Shown here: piece after piece, positions 1 through 64,000 of the stretch
Numbering within the stretch: position 1 is the first letter of the stretch
Layout of the letters: each line of letters starts with the position of its first letter
NCBI RefSeq assembly: GCF_006345805.1
Contig: NC_043005.1
Coordinates: 5,456,001 to 5,520,000 of the forward strand
DNA from: Octopus sinensis
Lineage: Eukaryota
Length of the DNA: 64,000 nucleotides
Direction: 5' to 3'
Notes under the pieces: generated by a model
What the model was told of the DNA's origin: nothing
Databases searched by the model: none
Seen by the model: only the letters and a program-made list of their open reading frames with translations
Translations under genes and position numbers: made by a program

Positions 1-187
1 AAGGACTGCCTCAAATTCCATTGTCTGTTTTGGCTTGGTTTTTACAGCCGGATTCCCTTTCTATTTCCAACCACAATACTTGGCAGATTTTTCTTACCAC
101 CAGTAAACAAGTAAAATTGCTATGTAGCTTGCAAGACTACAAACACCGAGGGGGGGGGAGCTTAATGCTAGGAATGGGGTTGGTGGC

Positions 188-415
188 TTAAACCTCTAGC
201 ATTTAAACCGTCCCTATCTGGCCAAAATATTCCATTTGTTTTATGTTCAAAACTGACCAGATCCAGGCTCTCACACCTACCCTACAATGTTATTCTACAT
301 TACACAATCACATCATTGAAATCTGAAGGATATGAGATAATGCAGGATAAATTCAAAACAATGTGAATCAATAAGCATTACGGTTGATTGAATAACCTGG
401 ACCCGAAAGGGTTAA
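188..415. mobile_element. TTAA-bounded MITE (piggyBac-like ends)
   Basis: Starts TTAAACCTCTAG and ends CGAAAGGGTTAA, i.e. degenerate TTAACCCT...AGGGTTAA inverted ends; about 230 bp with no ORF. Confidence 0.6.
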
Positions 416-1243
416 AGTATAAGAAGAGTGGGTGTGGGGTGGGGGGCTTGCAGAGCAGTCTTTTGCTGTAGAGAAGCCATATGGCCACCACTCCCATCTT
501 GAAGTGAGGGTGTGGATGAGCAAGTGTAGCTGGAAAGAGTTAAAGTAGTGATAATGAGGTATCCGGGTTGCCCCTTAAGGTATGAGGTGAATAGGAGGGC
601 CCAGGGTGGGTGGGAGTTGCAAGAGTATATGGTGGGGAGAGTTGAGATATGAAAAGAAACACAGGAGAGGGAGGTACAAAAACTGATTGGATGTAGTGAG
701 GGATGGACAGGCTTCTTTCAGTTTCCACCTACCAAATCCACTCACAAAGCTTTGGTCAGCTCAGGGCTATAGTAGAAGCCACTTGCCCAAAGTGCCATGC
801 AGTGGGGCTGAACCTATCACTCTCTTTCTTTGTCTCTCACATATAACTCAGATACTTGATGCAAGAGAAAAGCACGTATTTATTTTTCTAATGGAACCAA
901 AATATAACATAAGAGACACATCGCACTGAGTGGAAGGCATTGGATTTCTTGTTTTCTGCCTTCTTTTCTTTATTTGTTATGACTCCATGGTAAATAAAAT
1001 CTGCATTTTCTCCAGTGAATCATAAATAAATGACTGACAGCGATTTCATCAGTAAATAGTGAATTTGAGTGGGACATGCACACACATATATATATGTGTG
1101 TATGTATATTTATATCTATGTGCATACATATATACATACACATATGTACGCTAAGAAACAAGACTTAACTAATTCAGTCCCAAACTGCATATCATTAAAT
1201 CTGTACACTGATCCAGAAAGATTTTAGATTAATGAATAGTAAT

Positions 1244-1244
1244 C

Positions 1245-1272
<28 letters not shown>
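1244..1272. repeat. (AAT)n microsatellite; (TA)n/(CA)n tracts follow at about 1477-1640
   Basis: Direct reading; these tracts explain the N-rich and YI/HT-rich ORFs here. Confidence 0.95.
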
Positions 1273-1275
<3 letters not shown>

Positions 1276-1475
1276 CTTGGTTGTTTTTCTTGCCAGCTTT
1301 CAATGTTTGTGTCTATTTGGAAAGCAGTCCAACAAATCCGTGACTTTGCAATGGTTTAGATTAAAATGTTTTCTTTACACATATTTTAAAAACAAGTTAC
1401 AGTCAGACACTAATGAATAGACCGGCACTTTAATGCGTGCACTGTTTCCACATCTATGTATTGGCACATACCTAG

Positions 1476-1528
<53 letters not shown>

Positions 1529-3620
1529 TCTCTGTAAGTATATGTGTGGTGGGTGTACATATATATCAATATTATATATATACACACACACACACACACA
1601 AATTCATGTGTGTGTGTCCGTCTTCGTATGTGTGTGTGTGTGTGTATCCTAATGCATACATGTGTATATACATGTGCATCTGTACATAATTCCATGCTTT
1701 ATTTATAGACACATGTATTTTGTTTATTAGTTCATGTAAAAGAAGGCCAACTCCTGTCGACATTCTTGAGCTCTTCTAGCACAGAGGAATCAGTCATTAA
1801 CAGCAAAAGCAATTATTTTTTTAAAAATTGAAACGATATCACATATAGAGAGAGAAAGTCTCATAGAGATATGCTTGAGGGGCCAGCCTGACACCTCATC
1901 ACTGATATTTCATCTCTTTCCACCTCCTACCCATCCACTCCTCTGTGAGTCCCCCCCGACAGCAAGAAATGTTCTGGTTCCTCCTTTCATACTTTTACTT
2001 CTCATCTTTTAGCATAAAGGCACTTTTCTTTCTGCTGCAACCTCATCTCTTACAGATGCATCTGTATGTACACGTACGCATTAGGACACATGAACACAGA
2101 CACACACACACACACACACATATATATATTTACATGTATTTAAATGGAGACACAGACACACATGAATTTGTGTGTATGTATGTAACTGATATATATACAT
2201 GTACAACCACCACACATATACGTATGGCTACAGTGATGTATACATGTAGAGGGTCTTGCAAGCTCCATGGTGAGTTCACCAGTGCTGCTGCCATGAAGGA
2301 GAAAAGAAATAGAACAGCACCCCACACACTTTGTGAAGTGGTTGAGATTAAGAAGAATGCATGTGCACACACACAATTACCAAATGTACTCCTAAAGCAT
2401 TGGTTTGCCTGGAGCTATAGAAGTTATTTCCCCAAGGTGCCATGCAGTGGGACTGAACACAAAACCACATGGCTGATAAGAAAGCTTCTGAAGTACACAG
2501 CCACCCCTGCACCTATAAAATGATTTCTTTTCTTTTGATGGCATTGATCCCTTCCCTGTCTTGAAGGCGTTGATGTTGTTTATCCTTGATACTTTCTAGC
2601 ATAAAACATTGATATTGGTGTTAGATAAACATTATTTCACTCTCCTTCACCATTTCCACTCTTGACTCTCTTCTAACCATTTTCCCAACTTATTCTTGGA
2701 GAATAACGGTGTGTTAAAGGCTGTGGGCATAAGAAGGTTTCCTTCCCAGCCCCATGGTTTCAGGTTCAGTCTCACTGCACAACACCTTGGGAGTGGGGAA
2801 ATATCTTCTAATAGAGCCCTATGCTGTCCAGTGCCTAGGGAAACTGGTTAGAAGCCTATTGTATGTGGGTGTTTTTATTTTTCTCTCCATTTCTTGGTAA
2901 CCATTGTTAGGTTGTTTACTTCCCCATAACAAAGCAGTTCCTTTCTGGGGACTAGTAGAATAAGTGCCAGACTTGAAAATAAAAAAGTACCGGGGTCTGT
3001 TTGATTGATGAAACCTTTCAAGACAGTGCCCCAGTATGGGCACATATAATAACTGAAGCAAAAGAACATGTGAAGGCAGTAGAGCAACAGGGTGGTAGTG
3101 CCATCGTGGCCAGTTGAGCTACTTTTGAGTTACTTCACGTAAATCTACAAATGCCTTGACCCTGACTTGCAAGAAACTTTCGGGACAAGGGAACAGCTGA
3201 AGGCCTTCACAGAAAACACCCCACCCTGCCTTATGGATGCCTTTTTGCCCTTAGATTCTTAACTTTTTGCCCCTTAACTTCTCTAAGGAGACTGAACACA
3301 CTCATATTACAATTCCTGGATACCCTTCGACCTCCACATTTTGTGCAACTATTTGCATTTTTACCTAATACTTTCTAGGTGGTCAGGTGCCCTGGAGTCA
3401 AAATATCTTGGATGTTGTAACCACTTCAGCCTGAGACACCACTTGCACATAAGTCATACAGGGGAGTGTATATGGCCAAAAGAAGGCAATAGTAAACAAA
3501 ATTTATATATACATACGTGTGTGTGTGTGTTTATGTCTGTGTTAGTTGACAACCAATGTTGATGTTACAGTTCTATGGTGTAGTGGTTAAGAGCTCAGGC
3601 TACTAATCCCAAGATTTCAA

Positions 3621-3656
<36 letters not shown>

Positions 3657-3671
3657 AATAAATAAAAATAA

Positions 3672-4017
3672 ATGTGGCTTCTTAAGGCGACTACAGTATC
3701 AGTGATTGTAGGATCTCTAGGAATGATAAAAGGTACTGAAACCCATTTGAAAATGATACCAGGCTTACCATCCCTACAGGAAGTGCAAAAAATCGTATTA
3801 ACTGGAACGGCTCAAGTACTGAGAAGAGCATTATCACTGTGAAAACAACATCCATTCATGAATTTATTTATTTATCAATTTTTTAAATACATATTTTACC
3901 GGTGAATTTACATGTGTAATCTGGGAATGCATACAATGAGCTTCTCTGCCCTAGGTGTACGGAAAACACTCGGCGAGAAACGGAAGAAAATTTGAAGAAA
4001 GAAGGAAAAAATAATAA
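3672..4017 (+). mobile_element. 3' end of an R4/Dong-clade non-LTR retrotransposon in a (TAA)n tract
   Basis: Translates as MWLLKATTVSVIVGSLGMIKGTETHLKMIPGLPSLQEVQKIVLTGTAQVLRRALSL*, the typical C-terminus of the R4/Dong RLE domain. Flanked by (TAA)n at about 3622-3650 and AATAATAAT at the 3' end; TAA repeats are the known Dong target. Confidence 0.8.
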
Positions 4018-4019
4018 TT

Positions 4020-4160
4020 ACATTGAAAAATCCCTTAGGAATGAGAACCCAGGTTCGAAATTTCCCTAAGACACCTGAAGAAGGCTGGAGGGTATATCAG
4101 CCAAAACGTTGCATTAACAAACAAGGTGAAGACAAATATCCTTCAAATGTAAATAATGTG
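4020..4160 (+). mobile_element. Penelope-like element terminal fragment with a decayed hammerhead motif
   Basis: 4071-4114: ACAC-CTGAAGA-A-GGCTG(10 nt)CAGCC-AAAAC-GTT, the CUGANGA / stem II / (G)AAA layout typical of PLE pseudo-LTRs. Confidence 0.6.
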
Positions 4161-5216
4161 CAATGTTGGTGTGTTTACATCTCTGTAACTTAGCAGTTTG
4201 GCAAAAGAGACTGACAGAATAAATACAAGGTTAAAAAAATAAGACTCCAAGTTAATTCAAAGACTAAAAGTTCTTGAAGGCTGTGCTCCAGCATGGCTGC
4301 AGTTTAATGACTGAAACAAGCAAAAGATGATATATATATATATATATATATGAAGTGGAACAGTAGAATTCAAAGAAATCTGTGATGTTGTGTCATTATC
4401 ATCGTTTAACGTCCATGCTGTTTTGAGCTGAGAAAATATCAAATTCAAAAAGTTTGCAAAGTAGAATGAATGAGTTTTTTTGTGTGAATAATGTGTTCTA
4501 CTTTGTAAAACCTTTTCCTTGTTTAGATATATTTTCATCATTCTTTATACATGCATGTCATACAGCTTGCCTGGTTGGTTGTTACTGCATTAACCATTTC
4601 AAAACATGCAAGTATTATATTTCCACAGATAATATGTAATTTATATCTGTCTATCTTTTTACTTACTTATAATAAATAATAGGTTGTTAGTAAATAATTC
4701 ATTCCAACTCCATTTTAGAGTCTCTATGTTTCTATAAATAATAATTTCTTTTTAATGTTTCTTTTAAAATCATTTCCATTTTTGTATTTTGGTTTGCAAG
4801 ATTCTTGATGTGAAACAAATTTTGTTGTCTTGGGTAAGTCATTACACTGATAATAATAATAATACATGCACAGGTTCAGTTCCACTTCTTTATTAGTCAA
4901 TTGGTTAAATCTCTGACCAACTAACTAATCAATCATATGTTTAATGTGTTGGTTAAACCTCGAACCAATTGATTGAACCTGTGCAGATATTATCATTATT
5001 GGCATAATGGCTCTCTCAAGACAACAAAATTTTAAAAATCATTTCTCTGTCAAAACTTCAGGGATATAGTATTTTAAGATATTTTTTTATGATGAGGTAC
5101 TTGGCTAACTAAAATATCTGTGTAGTACCTAGTGTCTACAAGATTAACACTATTGCCACCACATTCTCGCCTATGTTTTAATGAATTTTGAAAACTTGAT
5201 AATATAAACTTGTCTG

Positions 5217-5425
5217 AGGCAGTGGGCTGGCAGAACTGTTAGAACACTGGACAAAATGCTTAATGGCATCTCATCTACCTTTACATTCTGAGTTCAAATT
5301 CCACCAAGGTCCACTTATCTTTCATTCTTTTGAGGTTGATGAAATAAATATCATTTGAGCACTGGGGTCAATGTAATCAACTTAATCCCCCCCCCCCCGA
5401 AATTTCAGATTATTCTGATATTTGG
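5217..5425 (+). mobile_element. tRNA-derived SINE family A (representative copy)
   Basis: Head GAGCTGGCAGAA..GTTAG, B-box-like GAGTTCAAATTC, conserved core GACTTTGCYTTTCATCCTTTYGGGGTYGATAAAATAAGTACCAGT..CTGGGG. More than 25 similar copies in the window. The core resembles my recollection of the Meta/MESC SINE domain (not verified). Confidence 0.8.
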
Positions 5426-5649
5426 AACATAAATCAATGTGAAATTTTGCTAAAAGGTTTTCATATTCTTGTAAAGCATGGAATTTGTCTGCTAGAACCA
5501 GGGATGGTTTCAAAACTGACAGACTGATGTCTTGTGCTGTTCAGTTTGAGGACATGATCTTTAAGTTAGTGGCTCAGCACTTCTACCCTGGAGATGGCAC
5601 ACCTTCATTTAATTTCAATTATTATAAGCTCACTTTTTGTTTTTTTAAT

Positions 5650-6060
5650 CATCATTCCTCATCGTCATTTTGATATTCAGTCTTTTATGCTTGCACCAGG
5701 CTGGACGGAATTTGTTGAGGCAGATTTTCTGCAACTGAATGCCTTTCCTGTCACCAACCCTCACCTGTTTTCAACTAAGGTGATATTTCCTCTTGGCCAG
5801 CTAGACATGTTTTCATGGAAACATTGCTTGTATGACAGTGACACTCATTCACAACTATCACACGAGGTCAAGATAAGGAGACATAAACAGAGAGAGAGAG
5901 AAAGGGAGGAGGGATTTTTTTAGTTTCCATCTACCAAATTCACTCATGGGGCTTTGGTCAGCCCAGTGCTATAGTAGATACTTGTCCAATGTGCTTTGCA
6001 GTGGGGTTGATCCCTAAGCCATATGATTGGGAAGCGAACTTCTTAACCACACAGCTAGGC
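5650..6060 (-). mobile_element. tRNA/CORE-like SINE family B with RTE-type 3' tail, near full-length
   Basis: Reverse complement gives a tRNA-like head, a CORE-like segment (related copies read ACCTTGGGCAAGTGTCTT), ..GAATTTGGTAGATGGAAAC.., and a tail shared with the RTE 3' end. Related copies lie at about 700-810, 2380-2510, 6800-7170, 12900-13290, 14110-14340, 18690-18860, 23620-23770, 29280-29640, 36560-37270, 37850-38240, 54500-54660 and 58550-58900. Confidence 0.75.
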
Positions 6061-7349
6061 AAAAAAGAAAAAGAAAGAAAAAAAACGTAGTTACAAACCC
6101 AGCAGTTAAAAAATTTCTATAAAAGTTTCTGTAGAAGATAACTCTTCAAGTTGAGCGTAAGTTGTACCCAATATATTCTAATGTACAATATATTCGGTTA
6201 TGGTTGTTATTTAGCCAAGCAAAAGCAACTAGATAGAAATGTGCTTTTCCCAGTATATAAATTGTGTTGGTTTTATGTTGTATATTGTATGTTTCTGATA
6301 GCTTTGCAAATTGCTGACAATTATTATACCTTCTGAACAGTGAAAAGTGATTCATAATGGTTGACTCAGCACAACAACATTCTCTAACTTTCATGGTCTA
6401 TGGCTTTGTTATCTGCTCATACATCATTGTATTGCACTGTGTCTATGGGCAAAGCAATAAACTTCCTTGCTTTCACTTTCTAGCTTTGTTACGAGAAACA
6501 TTTGAAATACTTTCTTTGTAGGAATCGACACAGTTTAAATTATGCAAGGATGAGATTTTCATTGTTTTCAAACAAAGGGTAGAGTATCAATGAAGTTCTA
6601 TTAACTTCGGGAATTTCATTGAAATTGCCAGTACTTGGCTTGTACTTTAATCTCTTTATTTTATTGACCCTGAAAGGTTGAAAGGCAAAGTTAACCTCAG
6701 CAAGCATGTAATGAGTCAGAAGAAATACTGCCAAAGATCTTCTTTACTTCTCAAAAAACCCTGCCAGTCCATTGCCTTAAAAATGGTAATTGCTTTAATG
6801 TCTGTTTCTCCATGCTTGCAAGGGTCAGGTGGGGTTAATTAAGCAGATTCTGCATGGCTGGATGTTCTGCCTGTTGTCACCTCTCGCCTGTTTCTAAACC
6901 AGGTAATATTTCTCCAGGGCCAGACATGTTTTCACTGAAGATTGGAAATGAATGACACTGCTTTTATAACAGTGACACTCCTTTACAACTATTAATAGAT
7001 GTCAAAACATTGGAGATACAAACACACACCTGGGCGTACGGCAGGTGTCTTTCAGTTTCTACCAAATCACCTCACAATGTTTTGCCCAGCCCAGATCAAA
7101 AGTAGAAGATACCCAAGCTGCTATACAGTGGGACTGAACCTGATGCTGTGTGGTTGGAAAACAAACTCCTGAAATTCTGGGAGAGGGGATAGTTCATTGC
7201 AATAACCCCGCAGCTCAACTGGTACTTATTTTATCAATCTCCAAAGAATGAAAGGCTCAGCCAACTTCACTAAAATTTGAACTCGGAGACGGATGAAGTG
7301 CTGCCAAGCCTTTTGCCCAATGTGCTCACAATTCTGCAAACTCACCATC

Positions 7350-7385
<36 letters not shown>

Positions 7386-8284
7386 GTTTCTGTTTTAGGC
7401 ACAGGACTAATGGTTCCGAGGGGAAGGATGTAAGTTGATACCATCAACCTTAGTACTGGGCTGGTACTCGATTTTATTGAGAATTTATTCATGTTAATAT
7501 GTCTGCTCCTGACCTTCTTCCATACATGAACATTATTAGCACACACACACACAATATAACCTCTTCCTTGGCAATCCATTACATTGCTCACTAGGTGTTA
7601 CCTCACACCATCTCAACACACACACACTCACTTGTTCCTGCATGTCTTTATACAGTTAACAAAAGGGCTGTGGAGTATAAATCAATGCAAATTAATAGTT
7701 TGTTCCACCTACCATATTAAGATATCATTAACCTTTCTCTCTGTTTTACTGATCTGCAAGAAGCCAGCTTAATCCAAGCTATATAATCTGCTTTAGGGTT
7801 CAAATAGAGTTAACCCCCAGTTAAACTGGATCAGCTGTCAGCTAGTTCATAACTCAGCCGACATATCATTCATAGTAATTTCTCACTCATTATTCGTGTT
7901 GACTTCACATGTTTACCAAGTGGCCTTTAATCCTCTTCCTTCTTCCTCCCCTCCTTTTCCCACTTCTTCTTCTTCTTCCCCCTCCCTCCGTCTTCTTCTT
8001 CTGATTTTGTTTCCATTACTTGCCACTTGTCTCCTTGACACCTAGGGCAAAGAAACTCACTGTATATATTGATAGACCATTAAAACAAAAACACCAGGTT
8101 GTTCATTTACAAAGTCATGTGATAGAAAAAAAGGAAAGAAGAAAAGTCTTTTGAAAAAATCAAAAAGAAAACAAAAAGGAAAGAAAATTCTCAGCGCCAG
8201 TTACGACAATCTTTTGCCTGGATGGTAATCCAGGGATCATACTCAAAAAATTTTTCAGTTCTTTTTTTTCTTCCCCCTAATCAT

Positions 8285-8732
8285 CGCAAGTTGGCAGAAT
8301 CGTTAGCATGTGGAGTGCTGAGCAGCATTTCTCCAGACTTCACATTCTAAGTTCAAATGCTACTGGGGTTGACTTTGCTTTTCATCCTTTCAGGGTGGAT
8401 GAAATAAGTACCAGTCAAGCACTGGGGGTCAATGTATTTAATTACCCCCTTCCCCACCAAAATTTTAAGCCTTTATGCTTATAACACAAGGCATTATTAT
8501 TATTATTAGTAGTAGTAGTAGTAAGGCAACAAGCTGGCAGTCATTAGCTGACTGGGCAAAGTGCTTAGCAGTATTTTGTCAGTCTTCACATTCCAAGTTC
8601 AAATTCCACCAAGGTCGACGTTGCTTTTCATCCTTTCAGGCTCAGTAAAATAGTACCAGTCGAGTACTGGGGTTGACATAATTGACTTAGCTAAACCCAA
8701 AATTGCTGGCCTTGTGCCAAAATTTGAAACCA

Positions 8733-8812
<80 letters not shown>

Positions 8813-9250
8813 TGTAGTAGTAGTATTAAAGTGGCAAGCTAGCAGAATCATTAATGCATTGAACAAAATGCTTTGCAATATTTATTCCAGATTTCTACAT
8901 TCTGAGTTCAAATCTTTGCTTTTCATCCTTTCAGGGTTGATAAAATAAAGTACAAGTACTAGGGATAGATTAACAGCCTTCCCTCAAAACTGTTGGCCCT
9001 GTGCCTAAATTTGAAACAGTTGTTATAATTAAGTCAGTGCATTGGTAGAATCATTAGCACATCAGGGAAATTCCCTTGGTGTATTTCTTCTGGCTCGTTA
9101 CATTCTGGGTTCAAATTCTGTTGAGGTTAATCTTGCCTTTTTATTATTTAAAGATCAGTAAAATAAAGAAACTTAAGTACCAGTCAAATAATGAGGTCAA
9201 TGCAATCAATTACCCCTTCCCCAAATTTCTGGTCTTGAGTCTGTATCAGA
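8285..9250 (+). mobile_element. Head-to-tail chain of four family-A SINEs separated by (ATT)n/(AGT)n tracts
   Basis: Copies at about 8285-8500, 8523-8735, 8826-9030 and 9035-9250; compound (TTA)n(TAG)n at 8733-8825. Confidence 0.8.
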
Positions 9251-9284
9251 AACAAATGGGTAGATGATAATTATATAGAATCTT

Positions 9285-10560
9285 ATCAGGTGGATTCTAC
9301 CTGGAATTCAAAAGGCTCGGCCTTGTCATATACGCACTGAGTCAACCACTTGTATGTTAATTCAGGGGCAGGTAATTCAGTAGATCAAACAACTGAATCC
9401 TCATTGTTGAATGTCAGTGATCCACCATATTGTGGTACCTACTGTTCAGTTATTCTAGTCATCAAAATTTTCTACAATTTTGGGCTTACCAAGTTCACCT
9501 GCAGCCTTTTCGGAGACATAATTCTGCCACTTGTGTAACGTGTTGTTTCCGCACACACACACATATTACAAATGACCAGTTGTAAATTGAAACAAATCTT
9601 ATCATGGCATCACCTATATTTTTTCTGAGGTAACATCTTGAAGCATGCTTCCTACCATATGTCTCATATTTTCCACTTAATGATTACATAGGTATGACTT
9701 GTTCAGTGGACAGATGTTTAGAGCTTCATTTTGAGAAACCAACATCAAACACTTTGCTCCTTTCTTTAAATCCACAATCCAAAGCTCCTCCCATGACTTC
9801 CCATATTCTTGATGGTCTCTGTGAACCTATCCGTGTCACTGAACCCCCCCACCTCTTTTGGAAATTATTCTGCTTTCCTATGTCTTCTTCAAGTTCATCA
9901 CAAATAAAAACTAATTCTATCGCAGCATCTTTAAGTGGTTCTTCTTCACTCTTTACTGACCCCAGTTCTTCATTCACTCAATCCGAAATGCTAATAAGTC
10001 CTCCCCCTCCAGTCTTCCATTATATGTATAAACAATGACATTTGCCCCTGGGTGAAGCACTTCATGCATAATTAGGCTTTTTCTCATTCTCCTTTGTAAC
10101 ATGTCTGTTTCATCTTTCGTCTAGTTTTTTAGAATACTCGACAGCATCTAGCTGTCACATTTATCAAATTCCTTGAATTAAGTTTGAATTTCAATACAAT
10201 CTTTAATTATTTTCAAACATATTTTTTAAACTTCTTGTTCCACTTTCTTGTGTGTGCTGTCAAGTTCCAGTATACCAAGAGATTTGTGACCATTATCATC
10301 AAGTTCTAAAACCCATTCTTCCAATAAGATTATTCCATTGGTATGGGCTCCCTTTCCTTTCTCCATGGCTAAAGTCACTCATTTGGATATACCAAACTCT
10401 ATTCTAATATCACTACAACACTCTTTTACCAGTTTAATATTTGATTTGATCACTTTGCCAGACTTTGTAAATATTGTGAAGTCATCCATGAAGAAATGAT
10501 TTTGAGAAAGTGAATTTCTCGCTAGTTTATTGCCTAAGTTGACTTTTCTTTCTAAGAGTC
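9285..10560 (-). mobile_element. Degraded R4/Dong-clade non-LTR retrotransposon (RT C-terminal half plus RLE relic)
   Basis: Minus-strand translation NHFFMDDFTIFTKSGKVIKSNIKLVKECCSDIRIEFGISK*VTLAMEKGK..GHKSLGILELD matches the Dong-type (Y/F)MDD motif and following region. Further downstream come LHPGA.., GGGGLISI and a CLIY*ITCP RLE-like relic, with many stops and frameshifts. Confidence 0.8.
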
Positions 10561-12244
10561 ATGAAAATAGGTATTATTATTATTATTATTATAAAAGCAG
10601 TGAGCTGGCAGAATCATTAGAGTGTTGGACAAAATGCCGTGCAAGTATGTTTTCCAGCTCTTGATGTTGTGGTTACAACTCCAGCTGGGGGTCGACTTCA
10701 CCTTTCATCTTTTGGTGTCAATAAAATAAAGCACCAATCACCACCACCACCATCACCATCATCATTTAACGTCCACCTTCCATGCTGGCATGGGTTAGAT
10801 GGTTTGATAGGAGCTGGCCAGGCAGGAGCCTGCACCAGACTTCTGTGTTTGTTTTGGCAGGGTTTTTATGGCTGGATGCTCTTCCTGACACCAACCACTC
10901 TGCAAAATAGACTGAGTGCTCTTTATGTGGCACAAGCACAGGTGAGATCAGTTTGGTATGGTTTTTGCAGGTGGGTGCCCTTCCAAATGCCAACCACTTT
11001 ACAATGTGGATTGGATGCTCTTCAAGTGTCACCGGCACTGGCAGGGTCACCAAGTAACATGCAAGAAGTACTGAAATTGAATGAATCAACTAAACCCTTC
11101 CCCTCAAAATTGTTGACCTTGTACATAAATCCACAGAGTTGGTGAAATCTTTAGAGTATCAGATAAAATGCTTCATGCCATTTTTTCCAGGTCTTACCTG
11201 TTAAAGTTGTAGGTCATTACAGGTATAGCTAAGGTATTGATTGCCTCAATCCTGTTTTTCACATTAAGTTGGCTCTTCAGGATAGTTTTAACTCTATGAT
11301 AACATTATTTCTGTATTCTTTGCACATTTGTGGATGCTGGGTGTCATCCCCTTCTCATACACCTTAATATTTGTAATTTTTTTCCTAGATTCTAAGTCCT
11401 TGATGTTAGTACACTTGTTTTTCTCTTGAAGAATGCAGTTTTAGCACATTTGTCATGACCAAACTCCATTCCAATATCGTCACTGTTAAAAGTCATTCCA
11501 GTTATTGATTATCTTTTATGAAAAGCTTTAGATCATTCCTGTACAATTGGTGATTGATTTGTCTTTCATCCACTCTGCACTCATGATTTCTACCATTCAG
11601 CAGCTTACTTAGAGGAACACCATTTCATCTGTCTTCACATTCTGATTTCAAATTCCACTGAAGTCAACTTTGCTTTATTTTATCAACCTTTCGGGGTTGA
11701 TGAAATAAATACCAGTTGAATACTGGGGTCAACATAATTGACTTTCCCCTCCTCTCCAATTTGCTGAACTTGTGTCAAATTTAAAAAAAGAATTATTATT
11801 TTGTTAGTATTGTCATTATTACTTACTTTGACCTCTTTTTCTTAAAATCTTTGCTATTTGCCAGTTGAAGCAATATTCTTCACATTATCCCTCTAGTAGG
11901 GCATCTTTCCCTTTGAACCATAAATTTTTGACCAAAATAAAACTATTTTTATCGTAACTGAAACTTGAGCATGCCATTTCATCCTTTTTCCCATTCTGAG
12001 TTCAAATTCTGCTGAGGTGATTTTTGCTTTTCATCCCTTCAGGCTCAGTAAAATAAATATCAGTTGAACACTAGGGTCAATGTAATCGACTGAACCCCTC
12101 TCCCCAAATTTCAGGCCTTCTGCCAGTAGAAAGGATTATTATTGGGCGTTTTCTTTTATAGCCCTGAGCTGATCAGTGCTTTGTGAGTCAATTTGTAGAT
12201 GGAATCTGTATGGAAGTCTTTGGTGTGTCTGTATCTGTGTGTGT

Positions 12245-12430
12245 TTGTGTTTGTATCCCCACTGCTTGACAACTGGTGTTGGTTCGTTTACATCCCTGTA
12301 ACTTAGCAGTTCAACAAAAAGAACCAATGGAATAAGTGTCTGACTCAAAATAAGTACCATGGGCAATTTGTTCAACTAAACATTAAAAAGTGGTGCTCCA
12401 GGCTGGCCTGAATCCGATGACTGAAATAGT
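12245..12430 (+). mobile_element. Repeat family C (SINE 3' module: GCTTGACAAC..GTAACTTAGC..GAATAAGT..GGTGCTCCAG..TGACTGAAA)
   Basis: Similar copies at about 4160-4330 and 23775-23950. Confidence 0.6.
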
Positions 12431-13992
12431 GAAAAAGAGAGAGAACACTTATGCCATTGTAAAAGTCAGGTGTAAAACATTCTCTTAAATACAGCAGTGG
12501 TGGTGGTCAAAAGTGGATATATGAAGGCAATTCCTTTGATGGATTAAATCAAACCAAACAGTGGATTTAGTTAATTATATAGAAGCAATTTTAGTAGATA
12601 ATTGGTTGGATTTATCATTAGCTACAAACTACTGATTTACAAACAGATTAGTCTTTATAAATTCAAATGAACTCACAAAATGGCTCTTAATGTAGAGGAG
12701 AGAGAGAGAGATTAAATAATGACCATCACTGGTCGACAATGGCTGGCTTAAAACAAATCCTTTACTATTTGTCTTTTTTCTTTCGCCAGTTTTCTTTTTT
12801 GTTTGTTTGGTTTGTGAAATCTGTGGAGACACTCAGCATTCAAGATTATATGTATCAGCTAAGGAGAGAATGCAGTTAGCTTTTTTGCGCTAACTGTTAA
12901 ATGTCATTATCATAATGTTTGTTTTTCTAAGCTAGCATGGGTTGGACAGAGTTTATTGAGATGAATTTACTGTTGCTTGATGCTCTTCCTATTGCCAACC
13001 CCCACTTGCTCCCAAGCCAGAGATGTTGTCATGCAATATTCAAAATAAATGACACTTCCTGTATGATGGGGGCAATCATTTACAACATTCACATGATGTG
13101 AAGACAAGGAGACATCCACACATACTGAAACTCACACTTACACATATATACGAGATGGGCTTCTTTCAGTTTCTCCCTACCAAATCCACTTACAAGGCTT
13201 TCGTTAGCCTCAAGCTTTAGTAGAAGATACTTGCCCAAAGTGTCATGCAATGGGACTGAACCCGAAACCATGTGGTTCAGAAGCATACTTCCTAGTGTGT
13301 GTGTCTGTGTGTCTGGCAAATATTTCTCCTACGTGCAAGCAAAGGGCTTGGAGAAATTAGGTTGTGTGGTAGTACCACAGTACCATGTGTTTTCTGCTGC
13401 TACTCTTTGGGTGACTTTTGACCTTTGAGTGAGATTTTGGAGAGAGAAACCATGCAAGAAGCCCATTGTTTGTGTATGTCAGTGATTTTATATGTACTGG
13501 TGCTGCACCCTTTCATATGGAAACAAAAATCAGCAACTTAGCTCTTCAATAAATCGAGATCAATAAAATAAATGCCGAACTGAAACAAAATGGATCAGTT
13601 ATATATATATATATATATAACCATTGAAGGAAGGCAGTGCTCCAGTAGGGCCACAGCTGAATGGCTAAAACTGATAAAAGAAGAGAAAAAGAAATCAACC
13701 TTATCTGATGAGGGTGGGGGAGAAACAATTGCCTGGGGGGTGGGGGCACTCTGAACTGACATTGGTGTTTTTAACTTCATTTGCTTAAAGCAAGAATTTC
13801 TCTTCAGAGTAAACCAGTGTGAAAATGCTTCTTTACAGGTCAGATATGTCCCAAACATATTTGAATTGCTTTTTAAAGTCTATTTTCTAACACTATTTCA
13901 TTGCATAATTTTAAATGGAGAAGGTAGATTTATTGATGTCTTGCTTTACATAATCTCCTTATTTGTGATTGTTGATGATTTTATTTCATTAG

Positions 13993-14021
13993 GAAAAAGA
14001 GAAAAACAGTTTAGTGAAGAG
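13993..14021 (+). CDS. Sulf1: Candidate 29-nt microexon of the Sulf gene, (G/R)KREKQFSEE
   Basis: Acceptor ttttatttcattag, strong donor GAG|gtaaga. Ends in phase 0, matching the phase-0 acceptor at 16520; the basic/charged peptide fits the Sulf hydrophilic domain just before the Cys motif. Confidence 0.55.
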
Positions 14022-15696
14022 GTAAGATCTGTTAGAAATATTTCTTGCAATTAAGGACTTGGAGAACATGTCCCCAGATTTAAATCGTGACCGACTTCAG
14101 TTTTTCATCATCATCATCATAATGTCCACTTTACAATACCTGGGTCAGACTTTTCTATGACCAGATGCCCTTCATGTTGCCAATAATCTTCACTTGTTTC
14201 CAAGCGAGGTAGTATTTCCCTGACTGGACAAGATTTTTTATGGAAAACTGGAAGCAAGTGACTCCACATGTATGAGAGTGATGCTTGTTTATAACTATCT
14301 CACGATGTCAAGACAATTAGACCACACACACACACACACAGGGTGCAGGAAAAGACAAACAAAAACACTGCCACATTTTACAGGTTGACCAACATTTCAA
14401 GAGCAGATACAGTCTCAAACATGATGGTAACTGAGAAAAAAATAATAATAAAGGTAAAACATTAGCTTCATGAAGATACTATTAGTAGCGCCACACCAAT
14501 GGCCATGCAATATGGAGGAGGTATTTCTACTAACAATGGACTTCTTTCAGTTTGTCTTCTAAATCCATTCACAAGGTTTTGATAAGTTTAGGGCTAAAGT
14601 AAAAGTTATTTTCTCAAGGTGCCAAACAGGAGATCTTGAACTTGGAACCATGTGGTTGGGAGGTGAAATTGGTAACCATGCAACCATGCTTGCACCTTAT
14701 AAAATTGGCTAGTTTTACTATTATGTGTTAGAATTGTTAAAATATTGTATGTGATCGGGTTGTAAGCCATGTCATGTTGAAAACACCAGTTCTTTTCTGA
14801 TCAGCAAAGTTGATCCTAGTTAGTTCTTATATTGGTGACTATTTGGGAAACCAAGTTGCGATAAGTGAAATCTTTCAGTAGCAGGGCCACGGAAAGTCAA
14901 CAACTTTCAAATAAATGAAGGTAAATGGCAAAATGCTTGAGTTCAAATCCTACCAAGGTTAAGTTTATCATTCATCTTTGATAAAATAAATCCCAGTCAA
15001 GTACTGGAATGTTGATATAATCAAAAACGTTAACTCCCAAATGTGAGACCTTGAATGTGTGTAAGAAATCAGTGTGATATTTATAGTCAAAGGGGAAGCA
15101 GCACGGCTTTGGTATAAGCTCTGACTTAACAGTATGTTGTTAAAGGTTTTGAGTGTGACCCTTGGTAGGGTAACTGTTCTCACCTTCCACCACATGTTCA
15201 TCCAAGAAAACCCCTGATCCATGTAGCAAGTCAAAACCCTTAAAAGTTAATTCTAATAACAATGTACAAAGATGTATTTCCTCTGATTTCACTAATTTTC
15301 TGTCAGCAATTATTCCACTACCTTTTTACTTTTTTGGTTATCTTTACCATAATTCATCAGGACAAAAAAAAAAACCCCTTTCATTTGCAAGGTCAGAATA
15401 GTATCCATGTTACATGGCTAAATTCTCATGTTAAACTATAGAATTGTCTACTAAGTTACTCTAGTTACAAGTTCAATATATTTCCTTAATGGTTATTTAG
15501 GCATCTTCAGTAATTCAGTATGGTTTGTTTCACAGTGAATTATTTTCTCTTGTTTATTAAACAGTCAGATGTTCATATGATTTCAAGTATTATATCAACT
15601 GCGATTAGGCATAGTTTTATTTATTTTAGTTTATTACTGACAGATCTCATTTCACTTAAACATTTATCTTTTAATAATATAATATATAATGAAATT

Positions 15697-15995
15697 ATTG
15701 TATACAGTGCTCAGGTGCACCACAACTTGTCAGACAGTGTGTATAAAGTATATGCAGTAATGTACAAATGTCTGGAAAGCGAACAGTGTATGAGTCAGAT
15801 ACATGCTTGTGTGTATATGGAGGGGAGAAAATCAGGTGTAGTGTTGGCAAATCTCAGAAAGCATGGAAGTTTTGAAGGATGCAGTGCTCCGACAACTAAC
15901 AACTGATGCCGGCAGTTTGTTCCGTGATTCAGCAACTCTCAGCGTGAAAAAATGTTTCCTAAAGTCATGGGAGCTGTGCTGTTTTCTGACTTTTG
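15697..15995 (-). mobile_element. 3' end of a CR1-clade LINE
   Basis: Minus strand reads KVRKQHSSHDFRKHFFTLRVAESRNKLPASVVSCRSTASFKTSM, a CR1 ORF2 C-terminal signature, followed by a 3' UTR ending AATAATTTCATTAT. Confidence 0.75.
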
Positions 15996-16130
15996 CTGCT
16001 AAAATTTTGTCACACTATTTGGCAGTCTGGTCACGGACACATTTCCATTGCAGAACTGTCAGTAATCAGGTCACAGACATTTCATTGAAAATTTGGACAC
16101 CAAATAGCAACTGATCGAATTAAATGAAGG

Positions 16131-16166
<36 letters not shown>

Positions 16167-16520
16167 GAATGGCTGATATGTGTGTTGGCCACTGTAAATT
16201 GCTTTAGTTTGAAAACACAGCTTCAGATCAACTTATTTGCCCAAACAAAGTAAAATTCTGAAATTTAATTTCACATGTTAGTTAAGATCATTTCAAATAT
16301 CATTTGGTGTTAGGCAGTTCCATCTCATCACAAACTTCCTCCTCCATGCTTCCGTGACACACTTCCACACAAATATTAAACCTAAAGCCTAAAGCAAAAC
16401 ATGACAAAATATATCCAATAATTTGCAAAATAAATTTTGGAAATATTTTTTATCTTCTTCCTAGTTCCATCAAAGTTTAAGCCACGGCATCGGATACGTT
16501 CAACTGAATATCTCTCTCAG

Positions 16521-16605
16521 CTTCATGGGATATCTTGTAAAAAAGATGGTATGGAATGTAGTATCATGGATAACGACCACTGGAAAACGCCTCCCTTTTG
16601 GACTT
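16521..16605 (+). CDS. Sulf1: Sulf exon LHGISCKKDGMECSIMDNDHWKTPPFWT (alternative upstream acceptor at 16464/16465)
   Basis: Matches the SULF motif C..PGLTCFTHDNxHWQTAPFW. Donor T|gtaagc is phase 1, and T+AT gives Tyr with the exon at 33729. Confidence 0.92.
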
Positions 16606-17072
16606 GTAAGCCATTGTATTTAATGCTTCTGTTTATTTTCCTATTCTAGAGAATGCCTCACCTATTTTCTCTCAATCCCCATACTTCCCCCAGTAGTTTT
16701 CACTAGTGCTCTTTTATTTCTTTGCAATTATTCTTCAAAAACACTGACATGATTTTTCAGTTTAAAGTTGCTGTTTGTTTTTTTGTTTTTGCTTGCATTT
16801 TCTTCTTTTTCAATTTAAAGAAATCAATCACCTTAAGTAACATCTGTAGATATTTTGGCATCGTTTCGTAATTTAAAACATTAAATGTTTATAGTATATA
16901 ATTTTTGTTCAAAGTGGATAAGATATTTAGTGAGGTACTGTGGAGACTTTCATCCCTAAAAAAGGACATTTTTATTCAAATATAAATAATAATTAGTGTG
17001 TGTGTGTGTATATATGCATATGCATATGCATATATATATATATATATATATGCATATATATATATATATATA

Positions 17073-17117
<45 letters not shown>

Positions 17118-20100
17118 CATATACACACACGCACACTTTTTTCTGCTTGGCCAAGAATAAATAACATTTTTTAATATTTATTTTCCTATTTGTGTTTTGC
17201 TTTTTATTTTCATGTCTTGCTTCTTTGAGTGAAACTTTTTGCATCCTTTATAATTTCTGTAGTTTTTAGATTATATTTTTTCTCTGTTTTCACTCAGATT
17301 AAAACCATATCTTATCTGCTTTCGATGTTTGTAAATTTCAGATGAAACTTCCTTCTCCTATGCGAGATGGAAATTTTCACAGTTAATTTCTTTTCACATA
17401 GATTTTAATCAAAATTTTATTTATCCTACTAAAGATATTTTTCTTTTAATATTTGAGTTTCATTGTTTTTTTTTTTGTTGGTTATTTATTTTTATTTTTT
17501 TTTTGCTTTTTTTATGCTATTATATTTTTATAATTTTTTCTTAATCTTGATGAAGGGATTTTGTGCTTTTGAATTTATTTTGTTGCTTCCCTGAATTAGT
17601 TATATCAATACAAGTTTTCCAGTGGTCTTTTAACACTACAAGGTATACATTTGAATAAAAATGTTCATCCATCTATGAGGCATTCGACGACAGAGAATGT
17701 TCATCCTGCCGTTTAAAATCCACACATTTAATGCATCATGGAGTGGTTTTTGTGTTTTGATTTGAAAATATGTTGCAATAATTACAAATTTAATTATTTA
17801 ATGATTTTTAATTTAAAAAAGAACATGGCTTTCATTGAGAGCACTGTATTTATTGTTGGTTAAATATATTTAAATGTATTTCCATATATCGATATTTAAT
17901 TATTATACAATTGTTTTGGCTGGGAATGGAGTTTTGTTCCATGGTTTATTCAGTCAGAAGTGAAGACTTTTGCTAGATTTTTCTAGAGAAAAGCTTTGCA
18001 AAAGTAAGTTATCACAATTAGTTGAATAAATTGTTAGACAAGATTTGGCATTCCAATCAAAACTAATTCTATAATAAATTTGATTCTATCATTATTATAA
18101 TATAAGGTGGCATGCTGAATTGTTAATATGTCAAGCAAAACACTTAGAAGCATTTCTTCTGACTCGTTACAAAATCTGCCCAGTTACCTTTGCTGTTCAT
18201 CCTTTCCAGCGTTGATAAAATAAAGGACCAGCCAAGTACTGGAATCAATATAATCAACTTACCCCTCCCCTCAAATTTTTTTGGCCTTGTGCCAAAAATT
18301 AGAAATTCTAATTATTTAGTCTCCCTCACCTTCATCAGTATATGCTGTGATGTTATCGTTAAAATAACGAACCCAAAATTAACACTTGCATTTGTTATTA
18401 CCAAATATAGCGATTATGGTTTGGTTTTGTTTATTAGAAATGAAAAGATATTTGTTGACAAATATTCTATGGTGTTGTTTACTAACATCTTCAACAATTA
18501 TTAACTCTTGTGAAATACGTAGATGACATTTCTAAGAGTGGAATTCTGTAATTCCTGGTTCAGTATGGATTCATGTAATATGTTATGCTGGATCCTTAAA
18601 CTTGATTTTAAAAAATTGGTACTCTAAATTAAAACTATAATTATTTTTAAGAATCCAGTTGCATGTTTGAAGAATCTGATAGTTTAGGTGCAGGCCTGGC
18701 TGTATGATTGAGAACTTTACCTCCCAACCACATGGTTTTGGGTTCAGTCCACTGCGTGGCACCTTGGGTAAGTGTCATCTGTTACCTTGGACCAACCAAA
18801 GCCTTGTAAGGGGATTTTGTTGATAGAAACAGAAAGAAGCCGATTGTGTGGTGTGTGTGTGTGTTTACCTTGACCTCACATCACTCTTTTTTCCAGATAG
18901 GAAGGCTATGTAGTCACCTCTACCACACCTTCTTCAATAATACACCCCACTCAGTTGAAGATGGTCGTATTTTGTGAGTACCTGGTAACCTTACCTGTGC
19001 TACTGCCATGATAAAAAGTGCCCACTACACTCTGTCAGGTGGTCAATGTTAGAAAGAGCATCAAACTGGAGAGACCAGCCACACCAAAGCAGGTGTTGGA
19101 GCTTGACACAGTCCTCTGGCGGTCTCCTGTTGAATTTTCAATTCATACCAGCAGATATAAAAAAGGTCATTAATTGATGATGCTATATATATATATATAC
19201 ACACACCCACACATACAGTATTGAACATACAAACCCATATTCTCTTAGGCTTATAAATCACAGCTTGCCCACAAACTGGCAAAACACATAGCTTCTGTTT
19301 GTATGTTCGATATTGTTTATAACCCCCCCCCCCCGGCTGCTTCTCATTCATATTTGAACATTGTGTGTGTGCGTGTGTGTAAATATATATATATGGGGGT
19401 AAGTTTACTATCTCTTTCGTCTTGACATTGCATAATAGTTTTGAACAAGTTTCCTTATATTGCAAACAATGACCTCTGCTTCCAATCTTCCATGGAAAGA
19501 TGCCTGGTTATGGAGGAGAGATTACCTTACTTGGAAATAGCTGAGGATTAGCAACAGGAAGGATATCCAGCCATAGAAAATTTGCCTTAATGAATTGCAT
19601 CTGACTCCTGTAAGCATGGAAAAGTGGATGTTAAAGCAATGATGGTGGTATCTTCTCTCTTTGCTTTCTTAGCAATTTACCTTACATGCAAGACGACATT
19701 GCATATCTATTTGATCTTTTTCAACTCCTTTCTCCGCAGACCTCAACAGATATTTTGCTTTTCTGTTTCACTACAACTAATATGAAACTGCTTACACATA
19801 TATTTCTGACAATTTGATGCCAGCAGAGGTATTATTAGCTCTCTGGATTCCTTCTCATTTTTAACTCTTGTTCTTGTCCTTTCTCTACATCAGCAGTTCA
19901 GCTCCTTTGATAACTAACCTTGTATCTAGTATACAATCAACGTTAGAAAGAGTTCATAGTTTTCTTGCTGTTGAACGTGCCTTTAAATGGCATTTCAAGG
20001 TCTGGTGCTCTGAGTATCTTTCAAAGATTCCATTGCATCTTATGGTTCCTTATTGCATCCTGTGTTTCCTCCGTGCTCTTACAGAATGCCCTCTTTCAAG

Positions 20101-20212
20101 TTCCCACCAGACAAACCTGCTTCCCAGATGATAAAAGGTTTTGTACTCTTAGTTTCTAATTCTTGTTAACCTCTAGACTTATGGACACTGTGAACCAGCA
20201 GACGAAGGACTA

Positions 20213-20420
20213 TTAACCTTTTGATACCAGTGCACTTGAGAACATCCCTGGTTCTATGACACAGAGTTCTTGTTTAAACGTGATCTAATCAGAATTTCAT
20301 ATTGATTTAAGTTCCAAATACCAGCTTAATAATGATCTTTTTGTAAATTCTTCATTGTTTCCAGAAATCATTGAAACAAAGGCAGCATATTTCAGCAGAA
20401 ATATAACAAAGGAACTAAAT
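20213..20420. mobile_element. TTAA-bounded MITE family E
   Basis: Starts TTAACCTTTTGATACC; shares the ..TAAATTCTTCATT..TTGAAACAAAGGCAGC.. core with copies at about 25290-25650, 27220-27370, 33210-33560, 47060-47190, 47294-47511 and 52925-53150. Confidence 0.65.
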
Positions 20421-23209
20421 TCCTCTGTTTATGAGAAAGAAAGGAAAGAGTTTATGGATGTAGCATGGCTGGATGGCTAAGAAGTTTGCTTAGCAATCTC
20501 TAGATCTCTGGTTCAGTCTCATTGCACAACATATTTGACTTATATCTGTTATCCTAAATCTTGGGTCAACCCAAGCCTTGTGAGTAAAATTAAGTGAATC
20601 AAAAACTGTGGAAACCTGTTGGATCTACACTGTAATGCAATTCAAAGATTCAGCTCTGCCACACTGTGTTATTCTGATTGAAAATTACTTTTGGGGTACA
20701 CATGTCTGTGGAATACTCAACCACTTGCATACTAATTCATTTAACATGTAGGTCAGTTAATCAATAAACTAAGCACTTACTGTCATATTATTTGTTTAGT
20801 GGTCAAATGGGTATATATATATATATATATATAAAAGTGTGTAGGTGTAAAAGTGAATTCATTGGCTGTTTTGGGATCATTTACTTCCAAATCCTCTGCA
20901 GATGGGGATTTTTGATGTTTTTAACAGGGAAAATAAAGCTGTCCAATTAAGACAGTCAGAGTGCACCTAAATGTCAGGAATAGGATCAGATTGTCTGGGG
21001 GAAAGTCTGCAAGACTAGCAACTCATTATTAAAATAAGTTCAATCATAAATGGTCAATCATTAGCCATTTATCAAACCAGTGCATGGGGGTAGTGTGTGT
21101 GTGTGATGACTTGTATATGCACTCTTAACAGCAGATTTGCTTGTGTATATATTAATTGGTGCTGTGTTTTGTCTCTCCTTTAATGACAAATGTGTGTTCA
21201 TAACACACCTGATTCATTGGTGCAAGTGACTCTGGGACAGCCTGTCTCATCAGCCAGAGGCATCCAGGCTACTGAATCATCAACAGTTGATGCTCCTGCA
21301 TTTGCTGATCTGTCAATTGATAATGAATACTCAATTTCACAGAATGTATAAGTACTGGGACTGGTGCTATGCAAAAAGCCCCCAGTACACTCTGTGAAGC
21401 GGTTGGCATTAGAAAGGGCATCCAGCCATAGGAACCATGCCAAAACAGACAATTGGAGTCTGGTGCAGCTCCTGTCATCATCCACCCCATGCCAGCATGG
21501 AAAATAAACATTAAATGATAATGAGCGTGTGTCAAACAGGTAATGTTCTAAGGTTATCTTTTCTTCACATTATTTCTAGTAAGAGTTTTTGTGCTCAATC
21601 TTTTAAATATGTTAAACATTAGTGAAGGCTAATTCAGTCCTTGCTGCCCTACTCAGGGGAAGTATGCGACCCTGAGATACCTTCGGATCATATAGAATAG
21701 TTTCTGATATTGCAATGACTTTAATCACCACTAAAGAAGAGCTTTACAATACCACTGAAGAACTTTTTGCAGTGTCTACTCGAGGCAGAGCCTCTCTGAG
21801 GCTTAATCACACCTGTGTATATGTCTGTTAAAAGCTAAGGTTACGTATTAGAGTGGCTTCAATTATTGAACTCTGTCATCATCATTGCCCGTCTTTTAGC
21901 ATTCACTTTTCTATAGTGGAACTGGTGGCACAGGTATTCTGTGTGACATACAAATGAATCTCTTCAATCCTTAACAGCTTGTGAAACCCAACATCCTGAG
22001 ATCAAACCTCAGCCTTGCCCTCATTCTAATCAGTGAGTTACTTTTGATTCGATTCAATTTTTGTTTTCTTCCTTATTTCATAATCCTTAAGAACTACCAG
22101 AGAATCCTGTCACATTTCAGATATTCCATGTACGTGTTATGCGAGAAAATATTATTATTATTGGGCTGTTTATATTAACTTAACACCTTCCTGTTATCCT
22201 GTTAGGGTCAATGAAATAAAGTACCAGTCAAGTACTGGAGCCAATTGTATCAACTAACCTCCTCCTACTATAAAATGGCAGCTAACCCAGATGGACAACT
22301 TTAATAGAAAAGCCTATTATTTCCATTGAGCTTGTGGCAAATATATTACCAGCTTTCTGCTACCAGAATTTCCCAGAAGTGTGGAAGATTTCACCATTGA
22401 AGTGGGTAATCCAATAACTATAATATTGGTTGTTGGACCCTCATATGTTAAAATCAACAGAAGTGTTCATTTTATGTGTGTGTGCGCGCGTGTGTATGGA
22501 TGGATGGATAGACAGACAAATAGATACAAGGGACCTGAAGCAGAATAGAGAGGATATATTATTAATGAGGTTGTGAATGGCACACAAAACTGGTTGATTA
22601 ATTAACCGAATGATTATTTGTGTGATTGATTAGATAATTGGTTAAATAGTTAACCAACTGACAAATAATAATTAAAAAAAAAATAAAGAAGTGAAATTAG
22701 AACCAATGCATGTTTGTGTTTATTGGCATAATGACCCTCCGTGAGATACCACAAAATGTTTCACACGAGTTCACATCAAGAATCTTGCAAAGAAAATAGA
22801 AGTATGTGTGTGTGTCTGAAACCGACAGGGACCTATTTACATTATATATATATATATATGTATAAGAGAGAGAGGTTCACCATTGTTTATTTCAGTTGTT
22901 CAGTCAATTAGTCTGTAAGTGGGTGAATGTCTCACAAATACATGTACTCAATCACTCTGTACTCACTTGAATACAAACATCTTAACCACCCAGGCATGTC
23001 TGCATCTGTGGTGTGTGTGTGTGTGTGCACACACATACTCTCTCTCTCTCTCTCTTTTACATATGTCTAAAGTCATATTTTAGCTTTGATTTATTTATTT
23101 CTTAGACAAACAATAAATCAGCTTTTCGCTAATCCTATTCATTCTTAGCATAAACTAAAAGATTACTTATTTGCTACATCAGTCTTCCTCACAATTATTA
23201 TTATTATTA

Positions 23210-23610
23210 TGGTGAGCTGGAAAAGAATGGTTAGCACGCTGGGCGAAATGCTTAATGGTATTTCGTCTGCCGTTATGTTCTGAGTTCAAATTCCGCCGAG
23301 GTTGACTTTGCCTTTCATCTTTTCGGGGTCGATTAAATAAGTATCATTTACGCACTGGGGTCGATATAACCGACTTAATCTGTTTGTCTGTCCTCTCTGT
23401 TTAGCTCCTTATGGGTAGTAAAGAAATAGGTATTTCGCCTGTTGCTATATTCTGAGTTCAAACTCTGCTGAGGTCGACTTTACCTTTCATCTTTTCGGGG
23501 TCGATGAAATAAGTACCAGTTGAACACTGGGGTCGATGTAATTGACTCATCCCCTCCCCCAAAATTACTGTCCTAGTGGCAAAATTTGAAACCATTATTA
23601 TTATTATTAT
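23210..23610 (+). mobile_element. Dimeric family-A SINE with a GGTATTTCG junction
   Basis: GGTATTTCG at 23257-23265 and 23429-23437 brackets a 172-bp unit; the second unit repeats the core. Confidence 0.75.
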
Positions 23611-26600
23611 TTTCACCCATGTTGCAGGCATGGCTGTATGGTTAAAAAGTTTGCATTGCAACCGTGTGGTTTTGAGTTCAGTCCTACTGTTATAGCCGTG
23701 GGCCAACTCAAGCTTTATGAGTAACCTGCAAGACAGAAACTATGTAGAAGTCCATCATGTCGTGTGTGTGTGTGTTTGTGTTTGTGCCCTCCACTGTTTG
23801 GCAACCGGTGTTGATTTGTTTCAATCTCCATAACTTAAAGGTTTGGCAAAAGAGAATGATAAAATAAGTACCTTGGTAAATCTATTCAGCAAAAGCCCTT
23901 CAAATTGGTGCCCCAGCATGGCCACTATCCAATAACTAAAATAGGATAAAAGATAAACTAACAAGTACTCACACATAATTTGAGCCATTTCAGGTTTTTG
24001 GCCAGAATAAACTTTTGTCGTTCAGATTCTTTAAATTTCTTGCCGTCCGGTGTACAACAGGATTAATTAATCTTGATGGTCGAAACGATCTGTAAACTCT
24101 AATGACAGTTCTTTGATATTGTTTTTAAGTAGTAGCAGCATTATTAAGTTTCTCATTACTAACCCATCTGAATCTGCCCCTGGTTCTTTAAATGAAACTC
24201 CCTGTGATATAAAACCTTTCATCAAAATTCATGTTAATTTATGTTCTAAACTAAAGGAGGGAGCTGGCACAATTGTTGGCATGCCAGGCAAAATGCTTAG
24301 CGACATTTTATGTCTTTATGTTCTGAGTTCAAATTCTGCCAAGGTCAACTTTACCTTTCATCTTTTTGGGGATCAATAAAATAGGTACCAGTCAAGCATT
24401 GGGGGTCAGTGTAATCGACTTTACCCTTACCTTGAAGTTTCTGGCCTTGTGCTAACATATGAAACCAATTTATACTCCAAACACCAGATTAATAATGACA
24501 AACTTACTTTCAGAATTAACTGAAGCAAGATTTGAATTATCTCATCTACAGAAGGCCTCACACTTTCAATTATTCTCTTTTATTTCTGATTAATAACTTA
24601 TTTATTTGTATATTTCTTTACATTCTTTCTATTTTTGCATTTTCTGAAATATCAGAAAATTTTCCTAGTCTGTTTGATGTGCACAAATATTTTTTGCTTT
24701 TAATACTTACTAAACAATATTGTATTCTGTTTTGTTCTGTGTCAAAGGCTTCCTTTTAGGTTAAAACAAAAAACAAACAAAAATTCCTGCAGCTTTTTAA
24801 AATAATATCCTGACAACTGCCATTAGCAAACTGTTTCTGTGAAGTGTTATTTATTGTTTAAACAAAACTATTGAAGGTTTTGGATTTACATCAATTTGTC
24901 AAAGATGGAATGCATCAAGAGACACAAAAAACCCCACCATTATCGGAAGATTCCATCAGTGGTCAATTACTTTCCAGAAATTGAGTAAATATTTCTGGGC
25001 GCAGTTCTTGTTCCAAAAGTACACTGATTGGTCTTTGATTATCATTATAGTAAGATCTTAATTAAAGTGGTGAGTTGGCAAAATCGTTAAAACATTGGAA
25101 GTAAAAAATGCTTTGCATTATTTGTTCCAACTATTTACATTCTGATTTCAAATCTTGCCCTGGTCTCCATTGCCTTTCAACTTTTCAGGGTTGATAAAAA
25201 TTAGTACTAGTCAAAAACTGGGATCAGTGGTATCAACTACTTGCTCTTCCCTCAAAATTCTTGGCCTTGTGCCTAAATCAGAAACCATTAACTCATTTGA
25301 TACTATATTTCTGTTGAAAGATGCTGTATTTTTTAAAATTGAATTTTAAAACAATGACGAATTTAGTAAAATAATTTTGTCATTATTAACCCTTTTGTTT
25401 GGAACATAAATTAATGTGAAATTTTGATGGAAGGTTTTAATTTAGATCCCTAAGTCTTTTGTGATATTTCTGTTGAAATACGTGGCCTTCATTTCGATTA
25501 GTTTTGAAAATAATGAAGAATTTAGCAAAAATAATTTTGTCATTATTGAACTGGTGTTTGAACATTGACATGAAATTTTGATGAAAGATTTTAATTTAGA
25601 TTGCTGGATGTGTTTGTATCATTGAACAAGGAGCAGTCACAGGGAGTTAAGATCACAATGACACAAGTTTTCTCTAACTGAATGTTATATAACATCCTGT
25701 TAATTATGATCTATTTTGATAGATGTGAATTTGCTGGTTAGATTGTGTTCGTAACGTGCAGCAGGTGATGGTCTTTTCTTTTGATTGTCAAAGAATAATC
25801 CTTTACAGCCTTACTATTAACTTTGTTATCATTAATATTGTCAGTTTGTTTGCTATGTTGTACAGTCCCCAGAGAATTACTCCTCTTTAGCTATCTTACT
25901 TTTAGGCATATTCTCTGTTAACATTCAGCCCTAGCTGTTCTCCACCACTTCCCCCTGACACCTCTCTACTCTAATAATCACGACCACATATACCGTTTCT
26001 TATATTCCCTTACAACTCAACTCTGCACCACTTTGTCAATCACCTGATTCTTCTAGATCCCATGTCTTCCCCGCCCCCTTAATCAGTCAATCCCTTAGCT
26101 CTCCTATTTTAACCTTAGAGTTTTTGTTGTTTTTTGCCTATTTCACCACTTCAGCTAGTTCTTCTTCACTTCTATTCACTGGCACTTTTTTCTCTTTATA
26201 CACAAAACAAAATTCTTTTACTGAAGCTGTTTAATCTTTCTACATTATAAAATACACTTTCAGTCCTACCCTGATTTTGCTTGAAGTGATTATCTCCCTT
26301 CCAAATAACTTGCCACCAGAGTGCATCCTGTGTCTGAATTAAAGTAATGACATGAAGAACACTTTTGCAAGGTTGAAGTGATTTGCATGTAGGAAATTTC
26401 TCTCTCTCTCTACTCTTTCAATTGCTGAAACAGAAGCAAAAAAAAAACAACCCACATTCCATGAATGTCTTCTAAACTGAAATTGTTTTTCATCTAGAAG
26501 AAATGTCTCGCTTTGTAAAACGTTTAACATAGTTTTAATTTATTTACCTTGGGTTGTATGTCATACTGATGATTTCTAATAAGAATGAAATGATGTGACA

Positions 26601-29600
26601 GAAGTTTTAAGATCTTTGTAATGAATAAGCCCCTTCCCCCCCAAAAAACAACTGAATATGTATTTTCTATGCATGTGTATATTCCTCCTTGTTCTTTGAT
26701 TTGAAATTCTAACTTCTGTTCCTGCCAAAATTTATCTAGAAATGATTATCTCCTTTCTACTATAATATATGGGACCACATAATGGTGCTGGTTCCATATA
26801 AAATGCACCCAGTACACTCTACAAAGTGGTTGGCATTAGAAACAGTATCCAGCCTTAGCAACCAAGCCGAAACAGATGACTGGAGCCTAGTGCAGTTCTT
26901 TGACTTGCCAACTCCAGCCAAGCCACCCATGCCAGCATGGAAAATGGACATCAAATCATGATGTCTGTCTATGTCTCTATCTATATTTATATATATAATA
27001 ATAAATATATAATATTTATAAAATAATATTATAAATAAATGTAAATAATCTCGTTAGTCCTCAACACTTTGATAACCCTAATAATCTTTACCCATTTTAT
27101 TTAAATTACATTTTCCTCTTCTCAATCCGCTTCCAGTTTTCATCAATCAATATCTACAAATACAGGAATGCTTTATTTGTTCTCTGACAATATTCCTTGT
27201 TTTCTACTTTTTAACCCTTTTCCCCTCAATTCATTTTGAAAATAATGAGGAATTTAGTAAAATAACTATTAGTATTAAGCTGGTGTTTGGAGCAGAAACA
27301 AACAAGGAAAAACTTCGTTTCGATTAGTTTTGAAATGAGTGACCTCCGGTGGGTTGGTACCGAAAAACTAAGGCAATTATTAGTCTACCTGTTGCTTTGA
27401 TGAAAACTATTTTTTTTTACCTTGGTAGCATTATAAATATATACTGCTGTTTCTTTAATCTAAATCTGACACAAATTAATGATATATATTCTCAAAGAAT
27501 GCCATTACTATATCAGTCTCGAATTTTCTTTATGGAAGTCTTGTTTTATTCATGTTTTCTCATTTAATTCATATCATTATTATATATTATGTTTCATGCC
27601 ATTTCATTTATATTTTGATAGAAATTATTGTCATTATACTGTTCATGTTCTGATTTCAAATCTCACTGAAGTTGACAACACCTTTCCTCTTTCGGGGTTG
27701 ATAAAATGCAACACTAGTTGAGCACTGGGGTCAGTGTAATCAATTTCTTCCCTCCACTCAAAATTGCTGGTCTTGTGCTGAAATTTGAAACCATTTTCAT
27801 TTAGGTGGTGAACTGACCCATTAGAACCCGTTGGAACTCATTAGAATGTCAGACAAAATGCTTAGCAATATTTCTTCCCACTCATTACATTCTGAGTTCA
27901 AATTCTGCCAACGCCAACTTAACCTTCATCCTTTTGTGGTTGATAAAAGAAAATACCAGTCAAGTAATGAGGTCAATGTAATTGACTAAGTCCCCCCCTC
28001 CAAAATTGCTGGCTTTGTGCTGCCAAAACTTTGAAACCATTATTATTATTTGCTCAAAAATATATACCAATTATCACTTTTAACAATGGTTTTCTATTTC
28101 CAGATTGCATCATATCCTGTGCTAAAGATGGCTATATTCAGCAAAAGTAGTATTTCAGAAATGATGTGAAAGCAGTCTCCTCATATTCTAACAAACAATT
28201 GTTATTAGTAGAGAAAGAACTCTGCTGCCATACAATCCAACCATTCTTTATACAGGTTTTAGAAATGTCAATTTAAACTCAACTCCTCTATCATGCTCCA
28301 TTGTTACTCCCACTCAGGAAGACTCATCTAATTGTCTTTATATTCTTTGTAACAGAATTATTCTCTTCATTTAGAATTTTTAAAATTTTCTTCTTTTTTT
28401 TTTGTAAAGGAAACAAACCATTGTTGTCTTTTGGTTTGATTCCAATACAATTGCTTATCAAAATACGTAGATTTTTCTTCTTTACAAATCATATCCTACT
28501 CTCTGATTTATCTTTCCTGAGCCATTGCTCTCTCTCTCGATCACAGCTCTACTCTTATTCATCATTCACTACAGCTCCCTTCTTTCGCACCCTTATAAAT
28601 TACTCCTCCCACACACACACTGTCCATCCTCTCTTTTGTACCTTCAGAATTTGCCCTGGCATCTAGACACCACCGTCTTTATATTATTCCCAACTACTCT
28701 CACCCACCCTTGTATGATGCAGAGTAGCCTTGTATTTCCTCTATAGCAAGAGCCCTGTGCTTGTCCTGTCATACTTTTAGCTTCTCAACATCTGGCATAA
28801 GGCCACCTCCCGTTCTCTCAAATTCACCATCCCCCCATTACTTGAGGGACTTTTCGCTTTCCATATCTTGTCATGCAAGTTACTCTGCATCCTAGCTACG
28901 ACCAGCACGCAAAGAGCATCCAGCTATAGAAACCCAGGCTCATAGCCGACATTTGACTTTGATCAAACTGTCCAACTCATGCCAGCATGAAAAGTGGACA
29001 TTAAATGCTAGTTGAGGCAACATTCTTAATATTATAACCTTTGTTAGGCTCCTTTTGCTTTGACCAAATTAAAATTATTATTATTCTGGCAGAATTGTTA
29101 GCTTGCCAAACAAAATGCCTGCTGAATCATAGAATCCCATACTAATAATATAAAAATGATAAAGTCTAAAGTTTTATCAGTTTTAATAATAATCCTGGTG
29201 TAAGATCAATTGTATTCCTCCTGGTTACTAAAATTATAGCTTTGTTCAACTAGAACTATTTCTAATGAAAATAAACAGCTATGGCTGTGTGGTTGCTTCC
29301 CAAGCACATGGTTTCTGGTTCAGTCCCACTGTGTAGCACCTCGAGCAAGTGTCTTCTATTATATTCCTGGGCTGAGCAAAGCCTTTGGAGTGGATTTGGC
29401 AGACAGAAACTGAAAGAAGCCTGTCATACATACATCATGTGTGTGTGTGTGTGTATGCGCGTCAGTTTCTTCTTGTTTTGAAATGGTGTGATTGTTGTAA
29501 ATGAATGTTGTTGACTTTCAATCTTCTGTGAAAACTTGTGCAGCCATAGGGAACTATTACTTTTCTTGGAAACAGGTGAGGGTTGGAAGAGTATCCACCT

Positions 29601-30081
29601 GTTAAAAACTGTCTGGCACAAGCAAGCATGGAAATTTAGATGTTAAGTTAATGATGATGATATTTAAAAATGAAATACAAAAGAATTCTAGTAATTAATA
29701 GCAAACTAAATGACAACAAAGTTTTAGGTGTTTCTTTTGTAATCTAACAAACCATTTCTGAATTGTATTCCACAGGGATAATTCCATTTTTGGTTATTAT
29801 TTTGTTTCAGAAACCACTCTTTGATATGCTGTATATCTAATCCCCAGGAGCTTATGTGTCTAATAGATGGGTTTTCATGTTTGATGTTCTAGGCTGAAAG
29901 GGATCCAGCTTAGTAGCTAAATTAGGTTCAATAATTTATATGCCTTATTTTATATTATTTAAATAATTCTCTAGCTTTTTTTAAAATAATGTTTAACTCC
30001 CTTGTGATAAGTTCATATTTTTCTTTGTTTATTGTATATGTACATGTGTATATATACATAGGTATATCTTTGTGTGTGTAT

Positions 30082-30123
<42 letters not shown>

Positions 30124-30522
30124 CATACATACAAATATATGTTTATGTGTTTTGTGATGTCATCAAATGGTGTAAGGGTGGTTCTATAGACCACAACCTT
30201 CGAAAGGCAGGATCCTTCCAATGGACAGTTACTAGGATGTCTGAGGATATTGGTTGGAATGTAGAATGAAGACCGCATGCATGTGTGCTTGCTTCGTTTG
30301 TAGCATGCAATATTGAAAGCAATATTGTCTTTGCATGATTAGCTTACTCTGACATTATGAGAATTTAAGATTTTATGACATGTCACAAATTCTTAACCAT
30401 ATAAGTGCAAATATCTAGATTGCAAAGAGGGTTAAACCAGATTGTCTTTCTCTTTCTAACTATCTTCAGGTTTGGTTATTGGAAATCCTTCACATACACC
30501 AATCAGTAAAGCCACATTTATG

Positions 30523-30743
30523 TACGAGGGCATGCTGAGAAGTCCCTGGCTTTAGATAAAAGAAAATACAGGAGGGGCAGTTTATTAAGATTTTATGTAA
30601 CATATTCCCCTCTCAGATTCACACAATTATTGCAACAGTCCTTCAGTTTCTTCTAAGCCTTGTAAAAAAAGTTGGAAGGTTGGGCTGTCAACCAGGCCTT
30701 TCATGATACCCTTAAAGCCAGGAACTTTTCAGCACCCTCTTGT
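30523..30743. mobile_element. Mariner-derived MITE
   Basis: Left TACGAGGGCATGCTGAGAAGTCCCTGGCTTTA and right TAAAGCCAGGAACTTTTCAGCACCCTCTTGT form an imperfect ~30-bp TIR of mariner type. Confidence 0.75.
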
Positions 30744-30849
30744 GTGTGTGTATATATATATGTATAGAGAGAGAGGAGGATGAGAAAAAGAAAGATCTTG
30801 CACAACTTGCCACTGTTAAGGTAACTTGGGTTGTGGTGGGGCCTGACCT

Positions 30850-31900
30850 ACCTCCCCTCCAACAGAGGCAGAGAATTTTGTGTTATAGTGCAGGGCACTT
30901 ACAATAGCCCAGCATATGAACACCTAAACAACAGTGACACTTATACAAAAGTCACTGGAGTAACTGCAACCCTACTGAATGGCCTCATCAATAATATCTG
31001 CTGCTGGTGTAAACTTCCAGGATGGGTTAAGAGGAACTTCATTGTGCATAGCAGCAGAATACTTCCCCTCCTATTTCCTGATAGACTTAATCTCCAAATC
31101 AGACCTATAGCCCCTGCTTTAGAATGGCCCTTTTATGAAACCTCATGGGTCTTAGCAGTTCAGATGAACTTCATCCAGTGGCTACAATGATTCAAATCCA
31201 TTACCCTTAGATGTAACCGGCATGTCATCAGCCTGGACGTGGTCTCACTCTACACTTTAGTGCCTGCACTCCCCTTTGTTAACTTGACAACAGAAAGCAT
31301 CACTTCTGATGCACCAGCTATTGTCACCAACATGACCATTGACTTCATCAGCAATACATACAATGTTCCAGCCCAGGTGGTCCAGTCTGTTAGGTCTGCT
31401 GGCCATTATTTACTTGGAGCAGTTGAGGTACAGAGCACGCAGTACCTACTGCCCATACTGTTTTTTCACTAGGTCCATGGATGACATCCTCATACTCATC
31501 TTCTTGAGAGGAGTCCATCACAATACTGAAAGCCTTCAACAGTCTAAAGCAGCACATCATCAAGTTCACAATCGAACACCCTGACAACATGAATCGCTGT
31601 CTCTGCTTGGCTCTTGATTAAGCATTAGAGACAAGGAAAAAAAGTCAGCACGGTATTCTACCAGAAAGCAACAAGCCAAGACCTTTCCATTCACTTCAAG
31701 CCAGCTCTTCCCATCAGTGCCCAAACTGGCTGTGTATGGAGTGAGATCATCTGTATCCACTGCAGATGCAGTGACAACACTAGCCATGTTAGCCTGAACC
31801 CATCCAGTTCCCCTGGGAAGGAATTAGTGTGTACCCAGCATCTATTAACACTCTCCATAAATACAAGCCAAATGAAGCTGGAGGAATTTCTCTGGCACCT
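30850..31900 (+). mobile_element. Degraded Penelope-like element reverse transcriptase
   Basis: Frame-hopping motifs LQIRPIAP, VISLDVVSLYTLVP, FTRSMDDILI, IIKFTIEHPDN, STVFYQKATSQDLSIHF and SEIICIHCRCS follow the PLE RT/thumb order. Confidence 0.8.
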
Positions 31901-33728
31901 GTTTCCTGAGGATACCTCATTTAAATTTAACTGACCATTTATATTAATGGCTGGACTTTGGTCAGTCCCATTACAGACAATAAGTGGTTGGTCTTTATAA
32001 TATATATTAATGTAATTAATTTATGGGTATGTTATTTGGATAAATATTAATTAGTACTATTTATGAAATCTTAAGTACTATTCTTTTCTAGACCAGTTGG
32101 CATATCCTGTTATAATAAAGTGCTTATTTTTTTATTATTTATACACCCTGTTACCCCTAAAGAAAGATTAACCCACCTGCTAATTTTCTAGTTTAGTCAT
32201 TTACTCAATGGTCTGAAGCATTACACTGCAAAATGGTATGATTCAAATATATTAAGCCTTCTTTCTTCCTCTTGAGGCCCTTTTCTTTTCTTTCTATGTA
32301 TTTTTCTTCACTCTGATGAAGCTCCATGTACCAGATCGGATGTGTTATAGAATATGATGAATATTATTCTCAGAATTTTCTTTGGCAGCGCTAAGGGACA
32401 TTGGAAGCAGAAACGGCTGTTAGATGGGATAAAGTTTTGTATTAAAAAATTAATAATCAATGGTAGTCAATTTGTTGCTTAATTTATATATATATACACA
32501 CACACACACACATATATATTGAGAAGAGGTAAGGTTAAGAAGATAGAAACATAAATTTGAGTGTTTTTATGGTGTGTTGATGAAGAAGAAAAAATAATTT
32601 GCATAATGTATTTCATTGTTGTATCAGTCTAACTGCATGGCACCTAGAGCGAGTCCTGACCACAACGTGGTGAGTGGATTTGGTAGAAGGAAAGTGAAAG
32701 AAGCCCATCACAGGTGTTTGTATATATAAGTAATGTGTGCGTGTTCTTGTCCTGACATCACACGAGAGTTCTAAATGAGTGTCACTCTCATACAAGCAAT
32801 GTTTCATGAAAGCATGTCTGGCCAGAGGGGAAATATTTCCTTGGGGTTTGGCAACAGGAGGGACATCTGGCTATAGAAAATCTGCCTCATCGAATTCTTT
32901 GTCATCCATGCAAGCATGGAAAAGAGAACCTTAAGACAATGATGATGCTGACAAGGATGGTGTTGTTGCTGAGTAGAAGAGACAAGTCTTGAGTCTGCTA
33001 AAAAAAAAAGCTGATGGGAGAAATTATAGGAACATTTAGTTGAATTCTTTATTGGACGTCTTTTAAATTTAGAATTATTGGGAAATGTTCCAATTTAATT
33101 CTCAAGTTTTTCTTTGTAATTTCATATGATTTTTCTACAAAACATTCACAGGCCATACAGTAATGCATCTATTGTTGGTTTTTTTTTTCTTTCTTTTTTA
33201 TCTTTCAATTTCACTACTTTTGATACCAACCTGCCTCAGATTGTCCATGCTTCCATGATAGAAAGATACCTTTTTCAATGAAATCTAAATTTAAACCTTC
33301 CATCAAAATTTCATATCAATTCATGTTCCAAACACAATTTTAATAATGGCAGATTTATTTTACTAAATTCTTCGTTAACTTCAAAATTAATTGAAACAAT
33401 AGGACTATGGTTAAGATTAAAATCATTTATAAAATTTTGTGCTAATTTTTGTTCCAAACAGGTGTTTAATAATGACAGTTATTTTACTAAATTCTTGAAG
33501 ATTAATTTCAACAAAGACGGTGTATTTCAACAGAAATATGGTAACAAAAAAGGTTGAATTACTCCTATTTTACTGTTTGAATTCCATGAATTATAGTTGC
33601 AGTATGTTACTGCTACATACTTGTAAATGAAAATAAAAGATTGTTACAATTGTACTAAATGTCCCCTCACATACTCCAAATTCTTTTAATTTTATGTATT
33701 GTTTTCTTCTTCTTTTGCTTCTTTCCAG

Positions 33729-33871
33729 ATGGCCCATTTTGTTTCTGTTCCAATGCCAATAACAACACGTACTGGTGTATTCGTACAGTTAATGAGACTC
33801 ACAACTTCCTCTACTGTGAATTCATCACTGGCTTTATCAGTTATTATAACATGCTGGAAGACCCATATCAG
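33729..33871 (+). CDS. Sulf1: Sulf exon [47 protein letters not shown]
   Basis: Close match to the SULF1/2 C-terminal motif [46 protein letters not shown]. Acceptor ctttccag (phase 1), donor CAG|gtaaac (phase 0). Confidence 0.97.
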
Positions 33872-34360
33872 GTAAACCCATTAATTTTTCTTTTTTTTTG
33901 TTTCATGCCAGACTTGATTTGGTTATGAAATAAGAAATATCATCTCTGTATAAGAATAATTGCCAATATATTGGTTGGTTGCTATAGAGAGAGGTGGAAA
34001 GAGTTAAGATAAGAGGTGCAAAATGAGTGCACCTATTAGGCTTGGTGGCAGGCAGTGGGTTAATGAAGGCTGTGCACCCAGTGAGATTAAAATTCATTTA
34101 GATGGGAGGAGGAATAGAGGGAATAAATGACACGGTATTTTGGGGAAGGGCTATATAAATGAGAAATTTGTTTATTAAAGTTTTATTTTAAGGTAATAAA
34201 TATATTTTTCTTTTGTTTATGTGTGCATAACAGAGACAAAGATACTGTTTATCAAAACAATGACTTTTAGATACAAAAATGAACATTATTAACCATCACT
34301 TATCACATTAATATCATTGTGCATGTGTATATGTCTGTATGTATATATATATATCATCAT

Positions 34361-34860
34361 CATCATCATCGTTTAGCGTCTGCTTTCCATGCTAGCATGG
34401 GTTGGACGGTTCAACTGGGGTCTGGGAAGCCAGAAGGCTGCACCAGGCCCAGTTTGATCTGGCAATGTTTCTACGGCTGGATGCCCTTCCTAACGCCAAC
34501 CACTCCATGAGTGTAGTGGGTGCTTTTTACGTGCCACCGGCACGAGGCCAGTCGGGGCGGCGCTGGCAACGGCCACGTTCGGATGGTTCTCTTACGTGCC
34601 ACCGGCACTGGTAACTCAGCTACAATTTCCATTGATCGATTTCGATTCTGATTCTCACTTGCCTCAACAGGTCTTCACAAGTAGAGTTTTGTGTCCCAGG
34701 AAGGGAAGGTATGCATAAGTGGGCTGGCTACATCCCATGTAGAAGGCCCCGGGTTATGGTCTCACTTGTCCTGCCAGGTCTTCTCACGCACAGCATACTT
34801 CCAGAGGTCTCGGTCTCTAGTCATTTCCTCAGTGAGACCCAAAGTTCGAAGGTCGTGCTT
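34361..34860 (-). mobile_element. 5'-truncated RTE-clade LINE 3' end with (GAT)n tail
   Basis: Minus strand reads KHDLRTLGLTEEMTRDRDLWKYAVREKTWQDK*, then a 3' UTR ending in (GAT)n; homologous to 50440-51350. Confidence 0.85.
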
Positions 34861-34861
34861 C

Positions 34862-35225
34862 GTGCAATGGCCCAGTGGTTAGGGTATCAGACTTGAGGTC
34901 GTAGGATTGCAATAAACACTCACAACGCCCAGACAGGGTGTTGTGAGTGTTTATTGAGTAAAAACACTTAAAGCTCCATGAGGCTCAGGCAGGGAGTGGT
35001 GGTGAACCCTGCTGTACTCTTTCACCACAACTTTCTCTCACTCCTTCTTCCTGTTTCTGTTGTACCTCTATTTCAAAGGGGCCAGCCTTGTCACACTCTG
35101 AATGTCCTCCAGAATTACGTTAAGGGTACACATGCTCAGCCACTTGCATGTTAATTTCACAAGCAGGCTGTTCCATTGATTGGATTGACTGGAACCCTCA
35201 CTGTTGTAACTAATGGAGTGCCATA
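34862..35225 (+). mobile_element. tRNA-derived SINE (third family) with an internal 21-bp fold-back
   Basis: A-box-like TGGCCCAGTGGTTAGGG head; hairpin at 34910-34956. Confidence 0.65.
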
Positions 35226-35950
35226 GTATATTTATATATATATATGTATGTATATACACACACGCACACACATCAAAAGTGTATAGTGAGCCATAGGCTG
35301 ATTTCCCAGATACTGTGGTGTATAAATTCCCCCACCACCAGTCCATTGTAGGATTACTCATTTTTGCAAAATCCTGACCACTAAACTATGTACCCCATAT
35401 ATATCTATATATATATATATACACACACACACACAAAGAGAAATGCCTTGTTTATGCACTGTGTTTAAAAAACAATGTCACCATGCATGTAGTGTCATAG
35501 TTTACAACCAACCTAAAACCATTTAGTTAGTTGTTCAACAGACCAAGGGTAGCAGTGCCTTAATTCTCTTACTCAGAAACAATTAAGGATTGGCAGCAGG
35601 AAGGGTATCCAGCTTCAGTGAGCCTTGTTCAACCTATGCTAGTGTGCGAAAAGCAGATTGAAAAACTAGGGTGGTGATGATAGCGATGACTATAATGACA
35701 ACAAAGATGATGATGATGATGGCTATGACAACACAAATGATGGTTATGATGACAATGATGATAGGAACAACAACTATGATTAGATACAGATTTGAGTTCC
35801 TACAAAAATTCATGATTGAAAAAATTTTCATCCTCAACACAGCCAACATTATATTACAAGGACAGTTTTGTGTATTTGATAGAGTTTTGAAAACTTGTGT
35901 TACATATTCCATGTGGAAGCAATTTTTAATTCGGTTGATTTTGATTCCAG

Positions 35951-36068
35951 TTGAAGAACAGCATTCATGAAATAAATTATGGTGTGCTGCAACAGCTCCA
36001 TGCCAATTTAGAAAAACTCAGAAAATGTAAAGGTGCTAAGGAATGCAGTTACGATTACCTCGATGAAA
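35951..36068 (+). CDS. Sulf1: Sulf exon LKNSIHEINYGVLQQLHANLEKLRKCKGAKECSYDYLDE
   Basis: Matches SULF LxNxVxxLxxxxLNQLHxQLMELRSCxGxKQC. Acceptor ttccag (phase 0), donor A|gtaagt (phase 1). Confidence 0.95.
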
Positions 36069-39000
36069 GTAAGTACAACTTAGTTATCACTGTAGTTTTG
36101 GTTTTTTGTTTTTTTACATTTTATTTTTGTTAAAAATGTTAAAAGAAAAGTTTCATTTTATATCTTCCATTGAATGGAAAATGAATTTTTCAGTTTTTAA
36201 ACGACTTTTATGTATTCTGACACCAGAAAAATTCTGTAATGTCAATGAACTGCATCCAATAACAGAAACCCTGTCAAAGCAGATATTGGAACTCAACACA
36301 GTTCTCCAGCTCATCAAATTCTGTCAAAGCCATCTGCACCATGCTAGCATGGAAGATGAATGTTGATCCCTGTTCTATTATTATTTAAATTCCAGTGTAT
36401 CACTTCCTATATTTAACTCCATCAAGTGTACATCTCCCGGCTGCAGGTTCAGTTTTTACTACTTACAACTCATAAGCAAAGTCAGTAAATATCAGTTCAG
36501 TTGGTTTTGAGTCTTTCAACATAGAATGTTGTGTCAAATTTAAAGCCATTTCCAACTACATGATTTCAGGTTCAGTCCCACTGCACACTACCTTGGGCAA
36601 ATGTTTTCTATTATAGTCTCAGGTCAACCAAAGCCTTGTGAATGGATTTGGTAAACAGAAACTGAATTCTGCTGAGTGTGTAGTGTGTGTACTCTTGTCT
36701 TGGCTTTGCATGATAGTTGAAAACAAGTGTCATTCATTTCCAATATTCTGTGAAAACATTTCTGGCCATATGGAAATATTACCTTGCTTTGAAATAGGAG
36801 AGGGTTGGCAACAAGAAGGGCATCAGGTTGTCAAAAATCTGCCTCAGTGTGCATTTAAAAGTGAATGCTAAGATGATGATGATGATGATAATGTGTGTCT
36901 GCCTGTCTTGACACGACACATGTAAGTGATTGTCATAGAAGTAGTGTCTTATGTTTCCAGTCTTTCATGGAAAGATGTCTGGCCACAGGAGAATATTACC
37001 TTGCTTGACAACAGGTTAGGGTTGGTGACTGGAAGTGGATGTTAAAATGATGATGTCATGTGTGTAGACATGATGTGATGGCTGTCAACAAGTGACACCA
37101 TCATACAAGCCATGTGTTTCCAGTCTTCCACAGAAACCTGTCTGGTCATGAAGAAATATAACCTTGTTCCAGAACAAGTGACGGTTCCTCATGTGACAGT
37201 AAAGACATCCAGCCATGGAAAGGCTGTATCAGGGAATTCTGCCCAACCCATGCAAGCATGGAAAAGTGAGCTTCAAACAGTGAAGATGGTGGAACAAACT
37301 GAATTGACAAATGAAATAGATGTTAATATATTTTAACTTCTCAAACCTTCCCTTAAATATGGATCTTTAATTACAAAGGAGTTTTTCTGGACTTGGAAAG
37401 ATTAAAATGGATGATAGATAGTTTTCATTTCTAACATATATTTGTGTGTGTGTGTATGAGTATATATTAATCATCTATATATTTTTCATACTAACATATA
37501 TTTCTATCTCTTTTTTCTTCATTTTTTCAGAATGGCAGAATATTTTACCTTATATTTGATAAACTCTATAAATATATTAATATTAATTTGAATATATATT
37601 TATTCAATAATTTATTTTAAAAATTGGTGAGGATTTATTTAAAACTATTTGTTAGTCTATTTAGATTGTTGTCTGTCTTTGTCATTGTTGACTCACGGTT
37701 ATATCATGCTCACACGCTCTGGCAAAAATCTCCCACAAATCACTTGCTATGTTATTGGCACCAACAAAGCATTCAACTGCTTTTGGTACAGAGCCCCAAC
37801 AGCATCACCTGCTTCTAGTTTTCTACTCCTCTTTCTATAGCTGATTGTGAAGTGAACTTCACAGCTATATGGTGTCAGGTTCAGTCCCACTACATGGATC
37901 CTTGGGCTTGCCAAGGCTTTGTGAGTGAATTTGGTAGATGGATAGTGGAAAAAAACCTGTTGTGTGCATGTGTGTGTGTATATATATATATACACACACA
38001 CACACATAGGTAATTTATGTATCTCTATGTTTGTCTCCAGGTGTTGACATCATGTAACTATTGTAAATGAGTGTCACTGTCATTTGTTTCCAATCTTCTG
38101 TAAAAACACAATCGGCCTTGGGAGAATAGGATCTTATTTGGAAACAGATGAGGGTTGGTGAAATGTGTAGCATCTGGTCATAGAAAATATACCTCAATAA
38201 ATTCTGTACAATCCATGCAAGTATGGAAAAGTGGATGTTAGAATGATGATGAGGATGATAGTCATGTTCAAACCTTGCTATGGCCACTAATTTTGTAACC
38301 CTGGACAAGGTTCAGTATTTTATTTTCTTCCAATCCAACAGCCTAACAATAACAGGTTCAACTTCAGATACGTGATTGATAGGGTTCTTTGAAACCCTCT
38401 ATCAACTCAGGTCAATATAATTGTGTTGGTTGTTTCCCCACACACTTCCTTCTGTATACTAGTGACCATCACCATTCAATATCTGTTTTAGTATGGTTTC
38501 TACAACTGGATGCCTTTCCTAATGCCAACCACTTTACAGTGTGTACTGGGTACCTTCTACATGACTCCCAGCTCTAGCAAGGTCACCAAGTAATTAGCAA
38601 AGCGAGGCCCCTAACTCAGTGGGGAAGTGGTATTGAGGCAGGTGATTCTGTGTCAGTGGGAAGAATAAGAGAGGGACGACAGACACAGGGGTCTTGGAGT
38701 AGAGGAGATACATTGCTTCCTCAGCTGAAAGAGAGAAAATGGTTGTGACAATGTTACAGGATGATGAATGACACTTTAAGGTTAATTCTGTGGCCCCGTA
38801 TTTCAGTACCGGTCACACATCATTATGGTACAGTTATGGCACACAAACATTTTGGAATGTATCTCCTCCCCACCACCACCACCACCACTTCCACCAAAAA
38901 TGCCACCTGAGTTTTAAACACGTAACAGTTAGCATCTCTTCTACCACTCTATCTGCTATTTTGAACTGTAAAATTGTACACCTGCCTTGCTCATTTTTGC

Positions 39001-39544
39001 AATCCCATCTCCAGATCCCATACTGATCCTGCTGTTCTATCCTTGTTGAAAGATCTTTCTTCCCACCACCACCACCATGCCTCTATATTTACCCCCCCCA
39101 TTTCAAAAATTAAACTGAACATTAGCTGTACAAACATGCTTATATATCTGAAAGCAGTTTGGGATGATCAGCAGAAATTATAGGGGATGCTTTTTGCTTT
39201 ATTTAATAACAGAACAAAAGATACTGTGCACATTGGGAGTCATGCATAAACACTTAGTTCTGCTTCACAATCACATGAGGTGGGTTCAATTTCACTGTGC
39301 AGCAGCACCTTGACTAAATGTTTTCTACAATAGCCACAAATCAACCAAATAGTACATGAGGGGAAACTGAAAGAAGCTGAGTGTGTATGTGTAATATATA
39401 CACACACACATTCATCAATCAGGAGTCTTCCCTGTGTCTTGGGGCCAACTTGCCTTGACATCCTAGTTCCTTCCCTGTTGTGCTGTATGTATATAACCAG
39501 CCAGGCTCTTATTTCCACTCCATTCCATTGATGTCTTTGCCCAA

Positions 39545-40135
39545 TCTCTTACTCTTCTTCACACCTTCAGGATGGTCTTGGGCAATGACTCATGGTACAT
39601 TTTATAGCCAAAATATGATCAGTTTGTGGACTTGATTCTCAATAATAAGTGTCTTTGAGCTTTAAGCTTTTCTAGCACTGCAGTATTTGTTATCCTGTCT
39701 TCCCAGCTTATCTTGCTTAATCTGTGAAAGATCCACTTCTCAAAACTTTCCTTTCATTTCCCATCAATATGTGCATTATCCAAGTTCCTGTCCAGTAGAG
39801 GAGAATTGGTATAATATAACAGTTTACTAGCCTCACTTTTAGATGCATGTTATCTTTCCAGGTGAAGATCCTTTTCATTCTTATAAATGTTGTTTTAGCC
39901 TTATTTATTCTTATTTCTTGATTTAGTATTTGTTCTAAATACTTGAAGTTTTTTCCACTTGTTCCGGCTTCTGCTCATCTACCTTTATATTTGCTTCTTT
40001 CTGTTCTGTCTTATTAATAACCTTTGTCATTTTTACATTCATATTTAGGATTTTCTTCTCACAAAGCTCTTTCACATCAACAGTTTCTCATAATTCTTCC
40101 TTGTTGCCTGCCAACACTGCTGTGTTATCAGCATG
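39545..40135 (-). mobile_element. Degraded RTE/BovB-like LINE RT C-terminal fragment
   Basis: Minus-strand relics KNFKYL, RINKAKTTFIRMKRIFT, KVRLVNCYIIPILLY and RLSKISWEDRITNTAVL. Confidence 0.75.
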
Positions 40136-40221
40136 TCTAATATTGTTTATGTTCAAGCCATTGGCTGCGACTCCTACATACTCACACACACACACATATA
40201 TATATATATATACACACACCG

Positions 40222-42079
40222 CTTGTGGTACCAGTGCCGGTGGCACACAAGAATCCATCCGAACGTGGCCGTAGTCAGTACCGCATCACTCGCCATCGTG
40301 CTGTGGGCACATAACAAACACCATCCGGTCGTGGCCGTTCGCCAGCCTCATCTAGCACCTGTGTCGGTGGCACATAAAAACACCTTCCGAAGACCCGGCA
40401 AGACTAGTCAGGCCATAAACCATGGCCCCTACCTGGGACGTAGTCAGTCCACCTGTGCATACCTTCCTCCTTGTGATACTTGTGAAGGCCTGTTGAGGCA
40501 AGTGAAGATCAAAATCAAAATCAAATCAAAACAAATCAAAATAGATGAACATCAATGGAATTTGTATCTTTGTGGTACCAGTGCCGGTGGCACACAAGAG
40601 AAAACCATCCGAAAGTGGCCGTAGCCAGTACCGCATCACTGGCCATCGTGCTGTGGGCACATAACAAACACCATCCGGTCGTGGCCGTTCGCCAGCCTCA
40701 TCTAGCACCTGTGTCGGTGGCACATAAAAACACCATCCGAAGACCCGGCAAGACTAGTCAGGCCATAACCCATGGCCCCTACCTGGGACATAGTCAGTCC
40801 ACCTGTGCATACCTTCCTTCTTGTGACACTTGTGAAGACCTGTTGAGGCAAGTGAAAATCAAATCAAAACAAATCAAAATAGATGAACATCAATGGAATC
40901 TGTATCTTTGTGGTACCAGTGCCGGTGGCACACACTTTGTGGTACCAGTGCCGGTGGCACACAAGAGAACCATCCGAACGTAGCCGTAGCCAGTTCCGCA
41001 TCGACCGGCCTCCGTGCTGTGGGCACGTAACAAACACCATCCGATCATGGCCGTTCGCCAGCCTCATCTGGCACCTGTGTCGGTGGCACATAAAAACACC
41101 TTCCGAAGACCCGGCAAGACTAGTCAGTCCACCTGTGCATACCTTCCTTCTTGTGACACTTGTGAAGACCGGTTGAGGCAAGTGAAAATCAAATCAAATC
41201 AAATCAAAATAGACAAAATAGATGAACATCAATGGAATTTGTATCTTGTGGTACCAGTGCCTGTGGCACACAAGAAATCCATCAGTGCCGTAGTCAGTGC
41301 GGTGGGCACATGACAAACACCATCCGATCGTGGCCGTTCGCCAGCCTCATCTAGCACCTGTGTCGGTGGCACATAAAAACACCATCCGAAGACCCGGCAA
41401 GACTAGTCAGGCCATAACCCATGGCCCCTACCTGGGACGTAGTCAGTCCACCTGTGCATACCTTCCTTCTTGTGACACTTGTGAAGACCTGTTGAGACAA
41501 GTGAAAATCAAAACAAATCAAAATAGATGAACATCAATGGAATTTGTATCTTTGTGGTACCAGTGCCGGTGGCACGTGGCACATAAGAAAACCATCCGAA
41601 CGTGGCCGTAGCCAGTACCGCATCGACTGGCCTCCGTGCTGTGGGCACGTAACAAGCACCATCCGATCGTGGCCGTTTGCCAGCCTCATCTGGCACCTGT
41701 GTCGGTGGCACATAAAAACACCATCCGAGCGTGGCCGTCTGCCAGCCTCGTCTGGCACCTGTGTCGGTGGCACATAAAAAACACCATCCGAGCGTGGCCG
41801 TCTGCCAGCCTCGTCTGGCATCTGTGTCGGTGGCACATTAAAAAACACCATCCGAGCGTGGCCGTTTGCCAGCCTCGTCTGGCACCTGTGTCGGTGGCAC
41901 ATAAAATCACCCACTACACTCTCGGAGTGGTTGGCGTTAGGAAGGGCATCCAGCTGTAGAAACACTGCCAGATCTGACTGGACTGGTGCAGCTTCCGGGC
42001 TCCCCAGACCCCAGTTGAACCGTCCAACCCATGCTAGCATGGAAAGCGGACGTTAAATGATGATGATGATGATGATGAT
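40222..42079 (+). repeat. Hierarchical tandem array of an RTE LINE 3' UTR (about five ~310-350 bp units, ~63-bp subrepeats, (GAT)n tail)
   Basis: Units start TTGTGGTACCAGTGCC at about 40222, 40570, 40907 (27-29 bp local duplication at about 40936), 41246 and 41551. Units are reverse-complement homologous to 34361-34800; tail at about 42056-42079. Confidence 0.9.
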
Positions 42080-43389
42080 ACACACTTTGAATGTCGCAGT
42101 AGTTTATTATACTAAAACACCAAATATTTTGCTTCTGTAGTTTGTTTGTTTAGTTGTTGTGTTCTGTTTTTATTGTTTATGTCAATATGGTGTTTCTTCA
42201 ATATTTCAAAATATCATATTTTTATGAACTTTCTTTGTCAGTGAATCTGTACAAGACAAATTATGATTATGTTTGTGAGACTGTTTGTGTGTGTGCATAT
42301 CACTGTGAAAGAGAGAGACCATATGTGTATGTGTTGGTGTGAGAGAGAGATAGAGCAAGAGTGACTACATCTGTGTGTGTGTGTGTGTGTTATGTCTGTT
42401 TATTTAGTAACGATGATCTGTGACTTAAACACTAATACTTATCTATCTATCATTGTTTACTCTCCCCTTTGTGAAACAAGAATCCGTATGCAGATGATAA
42501 GGTCAGTGTGTTGATGTCACAAGTGTGCATGAGGGTGTGTGTACTCTGTACACTTTATAACTTACAAATATTTTGTTTTTTTACTTATTTTACACTTCCA
42601 TTTAACAATTACACATTTGTCATGTTTACAGTCAGGAAGATTGTGTATAAATAAGTCTCAAAATAAACACAGGAGACAAAGGAATCTTGTACATCCAGTA
42701 GCCTCTAAATCCCAGCACTATATTAGGAAGTTATTTTGATTGATGTAGAAACAGAGAATCGTACTTTAATGGTGTTAGTGATTCCATAGAACCAGTTAGT
42801 TGCGATTATAGTGGAGATAGCCACTATAATCAGAATGTGGGATAACAACCAAGAAGTTTGAGTACTGGACAGATCAGTGATTGCCTGGTCACATAGCCAA
42901 ACTCTTCTTCATGTTTTCTGATCTACCTAGCAGCTTACCTGGACAAAATAAAAAAAGAAAGAAAAAAAAAGCACTTGTGCCAGCACCACATAAAAAGCAC
43001 CCAGTACACACTGTCAGGTGGTTGGCATTGGGAAGGGCATCCAGCCATAGAAACCATGCCAAAAGAGACAATTGGTGCAGCCCTCCAGCTTACCATGGCA
43101 ACATGGAGAATTGATTTTAATGTAAACCTTTGCATTCATAAGACTGGAGCTTCATCTGGTTTCCATGGCATATAAGTGACCAAGATCACAAAGCTCCACC
43201 TGGGATGGAACATTGGTTTGGTACAAGGTTAACTCCCCAGCTTTTGCTGGAGCTCATTTACAGATGAGTGGACCCAAGCAAAAAGGAAGTGTTCTACTAG
43301 TGCTTGTAGTAGTAATGACTCCTTTCAGTGTATGAATGTTATTCTTTTATTATAACTTGAACAACAATTATTTTTAGTGAGTATTTCTA

Positions 43390-44810
43390 TTATTATTATT
43401 AGGTGGTGAGGTAAAATGCATAGTGGCATTTCATCGGTCTTTATGATCTGAGTTCAAATTCTGCTGAGGTTGACATTGCCTTTCATCCTTTCGGGGTCAA
43501 TAAATTAAGAACCAGTCAACTACTGGGGTCGATATAATCGACTATGCACCTCCTCACAAATTCCAGACTTTGTGCCTATAGTGGAAAGGATTTTTATTAT
43601 TCAGAGAGCGCATGGCCTAATGGTTAGGGTGTTGCACTCATGATTGCTAGATCATGATTTCAATTCCTAGACCTAGACCTGGTGGTGCATTGTGTTCTTG
43701 AGCAAAACACTTCATCTCATGTTGCTCTGCAGTCACTTTGACACCTGGTATATAGTGCACCTGTTCAGACAATGTCGATTTGATGGAGGGAGTGAGCTAA
43801 TGTGCAGGTATGAACATTTGATCACTATAAACAAATCATTTGTGCAGGTCATTCGGCAAAAGCTGAACACTTGTACATCATCTTCAGGGGGAGAGAGTTC
43901 ATTATTATTATTATTAAGGCAGGGAGCTGGCAGAATTGGTAACAAACTGGGCAAAAATGATTAGCAACATTTTATCCATCTTTATGTTCTGAGTTCAAAT
44001 TCCGCTGAGGTTGACTTTGCATCCTTCTGGGGTTGATAAACTAAGTACCAGTTGATAAAAATAAGTACAAGTCAATGTAATTGACTAACCTCCTCCCCCA
44101 AGATTTCAGGCCTTGTGCCTATAATAGAAAGGATTGTCATTTCTCCTGAGTTATCTATGTCATGCCTCAGGATGTCTGCTCCATCCCACAGCTTAGAGAT
44201 TATTATTATTATTATTAAGGTAGCAAGCTGGAAGAATCATCATTAGCATGGTAGACAAAATGCTGTTAGGCATTTTATCAATCTTTCCTTTCTGAATTCA
44301 GATTCCACTGATGTTGATTTTTGTCTTTCATTTCTTTGAGGTTGATGAAAGAAGTACCAGTTAAGCACTGGGGTTGATGTAATGGACTTACTCCTTCCTC
44401 CTGAAACTGCTGACCTCGTACCAAAGTTTGATGCTATTATTATTATTATTACAGTATTTCGTCTGCCGCTGCGTTGAGAGTTCAAATTCTGCCATGGTTG
44501 ACTTTGCCTTTCATCTTTTCGGGGTCGATAAATTAAGTACCAGTGACGCACTGGGGTCGATGTAATTGACTTAATCCGTTTGTCTGTACTTGCTTGTCCC
44601 CTCTATGTTTAGCCCCTTGTGGGCAATAAAGAAATAGGTATTTCACCTTTCTTTAAGTTCTGAGTTTAAATTCCACCAAGGTTGACTTTGCCTTTTATCC
44701 TTTCAGGGTCGATAAAATAAGTACCAATCATGCACTAGGGTCAATGTAATTGACTTAATCCCTTCCCTCAAATTCGAGGCCTTGTGCTTCGAGTAGAAAG
44801 GATTATTATT
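43390..44810 (+). mobile_element. Chain of about six tRNA-derived SINEs (family A plus one other family at about 43605-43870)
   Basis: Repeated core GACTTTGCCTTTCATCCTTTCGGGGTC; copies are joined by (ATT)n tracts. Confidence 0.8.
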
Positions 44811-44848
44811 TATTTATATATTTATTTATTTTTCAATTTCTTCCCCAG

Positions 44849-45015
44849 GTCTCAAAAAACCGAAGCAAGAGAACATCGTCAATGAATCTCTGGTTGGAAG
44901 AAAAGGTGTTCCTACCAGGTTTACAACATACACTCCTTATCCATTCTCTAAACAAGATGGATTAGTTTCAAATGTAATTTCTGTAGATAAAAATTTGCCT
45001 CTTGAACAAGGCTGA
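44849..45015 (+). CDS. Sulf1: Probable terminal coding exon of the Sulf gene, (S)LKKPKQENIVNESLVGRKGVPTRFTTYTPYPFSKQDGLVSNVISVDKNLPLEQG*
   Basis: Strong acceptor tttcaatttcttccccag, phase 1 matching the previous exon, open to TGA at 45013-45015 (followed by TAG), then a long repeat-poor AT-rich region. No homology recognised for this tail. Confidence 0.65.
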
Positions 45016-48000
45016 TAGGAGAAGGTTTCAGTATGAGGTGGTGCAATTTATTCTATTTTGTTTGTTAGTTAGTTATTTTCCCAACTATTCTTGATGCTTC
45101 CCATAAACCATAATTGCCTCTTTTACTCTTGGATTTTCATTTCTAAGACTATAATTGTTTTTTTATGCAATAATTTCTTTTTTTTTTTCACTTTTACAGG
45201 AGAAAAAATTTCAATTTTTTTTTTTTTTTTTTGTTAATGAAAAATCTTAAAAGATTTCTTCATTGTATATTTTTACAGCATGTCAATATTTCATGTTTAA
45301 AGAAAGTGGTATAGACAGCTTTTAGAGAGGAGAGCACTGGGACTAGATGCTTTACTGTAAATTTGTTTGCTCCATCACTAATATTGTTCAAAGTTTGAAA
45401 TCTGAATTCCCACCAGGGCCAACTTTGCCTTTCACCCTTTCTTGAAGGTTGATAAAATAAAGTACCAGTATTAGACTAGAGTCAAATTAATTGAATTTAC
45501 TTGAAAAAAAAAGCAAAAAAAAAAAAGCAAGAATTTGATATTTCATGTAAGGAGGACTGGAAACTAATCTTTTAATGTCACTATCTTTTACTCATCCACC
45601 ATCCATCCATCCATTTATCTATCTGTGTCTTCTTTTTTTCCTTCCTTCTATTCCCTTGTCCAATAACAGCAATTTGTCAGTAAATATTGTGTTGAAATAA
45701 TGATTGATCAAAACGGTTTTGTTTGGTATGAAACATTAAGAAAAATCTATTTTTGTTTTTATCAACTTCACTGAAAATCTTTTATTTACTTGTCTTCTTA
45801 ACCCACTGACTTTTGTTTTTATATCCATTATAAAGAGTCTTTAAAACTTACTATCTCTATATGGAAATATAAGTTACTTCTGTACCAGTTTATATCTTGG
45901 CTGTTCACTCAGAAATTTAATATATTCACGGTTACATTCTTGCTAGAAGAAACTATTAGAGTGTGACTCGAGTGACTAAGGTCACCACTTGCTGTTAAAT
46001 TAGATGTTTTACGAATTAGTCTATCTATAAACTATCATAACTTTAAAAAAAAATTTGACTTCCTCCTTACCTATTGTTGAATTCATATCAAAAATACGAT
46101 CCTTTTGAGAACCAACCTACAGAAGAATGTTCAAAGTTCATTAATAAAAAAAACTGCTTGTTTTAAAGTGTTTATATACAAATTAAAACTCATCATTTTT
46201 ATGCAACTTTTGGTTAATTATGTTCCAAACATCAGCTTAATACCAATAAATATTTTAGTAAATATTTTGTTAGTAAATCATTCTAGATCCTTTAATAATT
46301 TAAAGAAATTAATTATAAAATATTGTCATAGAAGGCTTAAATTTTCTTTCCAGCATACAAATAATTACAATTTAGCAACACCTTTCCAGTAAGTTCCATA
46401 ATTATCTACCTTAGTTTTATGTTGGATCATAGATTGAAGCCCTAAGAAAAATGAATTATCAAGGTTAAAATTCGCAAGACGCTCTTCTTTTCTTTGTATC
46501 CATAATTTTCTGGCTAAAAGTATCTTTCCCCAGAAATTATATAATATCTAGAGAATAATTTATTTAAATGAATCTAAACAATAACATATTCGTTCATTCT
46601 CAGTGCATTCTGGCAGATTTGAACACCAATATCTGATTGTTGTGTTCTTTTAATGGCAACAATCAGATATTCCTATTGAATCTGCCAGAACATATTAAGA
46701 ATGAATTATTGTTTGGATCCACACTGTTCTATAGGCACTCCATCAAGTTTTGTTTGGTAAACATTAGCGGAAACCAGCAAATGATTTGTTTGCTGATTCC
46801 TATGAACAAGAGCCAGTGCACTTGTTAAATTCATTGGTTCAGTGGGGTAGCTTTGACTGATGAGACATGATAAGTTTGAAACACCAAAGTAATCTCATAG
46901 TTCCCTTACACCAGTGAATTGTATGTGTTATGAGCACACATTGTCTAAAGGGAGATGTTCCCTCATGCCAAACAACAGTAATCAGACATTCACATTCGAA
47001 TTTGCCAGAACATAATAAGAATGAATAGAAATTAAGAAAATTATCTAAATTAAAAATTCCATCAAAAGTTCAGGTTAGTTAATATTTTCCAAAACCAGTT
47101 TATTAACGACAATTATTTTACTAAATTCTTCATTATTTTCAAAATTGATACAAAAGCAATGTTTCAACAGAAATATGATAACAAAACACTTACACAGACT
47201 TATGTTCAAAGGTATCCCAGCCATGACTATCCAGTCACTTTTTTGATCACAGTAAACCCCAGATTACATCATCCAATGATGGTAGACTTTGGTTTAACCC
47301 TTTTGCACGAGATTGCTCCTAGTTCTACGATACAAACTTCCTGTTTTTAAAGTGATCTAAATTAAACACTTCCATCAGAATTTCCTGTTAGTTTATGCTT
47401 CAAACATCAACTTAATAATGGCAAAGTTATTTTAGTAAATTCTTCATTACTGTCAAGATTAATTGATACGGAGGCAGCGTTTCAAAAGAAATATGATAAC
47501 AAAAGGGTTAAAGGAAGTATTAAATTTAAGTACTGTAAAGGTGATGATTGTTTGATCTGAAATCTTGAGATTCTCGTTTCAGACTTTAGTTTATCTGACG
47601 AGGTGTTAAAGAAATTAAGATAGTATCAGCACATGACGAGGCTATATTAAATTCAACATGGTGGAGAGCTGTTATCTTATAGCTATGAAGAACTATTCGG
47701 ATTTATGCTAACAATTTGGTTGCACAAATCATCATACTTAGGAACCCTAAGTAACTCTAAATGTAAAATCGGTTTTTATAACACTACTACAATTAGTCTA
47801 ATACTAGTTTGCTTTAAATAGCAAAACTGCAAAAAAGTTCTCTCTCTGATGGTCTGTTCCTCATTACAGTGTATAATGAATGTTTTTAGGTGACAGATTT
47901 AAGATTAAACCAAAATATGATAAAATAAATGAAAAGCAACATCAAAAAATGCAATTAAGTCCTAATTACTTAATATCAGTTAGTTCTTTGATCTTTCTAT

Positions 48001-49200
48001 TTTTTGTTTTAAGGTGTCTGTCAAATGATTATTAGAAGCAACCATTAAGATAATTTTCTTATTAATTAATTGTAAGCATTTCTTCATCAACATTCAGAAG
48101 AAGCTTGATGTAAAAAAACAAAAAAATGTTCACAGTGCAATGATAAACCAATTATGTGTATTAATTATAAGTATCTGAAAATATATAATATTAGTATTTT
48201 TTTTTTTGTTCCATTTAACTAATTCCAGCTCCTTGGTTACTTTCAAGGATTATGTAAACAGTCACTTTTAGGATTGCTGTAAAAATAAAATAAAATAAAA
48301 TAAAATATTCTGCATGACAGATAGTGTATTGGGTTAACGCCAGTTTGGAATTAGAAAACTGAACAAAAGAAGAAAAATCAAAAGCCAATCATATGATTGA
48401 AACCAATTGATTAATAATAGTTAATGCCGAACTATCAAAATGTTATGTAATAGGAAGGCTGCTGATTATTAAATGACGATCTTAAAAATACAAACAAATC
48501 AATGATTAGTATGTAATTTGGGGCAAAATGTGGGAGTTTTATAAATATATATACATATATATATTTTTACATATACAAATATGCTGTTGATATTTTTTTT
48601 CTTGGTTTCTCACAGCCAATAATTTTTTATATTATATAAATTTTTTTATTATTATTATAATTATTTTAAAAATTCTGTAAAAATACCATTGTAATTGTTT
48701 TTTTTATATTTGTATTTAAATGTGAACTCTACATATCTTTAAAACAAAAGAAATTTAACTTTTTTTTTTTTGCATTGCGATATTGAAAATAAAAATGTGA
48801 TTTTTTTTTTAAGAATTCCATGTAATTTTCATTATTGATGTTTGAAGATCTCTTTTTTTTTTTTTGAGTTGAAAACTACTAAAAATTAATTCAAATGAAA
48901 TTATTATTCCCAAATGTCTACTTTGTTTCTTGTTGTTGACGAACTGTGTGAAGGTTGTATAAGAGGTAAATGCTTTAATATACAATTCCTCACAAATAAA
49001 ATGGTGCTGAGGGCTCCATTCAATTTAATGCTTCTTTTTTAATATCTTGTCCCTTTTTTTTTTTTCAGTAACAAATAATTTTGTTGTTGACTACACTGCC
49101 CCTCCCCCCTGTTTGGTTAACAGATTAATGGATTATATGTTTTGCTTTGTTAGTGGACATGGTCCTGTTTTAAAATAATAAAAGCAACTAATGAAGACTA
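45016..49200 (+). other. Sulf1: Putative long 3' UTR of the Sulf gene
   Basis: Repeat-poor relative to the introns, U-rich tracts, several AATAAA hexamers (e.g. about 48285-48300 and 48995-49000). The end point is not determinable. Confidence 0.4.
47294..47511. mobile_element. Complete TTAA-bounded MITE (family E)
   Basis: TTAACCCTTTTG...CAAAAGGGTTAA perfect terminal inverted repeat. Confidence 0.8.
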
Positions 49201-50439
49201 ACTTGTCAAGCATACTCATGTTAACTTGATTGTCAGTTAAATCCAGACAATATATTATTGACAATAAGTCACTTTCATTTTCAGGTTTCCTTCTGCTATT
49301 TCTGTGTCACCATTTATTGCCACAATAGGGGCAATATCACTTGTTGCAGTGCTAAGCCATAAATATTGCATTGTACTTTCTATGCACATTTCTCAGCAGC
49401 TTTGTACATTTTGCATTTCAACAACAACTTGAGAAAGCCTCTTTCATGTCTGCCTTGGCTCAAGGGAATTCACTGAGGAAGATTTCCTACACAAATGTTT
49501 GCAAGAAAAGTAATATCCCCCCCCCCTGGTCAGGTAAGTTTTCACAGAAGATGCACTATCTGTATAACGTTAATGATTCCGATCAAGGGAGAGAAGTCCG
49601 AAGTTCAAATTAAATATTGAGCAGAAGGAGGTGAGATACAATGTTGAATAAATCTGACCTTAGGCAACAACCTAAGGCAACAACTACCGCTACGGTTCAG
49701 TAGGATCTGAAATGGCTTAAACAGAAATTACCTTAGGATGTCTTCTAAATGAAGTCTAGTATTTCACTCGGTGTCCACTTTCAAGTGCATAATTCATGCT
49801 TAAAAAGAAAAGAATTTAGTGTCTGTAGTAGAAAGAAATATGTAATGAAAGTAGTAGAGATGAATTAAAAATTACATAGAAATTAATACATGGGTAGTAA
49901 ATTAACATCGTGAGGACACTTTAAAAACTATCAAAAGTAATGCAGAAGTAAGTTGCCTCCCCTTATTCAGAGTAATTTACAGTTATCTCCCATGAAAATA
50001 TGATTCAAATTACGGGAGATAACTGCGCTGGTTACGGCTGCTACTTCCAAGCTAAGTCATAAAAAGCACACTGAATAAGGAATACAAGATAGCCACATCT
50101 GGAATACTTTCTAATCTGTTTCTAAAGCGTTAAGTCTTTCTTCAATACTTTCAATTTCCCGTTTATCACCCTCGTTTATATTACGTAAGTAAAATTCAGT
50201 CTAATTTTCAGGTCTGCAGAGAAGCAGCAGTAGGTGCTGACTTGTGACTAAACAACAACTCTAGGCTTCAGCAATTCTGAACATGAAAGTTTCCAAATAC
50301 CATGGCTCTGCACGATTTTTTTCTTGTAGCAACACCAAAGGAAGGTTAACCAGGAAGACAGCTTTCATGTGCACCACAGATGCTCAGAAAACAGATTCCA
50401 TCACATGCCAGGGGGGGGGAGAGAAACTTAGTAGTTGAT

Positions 50440-51350
50440 AGCTTCCGCTACCTAAGTGACCAAGCCTGTAGTGGGAACCACTAGAATAAGAATAGCCTGG
50501 GCAAAGTTTAGAAAGCTCCTACCTCTACTGGTGACAAAGAGCCCCTTGCTCAGAGTGAAAGGTAGATTGTACCATGCATGTGTGGGAACTGCCATGCTTC
50601 ACGGCAGTGAAACATGGGCCATGACTGCTGAAGACATGCAAAGGTTCGAAAGAAACGAAGCTAGCATAATCCGCTGGATGTGTAATGTCAGTGTGCAGAC
50701 ACGACAGAGAGAAATGTTGGGCATAAGAAGCATCAGATGTGGTGTGCAAGAGAGACATTTGCATTGGTATGGTCATGTACCATGGATGGATGAGGAGAGC
50801 TGTGTGACGAAATGCCATTCCCAAACATGGAATGAGGTGGTGAAGCATGATCTTTGAACGTTGGGCCTCACAGAGGCAATGACAAAAGACTGAGATCTCT
50901 GGAGGTATGCTGTGACTGAGAACATCCGGCAAATAAAGTGAGATCACAGCTGTAACCTACACCAGTGTTGCATAACCAGCCCACTCAAAGTACCTTGGAT
51001 CGTAGGGTAACATGCTATGCTTGAGAAGACCTATTGAGTCAAGTATATCAACTTCAAAATCAAATCAAATCAAATCACAATCAAATGGAAATTGTGGTTG
51101 TGATTCCCGTGCAGGTAGCACGTAAAAAGCAGCATCCGAACATGGTCAATGCCAGCCCCCTCTGGCCCCTGTGCTGGTGGCATGTAAAAAGCACCCACTA
51201 CACTCTCGGAGTGATTGGTAGTAGGAAGGGCATCCAGCTGTAGAAACACTGCCAGATCAGACTGGGGCCTGGTGCAGCCACCTGGCTTCCCAGACCCCGG
51301 TCGAACCATCCAACCCATGCCAGCATGGAAAATAGACGTTAAACGATGAT
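50440..51350 (+). mobile_element. 5'-truncated RTE-clade LINE (RT C-terminus plus 3' UTR)
   Basis: TRIRIAWAKFRKLLPLLVTK..VKGRLYHACVGTAMLHGSETWAM..RHLHWYGHV..TWNEVVKHDL, then a 3' UTR ending GTTAAACGATGAT. Confidence 0.9.
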
Positions 51351-52438
51351 AGTGATTATGTCTACAAGTAATAGAAACACTGAATATAAAAAATTTGCCC
51401 CAAAGTTGCTATTGGAAAGATAAGTAAGAAAAAAAATTGGTTTTTAAGTATTATTAACTTATCCATTTTAAAAACAAACTATATTTTAATTAAGCTTAAA
51501 TGATAGAGCTCAATTCAAAGAATTTCATGGTATCACTCTCATGCAATGAAGTTTTAAAAGAAAAAAGTTATGAGTGTGATAATATAGTTCTATACTTTTT
51601 TACGAATATAATTCTATAAAGGGGACTTTTATATGTCACCAGTAAGGACATAATTATCAACGACACCGCTATTTGACACATTATTAATTAGCATAAGAGC
51701 ATAGCCTGGAAAAAAACATGGATTACATGGAAAAATGCGACCAAGAGGAATAATATTCTTAACATTATAAACCTGGAAAATTACAGGACAACTTATTTAC
51801 ATCTGGTAAAGTACAGAACAAGAAAATTCTTAATATCAAAAAAAGGGGGTAAGAGTGAAATTTGGTGGATGGAAGATGGAAACTGGAAGCCAAAAAAAGA
51901 AACACTGTTTTCCAATGCTTGACTTTATTTAGTGTTTGGTTTAAAGCCACCACCTAAATTTTGGGAATCAATGAATTTCCTCAACTCTGTTACAAATATG
52001 AGCCGAATGCCTAGTCTCAGGATAACTTCTTCACACCTCCCATTACTCTTGGAGGCCCTAAAAGAAGTGTCAAGGGTATACCTTCTCCTCCATCTAAGCC
52101 ATATCAAAATTTTATGGCTGAGTTTTAAAGCAGAGGTTGCTAGAAATATGTAATATATTGGATTCAAGAACTATCTTAAAGAGCAAAAGCTTCCTGCATG
52201 GTTTCACATTTCATAGGTAGTTTGATCTATTTTCCTTCCAAGCTTTGTTTTTTTTTACCTAATATATTTCATATTCAAATTTTTTATATGATGATGACTC
52301 CTGAATTTTATCTATGGTAGCAAAAACATATTACTAAAGTTACCTGTCATAATCAAGAGGTATTAAATGCAAAACATTCAGTTGGTTACCTGTTATCAAG
52401 ACAATATCAGACAAACCAACATACCAAAATCTAAAAGC

Positions 52439-52701
52439 TCAGAGATGGATGGTTGTCGAGGGCCTCAGAGTAGAGTTGTTCAACCTGTGTGTCTGTTTCT
52501 TAGAATCTGTTTTTGGTCTGCAGTAATCCATTTCCTGTTTCCATCCTGGGATATAGCTGTTCTTTAACCTCAGCTCAAGGAGTCTTTGCTCTTCAAAAAC
52601 ATTCCGTCCATTAGCCAACCAGAAATGACCAGACTGTAGATGAACATATTTTCCTTCTACACTTGTTTTCACACCAATCTTGGAATCAGAAGGGATTTCA
52701 T
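52439..52701 (-). CDS. Terminal coding exon of an uncharacterised minus-strand gene, (Y)EIPSDSKIGVKTSVEGKYVHLQSGHFWLANGRNVFEEQRLLELRLKNSYIPGWKQEMDYCRPKTDSKKQTHRLNNSTLRPSTTIHL*
   Basis: Minus acceptor ttttttaattaatcctttttcag, phase 1 matching the exon at 56935-56751; 87 codons to TGA. Confidence 0.75.
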
Positions 52702-53344
52702 CTGAAAAAGGATTAATTAAAAAACTAGAGCATTATAATTAAGGTGGCATGCTGAGAGAATCATTGGCATGTTGACTAAAATGCTTCTTAGCAGCATTGC
52801 TTCTAATTCTTTATATTATGAGCCGAAAACCTACCCAGGTCATCTTTTATCTTTTTGGGGGTTGGCATAATTGACTTGCCCACTTCCTCCCAAAATTGCT
52901 GGCTTTGTGTCAAAATTTGAAACATTTTAAGCTGGTGTTTGGAGCATAAATTTTGATGGGGGATTTTAATTCAAACTATTTTGAAACAGAAAGTTTGTTA
53001 TAATAGAATGCAATCAAAAAAGTTAAAACCTTCCATCTGTATTCCACGTTAATTTATATTTCATTCACTGGCTTAATAATGACAAAATTATTTTATAAAA
53101 TTTTTATAATTTTAAAAATTAATTGAAACAAAATATAGTAACAAAAGTGTTAAATAAAGAAAAAGTACAGTTGACAATGTAGACCGTAGAGTACAAAAAG
53201 ATGGCCACAAATGTGACAGTTTTTTTGTTTTCAACTGGAGGAAAATGCTTCTGGCACCTTTGCAAGTCCCCTGAGACCTGGGAGACTGACTGTAGAAAAT
53301 GCTACCCTCATCAGAAGCAAGTTAATAACTGCAGAGAAACACAA

Positions 53345-53520
53345 GCTACTGTACACATGGCTAACTCTCTCCTTACAGGCAGCACCCCTGTACATTGTGG
53401 TGTGTATAGCTCTCACAAGCCTTTCATCTACACTTAGTTTCCTCAAAGACCATCAGATCACAGAACAAGGGACTCTGTACTTGGCATTTATTAACCTGGA
53501 GAAAGTCTTCAACAAAGGAT
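53345..53520. mobile_element. RTE RT fragment with an internal inversion
   Basis: Minus 53462->53345 reads VI*WSLRKLSVDERLVRAI..MYRGAACKERVSHVYS; plus 53466-53518 reads GTLYLAFINLEKVFNK. These motifs are adjacent in intact RTE RT. Confidence 0.65.
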
Positions 53521-54721
53521 TACTTTTAACTAAATACTTCTCCTGCAGTTGTCCCAAGAAGGATATGGCATCAATGGTACAATACAAAACTGCATTGCAT
53601 ATATTCTAACTCTCTTTTCTAATTAATTGGACAATATCTCTTAGTGTAACTTTCGTGAACTAGTCTAGCAACTAATCACTTGTGAGGCACACCCTTTATC
53701 CTCATAACAGCTGACTATATTGCTATAGCATCTTCCTGCACAATCTGATTAACTAATTGGGTGACTTAGATCATGCCCTACTCTGCCAGATAGTTTAAGC
53801 ATCCCAGTGATTCCTGATAAACCAGGGCCTTCCCTCGTTCATCATATTGCTGGTGCCTCTGTTGGGTCTGCACTGGGGAAAAGCTTTTTTCTCCTAAGCA
53901 TTTTCCATGCTTAATAGTCTTTCACAGCAGCACTTCTATGCCTCTGTCATAAATGCAAGTACAATTACCCATCTGCACACACATCTCACCCACAACATCT
54001 CATGTGCCTGGCATGCATGAATGCATGCATACATACATTGTATACGTGTGTGTATCATCATCATCAGTTAATGTCTGTCTTCCAATGTTTCCAGTATTCT
54101 CAAGTCCTCTACATTCAAGGTCAATGTCTTACTATCATGCAACATTGCAGTTCTAACACAAGTGTTATACAATCAGCTCTTTATTCTAAGGGAACAGATG
54201 TTAGTTGTGAGCTCCTTGAACTTTCTCCAACCTGTTCTTATTCTGGCTACTATACTTTTAGGACAACCACATTTCCAATAGGCTTATAACATGTCCTCTT
54301 CCAGTGCATCTATTTCCATATAAAGCTTACATTCTCAATCTGCCTGGGATTCCACTATGTTTCCTGTGTCTTGACACCTTACATCATCAGGCACAACATA
54401 TGGAGTTTATGCCTACTCCTTTTCTGAAGGTATCACGGGTTCTGTCTTTCTTTCTTACTAAAATCATCACTGCTAGGTTATTTATCTGTAATGATGGGCT
54501 TCTTTCAGTTTCTGTCCAACAAATCCACTCACAAGGCTTTAACTAGTGCAGAGTTATAGTAGAAGACACCTAAGCAAAGTGTCAGGCAGTGGGATTGAAT
54601 CCACAATTATGTGATTTGCTTAATCATACATTTAAGCAAACTTCTTAACTGGACAGCCATGCCCAAGGGTAGAAGAGAGAAGAAAGAAAAAGAGAGATCA
54701 GATCTATCTATCTAGCTCTTG

Positions 54722-54757
<36 letters not shown>

Positions 54758-54982
54758 CAGTTTTCAGTTGTGAATTAGTAATCTGTAACAGCTGGTTTCA
54801 TTGTTCAGTTCCAGTATGTTGTGGTTCTAGATTCAAATCCTGTTTTCATCTTCAAATTTTATTACATGTCTAAATAGCCAAGATAAATTATTGCCAATAA
54901 AAATATGATATATTGGACCATAAAGTAGTCAAGCTCTTTACCAATGGAAACATTTTTTATAATGTTAATTAGTTAATTAAAT

Positions 54983-56125
54983 TACAAAGGTTGTACTAAA
55001 AGTAATGCAAATGTAGGCATAGCTTTATTAGTAACTGTCATAAGTGGTTCAAATTGCACCTGCTGATGGAGCATCTCTTCAGGTAAATAATGGGTTCCAA
55101 ACAAAAGCAACATGCTCATCATTTGAGTTCTTGTTGAAAGAGAGGTGTAGACTGTCTGCCATTCAGAGAAGGATACAGATTGTTTGCAGAGATGACAACA
55201 TTGACAAAGGCAATGCAGAACAGATGGATGGAGATGTTCAAAGAAGAGGCAACTAGCATTGAAGACAAACTGTGAAGTGGGAGACTGTTAATGATGACCT
55301 CTGACATGAATAGGCAGCGGAAAGATGAAAAGATTTGCGTGGACTGAAGAGTCCTAATTTGTGGGTTTGCTACTCAACTGGGCTGTGGTCACTGTGCAAT
55401 ATAGTAGGCAGTGCATGGCTTTGGGTGCTGGAAAATATGTATAAAGAGTGTACCTCAGTAGTTGATACCCAAAATGAAGGAGAGAAGATTGAAAGTCAAT
55501 CTGATCCACTGGAAGCATTCGAAGCCTATTAAGATATTTTTTTTCCAATCTGATGACAGGAAATGAAATATGAGCAAATCTTTCTGATCTGGAAAGAAGG
55601 CTCAGTCTATGGAACGGTATCACACCTCTTCCCCAAGGCCTAATAAGTGTAAGAGCCAGTGAATGGCAGAGAACATCATGGTGAATGTTGCTGGGGATGA
55701 CAAGTGTGTCATTCTCCCTGATTTTCTGGAACATTGAGACATTCAAAAAGCTTAGAGAAGTCATTAGGAGAGAAAGAGACCAAACAAAAATCTGATAATG
55801 AGACACACTCATCCTGACAATGCATGACCACACATCGGGCATCAACTGTACAATCCTGATTTGGTACCCTTCAGCCCAATGAAAGGTAGTCTTTGGGGAC
55901 AATGATTTGATGACACATACAAGGTAAAAGTGGGCTCAACAGAGCACACCTGAATTTTTTCAAAGAGGCTCTGAGAGTTAGGTTCAACAATGGCACAAAA
56001 CACACTTCTTACAATGGGGACTACATTAAACAGCACCTTTGTAATACATGCAATATGACCAACTAATCTCAGTCAATAAAAAAGTTATGCTCATTTTTGC
56101 ATTTCTTTTTGGTTGAATCTTCTCA
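54983..56125 (+). mobile_element. Degraded full-length mariner transposon
   Basis: Left end TACAAAGGTTGTACTAAAAGTAATGCA; transposase relics FEFLLKERCRLSAIQRRIQIVC, SPRPNK, NIMVNVAGDDKCVILPDFL, HPDNA*PH, YNPDLVP and NGDYIK in mariner order. Confidence 0.8.
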
Positions 56126-56750
56126 GACATTTTGCTGAATTTGATCTCCAATTATCGTTAGTTTGATTCCTGAAAGATTTCTTTAAGTTTCCATTTACCA
56201 GATTCACTCACAAAGCTTTGATCAGCCAGGGGTTTTAAGATATTTGTGAAAAAGGTGCTGTGGAGTAGGACTGAACCCAAAACCATGTAGTTTCAAAGCA
56301 AACTTCTTAATCACACAGCCATGCCTGCACTTATATTCCTTCTGAATTCAAAGCCATTTGTATCTTTCACTGAACAAATCATGTGCTAACATTACAACTG
56401 TACCTGTGTAAGAAACCTCTGGCTGTTCTTGTCCCTTCTATCATACTTCAACCTTTCCAACACCTCATATAAAGCCTCCACCCTTTTTACTATAAACCAA
56501 CTGAGATGACTTTCTAGTCTTGCAAATTACACACCATCCTCACCAGTGCTAATGCCATGAAAAAAGAAAGCACCCAGAACACTCTATAAAATAGTTGGTG
56601 CCAGGAAACGTATCCAGCCTTAGAAACCATGTCGAAACTGAGCCAGCAGAGCAAGACATGTTTCTCCAAACAGTTGGATTCTGCCAGCATGGATGAAAGG
56701 ACAAAAGTGAAATAAGTGGCGACTTATAAGAGAAACCATTATTTACTTAC

Positions 56751-56935
56751 AACCACAAAATATTCCTTGGTGACACTTCTCCATTGAAGAGATTTGCTGT
56801 TGTTGTTGTTGTGGTGGTAGAATACTGTTACCGTTTGTTTGAATGTTGGTCGTTCCATTTGCTATCATTAACAGATATTGATGTAGAATGGCATGTTCAG
56901 AATTTCCTTCTGGAGTATTCACTTCTGAGAAATTC
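56751..56935 (-). CDS. Internal exon of the minus-strand gene, (R)NFSEVNTPEGNSEHAILHQYLLMIANGTTNIQTNGNSILPPQQQQQQISSMEKCHQGIFCG
   Basis: Poly-T acceptor ..tttttag (phase 2), donor T|gtaagt (phase 1), 185 nt fully open. Confidence 0.8.
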
Positions 56936-57689
56936 CTAAAAAAAAAAAAAAAAAAAAAAGAAGAAGAAATAATGCTGGTCAAATAAGTAACATTTCAATG
57001 TGTGAAGCTAACAGGGGAGTCTATGCAGTCATTAGAAATAGCAGCTAAATTACCCTCAAACCACACCATGCCATCTTAAAGGATGTAAAAAAGAGACTGG
57101 ATGGTCAAGGTTGGAATTTCTTTGATTATGTCTCTTCAATTAAAGCTGACCTGGAGCTATACAAAAACAGCAATATTCTGATACATAATGACTTAATATG
57201 GCAGCAGAAGGAGCCAAAGAGTATGTGGTCGCTTAACTTGCTCCAAAATAGCAACTAAATCTCCCTCAGATATCCTACTTTGCTTTTATGCAAACACACC
57301 AAATATACATATTCACACACACACAAAAGCAGATATGCATCGTCATAATTGTTGTTTTAACAGCCCTCTTCTATGCTTCAAGGTTGAGACAGATTTTCTG
57401 ATTGGACACCCTTCCTGTTGCTAAGAGAGACGTTTTTCATGGAAGATGGGAAATGAATGACACCACTTCTATGATAGTTACACTTGTTTACAACTATCAT
57501 GTAATGTCAAGACAAGTAACCACACACACAATTGATACATATTTAACCATTGTGGTATAAAGCAATTTGCAAAGAAAGGGAAAAACATTAGAATGTAAAA
57601 ATTAATATTTTACCACAAGTATTGAAAAAGTACCCTGAAAGTAATCAGGTCTCTGAACTTTCTTTCTAACCTAATATAAATATATATAA

Positions 57690-57740
<51 letters not shown>

Positions 57741-58203
57741 TGTTGAATAGGTATATAATAAGTTTCAAAATTTCAACAGAAACACAGCAAGGGAACAAAT
57801 GCAAAATTCACACACAAGACGGGATGTTGCTCATTCCTTGTCAGTTATCATCCAAAAGATACTTAAAATTTCATGCCTTTAGCAATAATAATAATATTGC
57901 TCACTTTTGGTGGCGTCAGCAGCAAAAAGCTGCTGGGAATAGTGAGCGAACGTTCAGGACAGTGACAAAAGCTAGCAAGACACAAATGCAAATAGACAGG
58001 TTCAAAAAAAAAACAATAGCAGTTGAACCCTGGGTCACTGTAATTGGCTATGCTCCCCTCCACCAAAATTCCAGGCCAGGTGCCTATAGTAGAAAGGGTT
58101 ACTACTACTGATGCTGCTGCTGGCAGAAATACCACCCTCCAGGCAGTTTCCTGCAAGTGATAGATAATACTGTGTTAATTATATCCACTTACGTAATACT
58201 TAC

Positions 58204-58446
58204 CTAAAACATGCTGCTGTTGTAGCAGGTCTGTGATTAAGACTTTTCCTTTGGTCAGTCTTTTGATTAGCCTTCTTGGGTTTAGAGACAAACTGACTAG
58301 TGTGAAGAGGAAATACATTCTTTCTCTCTGATAAATGGTTAACATTTAGAATTAATAATTCCTCTTTATAATCAAATTTTGAAGAATTGTACTTCAGGTT
58401 ACTGCCAGAGTTCATTTTCACATATTCAGTATTTGGTATATATTTA
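58204..58446 (-). CDS. Exon of the minus-strand gene, KYIPNTEYVKMNSGSNLKYNSSKFDYKEELLILNVNHLSERKNVFPLHTSQFVSKPKKANQKTDQRKSLNHRPATTAACF
   Basis: Acceptor tttcaattttcatctccatttcag, donor AG|gtaagt; 243 nt, symmetric phase 2/2, fully open. AG+G gives Arg with the next exon. Confidence 0.8.
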
Positions 58447-59359
58447 CTGAAATGGAGATGAAAATTGAAACCAGAATAAGAAAAATATGTAAATTTGAAA
58501 TCTGTAATTGGTAGATTTTATCTGTTGATATCATAGGCATGGTTGCTATAGATACACAGATGGCTGTGTGGTTATGGAGTTTGCTTCCTAGATTGGTGTT
58601 TTGGTGTTCAGCCCAAGGCCAATTGAAGCCTTGTAAGTGGATTTAGTAGACAAAAATTGAAGAAGTTTGTCTATGTATGTATGTATGTATGAGTGTGTAT
58701 GTATACATGTGTATATGCTTGTGTCCAGTTATCTTTACATCATATGAAGTTGTAAATGAGCGTCACTGTCATACAACCAGTGTCATTTATTTCCCGCCAT
58801 TAGGAAATATTACTTTGCTTGGAAACAGATGAGGGTTGGCAACCAACCATAGAAGGTCTGCTTCAACAAATACCATTTGGCTCTTTATAAAGAAAGCAAT
58901 GATGATGATATAATTTAACCAGTGGTCAATTCTGATCAAGGAACAAACATATGAACTAGAGTGTTCTAGCTGTAACCATTTTGGATATAAAAAAACCCAG
59001 AATGGTTACAGCTACGACACTAGTTCATTTCTAGTGTTTGAAATATGGAGTGATATTCTGGTATTGTCGTGTTTAAGATATGGAATGGTTGGTATTCCAG
59101 TATTCTGATTTCTATTTCACATGTTAATTGTTGTGGAGTTCTAGATTGTTTAACATACAGCTAAAGTTGTTATGCAGTTATATCTGTATGTAATGCTAAA
59201 AGTATGATTGTGATATTGCCAGCGTAGAATGCTTTGTAGATATTTTAAAGTTGAGTTGAAATGGAGAGGATGAAAAAATGTGAAAAGCACGATTGATTTT
59301 GGAAGTATCCAGGACAAGTCTTTAAGCAATTTTCCATAGATCTGAGATAATGTATTTGG

Positions 59360-59570
59360 TTAACCCTTTCATTACCAACCTGGCTGAAACCATCTCTGGC
59401 TCTGAGTACAAATGTCTTGTTTTCATAAGTTTTGAATTAAAATCTTCCACCAAACCTTCCTCACAATAGCTTAATGATAACTAAGTTATTTTACTAAATT
59501 CTTTGTTATACTAAAAATTAATTGAAAGAAACACAGCATCTCAGAATAAATACAGTAACGAAAGGGCTAA
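59360..59570. mobile_element. TTAA-bounded MITE (family G)
   Basis: TTAACCCTTTCATTAC...GTAACGAAAGGGCTAA inverted ends. Confidence 0.7.
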
Positions 59571-60725
59571 ACAATGTGTTCATTCTGAGATATCAATGAC
59601 GGTATATTGCATATGCACAATATTCCTAGTGGAACAAAAATTTACCCTTAATATCTTATACTAATAAAGCTGCCAAAAGATATCCTAGGAAGCAATTTTT
59701 TTTTTCACTACCATTAGTGAAAGGACTATATTATCATCATCATCGTCGTTGTCATCTATCCACTTTGCATGCTTGCATGGGTTGGACTGGTCATCACAGT
59801 CAAGGTCATCTGTTGTTGGCAGCCACTCGTTCAATAGACAGGTGCTAGTATGGGTCATTTGTCATTTTCTACAGCTGGTGTTTTGTCTCTTTTTATTTTA
59901 TGTTTTCCAGCATGCAGTACCCAGACAGACCCAGAGAATGTAAGAGAATTCTGTTTCCATTTATTTACATAAAAATAATTACATATACACATACGAATAT
60001 GAACACATTTATGCAAATATACGTGTTCACGCACTGCTAGACATATCTACATCCTCAGTGATATCCTAATGGACTAATGGACTTACAGAACATGATTTAC
60101 TTACATTCATATATCAATGTTCAACATTACTTTCATTAAACAAAACAAGAGAAATTTGAGAACAGCAAACCAGCAGCTTATAGCAAGAGCTTATTGCTTA
60201 GTTGCTATTTGGGTGCTGCAGTTAGAAAAATGAATAAACAGATCTCCCAACACGTTTGTTCAATTTATGTCTGTTGCTCCATACAAGCATAGATTAGATG
60301 AACATATCATACAGCATCTTTCTTTTAATAACCAGATAACCATTTTTGTTGCTAACACATCATCATCATTGTTTAATGTCTGTTTTCCATACTGGCATGG
60401 TTTGGACTGTTTGACTGAAGATTCAAGGCTGCACCAGGCTCCAATCCAATCTGGCAATGTTTCTACAGCTTGATGCCCTTCCTAAAGCCAACTACTCCAA
60501 GGGTGTAGTGGGTGGTTTGCACATGCCAGCGGCACAGGAGCCAGTCACGCAGACCTAGCATCAATCACGTTTGGATAGTGCTTAGGTTATTCTAATAAAA
60601 GATCTCTTAATTCACACATCTTTAAGGACACAAAACAACTATGTGGTTTGTTAACAGGAGAACTGACAAAACTAACACTCATATTTACTTTTGTAGAGCA
60701 CAGATGTAAATTCAGACTATAAATA

Positions 60726-60773
<48 letters not shown>

Positions 60774-61397
60774 ATATTTACACACACACACACACAAATA
60801 TATATATAGTTGAAATTTACAGAAAAGCAAAAGATGAAGACAGGTGTATGAACAACAAGCAGGTGTATTAGTTTGAAGCTTGGGAAAGTGAGAAAGTCTT
60901 GTATGTGTATATAGACCTGACGGAAGCCCCTTATGCGCATGCACAATCATCATCAGCAGCTAGGCTTGACCACCCATTCATCCTCTTTGGCCCCGGCTTC
61001 TGACCAGACAGGGCGCGACTGAGACCAGCTCTGTGGAGCTGGAATTCTGATGGCGAGCAACGTTGTGAGTCTGTGAAAATGCCTTCGTATTTTTGTGTCT
61101 AACTACCAACCCTGCTGCTTCCACACCAAGGCATCCAGGCTACCGATGTCCAGAGATGAAATGGTTATTCAGGCGAAATAAATCATTATTGTTATTTGTT
61201 TGGAGAGATCTTGTCCTTGCCTTTTCCTTCCATGAACTATGTATGGAATTGTGAAGCACCCATCCAGTGCCAACTCATTTCCTACAACTTTTTCATTTTC
61301 CAAGGCGTTATACTAATACATCTGTTTGTTGTCTACACCACCTGTCTTTGTCTTTTTTTTTTAATTCTCCCATATATATATATATATATATATATGT

Positions 61398-61673
61398 AGG
61401 TCCCGGGTTGATTCGGGGTTAACCACAGTAAATAAGGTACTCAATACATAGCAGAGTAAAATTAATTTATTATATAGAAGGAGCTTTACAGGACTAGAAC
61501 TGTTTCATTCAAGAGAAATCTTCAGGAAGCTAGTTAACAAGAATTGTATTGGCATTTATACATTTAGGCAGGTTAAAGGGGTGTTGGTGGGGGACTTTTT
61601 GGGGGTAGGCATAGCGCAAAAAATCGTACTTGGGGAGTGGTCAAGGAGTCAGTGTTAAATTAGATAGGAGAAT

Positions 61674-61706
<33 letters not shown>

Positions 61707-61803
61707 CAAATATAAAATATAAAAAATAAAAAATAGAAAATAGAAAATAAAAAAATATAAAAAAATATGTAAAAAATAAAAATAAAAATAAAAATAAAAA
61801 ATA

Positions 61804-61810
<7 letters not shown>
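61398..61810 (-). mobile_element. Penelope-like element terminal/3' region with a hammerhead-like core
   Basis: Minus strand reads CTGAAGA-TTTCTCTTGAAT-GAAAC-AGTT at about 61500-61525, downstream of an AT-rich tract and followed by AATAAA, which is the usual PLE layout. Confidence 0.5.
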
Positions 61811-61852
<42 letters not shown>

Positions 61853-62698
61853 AATAAAGTTTTAGGTAAATAAGGAGATTCTCACTTATACCTCTACACA
61901 TACACACATATATATACAATCACACATATACATATCTACACATACACATATATATGTATACATACACACACTCACTTGCATACACGTATACACACATGTA
62001 TATATACACACACGACCACACATACATATACACACAGAAAAATATATATATACACATACACACACATCTACTCACATACACGCATACACACACAAATCCA
62101 TACACACACATGCGCGCACACACAGCACACTAGTCCCTATATACACATATATACACATACACACATATATATACACCCACACATACACATACATACACAT
62201 ATATATACATACATACACATACATATACACATATACATACATACACATATATATATATATATACACATATATATACATATGTGTACCCATGCATACCTAC
62301 ACATACACACATATATATATATACATATACAAATACAGACCCATTCCCTAATTTTAATTTTATTATCTTCGTTTATTACTTTTGTTATCTTTGGCCGCTT
62401 GGTCACAAACATCTTGGCTATGACAGCCAGACCATTTATCCGGCTACTGGAAAACAATTACTCATTCACTCACGCACACTCTTTAGCACGTACACTCACT
62501 CATTCGTACACTCATACGCATACACGCACGCACGCGTTATATTCATACATACATACATCTACATACATTCACGTATATACACATACGTACGCGTACCTAC
62601 AGATTCATGTCTACACTCTTAGAGGGCTAGTCTATACATATACACCAATAAATATAAATACACACACATACATGTACACCTACATACAAATACATACA

Positions 62699-62745
<47 letters not shown>

Positions 62746-62862
62746 TACGCGTACCTACAGATTCATGTCTACACTCTTAGAAGGCTAGTCTATACATATA
62801 CACCCATAAATATAAATACACACACATACATACATGTACACCTACATACAAATACATACATG

Positions 62863-62923
<61 letters not shown>

Positions 62924-63746
62924 TACATATATATACATATATATATTTATACTAACATGCATACTCAAAAAATAAGTAAATAGTAAATATATATACACGC
63001 GCAGTTATTCATACGTGAATGTATGTAGATGTATGTATGTATGAATATAACGCGTGCGTGCGTGTATGCGTATGAGTGTACGAATGAGTGAGTGTACGTG
63101 CTAAAGAGTGTGCGTGAGTGAATGAGTAATTGTTTTCCAGTAGCCGGATAAATGGTCTGGCTGTCATAGCCAAGATGTTTGTGACCAAGCGGCCAAAGAT
63201 AACAAAAGTAATAAACGAAGATAATAAAATTAAAATTAGGGAATGGGTCTGTATTTGTATATGTATATATATATGTGTGTATGTGTAGGTATGCATGGGT
63301 ACACATATGTATATATATGTGTATATATATATATATATGTGTATGTATGTATATGTGTATATGTATGTGTATGTATGTATATATATGTGTATGTATGTGT
63401 ATGTGTGGGTGTATATATATGTGTGTATGTGTATATATGTGTATATAGGGACTAGTGTGCTGTGTGTGTGCGCATGTGTGTGTATGGATTTGTGTGTGTA
63501 TGCGTGTATGTGAGTAGATGTGTGTGTATGTGTATATATATATTTTTCTGTGTGTATATGTATGTGTGGTCGTGTGTGTATATATACATGTGTGTATACG
63601 TGTATGCAAGTGAGTGTGTGTATGTATACATATATATGTGTATGTGTAGATATGTATATGTATGTGTGATTGTATATATATGTGTGTATGTGTAGAGGTA
63701 TAAGTGAGAATCTCCTTATTTACCTAAAACTTTATTCCCCCCCTTT

Positions 63747-63832
<86 letters not shown>

Positions 63833-64000
63833 ACATATTTTTTAATATTTTTTTATTTTCTATTTTCTATTTTTATTTTTTATTTTTATATTTTTTATTT
63901 GTTATTTTTTATTTTTTACTTTTTATTTTTTATTTTTTATTTATTCTCCTATCTAATTTAACACTGACTCCTTGACCACTCCCCCAAGTACGATTTTTTG
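61618..64000. repeat. Large inverted duplication: left arm about 61618-62576, right arm 63011->64000 (runs off the window), spacer 62577-63010
   Basis: The window end reverse-complements to CAAAAAATCGTACTTGGGG(G)AGTGGTCAAGGAGTCAG at 61618. Unique segment 62330-62470 mirrors about 63120-63255; the inner boundary is ..ATTCACGTAT / ATACGTGAAT... Confidence 0.95.

What the first reader, a model, noticed from the sequence alone, without database searches (positions are those of the whole stretch)
46593..47025. Densely base-paired ~430-nt block in the putative Sulf 3' UTR
Stacked inverted repeats are visible. There is an outer imperfect stem 46593-46619/46679-46705 enclosing a perfect 15-bp stem AATATCTGATTGTTG/CAACAATCAGATATT (46628-46642/46657-46671), and a hairpin GGAAACCAGCAAA/TTTGCTGATTCC near 46770-46800. 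A stem AATTCATTGGT/ACCAGTGAATT (46828-46838/46910-46920) encloses further pairing. A second copy of the outer right arm at 46995-47025 gives the left arm two alternative partners (a switch, or TIRs of a decayed element). Coleoids edit and regulate RNA heavily, so this is a candidate ADAR substrate, miRNA hairpin or UTR structure.
Basis: partly seen in the sequence, partly recalled or inferred. Interest (0 to 1): 0.7.

Follow-up and report, generated by a model that had tools for sequence, protein, structure and literature searches.

The report
Repeat-derived DNA hairpin downstream of Sulf
The strong 113-base hairpin is real, but it is made of three nearby copies of the end of a dispersed octopus repeat, so it is most likely ordinary repeat debris and not an evolved RNA switch, microRNA or editing site.

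Summary
Only part of the block exceeds chance. The 113-nt hairpin 46593-46705 (extendable to 46569-46721) has z = -9.6 on the + strand and -9.2 on the - strand. The third arm copy at 46975-47025 is also real. The 269-nt interior is marginal (z = -1.65 / -2.6).

The equal folding of both strands points to a DNA palindrome, not a strand-specific RNA.

The decisive result is that 46750-47044, the interior plus right arm R2, belongs to a dispersed repeat family. One copy lies at an unrelated Octopus vulgaris locus (L021 17970-18260, E 9e-12). Another lies in the window at 21104-21302 on the - strand (E 7e-14). L, R1 and R2 are three copies of that family's 3'-terminal ~65-80 nt.

The block sits among other repeats, and two other hairpins of similar strength occur in the same 64 kb. 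It lies 10.5 kb beyond the last recognisable Sulf coding exon, so 3' UTR status is unproven. Rfam gives no match. The proposed switch is 17 kcal/mol off balance.

Verdict: neutral repeat-derived palindrome. It would be a promiscuous ADAR target only if transcribed. Low interest.

The parts
46569..46643 (-). Arm L. An inverted copy of the 3'-terminal module of the dispersed repeat family, which I call 'Fam-R' here.
   Evidence: A profile HMM (nhmmer) of the five aligned arm modules, L itself included, matches 46567-46648 on the - strand at E 7e-19. A 2-copy HMM of the long Fam-R copies, built without L or R1, matches 46581-46647 on the - strand at E 5e-6. Complementarity to R1 extends to 46569 / 46721 (I5).
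46644..46656 (.). Unpaired 13-nt spacer (apical loop) between L and R1.
46657..46721 (+). Arm R1. A direct-orientation fragment of the Fam-R 3' module. It lacks 8 nt that L and the other family copies keep.
   Evidence: The arm HMM, R1 itself included, matches 46652-46723 at E 6e-15. The five-way alignment shows the 8-nt gap. The 2-copy HMM, built without R1, gives E 1.6e-6.
46750..47044 (+). Long copy of Fam-R (about 295 nt).
   Evidence: Homologous to the O. vulgaris locus L021 17970-18260: 62% identity, BLAST E 9e-12, Smith-Waterman score 63 against shuffles of 17.2 +/- 2.7.
46975..47025 (+). Arm R2, the 3' module of the long Fam-R copy. It is 84% identical to R1 over the 50 aligned arm columns (87% in the 47-nt BLAST match) and 73% complementary to L.
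46770..46800 (.). Small hairpin inside the long Fam-R copy.
   Evidence: z = -3.2 / -4.5, chosen after the fact.
46924..46940 (.). Short palindrome TGTGTTATGAGCACACA. It is a family feature and is kept in the 21-kb copy as GTGTGTTATGAACACACA.
   Evidence: Alignments.
21104..21302 (-). Second Fam-R copy in the window, inside a Sulf intron. It ends next to a (CA)n run.
   Evidence: The 2-copy HMM, built without this copy, gives E 6.9e-14. Alignment.
47037..47200 (+). Context: a 5'-truncated copy of an abundant interspersed repeat (piggyBac-type MITE family). It starts 12 nt after R2.
   Evidence: 78% identical to 47349-47504, E 4e-28. Family copies are listed.
35951..36068 (+). Context: the last recognisable Sulf coding exon (..LKNSIHEINYGVLQQLHANLEKLRKCKGAKECSYDYLDE). 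It ends at a GTAAGT donor.
   Evidence: tblastn with Elysia and Lingula Sulf fragments, E 2e-10. Translation and sequence.

Best explanation
The block is a DNA-level palindrome built from repeat debris. It is not an evolved RNA structure.

A dispersed repeat family, 'Fam-R', has a unit of at least about 295 nt with a conserved 3' terminal module. One long copy of it sits at 46750-47044 and ends in R2. Two further short copies of only the 3' module lie just upstream. They are head to head, 13 nt apart: L is inverted and R1 is direct. Together they form a 113-nt imperfect hairpin, or 153 nt with the shared flank.

The origin I favour (inference, about 0.5 of the total) is a local inverted duplication of the module together with about 10 nt of its flank, by fold-back or template switching during replication or repair. 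After that the copies decayed neutrally.

Shown here:
- the repeats and their homology to non-orthologous loci;
- the equal folding of both strands.

Inferred:
- the order of the duplication events;
- the absence of function.

If a transcript crosses the block, either strand would form an interrupted ~49-bp duplex. By established knowledge of ADAR enzymes, such a duplex would be edited promiscuously, as inverted repeat pairs are in other animals.
For: 1. Fam-R is dispersed.
- Window 46750-47044 matches O. vulgaris L021 17970-18260. The flanks are not collinear.
- An HMM of those two copies finds a third copy at window 21104-21302 (-), E 7e-14. It also finds R1 and L as fragments.
- That makes three long copies in 227 kb sampled.

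2. Five arm modules align over roughly 65-80 nt.
- L, R1 and R2 are 73-84% alike over the aligned arm columns. By eye in the five-way alignment, they resemble each other more than they resemble the L021 and 21-kb modules. That points to a local origin.
- L and R1 share about 10 nt (TTTRGATYCA) beyond the point where the two other copies stop resembling them.

3. The hairpin folds equally on both strands: -50.1 / -48.7 kcal/mol. The substitutions in the first variable block give 2 G.U pairs on one strand and 3 on the other (my own pairing of the arm sequences shown).

4. The surroundings are a repeat mosaic.
- An intact piggyBac-type MITE lies at 47298-47507, flanked by TTAA.
- About a dozen matches to that family occur in the window, and more in the O. 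vulgaris loci.

5. Hairpins of this strength are common here.
- 58925-59056: MFE -50.9, z = -9.35.
- 34870-34996: MFE -51.4.

6. There is no Rfam match.

7. Octopus genomes are about 66% repeats, including PiggyBac, MITE and many unclassified families (PMC13282606).
Against: - L differs from R1 in two tight blocks, while three stems of 8, 12 and 15 bp are perfect. The sum of the three longest perfect runs is reached in only 0.9% of random placements of the same 10 differences. Selection for pairing, or gene conversion between the arms, could produce that pattern.
- No RNA data were available, so transcription, editing and small-RNA production are untested.
- No orthologous locus could be obtained, so conservation of the hairpin is untested.
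- The family end, and therefore the 'shared flank' argument, rests on only two outside copies.
- The copy-number extrapolation rests on three copies.
Confidence: 0.78

Rival explanations
1. The block is, or was, a mobile non-autonomous DNA transposon (a MITE or foldback element). Either the 433-nt unit has L and R2 as terminal inverted repeats, or the 113-153-nt L-loop-R1 unit is an internally deleted derivative that moved by cut and paste.
For: - L and R2 are 51-nt arms, 73% complementary, at the two ends of the block (I1).
- L and R1 form a near-complete palindrome like deletion-derived MITEs.
- The arm belongs to a multi-copy family.
- Real MITEs lie right next to it.
Against: - No target-site duplication is visible at 46593/47025 or at 46569/46721 (read).
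- The three long family copies show no inverted arm at their 5' ends. The best candidate has E 0.26 in a 480-nt search space.
- The L-loop-R1 unit was not found anywhere else in 227 kb.
- L and R1 appear to share flank sequence beyond the family end.
Confidence: 0.1
2. The hairpin is a functional structure in an extended Sulf 3' UTR. It could be a specific ADAR editing substrate, or an L:R1 / L:R2 alternative-pairing switch that regulates the mRNA.
For: - It has the same strand orientation and lies downstream of Sulf.
- The long duplex has perfect stems of 8, 12 and 15 bp.
- L can pair with R2: duplex energy -40.8 kcal/mol against -49.7 for R1.
- The differences cluster in internal loops, p about 0.009.
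- Inverted repeats forming dsRNA are the main editing targets across Metazoa (PMC5625713, title seen).
Against: - The block is 10.5 kb past the last recognisable coding exon, with a 2-kb SINE-like tandem array in between. No terminal exon was found.
- The alternative fold is 17 kcal/mol worse. In the ensemble, about 38 L-R1 pairs are expected against 2.6 L-R2 pairs.
- There is no strand asymmetry.
- All three arms are repeat copies.
- Comparable hairpins occur elsewhere in the window.
Confidence: 0.06
3. The 113-nt hairpin is a repeat-derived precursor of a microRNA or an endogenous siRNA, in the way human mir-548 derives from Made1 palindromes.
For: - A stable hairpin with a 12-nt unpaired apical loop and a UGUG at the apical junction (sequence).
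- TE-derived palindromes are known sources of miRNAs (my own knowledge).
Against: - The stem is about 49 bp, or about 70 bp with the flank, with three internal loops. That is longer than the ~35-bp stem of canonical animal pri-miRNAs (my own knowledge).
- Both strands fold equally.
- Rfam's best match is mir-963 at 22.6 bits against a gathering score of 90.
- The prior is poor: three comparable hairpins in 64 kb, if that rate held genome-wide, would mean on the order of 1e5 such hairpins, against a few hundred miRNA loci.
Confidence: 0.04

Closest known systems
Inverted pairs of dispersed repeats that form dsRNA (for example inverted Alu pairs in human introns and 3' UTRs)
   Same: Two copies of one dispersed repeat in opposite orientation give an intramolecular duplex on either strand. 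Such duplexes are the bulk targets of promiscuous A-to-I editing (my own knowledge; PMC5625713).
   Different: The arms here are only the terminal ~65-80 nt of the repeat, not ~300 nt. The spacer is 13 nt. Transcription is unverified. The pair probably arose by local duplication, not by two separate insertions.
Made1-type palindromic MITEs and the mir-548 family
   Same: A short, almost complete palindrome made from the ends of a repeat, able to fold as a hairpin.
   Different: There is no TA or other target-site duplication. The long members of this family have no inverted 5' arm. There is no small-RNA evidence. The stem is longer and more interrupted than in a pre-miRNA.
piggyBac-type MITEs of octopus (neighbouring family; PiggyBac and MITE classes are listed for O. 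vulgaris in PMC13282606)
   Same: Small, non-coding, multi-copy, AT-rich elements in the same neighbourhood.
   Different: The neighbour at 47298-47507 has TTAA duplications and CCCTTTTG...CAAAAGGG ends. The finding has neither of these and shows no significant similarity to that family.
5'-truncated retroposon copies (SINE or LINE 3' ends)
   Same: The Fam-R copies share a 3' end, differ in how far they reach 5', and stop near simple repeats: (CA)n at 21.09 kb, and (TA)n(CA)n after L021 18283.
   Different: No tRNA-like head, no poly-A tail and no target-site duplication was identified. Only three long copies were seen, so the class stays open.

Membership tests
Dispersed (interspersed) repeat family | Homologous copies at non-orthologous loci | tested here: met
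   Window 46750-47044 matches L021 17970-18260 (E 9e-12, Smith-Waterman z about 17) and window 21104-21302 (-) (E 7e-14). The flanks are not collinear.
MITE / TIR DNA transposon | Terminal inverted repeats at both ends of family members | tested here: not met
   At this locus L and R2 are 73% complementary. The three long family copies have no significant inverted arm at their 5' ends.
MITE / TIR DNA transposon | Target-site duplication flanking the element | tested here: not met
   No direct repeat (TA, TTAA or 8 bp) is present at 46593/47025 or 46569/46721 (read). By contrast the neighbouring MITE has clear TTAA duplications.
MITE / TIR DNA transposon | Many copies of the same unit with the same ends | tested here: inconclusive
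   The L-loop-R1 unit was found once in 227 kb. No cephalopod genome could be searched whole.
Animal microRNA precursor | Stem of about 35 bp with flanking single strands and an apical loop of at least 10 nt | tested here: not met
   The loop is 12 nt unpaired, but the stem is about 49 bp with three internal loops, and it extends to about 70 bp.
Animal microRNA precursor | Match to a curated miRNA family | tested here: not met
   The best Rfam match is mir-963 at 22.6 bits against a gathering score of 90, E 0.97. Nothing reaches gathering score in the whole window.
Animal microRNA precursor | Discrete mature and star small-RNA reads | not testable with these tools
   No small-RNA data are available.
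ADAR substrate (repeat-derived dsRNA) | Intramolecular duplex of roughly 30 bp or more | tested here: met
   About 38 of the 51 L-arm positions are paired with R1 in the predicted fold, including perfect runs of 15, 12 and 8 bp. MFE is -50.1 kcal/mol.
ADAR substrate (repeat-derived dsRNA) | Lies in a transcript, with A-to-G mismatches in RNA reads | not testable with these tools
   No RNA-seq data. Look-ups of window ORFs in public assemblies found nothing.
Sulf 3' UTR | Contiguous with the terminal coding exon of Sulf | tested here: inconclusive
   The last recognisable exon, 35951-36068, ends at a GT donor. No terminal exon or C-terminal motif was found downstream. The block is 10.5 kb further on, past a 2-kb SINE-like tandem array at 40.1-42.0 kb.
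RNA conformational switch | Two mutually exclusive folds of comparable free energy | tested here: not met
   -128 kcal/mol against -111 kcal/mol with R1 blocked. Expected L-R2 pairs in the ensemble are 2.6, against 37.9 for L-R1.

The most novel reading that the evidence does not exclude
The L/R1 hairpin is a repeat-derived element that octopods have co-opted. It could be a lineage-specific small-RNA (miRNA or endo-siRNA) precursor, or an editing-dependent regulatory duplex in a very long Sulf 3' UTR. In either case the three perfect stems would be kept by selection, which would explain why L's differences cluster in two internal loops.
Probability: 0.04. Interest if true: 0.5.

Novelty: new member of a known kind. 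Interest (0 to 1): 0.12.

Why it matters
It matters little in itself. It is a worked example of how inverted copies of a repeat end create very stable hairpins (z about -9) in a repeat-rich cephalopod genome.

Two other hairpins of the same strength occur within the same 64 kb. So hairpin stability alone is a poor predictor of miRNA, editing-site or UTR-structure function in this genome.

The practical lesson is that scans for structured RNA in cephalopods need repeat masking and a both-strand control before a hairpin is flagged.

If the small chance of co-option were true, it would be one more case of a transposon-derived regulatory RNA in a lineage known for heavy RNA editing and for miRNA expansion.

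Tried and rejected
1. A second, degenerate left arm inside the interior (D9). Smith-Waterman against shuffles was not significant.

2. A ~315-nt tandem repeat that would explain R1 and R2.
- MAFFT of four units gave 60% mean column identity, driven by the neighbouring MITE family.
- The similarity after R1 and R2 alone is not significant: 36 of 500 shuffles reach it.
- Rejected as the main explanation.

3. Target-site duplications of TA, TTAA or 8-bp hAT type at several candidate ends. None was found (by eye).

4. The R arm as a diverged 5' end of the piggyBac-type MITE. By my own count of aligned positions, identity was about 32-35%, near random for this AT-rich sequence. Rejected.

5. Pattern scans of public collections.
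- Metagenomes: 0 hits, then 12 hits.
- Prokaryote genomes: 3 hits.
- The metagenome hits, which I compared with the element, match only the fixed pattern letters and are chance. The three prokaryote-genome hits were not followed up; that number is about what chance would give for the pattern.
- These collections are not expected to hold cephalopod DNA.

6. Copy number through predicted proteins. The 63-aa ORF across R1 found nothing. The SINE-ORF control showed that the database holds O. vulgaris gene models only. That is how O. vulgaris DNA could then be sampled.

7. L006 was taken for a possible orthologous locus because P0028 resembles the window ORF at 41534-42040. It shares only repeats with the window.

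8. Search for the terminal Sulf exon.
- A W.GW.G motif scan found none.
- tblastn with six C-terminal tails of Sulf homologues found nothing beyond 36070.

9. A TIR inside the L021 copy was not significant. An R1-like piece upstream of the L021 copy was not significant either.

10. Bacterial promoter and terminator scan: irrelevant and at background level.

11. Pfam on ten nearby ORFs gave no families. My by-eye impression that 50456-50857 looks like reverse transcriptase is therefore unsupported.

Full report
**What is there**

The window is AT-rich (36% GC) and looks like an octopod genome. It shares SINE-like and MITE families with Octopus vulgaris GCA_951406725.2.

The core is an imperfect palindrome with these parts:
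- left arm L, 46593-46643;
- a 13-nt spacer;
- right arm R1, 46657-46705;
- complementarity that continues outward to 46569 / 46721 (I5);
- a third arm, R2, at 46975-47025, which is a direct copy of R1. It is 87% identical over 47 nt and 73% complementary to L.

**Is it more than chance?**

The 113-nt hairpin clearly is.
- MFE is -50.1 kcal/mol with z = -9.6. The reverse strand gives -48.7 and z = -9.2.
- Only 1 of 3195 sliding 113-nt windows folds at least as low.

The interior 46706-46974 is not clearly so.
- z = -1.65 on the + strand and -2.6 on the - strand.
- The 46825-46923 stem-loop has z = -2.5 / -1.4.

For the whole 433-nt block, z = -5.95 / -5.88, but 33 of 636 windows fold at least as low in absolute energy. 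The 'densely paired 430-nt block' therefore reduces to one palindrome plus a third arm.

**Strand symmetry and background**

Both strands fold equally well. The substitutions in the first variable block give 2 G.U pairs on one strand and 3 on the other (my own pairing of the arm sequences). This is what a DNA palindrome looks like. It is not what an RNA selected on one strand looks like.

Outside microsatellites, the window holds six perfect stems of at least 12 bp with loops of at most 80 nt. Shuffles give 0-3. Two of the six belong to this hairpin. Two others are hairpins of the same strength:
- 58925-59056, MFE -50.9, z = -9.35;
- 34870-34996, MFE -51.4.

Such hairpins are therefore frequent in this stretch of genome.

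**What the arms are**

No cephalopod genome could be searched directly. A control search with a SINE-derived ORF showed that the protein collection holds O. vulgaris gene models. That allowed eight 20-kb pieces of O. vulgaris DNA to be fetched.

- One of them, L021, contains a homologue of window 46750-47044 at 17970-18260. Identity is 62% and BLAST E is 9e-12. The Smith-Waterman score is 63 against 17.2 +/- 2.7 for shuffles. The flanks are not collinear.
- An HMM of these two copies finds a third copy in the window itself at 21104-21302 on the - strand, E 7e-14. That copy lies in a Sulf intron.
- The same HMM recognises R1 (E 1.6e-6) and L (E 5e-6) as fragments of the family's 3' end.
- The five arm modules align over roughly 65-80 nt.

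So R2 is the 3' end of a long copy (about 295 nt) of a dispersed repeat, 'Fam-R'. R1 and L are two extra copies of that terminal module only.

Leaving out the index copy, there are two further copies in 227 kb. That suggests thousands of copies genome-wide, with a very wide error. This is an extrapolation and assumes a genome of about 2.7 Gb, which is my own knowledge.

**Which class of repeat?**

This stays open.
- The long copies show no inverted arm at their 5' ends.
- No target-site duplication is visible.
- The copies stop near simple repeats.

These features fit a retroposon-like element better than a MITE, but three copies are too few to decide.

**How the hairpin arose (inference)**

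- L, R1 and R2 are 73-84% alike over the aligned arm columns. In the five-way alignment they look closer to each other than to the L021 and 21-kb modules (by eye).
- L and R1 share about 10 nt beyond the point where the family similarity ends.
- L keeps 8 nt of family sequence that R1 has lost.

The simplest history is one Fam-R insertion followed by local duplication of its terminal module. One duplication was inverted, with a 13-nt spacer, as fold-back or template-switch repair produces. Neutral decay followed. A mobile L-loop-R1 MITE is the main alternative.

**Surroundings**

- R2 is followed 12 nt later by a 5'-truncated copy of an abundant ~160-210-nt repeat.
- An intact member of that repeat family at 47298-47507 has TTAA duplications and CCCTTTTG / CAAAAGGG ends, so it is a piggyBac-type MITE.
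- About a dozen matches to that family lie in the window, and others lie in the O. vulgaris loci.
- O. vulgaris is reported to be about 66% repeats, with PiggyBac, MITE and many unclassified families (PMC13282606).

3' UTR:
- Sulf exons on the + strand were found at 16551-16613, 33731-33874 and 35951-36068.
- The last of these ends at a GTAAGT donor, so a further exon may exist. None was found.
- The block lies 10.5 kb downstream, past a 2-kb SINE-like tandem array.
- UTR status is unproven and, in my view, unlikely.

Switch:
- L can pair with R2 (duplex -40.8 against -49.7 kcal/mol for R1).
- The fold with R1 blocked is 17 kcal/mol worse.
- The ensemble holds about 38 L-R1 pairs against 2.6 L-R2 pairs.

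miRNA:
- Rfam gives only mir-963 at 22.6 bits against a gathering score of 90, and nothing at gathering score in the whole window.
- The stem is too long and too interrupted for a canonical precursor.

ADAR:
- The duplex is long enough.
- If any transcript crosses it, promiscuous editing is expected, as for inverted repeats across Metazoa (PMC5625713).
- That would be a generic property of the duplex, not evidence of function.

**One loose end**

The ten L/R1 differences fall in two tight blocks between perfect stems of 8, 12 and 15 bp. That pattern is reached in 0.9% of random placements. Seven of the nine substitutions are transitions. This could reflect two complex mutation events, gene conversion between the arms, or weak selection for pairing. 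It keeps a small probability on the co-option reading.

**Verdict**

This is a real and strong hairpin, but it is an ordinary product of repeat duplication in a repeat-rich genome. It is a new instance of a known kind and of low interest.

Noticed in passing
window 47294-47511: An intact 210-nt piggyBac-type MITE at 47298-47507, with ends CCCTTTTG...CAAAAGGG and TTAA duplications on both sides. About a dozen matches to its family lie in the window, often as tandem pairs: 20.2k, 25.3-25.6k, 27.2k, 33.2-33.6k, 46.1-46.3k, 47.04-47.2k, 53.0k, 59.4k. More copies lie in the O. vulgaris loci L020, L023 and L024.
   Followed up: partly
window 58925-59056: A hairpin as strong as the finding: MFE -50.9 kcal/mol, z = -9.35, about 36 bp nearly perfect with a 12-nt loop. 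Its shape is closer to a pre-miRNA than the finding's. No copy was found in 143 kb of O. vulgaris sample.
   Followed up: partly
window 34870-34996: A 21-bp hairpin (17-bp perfect core at 34910-34926 / 34940-34956) in the GC-rich stretch next to a SINE-like repeat copy.
   Followed up: no
window 61898-63687: A large inverted duplication with arms of about 680 nt, 97-99% identical (61898-62576 / 63011-63687), around a ~430-nt spacer. It is rich in TA/TG/CA microsatellite. It could be a real palindrome or an assembly artefact.
   Followed up: no
window 40100-42050; also about 10.7k, 21.35-21.53k, 34.3-34.6k, 51.1-51.35k, 60.4k: A SINE-like repeat, here in a 2-kb tandem array with periods of 330 and 63 nt. 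The O. vulgaris annotation carries 'hypothetical predicted proteins' (P0021-P0028) that are translations of this repeat. These are probably annotation artefacts.
   Followed up: partly
window 35951-36135: The last recognisable Sulf exon ends at a consensus GTAAGT donor. Read-through would add a hydrophobic T-rich tail before a stop near 36131. The true C-terminal exon was not found in the window.
   Followed up: partly
window 46601-46607 and 46620-46627 (arm L): The differences specific to arm L cluster in two blocks and are mostly transitions. The three stems between them are perfect (p about 0.009). This is unexplained.
   Followed up: partly
L021 18247-18261: The O. vulgaris Fam-R copy ends in a small palindrome of its own, TCATCA-AAA-TGATGA. 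A (TA)n(CA)n run follows at 18283-18332.
   Followed up: no
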